Below the pieces are notes generated by a model, which did no database searches, was not told the origin of the DNA, and saw only the letters and a list, made by a program, of their open reading frames with translations. A program made the translations under genes and the position numbers. This document shows, piece by piece, positions 1 to 19,760 of a DNA stretch of 19,760 nucleotides. Positions within the stretch are counted from its first letter, which is position 1; each line of letters starts with the position of its first letter. The stretch lies in the IMG/VR virus record IMGVR_UViG_2740892274_000002. One strand, given 5' to 3'. This DNA comes from a virus. Lineage: Duplodnaviria > Heunggongvirae > Uroviricota > Caudoviricetes.

Positions 1-3000
1 ATACGCTATACCGTTAAAAATAATGGGCGGAATAATAATCTGGCGGTCAAAGTTATGATCATCGCTTATGGTGACTGTAACCGTCCCGTTTGGTGTTTCC
101 GTGTTACCCCACGTACCAGCCTGTTTCGGAAATGATTTGGATACAGCTTTAACGAAGTCACCTCTGACCTGAGTCGCCTCCAGCATGCCCTTAATCGTAC
201 AGTTTTCATTTACCGTGACATTGTTGAGCGTCCCGGCGTTCGCATTCACACTGCCACTGATATCCGCATTTTTAGCGGTCAGCTTTCCGTCCGGAGTCAG
301 GGAAAATGCCGATGGATTTCCACCGCTGGTAATGGTGGGGGCCGTCAGGCGTTTCAGGAACACGTCGTTCATGAATATCTGATCGCCCTGACCAACAAAC
401 ATCGGTTTTGTGTTGCCATTCGCAGGATTAACCATCGCAATCCTGTCCGCCGCCAGCAGCACCTGACTCTGCATGCCGTCAGGGGTGTTCTCAATACCGG
501 CACCAATACCCGCGATATAAAGGCGTCCGTCCTGCATCTGCTGCAGCTTCACAGCCCACATGCTGTTCAGGTTATTATTTGTATCAACCTGAACCTTCTG
601 TATCTGCTGAATTGCCGCACTCTGGTCTTCCAGTTTCTTATTGACGGTCTGCGTGATTTCATTGCTGACATCCGTAATGGACGTCCTGATTTCAGCCAGG
701 TCAGGCGCAAGCTGACCGTTATCAATCTGCGTCCACAGCTCCTGAGCCAGATGGGTTTTCCCTATCTCGCCTTTGAAAAAATCCAGATAACCGGATGCAT
801 CATCACTCGGCTGACCAACAGCCTCCACGAATGCCGATTTGCCAACGGTGTTCACACTGCGGATATAAAAGTAATAATCATGGCCCGGTTTGATATTGAT
901 ACTGGCGGCTATCCAGTACAGCGCCGTGCCAAGATAGCGTGCTGTGGTTTCAACCTGCCTGATATCCGCAATCCGCTTTTCCGAGAACCAGAACTCAAAC
1001 TGTACCGTCGGATCATAAACCGCAAGATGCGGCGTGGCGGTTATCTGAAAATAGCCCGGCGTCAGCTCAATCCGCGACAGCGCTGCCGGTGCGGCAATCC
1101 GGAACGATACCGACGCCGGATCGCCCTGCTGCCCCCACGCATTTACTGCCCGGACTGTCAGCCTGTAGTTCCCCAGCGCCAGTTGTGTGAAGCGGTAAGT
1201 GGTTTCCGTCGTCCGGGCCGTGCTGACCNNNNNNNNNNNNNNNNNNNNNNNNNNNNNNNNNNNNNNNNNNNNNNNNNNNNNNNNNNNNNNNNNNNNNNNN
1301 NNNNNNNNNNNNNNNNNNNNNNNNNNNNNNNNNNNNNNNNNNNNNNNNNNNNNNNNNNNNNNNNNNNNNNNNNNNNNNNNNNNNNNNNNNNNNNNNNNNN
1401 NNNNNNNNNNNNNNNNNNNNNNNNNNNNNNNNNNNNNNNNNNNNNNNNNNNNNNNNNNNNNNNNNNNNNNNNNNNNNNNNNNNNNNNNNNNACCGTCAGG
1501 AACACGGCTCACTTTTACCTTCACGCCGTCGGTGACGGACTGGACCTCCACGCTGACCGGATTCCCCTGCCCGTCAACCAGGCTTATCAGCGTGGTGCCG
1601 GAGGATGGCAGCGTGATTTCACGGTCGAGCGTCAGCGTCCGGGTCTGGCTGTTCACCGCCAGCACGCGCCCGCCGGTGCGGATACCGGCATAGTCATCAT
1701 CGCAGATTTCAATGACATCGCCCGGTACATGACGAAGCCCTTCAGCACCCACGCTGAAATCCACGGTCTGCGTCTCCAGCAGTTCCGTTTTAATCAGCCA
1801 CAGCCCGGCGCGGTGTGCCTGCCCCCGGCTGGTACAGCCAAAGGCATCCATCTTCGTGACGTTACGACCGTAACGGACAATGGCCTGCGTATCCTCCACA
1901 AGCTCTGTCGCCGTCTCCCAGCCGTTATCCGGGTCAATCCAGTTCACCTCAACGGCATTATGGCGGTCTTTCAGGGCGCTGAAACTGTAGCGGAACGGCG
2001 CGCCATCATCCGGCATCACCACATTACTGCGGTTATAGGCCCACACCTTATCCGACTGTCGGTCCTGCACGAACGTCAGCGTCTGCCCGTTCCATACCGG
2101 CATACAGCGCATCGCCGAGCAGAAATCACTGAGCACATCCCACGCCTTGCGCTGTGTGGTCAGCCAGGCATTACAGGTGATGCGCGGCTCCGTGCTGCCA
2201 AAGCCGTCCGGCACCGACTGGTCACAGTACTGGCCGATGACATACAGCGCCCATTTATCCACATCTGCCGCACCAAGACGTTTCCCCATGCCATAGCGCG
2301 GATGGGTCAGCATATCCCACAGACACCAGGCCATGTTGTTGCTGTATGCCGGTTTTAACGTTCCGTCCCAGATACCGCTGTATTGCCGCGTCTGCGGATT
2401 ATAGTTCGACGGCACCTGCAGAATGCGCCCGCGAAGATGATAATTACGGCTCACCTGCTGGCTGCCGAACTGCTCCGAATCCACCTGTACGCCGACCAGT
2501 GCCGTGTTCGGGTAGCACTGTTTCACATCGATGATTTCGGTGTATGACGACCAGAGCGTTTTGTTCTGCAGCTGGTCTGTGGTGCTGTCCGGCGTCATTC
2601 NNNNNNNNNNNNNNNNNNNNNNNNNNNNNNNNNNNNNNNNNNNNNNNNNNNNNNNNNNNNNNNNNNNNNNNNNNNNNNNNNNNNNNNNNNNNNNNNNNNN
2701 NNNNNNNNNNNNNNNNNNNNNNNNNNNNNNNNNNNNNNNNNNNNNNNNNNNNNNNNNNNNNNNNNNNNNNNNNNNNNNNNNNNNNNNNNNNNNNNNNNNN
2801 NNNNNNNNNNNNNTTTCACTTCCGTACCCAGCACCGTCTCGGAGCCGGAGGATTCAAATCCCTCCGGCGGTGACTGCTCCTGCTCACCTGCCCGGAACAC
2901 CACCGTGACGCCGGAGATGTTGGTATTCCCCTCACTGTCCAGCACCGGCGTACTGTTCAGCAGCACGCTTTTTAATCCATCCACCGGACCTTCAACCGGC

Positions 3001-3098
3001 CCTTCGCTGATGGCATCGATCACACTCAGCAGCTGCGTGGACTTCAGGTTGTCCTTCGCTTCGCGCGGGGTATGCCCCTTACTGCTGCCTTTACCCAT
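1..3098 (-). CDS. J: Tail tip host-specificity protein J (central tail fibre), 5' partial: C-terminal end lies beyond window start; interrupted by two N-runs
   Basis: ATG at 3096-3098 with GGAG 5 nt upstream. N-terminus [24 protein letters not shown] matches lambda gpJ from memory. My own translation finds J-frame peptides on both sides of the N-runs: [26 protein letters not shown] (2521-2598), [23 protein letters not shown] (1492-1560), [29 protein letters not shown] (1141-1227), [27 protein letters not shown] (310-393). The frame continues to position 1. Confidence 0.9.
1229..1491. other. Run of 263 N (assembly gap or masked sequence) inside J
   Basis: Literal n characters. J frame is the same on both sides in window coordinates. 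Confidence 0.99.
2601..2813. other. Run of 213 N (assembly gap or masked sequence) inside J
   Basis: Literal n characters. J frame above the run (codon ends at 2816, 3098) and below it (codon ends at 2598) differ by one position. Confidence 0.99.
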
Positions 3099-3158
3099 TC
3101 GTCATGCTCCATAAACGATAAAACCGCCCGGAGGCGATTTCACATAAAACATTTTGCA

Positions 3159-3830
3159 TCAGCGACCAATCACCACAACCTGACCACCGTCCCCTTCGTC
3201 TGCCGTGCTGATCTCCTGAGATACCACACGTGACCCCACGCGCATTTCACCATACAGAACAGGCATAACATTGCCCTGGGCAACCATGTTATCCAGTGAG
3301 GAGAAATAGGTGTTCTGCTTACCGTTATCCGTTGTCTGTGTGCGGGGAGTTCTGGCTTTCGGTGCCAGCATCTGAGCCACACCGCCGAGCACCATACTGG
3401 CACCGAGAGAAAACAGAATGCCGGTCATACCACCGGCACCAATGGCAGCCCCCCATGCTGCAAGGGTGGCTCCGGCGGTAAAGAATGATCCGGCAATGGC
3501 GGCTGCTCCCAGGACAATCTGGAATACACCACCTGACTTGGCCCCGGCGACTCTGGGAACAATATGAATCACAGCGCCGTCAGGCAGAGCCTCATGTAAC
3601 TGTGCCGTTAATCCGGACGTGCTAACATCCTGCCCGGCAATACGCACCTGATACCAGCCGTCGCTCAGCTTCTGACGAAACGCAGGGAGCTGTGTGGCCA
3701 TCGCCCGGATGGCTTCGGCACCCGTTTTCACACGAAGGTCGATGCGGCGGCCAAATCGTTGCAAATCCCCGTAAAGGCAGATGCGTGCCATGCCCGGTGA
3801 CGCCAGAGGGAGTGTGTGCGTCGCTGCCAT
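3159..3830 (-). CDS. I: Tail tip assembly protein I
   Basis: 223-aa ORF MAATHTLPLASPGMARICLYGDLQRFGRRIDLRVKTG matches lambda gpI from memory. C-terminal Gly/Ala-rich hydrophobic segment. Overlaps the 3' end of K by 103 nt. Confidence 0.93.
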   Translation of the reverse strand: MAATHTLPLASPGMARICLYGDLQRFGRRIDLRVKTGAEAIRAMATQLPAFRQKLSDGWYQVRIAGQDVSTSGLTAQLHEALPDGAVIHIVPRVAGAKSGGVFQIVLGAAAIAGSFFTAGATLAAWGAAIGAGGMTGILFSLGASMVLGGVAQMLAPKARTPRTQTTDNGKQNTYFSSLDNMVAQGNVMPVLYGEMRVGSRVVSQEISTADEGDGGQVVVIGR

Positions 3831-4471
3831 TTGTCGGTGTACCTCTCTCGTTTACTCAGTTGTTCAGGAATATGGTGCAGCAGCTCGCCGTCACCACAGT
3901 AAATGGCGGCATGATTCGGCACCGATGAACCAAAACAGCACAGCAGCACATCGCCCGGCTGCGCCGCTGACAACGGCACCTGATACAGCCCTGTGGCCTC
4001 CAGATTATCCAGATAGAGATTCTGACCGTGACGCCACCAGTCATCCTCACGATGAAAATCCGGCATCTCAATCCCCGCCAGATGGTAAGCATCCCGGAAC
4101 AGCGTGTAACAGTCCGTCACCCCGTGCTCAAAGCGCCGCCCGGTAAGATGTGGCACACAGCGGAACTTGTGAATCGCCCCCCGGCAGACCAGCCACCACG
4201 GCAAATCACTCTGCACCTGCAGCCGCCGGTCGGCCTCACTCAGCCAGGGCAGACCACCGGGGTGGCTGTGGACCAGTGCCACAATCTCACCCTGCATCTC
4301 TGCCTGCAGCCAGTCTTCCGGCGACATACGGAAATACGCCTCCGGCTCACCGGAGATATTCACGCAGGGGAAATATCTTTCCCCCTCCGGCGTTCTTACC
4401 ACGAAGCCGCACGACTCCGCTGGAGCACATCGCCGGGCGTGCGCCAGAATCGCTGATTCTGTCTCTGTCAT
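3728..4471 (-). CDS. K: Tail tip assembly protein K (MPN/JAMM-like plus NlpC/P60-like domains); long form from the first ATG
   Basis: 247-aa ORF MTETESAILAHARRC starting 5 nt after the L stop. Contains HSHPGGLPWLSEAD (HxHx7Sx2D JAMM signature) with a candidate upstream Glu at residue 20 (spacing 48), and a C-terminal Cys/His-containing NlpC/P60-like region. An internal ATG at 4325-4327 with an upstream GGAGG corresponds to the start of the 199-aa form I recall for lambda. Confidence 0.85.
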   Translation of the reverse strand: MTETESAILAHARRCAPAESCGFVVRTPEGERYFPCVNISGEPEAYFRMSPEDWLQAEMQGEIVALVHSHPGGLPWLSEADRRLQVQSDLPWWLVCRGAIHKFRCVPHLTGRRFEHGVTDCYTLFRDAYHLAGIEMPDFHREDDWWRHGQNLYLDNLEATGLYQVPLSAAQPGDVLLCCFGSSVPNHAAIYCGDGELLHHIPEQLSKRERYTDKWQRRTHSLWRHRAWHASAFTGICNDLAAASTFV

Positions 4472-4476
4472 GGGAT

Positions 4477-5175
4477 TTACTGCGAAAGTTTGTTAATGGA
4501 AAGGAAGCCGCCAAAGTTGCCGACGTTATTGCGAAACTTACAGCCACTCAGGCATTTGCTGCATTTATCCTTCGTGATGTCGGACGTTGGCTGGTCATAT
4601 TCATCCGCGACCGCCGGACCGTGATAACCGCACTCATCGCCGCGATAGGTCCAGGTGCAGGTGTTGGCCAGCATGATACGTCCCGGAAAAACAGCGCCAT
4701 CTGTTTCCGTCGGCGTGGACAGTACAAAAGAGGCACTCACCGCGCTCAGTTCGCTGCACTGCTCAATGCGCCAGCGGCTGATCACCTCCTGCTCCGGATC
4801 GGCGTCACTGTTTCCGTTGACGAAGTTCACCGCATCCAGAAAACGGGCGTAAACCTTACGCCGGACCACCGTTCCGCCGACCAGACTCTGTAGATCTTCC
4901 GCCATCCCGGTGACCATACCGTACAGGTTAGAAACCATCAGCGTGGGGCGCGTACTGGTGCCTTTGCCATTCAGTTCAAAACCACTCCCCTGAATGGGAT
5001 ACGGCTGATACTGTCGCCCCTGCCAGGTGACCGGCTCACCTTTTTCGTTCTGCTCATTACAGAAAAAATAACGTTCTCCACCGACCTCTGTCAGATCGAT
5101 TTCCCAGAGCACCACGCTGGCCGACTGCTCCGCACGGGTGCATTCATTCAGTGTTTCCTGCCGGATATCCTGCAT
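4477..5175 (-). CDS. L: Tail tip protein L
   Basis: 232-aa ORF MQDIRQETLNECTRAEQSASVVLWEIDLTEVGGERYFFCNEQNEKGEPVTWQGRQY matches lambda gpL. Start overlaps the M stop (ATGA). Confidence 0.95.
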   Translation of the reverse strand: MQDIRQETLNECTRAEQSASVVLWEIDLTEVGGERYFFCNEQNEKGEPVTWQGRQYQPYPIQGSGFELNGKGTSTRPTLMVSNLYGMVTGMAEDLQSLVGGTVVRRKVYARFLDAVNFVNGNSDADPEQEVISRWRIEQCSELSAVSASFVLSTPTETDGAVFPGRIMLANTCTWTYRGDECGYHGPAVADEYDQPTSDITKDKCSKCLSGCKFRNNVGNFGGFLSINKLSQ

Positions 5176-5504
5176 CAGTTCACCACCTGTTCAAACTCTG
5201 CGCTGAACTCAACACGCAGCATACTGACCCGCGACGACCATTTTGCGCAGGTCACCTTTATCTGCCGCCACTCATAAGGCGGCGTCCACAGAAAGGCTTT
5301 CCAGCCCCCGTGCTCTTCCAGAAACGACTCCAGTACCATGGCCTCCTCACGGGGGACAGAAAGCGTCACGCTGTACGTTTTCAGGTTGGCATTCAGCCCG
5401 GCAGGCGCTCGCTGGGAATAGCCATCACCAAAGCGCACCTTTCTTACAGAAGGGGCCGAAGCCACATCCATACCGGGTTTCACTTTCCAGCGGAAGGTTT
5501 TCAT
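5175..5504 (-). CDS. M: Tail tip protein M
   Basis: 109-aa ORF MKTFRWKVKPGMDVASAPSVRKVRFGDGYSQRAPAGLN matches lambda gpM. Start overlaps the H stop. Confidence 0.95.
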   Translation of the reverse strand: MKTFRWKVKPGMDVASAPSVRKVRFGDGYSQRAPAGLNANLKTYSVTLSVPREEAMVLESFLEEHGGWKAFLWTPPYEWRQIKVTCAKWSSRVSMLRVEFSAEFEQVVN

Positions 5505-8062
5505 CGTCCACCTCCGGAGAACAGGCCACCATCACGCATCTGTGTCTGAATTTCATCACGGGCACCCTTGCGGGCCATGTCATACACGGCCTTCATCATC
5601 TGTGGACCTGGCAGACCATTCGTACCGTCGTTCTGAATCACCACGTGATTGTTCTGATTAAAATTAATGCCTTCAGCCCGCCGCATCTGCGCCGGACTTC
5701 CGGCACCGCCCACATAACCACCTTCCGCATAGCCGCGCATCAGCCGGTAGAGATTCCCCACGCCAATCCGGCTGGTTGCCTCCTTCGTGAAGACAAATTC
5801 ACCACGGTGAACAATCCCCGCTGGCTCATATTTGCCGCCGGTTCCCGTAAATCCCCCGGTTGCAAAATGGAATTTCACCGCAGCGGCCTGAATGGCTGTA
5901 CCACCTGACGCGGATGCGCCGCCACCAACAGCCCCGCCAATGGCGCTGCCGATACTCCCGACAATCCCCACCATTGCCTGCTTAAGCAGAATTTCTGTCA
6001 TCATGGACAGCACGGAGCGGGTGAAGCTGCGCCAGTTCTGTTCACTGCCGGTCAGCATCGCCGCCATATTCTGTGCAATACCATCAAAGGTCTGCGTGGC
6101 TGCACTTTTAACCTGTGACATACTGTCCGTGGCGCTCTCTTCCCACTCACTCCAGCCGGACTTCAGGCCTGCCATCCAGCTCCCGCGAAGCTGGTCTTCA
6201 GCCGCCCAGGTCTTTTTCTGCTCTGACATGACGTTATTCAGCGCCAGAGGATTATCGCCATACTGTTCCTTCAGGCGCTGTTCCGTGGCTTCCCGCGCTG
6301 CCTGCCGGTCAGTCAGCCCCCGGTTTTTCGCATCAATGGCTGCCCGTTTTGCCCGTTGCTGCTGTGCGAATTTATCCGCCTGCTGCGCCAGCGCATTCAG
6401 GTGCTCCTGATACGTAACCTTGTCACCAAGTGCAGCCAGCTGGCGTTTGTACTCCAGCGTCTCGTCTTTATGCGCCAGCAGGGATTTCTCCTGTGCGGAC
6501 AGCTGGCGACGTTGTGCCGCCTCCTCCAGTACCGCGAACTGACTTTCTGCCTTCCACAAATCCCGGCGCTGCTGGCTGATTTTCTCATTCGCTCCGGCAT
6601 GCTTCTCCAGCGTCCGGAGTTCTGCCTGAAGCGTCAGCAGGGCCGCATGAGCACTGTCTTCCTGACGATCGCCCGCATACACCTTCACGCCGGACTGTTT
6701 CGGCTTTTTCAGCGTCGCTTCATAATCCTTTTTCGCCGCCGCCATCAGCGTGTTGTAATCTGCCTGCAGGATTTTTCCGTCTTTCAGTGCCTTGTTCAGT
6801 TCTTCCTGACGGGCGGTATATTTCTCCAGCGGCGTCTGCAGCCGTTCGTAAGCCTTCTGCGCCTCTTCGGTATATTTCAGCCGTGACGCTTCGGTATCGC
6901 TCTGCTGCTGCGCATTTTTGTCCTGTTGACGCTGTTGATCTACCCTCTTTTGGGCTGCATCCCGCTCCAGGCGTTTTTTTTCACGATCATCCCAGTAACG
7001 CGCCCGTGCTTCATCGTTAACGAAATAATCATCCTTGCGCAGATTCCAGATGTCGTCTGCTTTCTTAAACGCAGCCTCTGCCTTAATCAGCATCTCCTGC
7101 GCGGTATCAGGACGACCAATATCCAGCACCGCATCCCACATGGATTTGAATGCACGTGCAGTCCTGTCTGCCCAGGTCTCCAGCGTGCCCATGTTCTCTT
7201 TCAGGCGGCGGGTCTGGTCATCAAACCCTTTCGTTGCGGCCTCGTTCGCCGCCTGCAATGCCCCGGCTTCATCGCCGGAACGCTGCAACTGAGCAACATA
7301 CGCAATCTGCTCCGCCGTCACGTTATGGAACTGGCGTGCCATCGCCGTCAGCCCCGACGTCGGGTCTGTGGTCAGCTTCCCGAAGGCTTCAGCGACCTTG
7401 TCCACCTCCACGCCGGATGCATAGGAGAAACGCGCCACACTCTGGCTGATGGACGCAATCTGAGCCTCACCGCTTACCCCCGCCTTAACCAGTGCGCTGA
7501 GTGACTCGCTGGTCTGGTTAAACGTCAGCCCTGCCGCCTGCCCGGCTCTGGACAGGACCAGCATACGATCTGCCGTCAGTCCCGCCTGATTACCGGAAAG
7601 GACCAGCGTTTTGTTGAAATCGGACAGGGTTGAGTTGCCCTGATACCAGGCATACGCCAGCGCACCGGTCGCCACCGCCAGCGAGGTGGCCCCCACCATC
7701 GGCAGGGTGATCGCGCCGGCAAGCCCCCTGAACATGGGGATCATCCCGCCGAAGGAGTCCTTAACCTGACCACCCTGTTGCAGCAGGATCAGCCAGGGAT
7801 TCTGCCCCCCTGCAAGCTGCGTGGCCACGTCGGTGAACTGTGCAGGCAGCATACGCATGGCGGCTTTATACTGCCCGACGGAAATCCCCGCTTTCTGTGC
7901 AGCCAGCGCCTGTCGGCTCAGCGACTGTTCAACGACTGCCGCTGTTTTTTTCGCATCACTTTCCGTACCGGAAAAATGACGCCTGACTCTGGCCATCTGC
8001 TCGTCAAATCTGGCCGCATCCAGACTCAAATCAACGACCAGATCGCCTACCGGTTCAGCCAT
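5501..8062 (-). CDS. H: Tail tape measure protein H
   Basis: 853-aa ORF MAEPVGDLVVDLSLDAARFDEQMARVRRHF, Ala/Gln/Lys/Glu-rich coiled-coil composition, same length as lambda gpH; sits between T and M. Confidence 0.95.
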   Translation of the reverse strand: MAEPVGDLVVDLSLDAARFDEQMARVRRHFSGTESDAKKTAAVVEQSLSRQALAAQKAGISVGQYKAAMRMLPAQFTDVATQLAGGQNPWLILLQQGGQVKDSFGGMIPMFRGLAGAITLPMVGATSLAVATGALAYAWYQGNSTLSDFNKTLVLSGNQAGLTADRMLVLSRAGQAAGLTFNQTSESLSALVKAGVSGEAQIASISQSVARFSYASGVEVDKVAEAFGKLTTDPTSGLTAMARQFHNVTAEQIAYVAQLQRSGDEAGALQAANEAATKGFDDQTRRLKENMGTLETWADRTARAFKSMWDAVLDIGRPDTAQEMLIKAEAAFKKADDIWNLRKDDYFVNDEARARYWDDREKKRLERDAAQKRVDQQRQQDKNAQQQSDTEASRLKYTEEAQKAYERLQTPLEKYTARQEELNKALKDGKILQADYNTLMAAAKKDYEATLKKPKQSGVKVYAGDRQEDSAHAALLTLQAELRTLEKHAGANEKISQQRRDLWKAESQFAVLEEAAQRRQLSAQEKSLLAHKDETLEYKRQLAALGDKVTYQEHLNALAQQADKFAQQQRAKRAAIDAKNRGLTDRQAAREATEQRLKEQYGDNPLALNNVMSEQKKTWAAEDQLRGSWMAGLKSGWSEWEESATDSMSQVKSAATQTFDGIAQNMAAMLTGSEQNWRSFTRSVLSMMTEILLKQAMVGIVGSIGSAIGGAVGGGASASGGTAIQAAAVKFHFATGGFTGTGGKYEPAGIVHRGEFVFTKEATSRIGVGNLYRLMRGYAEGGYVGGAGSPAQMRRAEGINFNQNNHVVIQNDGTNGLPGPQMMKAVYDMARKGARDEIQTQMRDGGLFSGGGR

Positions 8063-8489
8063 ACCGGACTCCTCCTGCGATCCCTTCTGATACTGTCATC
8101 AGCATTACGTCATCCTCCGTCATGTCCGCCACATCCGGGGAAGCGGGGATAACTTCATTCCCGTCCGGGCCAAAGCGGACACCTCCGGCAAGCCCTGCCG
8201 CTTTCTGCATCAGCACATCATCTTCAGGCTCTTCGTCAGCCTCGCGCCGGTTCAGCAGACTGAAATCCAGCGGATGCATCTCCGGATCGCTGAAAAACAG
8301 GCTGAGCACGGTGTACGTCAGCCCGGAAAAGTGCATATCCAGCAGAACATCATGAAAATAATGGGTACTGTAAAAGCGGTGCCAGTCGGCATACTCCGTG
8401 GATGACATCCCGGCAAGCATGGCGCGCCAGTCGGGTCGCCCCATCTCACGCGCCAGTTTCAGGGCAAAACTCAGCTCACCGTCGAACAC
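8055..8489 (-). CDS. T: T-frame portion of the G-T tail assembly chaperone, expressed by -1 frameshift from G
   Basis: ORF in the -1 frame relative to G, beginning at the slippery heptamer and ending 8 nt inside H. Translation FDGELSFALKLAREMGRPDWRAMLAGMSSTEYADWHRFY matches lambda gpT. The GTG at 8487-8489 is not assumed to be an independent start. Confidence 0.85.
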   Translation of the reverse strand: MFDGELSFALKLAREMGRPDWRAMLAGMSSTEYADWHRFYSTHYFHDVLLDMHFSGLTYTVLSLFFSDPEMHPLDFSLLNRREADEEPEDDVLMQKAAGLAGGVRFGPDGNEVIPASPDVADMTEDDVMLMTVSEGIAGGVRYG

Positions 8490-8893
8490 TTTCCCGCAGA
8501 AACAGGCTCTGCAGGCCCGGCGTCCTCTGCCTGTTCAGGAGCATCATTCACCACAAACTCATACATACCGGACAGCCGGTACACCACGTTTTCAGCATGA
8601 GAAATTGCCTCTGTGGGCCAGGTGGTAAGCACTTCCTGCTCAATCTGTTTAACGGCTTCATTCATGGACGGCATCTGCGTCTTCTTCGGATGGTTATGCC
8701 ACAGGGACATCGCAACCACAAAAGCGCCGGTTCTGATGGCGTCTTCCACAGTAAACTTCCGGTTGCTGTCTGACTCCGCCTGTTCTGCCTGCCGTTTCAT
8801 CAGGTCGAGATGCTCAATACGCTGCAGGGCTGACAGTTCAGAAAGCGTGACGGTCACACCGTTATGTTCAAATGATTCGGTTTTCAGGAACAT
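8471..8893 (-). CDS. G: Tail assembly chaperone G
   Basis: 140-aa ORF MFLKTESFEHNGVTVTLSELSALQRIEHLDLMKRQAEQ matches lambda gpG; immediately downstream of V. Confidence 0.95.
   Translation of the reverse strand: MFLKTESFEHNGVTVTLSELSALQRIEHLDLMKRQAEQAESDSNRKFTVEDAIRTGAFVVAMSLWHNHPKKTQMPSMNEAVKQIEQEVLTTWPTEAISHAENVVYRLSGMYEFVVNDAPEQAEDAGPAEPVSAGKCSTVS
8489..8495 (-). other. Programmed -1 ribosomal frameshift slippery heptamer GGGAAAG (G to G-T)
   Basis: Plus strand reads ctttccc at 8489-8495, which is GGGAAAG on the coding strand. It lies in the last codons of G (AGKCSTVS*) and the T frame opens exactly here. Confidence 0.85.
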
Positions 8894-8908
8894 CGCTGAC
8901 TCTCCGGA

Positions 8909-9649
8909 TTAACTGGCGGTGACGTTGATTTCTGCAACCGCAGCAAACTCACCATTACCAGATACGACCGGAATGTTGACCTTGCCTGCAGCAACACCTT
9001 TCACGGTGATGGTCATACCACTGACCGACACGGTGGCTTTTGTTTTATCCGCAGACACCGCACGGAAGCTCTTGTCGGTTGCGCCATCCGGCTGGAATGC
9101 CACGGTCAGCGTGGTGCTCTGCCCTTTCACTACGGAAGCACTGGCGGGTGTCACCGTCATGCCGGTCGTCGCCGTCACCGTGCTGCGATCTTCTGCCATC
9201 GACGGACGTCCCACATTGGTGACCTTCACCGTGCGGGTAATCACCTCCTTCGCCGTCACCGCCTTACCGATACTGCTGACCCAGCCACGGAACACATCGA
9301 CCGTGCCGTTCGGGAAGCGGATTTTATAGGCACGGGTATCACCTTCATTAAACCACGCCAGCAGCGCCTGCTGCCCCTGCTCTCCGGGCATCCACGCCAG
9401 CGTGAAGCTGGTATCTCCGGCAGATTTCTGCCCCTGCCCGGTCGCAGTCCAGTCTGCATCTTCATCATCGAGATAGCTGTCGTCATAGGACTCAGCGGTC
9501 AGTTCGCCGGGCGTCAGGTCTTTAACTTTTGCCAGACGCGACCAGTCAACGTCTGAAAGCGGGTTCGCATAAGGGTCACCGCTCCCCTTATAAACCCACA
9601 GGGTGGTCCCGGCACCTTTCACCGGCATTGTAGGATTTGGTACAGGCAT
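8909..9649 (-). CDS. V: Major tail tube protein V (with C-terminal Ig-like domain)
   Basis: Start taken at the ATG giving [22 protein letters not shown] (246 aa), matching lambda gpV; the ORF track's longer form begins 10 codons upstream. C-terminal region [25 protein letters not shown] looks like an Ig-like (Big_2-type) domain. Confidence 0.93.
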
Positions 9650-9656
9650 AGCGTCC

Positions 9657-19760: not shown

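Follow-up and report, generated by a model that had tools for sequence, protein, structure and literature searches.

Which receptor does a lambda-like prophage use when the receptor-binding end of its tail tip protein departs from that of lambda? The question is posed by a stretch of viral DNA of 19,760 nucleotides (Caudoviricetes, IMG/VR record IMGVR_UViG_2740892274_000002; the window in the following), which on its minus strand carries the morphogenetic (left-hand) arm of a lambda-like prophage, in the order cos, Nu1, A, W, B, C, D, E, tail genes, H-M-L-K-I and J. In a preliminary description of this DNA it was proposed that the C-terminal domain of J has been swapped within an arm that is otherwise near lambda, and that the virion may therefore target a protein other than LamB. 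The claim for the arm holds, in that positions 2814–18590 are collinear with lambda 13–15789 at 97.2% nucleotide identity, and the peptides quoted in support of the proposal are encoded exactly by the minus strand (translation of 1–3099). The gene for J (tip attachment protein, central tail fibre) occupies positions 1–3098 on the minus strand with its ATG at 3098–3096, adjoins I (3159–3830) in the lambda gene order H-M-L-K-I-J, and is cut by the window edge at position 1, where the frame is still open. The last residue in the window aligns to residue 1076 of the 1165 in phage phi458 J, and, judged from the 1165-residue homologues of phi458 and Escherichia coli MB51, J lacks about 89 codons and its stop codon here. 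A search of genome contigs for the continuation of J, with an exact 200-mer taken at the window end, gave no match.

The domain series and the gene position place the protein in the family of the lambda gpJ tip attachment protein or central tail fibre, in line with the Pfam and PDB sequence matches. The fragment in the window is matched by Ig_J (partial), Ig_J_second (1.9e-38), Phage_Tail_Tip (1.9e-31) and Ig_GpJ_C (6e-11), and the 99% identical J of phi458 displays the full series of Phage-tail_3, FNIII-A_GpJ, Ig_J, Ig_J_second, Phage_Tail_Tip and Ig_GpJ_C. Chain J of PDB entry 8iyk aligns with the fragment at E=1.8e-178. In lambda gpJ, hub domains are followed by two FNIII domains, an alpha-helical shaft, a beta-sheet prism termed the central straight fibre and, at the C-terminus, an Ig-like receptor-binding domain that enters the LamB trimer with four bottom loops; on binding, the domains spread, the prism twists, the shaft flips and the tube opens (PMC11101478). 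The end of FNIII-1 together with FNIII-2 (Ig_J/Ig_J_second) lies at 796–1228 on the minus strand (PF24421 and PF24489; aligned with residues 668–835 of 8iyk chain J) and is lambda-like, with 138 of 144 residues (95.8%) identical to lambda residues 668–811. The C-terminal receptor-binding domain of tip attachment protein J (PF12421) begins at residue 362 of the fragment, and positions 1–47 of its 135 fall within the window; the preliminary description was thus right to place the remainder of the domain outside. A single-sequence AlphaFold2 prediction for the 409-residue fragment gave a mean pLDDT of 34 and a pTM of 0.20, and the model was unusable.

Two runs of N interrupt the gene. The run at 1229–1491 (263 nt) falls 81 nt short of the 344 nt found at the homologous place in lambda, phi458 and MB51 and preserves the frame, and that at 2601–2813 (213 nt) is 49 nt shorter than the stretch in the same three references, an out-of-frame difference, with different frames on either side. 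If the runs stand for scaffold gaps whose size was estimated, they have no bearing on J; if they represent real base-for-base sequence, J is frameshifted. Because of the lengths of these gaps, which interrupt the gene, J as assembled should not be taken as intact. The short runs and the frame switch across 2601–2813 would suit a decaying, frameshifted gene, or a scaffold in which J fragments of different prophages in one genome have been joined, and the element as assembled would then use no receptor. Also in keeping with these readings are the recurrence of J-like sequences within single E. coli genomes (median of 2 places, maximum of 13), a setting typical of assembly breaks, and a cos overhang that is a rare variant. 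However, N runs in scaffolds are usually of estimated length only, so that their size says little, and every readable segment of J is free of stops, one frame being kept on either side of the gaps. The part of J that is mosaic (see below) lies, moreover, wholly within the uninterrupted positions 1–1228, which are 99.1–99.3% identical over their full length to the J of a plaque-forming phage and to a J in a complete genome; for this reason we do not regard the mosaic as an assembly artefact, and we consider a nonfunctional or noncontiguous J unlikely. An intact J at this locus would be expected as a continuous gene of about 1165 codons, ending ...SDPGSGNNPGGTRY...KKAASGISIR.

Within positions 1–1228, divergence from lambda starts at about position 795 (lambda residue 812), ends at about 379 (lambda residue 922), and resumes at 228. 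The block at 379–795 (minus strand) corresponds to the alpha-helical shaft and the upper beta-prism fibre, domain names that we take from the structural work on lambda gpJ (PMC11101478), and constitutes a long variant of this module. It is identical to lambda at 56 of 111 residues (50.5%; 62% at the nucleotide level) and to phage 434 at 51.4% of residues, compared with 100% to phi458, and it is 28 residues, i.e., four heptads, longer than its counterparts in lambda and 434, the insertion being placed roughly at 634–723. In blastn comparisons, positions 563–731 have no match in lambda or 434. Hydrophobic periodicity, albeit a crude measure, peaks at 3.5 residues in both versions of the shaft, as expected for a helical bundle. 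Of 5,426 complete E. coli genomes, 3,548 contain the long shaft (positions 480–790), which is thus the usual version among E. coli prophages, the short version of lambda and 434 being rarer.

Between the two divergent blocks lies a conserved island at 229–378 (minus strand; lambda residues 923–972), with 48 of 50 residues and 94.7% of nucleotides identical to lambda. Identity to lambda reaches 87.5% at third codon positions of the island, compared with about 60–62% of nucleotides in the flanking blocks, and the island evidently shares recent ancestry with lambda, as far as can be read from these identities. An island near lambda between flanks at about 60% is the signature expected for homologous recombination in conserved linkers, and the island is likely to be a site of such recombination. 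It also holds lambda residue 964, the fusion point of working gpJ chimeras (PMC11338833). The preliminary description had followed near-identity with lambda down through this segment; the divergence begins about 190 residues earlier, and the boundary was misplaced because the island was taken for the end of the identical region. The second, independent divergent module upstream had thereby escaped notice, as had the fact that the terminal domain is of a named and long-known type.

That type becomes apparent from the distal block. Compared with lambda gpJ, the 76 residues encoded by 1–228 are identical at 38 of 71 aligned positions (53.5%, with 5 gap columns; 60.1% at the nucleotide level), so the divergence of the J C-terminus reported earlier is real. 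The same 76 residues agree with 434 J at 70 positions (92.1%) and with phi458 J at all 76, and the J proteins of cdtI and several Stx1a/Stx2c prophages agree with the C-terminal residues of the window at 75 of 75. Positions 1–144 (minus strand) encode the N-terminal third of the Ig-like receptor-binding domain of 434 (h434) type (PF12421 positions 1–47, E=6e-11), where 44 of 48 residues equal those of 434 and 48 of 48 those of phi458, compared with 21 of 43 (48.8%) for lambda. A two-residue insertion relative to lambda at about residue 1012 is present in the loop encoded here, and a six-residue deletion at about residue 1107, which lies outside the window, is seen in the homologues phi458, MB51 and 434. 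Positions 145–228 (minus strand) encode the last strands of the beta-prism fibre (CSF) above the receptor-binding domain, again of 434 type, with 26 of 28 residues identical to 434 and 17 of 28 to lambda. Judged by these comparisons, the two segments together are the exchanged C-terminal cassette of J, which we assign with high confidence to the type of phage 434 (h434). It is therefore no new domain but a named, common and long-known one, and the proposed swap of the J C-terminus is supported.

Chance or artefact as the cause of the divergence is ruled out by the occurrence of the same sequence in thousands of genomes and in plaque-forming phages. Positions 1–230 are found at a coverage of at least 80% in 2,099 of 5,426 (~39%) complete E. 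coli genomes, nearly all at 90–99% identity. A comparison of the window's last 1,000 nt, read in the direction of J, with 50,697 phage records gave 99.1% identity to phi458 and 96–97% to cdtI, ev099 and Ayreon. The nearest chromosomal match, in E. coli MB51, is 99.3% identical at the nucleotide level over 1,228 nt and continues with a 434-type end; among complete E. coli genomes, the highest values are 99.3% over 1,228 nt and 99.6% over 230 nt.

The end of the gene beyond the window was probed with the full 164-residue C-terminus of phi458 J, which shares 93.9% identity with the J of Lambda h434 imm21 and 38.5% with lambda J; with phi458 as a proxy, the complete C-terminus is thus far from the high identity to lambda that would have spoken against an exchange. 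Matches to the probe among the phage records are bimodal, with 74 records at 90% or above, none at 60–90% and the rest below 60%. The 75 in-window residues, the 89 out-of-window residues and the whole 164 each yield 74 records at 90% or above and none at 60–90%, as counted separately for each probe. The equal counts suggest that the two halves of the C-terminus travel together, and the approximately 89 residues beyond the window are very probably of 434 type.

Could such an end still bind LamB in spite of its divergence? The domain belongs to the same fold family as that of lambda (PF12421), and some lambdoid J proteins other than that of lambda, e.g., that of phage 21, do use LamB (PMC11336670). 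The J of phage 21 is, however, described as 94% identical to lambda J at the nucleotide level (PMC11336670), whereas the domain of the type found here is 38.5–53.5% identical to lambda and 92–94% to the 434 type, which binds OmpC in place of LamB. Close identity to the LamB-binding domain of lambda (gpJ ~973–1132) is not seen in the part of the receptor-binding domain covered by the window, which does not appear to be of lambda type, and retention of LamB as the receptor is highly improbable.

Our data argue instead for OmpC. The J proteins of lambda and 434 differ at only 8 positions in residues 1–972, and their host-range difference must therefore map to the C-terminal region. When equipped with the J of 434, lambda no longer binds LamB but OmpC, which is also the receptor of 434 (PMC3509688, PMC11101478). 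Taken together, these two observations locate the OmpC specificity of 434 in the C-terminal cassette that is carried by the window. This is in agreement with the finding that natural prophage C-termini placed after gpJ residue 964 suffice to retarget lambda particles from LamB to OmpC (PMC11338833). In a survey of 1,207 natural J homologues, positions ~1012 and ~1107 define J lineages (PMC6646904), and the indels that distinguish the present J type from lambda, in the window and in its homologues, respectively, fall at these two positions. [quoted passage not shown]

Other J proteins linked to the use of OmpC were compared with the window type. Phage 21 was rejected as an OmpC-type relative, its native receptor being LamB and its use of OmpC having evolved (PMC11336670), and A8 and 1A2, two engineered OmpC-specific gpJ ends, were rejected as representatives of the window type, both being other sequence types (PDB 9wca, supplementary sequences). 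A8 (PDB 9wca/9wcb), 1A2 (Brodel et al. 2024) and phi330 resemble the J of the window in that they carry natural, OmpC-binding prophage ends after the same conserved island, but phi330 is 44.8% identical over 164 residues, and A8 and 1A2 have other sequence throughout the receptor-binding region. Several distinct natural J ends target OmpC, i.e., those of 434, phi330, A8 and 1A2.

The assignment to OmpC has to be weighed against the differences between the window subtype and classical 434. These amount to 6 of 76 residues in the window and, when full-length homologues are compared, to 9–10 of the last 165. Of the six in-window differences, four are located in or beside the loop aligned to lambda residue 1012, a position known as a hot spot for specificity. 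This clustering is what would be expected if the end were of 434 type by descent with a shifted specificity, restricted to certain OmpC alleles or directed at another porin, for instance OmpF. In lambda, the key sites through which OmpF use is gained are residues 1012 and 1107 (PMC6646904). Single substitutions in J change porin use in phage 21, where one mutation opens OmpC to the phage (PMC11336670). Natural OmpC-specific gpJ types also tell OmpC alleles apart, as the chimera 1A2, which uses the OmpC of EDL933 and not that of MG1655 (PMC11338833). On the other hand, 155–156 of the last 165 residues of the full-length homologues equal those of 434, and no data point to a different porin. Furthermore, the siphovirus phi458 produces plaques on MC1061, a derivative of K-12 (PMC9701743), thereby plating on such a host as 434 does, and is identical to the cassette sequence in the window; over the 409 contiguous residues encoded by 1–1227, the two J proteins agree at 407. 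No receptor data for phi458, or for the PV3405xx phages induced from ECOR strains, were found in the literature. We regard a shifted specificity as rather unlikely. It is likewise doubtful, if conceivable, that the subtype, through its differences in the 1012 loop and its longer shaft, uses other OmpC alleles or another porin than classical 434; were this so, the longer shaft might also alter the transmission of receptor binding to tail opening.

Use of OmpC through a 434-type end thus remains the preferred reading for the distal cassette. The J of 434 (OL657226, OM418627; the classical h434 host-range allele) resembles that of the window in its cassette (92% over 76 residues, and 94% over the last 164–165 in homologues), in its indel pattern relative to lambda and in its lambda-like N-terminal 800 residues. 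It differs in the block for the shaft and upper fibre, where the window is 28 residues longer at 51% identity, and in the six substitutions within the in-window cassette, several of them in the loop at lambda residue 1012. Phage 434 combines a short shaft with the 434 end, whereas the J proteins of the window and phi458 combine a long shaft with the same end. Chlobot and PhiR70_1 share the sequence of the window to about position 188 and then carry another end, in Chlobot with a different receptor-binding domain. The arrangement of the window is found as such in phi458 (OP434518), cdtI, PhiR26_1 and the O157:H7 Stx1a/Stx2c-converting prophages, a group set apart by few and scattered substitutions, with the long shaft block of phi458 identical throughout. 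Compared with lambda gpJ (P03749; PDB 8iyk, 8xck, and 8xcj with LamB), the family and the domain order are the same, and identity is 96% over residues 668–811 and 923–972; the shaft and upper fibre, by contrast, are 28 residues shorter in lambda at 50.5% identity, and the receptor-binding part falls to 49% in the window and to 38.5% over the 164-residue C-terminus of phi458, lambda being a LamB binder. The variable part of J is, on the evidence of these assortments, made up of two independently assorting cassettes and not of one.

The C-terminal third of J is accordingly a mosaic of two exchangeable cassettes with the conserved island of 150 nt between them. The distal cassette (1–228 and approximately 270 nt beyond the window) would supply the last prism strands and the Ig-like receptor-binding domain of 434 type, whose bottom loops are predicted to enter a porin trimer. 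This porin is OmpC and not LamB in the case of 434 and lambda h434, and irreversible adsorption to OmpC is most likely for virions of the prophage as well. The proximal cassette (379–795) provides the long variant of the shaft and upper fibre, and both cassettes may be swapped by homologous recombination in the conserved flanks. We give the whole of this explanation, i.e., a lambda-like J that is a two-cassette mosaic with a 434-type end and OmpC as its probable receptor, a probability of roughly 0.78; it builds on the observed sequence relationships, mosaic boundaries and frequencies of both cassettes, and on the same arrangement in the plaque-forming phage phi458.

That lambdoid phages exchange J C-termini and that the 434 type is specific for OmpC has been known since the time of the classical h434 hybrids, the J end has been catalogued for its natural diversity in more than 1,200 homologues, and the same junction has already been used to retarget lambda particles. 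The finding is in this sense real but ordinary, and its weight lies mainly in annotation. For practical use, it emphasizes that a gapped J is not to be read as intact, that the variable part of J should be treated as two cassettes, and that OmpC can be given as the likely receptor of this prophage.

Besides the receptor-binding end, the tail-tip gene J carries a second divergent module, comprising the alpha-helical shaft and the upper fibre (window 379-795, minus strand). Compared with its counterparts in lambda and in 434, the phage with an OmpC-binding J end, this module is 28 residues longer than either, and its identity is about 50% with lambda and likewise with 434. It is found in approximately 65% of complete E. 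coli genomes, and it assorts independently of the receptor-binding end. The two variable modules are separated by a conserved island (window 229-378, minus strand), which includes lambda residue 964, i.e., the fusion point picked by Brodel et al. 2024 (PMC11338833) for gpJ chimeras, in which lambda gpJ receives natural prophage C-termini from this residue onward; the working chimeras in that study retargeted lambda particles to OmpC (PMC11338833).

Gene J is interrupted by two runs of N, at window 1229-1491 and window 2601-2813, which are 81 nt and 49 nt shorter, respectively, than the corresponding segments in lambda and in the closest full-length J homologues, those of the plaque-forming phage phi458 and of the complete genome of E. 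coli MB51. The J reading frame changes across the run at 2601-2813. The N runs may be gaps in the scaffold whose size is an estimate, in a prophage gene that is repeated, or else they hide deletions.

At cosN, the 12-nt cohesive end (window 18591-18602, minus strand) reads GGGCGGAAGGCG, compared with GGGCGGCGACCT in lambda; 5 of the 12 bases are thus unlike lambda, and the sequence on either side of the variant overhang is identical to that of lambda. Across the whole 101-nt cos region, identity to phage records does not exceed 94.1%. In the set of complete E. coli genomes, four records match this region at 99% or above, 47 at 95-99% and 3,301 at 90-95%, and the variant is common to only a handful of them; the overhang of APEC E14033 is identical to that of the window. 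Judged by sequence comparison, the window cos is a rare natural variant that adjoins a lambda-like terminase.

Beyond cos in window coordinates, the final 88 nt (19673-19760) precede cos in phage map order and fall within the part that corresponds to the lambda right end. This segment is left without coverage by the best 40 phage matches, all of which end at 19671-19672 or earlier, and its edge may mark a junction between mosaic segments among the late genes.

What the first reader, a model, noticed from the sequence alone, without database searches (positions are those of the whole stretch)
3728..4471. K encodes a 247-aa protein with a complete JAMM/MPN signature, 48 codons longer than the lambda K form I recall
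The K ORF opens 5 nt after the L stop with MTETESAIL. It contains HSHPGGLPWLSEAD, a full HxHx7Sx2D JAMM metal-binding motif, and a candidate catalytic Glu in PAESCGF at residue 20, about 48 residues upstream. The 199-aa form I recall for lambda would start at the internal Met (FRMSPEDW, ATG 4325-4327) and lose that Glu. The apparent 1-nt offset between this window and my recollection of lambda coordinates for K, I and J hints that the lambda reference may differ by an indel upstream of the short start. K (JAMM plus NlpC/P60-like) with the partly overlapping I gene is a peptidase-like pair; I also recall I as ubiquitin-like, which I have not checked in the sequence.
Basis: partly seen in the sequence, partly recalled or inferred. 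Interest (0 to 1): 0.4.

Follow-up and report, generated by a model that had tools for sequence, protein, structure and literature searches.

The report
Full-length lambda-type tail protein K
The window carries the normal, full-length (247-residue) two-protease tail-assembly gene K of a lambda-like prophage; the 199-residue lambda K of the reference record is an artefact of one missing base in that 1982 sequence, and the gene's make-up has been known since 2003-2006.

Summary
Window 3728-4471, on the minus strand, is a 247-aa ORF that starts 5 nt after the L stop codon. It has a complete JAMM motif (E19, not residue 20; H68-S-H70-x7-S78-x2-D81) followed by an NlpC/P60 domain (C121/H187/H199). 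Pfam, a PDB profile search and an AlphaFold model all support an MPN fold starting at about residue 3.

J02459/NC_001416 lacks a G after nt 14266, 10 nt upstream of the annotated K start. The G is present in nearly every other lambda-derived record examined and in lambda contaminant contigs in unrelated genome assemblies. The G-less sequence has no hits in complete E. coli genomes or in three large contig collections. The first 48 codons are under the same purifying selection as the rest of the gene. Met49 is not conserved.

None of this is new. The exact protein is already a RefSeq "C40 family peptidase". The JAB+NlpC/P60 architecture and the K/I (ubiquitin-like) pairing were published in 2003 and 2006, and the +G appears in a published variant table. 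What K cleaves is still untested; gpI after Gly100/101 is the leading candidate. Low interest, but a useful curation note.

The parts
3728..4471 (-). Gene K, full-length CDS (247 aa, 28.2 kDa calculated)
   Evidence: ORF list. 97-99% identical to K of lambda, 434 and mEp460. PGAP annotates the same 744-nt CDS in E. coli genomes. The exact protein is on >=1000 contigs in the protein collection.
4178..4462 (-). JAMM/MPN+ (Prok-JAB) metalloprotease domain, residues 4-98
   Evidence: Pfam PF14464, 52.6 bits. PDB profile hits 2KCQ, 2KKS and PfJAMM1 5LDA. In the AF2 model, helix 3-15 and strands 19-27 and 30-35 lie in 10-residue blocks whose mean pLDDT is 85-95. Foldseek hits to PfJAMM1, Rpn11, AMSH and CSN5.
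4415..4417 (-). Codon of E19, the JAMM general-base Glu in P-x-E-x-C-G; lies in the 48 codons missing from the lambda reference annotation
   Evidence: Invariant in 11 diverse and 26 closer homologues. Aligned to the yPeEscG motif of solved MPN proteins.
4229..4270 (-). H68-S-H70-x7-S78-x2-D81 zinc-binding motif
   Evidence: Sequence. H68, S69, H70 and D81 invariant, S78 nearly so.
3800..4141 (-). NlpC/P60 (C40) cysteine-peptidase domain, residues 111-224, with C121 (4109-4111), H187 (3911-3913) and H199 (3875-3877)
   Evidence: Pfam PF00877, 49.2 bits. Triad residues invariant. Foldseek hits to Acd33800, MepS and LytE.
4325..4327 (-). Internal ATG (Met49), the start of the 199-aa lambda reference form
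   Evidence: Not conserved: Ile in Stx2_95 and PPompW; Leu, Ile or Pro in distant homologues.
4337..4337 (-). The G that is absent from J02459/NC_001416 after nt 14266; it keeps codons 1-48 in frame with the rest of K
   Evidence: Alignment A1; published variant 14266 C>CG.
4339..4343 (-). GGAGG inside the K coding sequence, 11 nt upstream of Met49; it looks like a Shine-Dalgarno site and draws gene callers to the short start
   Evidence: A Logan contig has the 199-aa call although the long ORF is open. 199-aa clusters with thousands of members.
4469..4479 (-). L stop (4477-4479), 5-nt spacer, K ATG (4469-4471): tight junction with no Shine-Dalgarno site, implying translational coupling
   Evidence: In distant phages the K start lies within 1-3 nt of the L stop or overlaps it.
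4477..5175 (-). Gene L (232 aa), upstream partner
   Evidence: Pfam Phage_tail_L, E=1e-100.
3159..3830 (-). Gene I (223 aa): N-terminal ubiquitin-like domain, Gly-rich hydrophobic linker, C-terminal plug domain; overlaps K by 103 nt (3728-3830) in the -1 frame
   Evidence: Pfam Lambda_tail_I, residues 14-97. Ub-like fold per Iyer 2006. Alignment A3.
3528..3545 (-). gpI residues 96-101, G-A-K-S-G-G: conserved end of the ubiquitin-like domain and candidate cleavage site
   Evidence: P92, K98 and G101 invariant in 9 homologues. gpI is resolved only from residue 101 or 134/135 in cryo-EM structures.

Best explanation
Window 3728-4471 (minus strand) is the intact gene K of a lambda-like E. coli prophage. 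It encodes a 247-aa, 28-kDa, non-virion tail-tip assembly protein made of two peptidase domains. The N-terminal domain is a JAMM/MPN+ zinc metalloprotease (E19; H68, H70 and D81 as zinc ligands; S78). The C-terminal domain is an NlpC/P60 papain-like cysteine peptidase (C121/H187/H199). Translation most likely starts at the ATG 5 nt after the L stop, by coupling to L (inferred). The 199-aa K of the lambda reference is an annotation artefact. J02459/NC_001416 lacks a G after nt 14266, which breaks the frame, so the annotators took the next ATG (Met49), which sits behind a GGAGG. Real lambda DNA has the G and encodes the same 247-aa protein. Mechanism (inferred, as proposed by Iyer et al. 2006): K acts on the product of the overlapping downstream gene I. 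The JAMM domain binds gpI's N-terminal ubiquitin-like beta-grasp domain and cuts after its conserved C-terminal Gly-Gly (G100/G101), as archaeal and bacterial JAMM enzymes cut linear Ubl fusions. This would free the hydrophobic linker plus plug domain, the only part of gpI seen in the mature tail tip. The role of the NlpC/P60 domain is open; it could be a second cut in gpI, or the gpH to gpH* cleavage.
For: ORF and motifs. Domains: Pfam Prok-JAB 52.6 bits and NLPC_P60 49.2 bits. Sub-threshold match to the desampylase model over residues 3-114. PDB profile hits to MPN proteins and PfJAMM1 starting at residues 3-19. AF2 model with mean pLDDT 81.7, where the blocks covering residues 1-40 average 85-95. 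Foldseek hits divided between JAMM deubiquitinases and NlpC/P60 hydrolases. Long form is the norm: 1722 of 1760 phage records align over >=80% of the 247 aa, and the listed alignments start at residues 3-10. Catalytic residues are invariant. pN/pS of codons 1-48 is 0.07-0.22, against 0.14-0.19 for the rest. Met49 is not conserved. K starts abut the L stop in distant phages. PGAP nt. Reference error: alignment. Only 4 of 122 matching phage records are G-less, two of them being the reference itself. No G-less place among 7375 places in 3941 complete E. coli genomes. The G-less 31-mer has 0 hits in IMG/VR, the metagenome contig collection and GTDB genomes, against >=120, >=120 and 24 hits for the G-containing 32-mer. 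Seventeen lambda contaminant contigs in unrelated bacterial assemblies match J02459 at >99.5%; twelve of them differ from it only by the +G (one also has an N), over up to 8 kb. The lambda-gt10 transgene shows 14266 C>CG (PMC6760142). Mechanism context: gpK is absent from virions. gpI is resolved only from residue 101 or ~135. The gpI G-x-K-x-G-G motif is conserved. Iyer 2006 proposed the cleavage.
Against: No direct evidence here for the start codon used in vivo. There is no Shine-Dalgarno site before the upstream ATG, while GGAGG precedes Met49, so an additional short isoform cannot be excluded. Two later GenBank records are G-less: OR974322 and the unverified OR474059. OR974322 has reference-identical coordinates and only 6 differences from J02459, which suggests reference-guided assembly but does not prove it. 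No experiment shows that K cleaves gpI. An unresolved N-terminus in cryo-EM maps can equally mean disorder, and virion mass spectrometry detected gpI without stating which part.
Confidence: 0.85

Rival explanations
1. The short 199-aa protein starting at Met49 is the real product, or a physiologically important second product. The upstream 48 codons would then be untranslated or make only a minor read-through form.
For: GGAGG lies 11 nt upstream of Met49, and no Shine-Dalgarno site precedes the upstream ATG. Gene callers often choose the short start, giving 199-aa clusters with thousands of members. The short form keeps a complete NlpC/P60 domain.
Against: Met49 is Ile in close relatives at about 87% identity, and Leu, Ile or Pro in distant ones. 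Codons 1-48 show the same purifying selection as the rest and hold invariant P17, E19, G22 and N38. The short form retains only half of the MPN fold and falls below the Pfam cut-off. Tight L-K junctions are conserved.
Confidence: 0.05
2. The missing G is a genuine mutation of the lambda cI857 S7 stock sequenced in 1982, not a sequencing error. That strain would make tails with a K lacking a working JAMM domain, so the JAMM activity would be dispensable.
For: Two later records are G-less, and one of them (OR974322) carries the Sam7 change at 45352.
Against: OR974322 has the reference's coordinates and only 6 differences from it, and OR474059 is flagged UNVERIFIED. Twelve de novo assembled contaminant contigs in unrelated genomes differ from J02459 only by the +G. 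Two of them cover 17183 and 18835, where they agree with J02459 rather than with the divergent Lambda_AGU line. DE3, lambda-gt10, imm434, PV340536 and KT232076 all have the G. The G-less 31-mer has zero hits in three large collections and no G-less place occurs in complete E. coli genomes.
Confidence: 0.04
3. K's peptidase domains act mainly on a substrate other than gpI. Candidates are the tape-measure protein gpH (the gpH to gpH* cut, whose protease is unknown) or peptidoglycan, as for typical NlpC/P60 enzymes.
For: How gpH is cleaved is stated to be unknown. The closest structural neighbours of the C-terminal domain are cell-wall hydrolases. TIGR02219 'putative phage cell wall peptidase' gives a sub-threshold match.
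Against: gpK is not found in virions, so it cannot digest the wall during entry. The conserved K-I gene pairing, and natural K-I and JAB-I fusions, point to gpI as the partner. A JAMM domain next to a Ubl ending in Gly-Gly is the classic enzyme-substrate arrangement.
Confidence: 0.2
4. K is a non-catalytic chaperone or scaffold. Its two peptidase folds would serve only as binding modules for gpI and gpJ during tip assembly.
For: No enzymatic activity has ever been shown. MPN- scaffolds such as Rpn8 and Csn6 exist (established knowledge).
Against: Every catalytic residue of both domains is invariant down to 29% identity, which is not expected for a pure scaffold.
Confidence: 0.07

Closest known systems
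Bacteriophage lambda gpK (tail tip assembly protein K; UniProt TIPK_LAMBD, GenBank AAA96551, RefSeq NP_040598)
   Same: Same gene in the same H-M-L-K-I-J order. 97% identical over all 247 residues to the K encoded by resequenced lambda DNA.
   Different: The reference entries are 199 aa because of the missing G. They lack residues 1-48, including the catalytic Glu. The window comes from a lambdoid prophage about 96-97% identical to lambda, not from lambda itself.
TAPK/TAPI pair of Iyer, Burroughs and Aravind 2006 (PMC1779556); lambda K listed as a JAMM protein in Ambroggio et al. 2003 (PMC300881)
   Same: Exactly the described architecture: JAB plus NlpC/P60 next to a ThiS/MoaD-like Ubl protein with a C-terminal Gly, a Gly-rich linker and a C-terminal domain.
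   Different: Nothing architectural. Those papers did not discuss the truncated lambda start, and Ambroggio et al. cited the 199-aa AAA96551.
Archaeal and bacterial JAMM Ubl-proteases: Pyrococcus furiosus JAMM1 (5LD9/5LDA), Haloferax HvJAMM1 desampylase, Deinococcus DRJAMM
   Same: Same minimal MPN+ fold and motif. Best solved JAMM match: TM 0.59 normalised to the target, rmsd 3.4 A over 112 columns. Profile hit E=3.7e-5. The desampylase model matches residues 3-114. DRJAMM is reported to cleave a linear MoaD-MoaE fusion (abstract of PMC8832034); that HvJAMM1 also cuts linear SAMP1-MoaE is from my own knowledge. This is the reaction proposed for gpI.
   Different: K scores far below the desampylase equivalog cut-off (29 bits against 130). 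It is fused to an NlpC/P60 domain, is phage-encoded, and no E1-like activating enzyme was seen in the tail-gene stretches examined.
NlpC/P60 cell-wall endopeptidases (MepS/Spr, LytE, C. difficile Acd33800)
   Same: Same papain-like fold and Cys-His-His triad.
   Different: K has no signal peptide annotation or cell-wall-binding domain in these hits. It is cytoplasmic at the time of tail assembly and absent from virions, so peptidoglycan is an unlikely substrate.

Membership tests
JAMM/MPN+ metalloproteases (Pfam Prok-JAB PF14464) | Profile HMM match above the curated cut-off that covers the whole domain | tested here: met
   52.6 bits against a cut-off of 25; residues 4-98 match profile positions 4-103 of 114. 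The 199-aa form fails, at 22.9 bits.
JAMM/MPN+ metalloproteases (Pfam Prok-JAB PF14464) | Complete E-x(n)-H-x-H-x7-S-x2-D motif, conserved in homologues | tested here: met
   E19, H68, H70, S78 and D81 are present. E19, H68, H70 and D81 are invariant and S78 is >=90% conserved in 11 homologues at 29-97% identity.
JAMM/MPN+ metalloproteases (Pfam Prok-JAB PF14464) | MPN fold | tested here: met
   AF2 model with mean pLDDT 81.7. Foldseek probability 1.00 to PfJAMM1, Rpn11, AMSH and CSN5. Profile hits to 2KCQ, 2KKS and 5LDA.
JAMM/MPN+ metalloproteases (Pfam Prok-JAB PF14464) | Zinc binding and (iso)peptidase activity | not testable with these tools
   Needs purified 247-aa protein, metal analysis and a cleavage assay.
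NlpC/P60 (MEROPS C40) peptidases | Profile HMM match above the cut-off | tested here: met
   PF00877, 49.2 bits against a cut-off of 23; residues 111-224 match profile positions 1-105 of 105.
NlpC/P60 (MEROPS C40) peptidases | Catalytic Cys-His-(His/polar) triad | tested here: met
   C121, H187 and H199 are invariant.
NlpC/P60 (MEROPS C40) peptidases | Peptidase or amidase activity | not testable with these tools
Lambda-type tail tip assembly protein K | Position between L and I/J in a siphovirus tail module, with close sequence identity to lambda K | tested here: met
   Gene order H-M-L-K-I-J. 97% identity to lambda K. phrog_30 and phrog_2635 tail families.
Lambda-type tail tip assembly protein K | Required for tail assembly, absent from the virion | not testable with these tools
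   Known for lambda from the literature; not testable for this prophage.
Ubiquitin-like TAPI (Pfam Lambda_tail_I) as K's partner | Lambda_tail_I domain, a conserved Gly at its C-terminus, and adjacency to K | tested here: met
   PF06805, 95.1 bits, residues 14-97. K98 and G101 invariant. 103-nt overlap with K.
Ubiquitin-like TAPI (Pfam Lambda_tail_I) as K's partner | Beta-grasp fold of the gpI N-terminal domain | not tested
   Taken from Iyer 2006. No model of gpI was built here.

The most novel reading that the evidence does not exclude
K and I may form a working phage-encoded JAMM/ubiquitin-like processing pair. The JAMM domain, which needs the 48 residues missing from the reference annotation, would cut gpI after Gly100/101 as an obligatory step of tail-tip maturation. 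One of K's two peptidase domains might also be the long-sought protease that converts gpH to gpH*. That would give the best-studied phage an experimentally tractable Ubl-protease step that has been overlooked, partly because the reference protein is truncated.
Probability: 0.35. Interest if true: 0.6.

Novelty: already known. Interest (0 to 1): 0.22.

Why it matters
Biologically this is an ordinary lambdoid tail gene. Its practical value is as a curation warning. The canonical lambda entries (J02459/NC_001416, NP_040598, UniProt TIPK_LAMBD) still give a K protein that lacks its first 48 residues and its catalytic glutamate. Some newer lambda records copy that annotation even though their DNA has the G. 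Anyone who clones, models or mutates gpK from the reference start would be working with half an MPN domain. The function of gpK, the fate of gpI's ubiquitin-like domain and the protease for gpH are still described as unknown in 2023-2025 structural papers. The correct 247-aa protein is therefore the necessary starting point for those experiments.

Tried and rejected
1. Programmed -1 frameshift fusing K to I. I lies in the -1 frame across a 103-nt overlap, and PHROG and protein-collection entries show K-I fusions. However, there is no X XXY YYZ slippery heptamer in or near the overlap. The fusions are more likely indels or assembly errors, or the rare natural fusions noted by Iyer 2006.

2. Using Lambda_AGU (LC730321) to decide between sequencing error and strain mutation. 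It proved to be a different lambda line, with 15 differences from J02459 including the stf +C at 20833, so it was not decisive alone. The contaminant contigs settled the question.

3. Checking whether the 199-aa protein clusters reflect G-less DNA. They do not. A Logan contig has the long ORF open. Of ten chromosomal places carrying the exact 199-aa lambda protein, the seven where the site could be read all show GGAGGCG. Some have other small indels upstream, and two have the 247-aa ORF open. The 188 blocks whose longest contig is 20-50 kb could not be reached with the tool.

4. Literature search for an explicit statement that lambda K is 247 aa. None was found. Casjens and Hendrix 2015, Liu et al. 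2013 (ribosome profiling) and Meyer et al. 2012 are not held in the library. My recollection that breseq's lambda test data list '14,266 +G intergenic L/K' is from memory only.

5. A suspected truncation of J after the N-run. It is not real. Window 1-2600 matches gpJ throughout, and the N-runs merely break the frame.
Full report
**What is in the window.** The window holds the left arm of a lambda-like prophage on the minus strand. The gene order is H (5501-8062), M (5175-5504), L (4477-5175), K (3728-4471), I (3159-3830), then J, which runs to the left end of the window. The segment is 96-97% identical to lambda and phage 434, so it is a relative and not lambda itself. The module is very common: 4419 of 5426 complete E. 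coli genomes hold a match, with a median of two places per genome.

**Checking the observation.** The ORF at 3728-4471 (minus strand) is 247 aa. Its ATG (4469-4471) lies 5 nt after the L stop (4477-4479).
- The protein begins MTETESAIL and contains HSHPGGLPWLSEAD at residues 68-81.
- The internal Met of FRMSPEDW is residue 49, ATG at 4325-4327.

The coordinates and motifs are therefore right. Only the strand was unstated and one residue number was off by one.

**What the protein is.**
- Pfam gives Prok-JAB (PF14464) at 52.6 bits (cut-off 25) over residues 4-98, and NLPC_P60 (PF00877) at 49.2 bits over residues 111-224.
- A profile of 11 homologues hits solved MPN proteins (2KCQ, 2KKS) and the Pyrococcus SAMP-protease JAMM1 (5LDA). 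The first two alignments start at residues 3-4, the JAMM1 alignment starts at residue 19, and all include the P-x-E-x-C-G motif. The C-terminal half hits Spr/MepS and LytE.
- NCBIfam gives a sub-threshold match to the desampylase model over residues 3-114.
- An AlphaFold2 model built on 26 sequences has mean pLDDT 81.7 and pTM 0.72. Helix 3-15 and strands 19-27 and 30-35 fall in 10-residue blocks averaging pLDDT 85-95, so the first 48 residues are a well-predicted, integral part of the domain.
- Foldseek matches divide between JAMM deubiquitinases (PfJAMM1, Rpn11, AMSH, CSN5) and NlpC/P60 hydrolases.
- In 11 homologues at 29-97% identity from Mannheimia, Stenotrophomonas, Burkholderia, Pseudomonas, Rhizobium, Klebsiella and E. 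coli phages, these residues are invariant: P17, E19, G22, N38, H68, S69, H70, D81, C121, H187 and H199.

**Long form against short form.**
- The 199-aa form retains only profile positions 63-103 of Prok-JAB and scores 22.9 bits, below the cut-off.
- By tblastn, 1722 of 1760 phage records align over at least 80% of the 247 aa, and the listed alignments start at residues 3-10.
- In distant phages K is 243-260 aa and starts within 1-3 nt of the L stop, or overlaps it. This points to conserved translational coupling.
- Met49 is Leu, Ile or Pro in distant homologues, and Ile in E. coli relatives at about 87% identity (Stx2_95, PPompW). Those phages therefore have no internal ATG at all.
- Against those relatives, pN/pS is 0.07-0.22 in codons 1-48 and 0.14-0.19 in codons 49-213.
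- PGAP annotates the 744-nt CDS as 'C40 family peptidase'.
- The exact window protein and the exact 247-aa lambda protein are each on at least 1000 contigs in the protein collection. One source names such a protein 'Predicted metal-dependent protease of the PAD1/JAB1 superfamily'.
- The upstream ATG has no Shine-Dalgarno site, whereas GGAGG (4339-4343) lies 11 nt before Met49. That explains why gene callers often choose the short start even when the long ORF is open. It also leaves a minor internal-initiation isoform formally possible.

**The lambda reference.** Aligning the L-K junction shows that NC_001416 reads GGAGGC-TATTTCC where the window, phage 434 and lambda imm434 read GGAGGCGTATTTCC. 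From the upstream ATG the reference frame runs only 76 codons. In contrast, LC730321, KT232076, DE3 and lambda imm434 all give 247 aa, and PV340536 even annotates the 744-nt K.
- With a 90-nt reference query, only 4 of 122 matching phage records are G-less: J02459, NC_001416, the UNVERIFIED OR474059, and OR974322.
- OR974322 has reference-identical coordinates and six differences from J02459, including Sam7. It is most simply a reference-guided assembly of control DNA.
- None of 7375 places in 3941 complete E. coli genomes is G-less.
- The G-less 31-mer has no exact match in IMG/VR, the metagenome contig collection or GTDB genomes. The G-containing 32-mer has at least 120, at least 120, and 24 matches.
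- Most tellingly, 17 of the 24 GTDB matches are low-coverage lambda contaminant contigs in assemblies of unrelated bacteria such as Neobacillus, Shewanella, Pseudomonas, Chromatium, Bradyrhizobium and Kitasatospora. They match J02459 at more than 99.5%. Twelve of them differ from it only by the +G at 14266/7 (one also has an N), over up to 8 kb.
- Two of these contigs cover positions 17183 and 18835, where they agree with J02459 rather than with the divergent Lambda_AGU line.
- A published table for the lambda-gt10 transgene of MutaMouse lists the same change, '14266 C>CG', alongside '137 AG>A' (PMC6760142).

I conclude that the missing G is an error in the 1982 sequence, or at most private to that template, and that lambda K is really 247 aa. 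Several newer lambda records still copy the 199-aa annotation although their DNA has the G.

**How it probably works.**
- Shown by sequence: two intact peptidase active sites; tight L-K coupling; a 103-nt K/I overlap; and a gpI with a Lambda_tail_I domain (residues 14-97), a conserved G-x-K-x-G-G at residues 96-101 (P92, K98 and G101 invariant), a Gly-rich hydrophobic linker and a C-terminal domain.
- From the literature: gpK is required for tail assembly but is not detected in virions by mass spectrometry or cryo-EM.
- Also from the literature: gpI in the tail tip is resolved only from residue 101 or from residue 134/135, and its N-terminal domain is never seen.
- Also from the literature: the protease that converts gpH to gpH* is unknown.
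- Iyer et al. 2006 identified gpI's N-terminal domain as ThiS/MoaD-like ubiquitin fold. They proposed that the JAB domain of K releases it by cutting at the C-terminal-most Gly.
- Inference: K binds the Ubl domain of gpI and cleaves after G100/G101. This would leave a fragment of about 12.4 kDa that plugs the tip. Prokaryotic JAMM enzymes such as DRJAMM are reported to cut linear Ubl fusions in this way.

I rate this step at roughly 35-45%. It remains untested.

**Comparison and novelty.** Lambda K was listed as a JAMM protein in 2003, using the truncated AAA96551. The JAB+NlpC/P60 architecture and the K/I pairing were described in 2006. The 247-aa protein is standard in RefSeq, and the +G has been reported in a variant table. 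The finding is therefore already known. Its residual value is the explicit link between the reference indel and the truncated, Glu-less K in the canonical lambda entries.

**Verdict.** Novelty: already known. Interest is low, about 0.2.

Noticed in passing
window 3159-3830 (-); alternative starts at 3789-3791 (Met14) and 3729-3731 (GTG, Val34): Gene I has a start-site problem that mirrors K's. PGAP and some phage records call I as 573 nt (190 aa), starting at the GTG that overlaps K's stop codon. That start removes the conserved first strands of the ubiquitin-like domain (consensus KLYGxLxxRFGxxxxLxV). The N-termini of homologues align near lambda Met14, and Pfam Lambda_tail_I starts at residue 14. 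The longer form (223 aa, or 210 aa from Met14) is therefore the better call.
   Followed up: partly
window 3728-3800 (-), K residues about 225-247: Lambda-type K proteins, and the Mannheimia homologue, have a C-terminal extension of about 20 residues, predicted as helix 230-246. Most distant homologues lack it. The extension is what creates the unusually long 103-nt K/I overlap; elsewhere the overlap is 8-26 nt.
   Followed up: partly
PHROG hits of K and I; proteins P0015, P0024, P0032, P0086 and others: Some families and individual proteins join L-K (PF05100+PF14464+PF00877), K-I (PF14464+PF00877+PF06805; phrog_28576) or JAB-I (phrog_35166) in one polypeptide. Most are probably indels in prophages or assemblies, but Iyer 2006 reported natural fusions. 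No slippery site was found in the K/I overlap of this window.
   Followed up: partly
L018 (LC730321) position 138 against J02459; PMC6760142 Table 5: A second single-base discrepancy with the lambda reference recurs in independent sequences: loss of one G at about nt 138, upstream of nu1 (137 AG>A in lambda-gt10). It may be a second error in the 1982 sequence.
   Followed up: no
L275-L298 (GTDB genome contigs): Species-representative genome assemblies of unrelated bacteria contain low-coverage contigs of laboratory lambda DNA. Examples are Shewanella canadensis NZ_RXNU01000020.1 (48,542 bp), Pseudomonas sp. 30_B and NFX15, Neobacillus, Chromatium, Bradyrhizobium and Kitasatospora. This is contamination that could mislead prophage surveys.
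   Followed up: partly
L019 (OR974322.1, whole record): A record described as a lambda isolate from chicken cloacal swabs is J02459 with six differences, including the Sam7 amber change at 45352. It looks like laboratory control DNA, probably assembled against the reference.
   Followed up: partly
window 1229-1491 and 2601-2813: Two runs of N lie inside gene J (minus strand) and break its reading frame in the ORF list. The 535-aa plus-strand ORF at 751-2358 lies antisense to J and spans one of these N-runs; it is probably spurious.
   Followed up: yes
L028, L030, L032, L033, L034: Several chromosomal copies that carry the exact 199-aa lambda K protein have the G at 14266 but other 1-2 nt length differences upstream of the short start, which truncate the long ORF. 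They look like homopolymer errors of long-read assemblies, but the indels were not located or examined. They show that K's N-terminal region is prone to false truncation.
   Followed up: no
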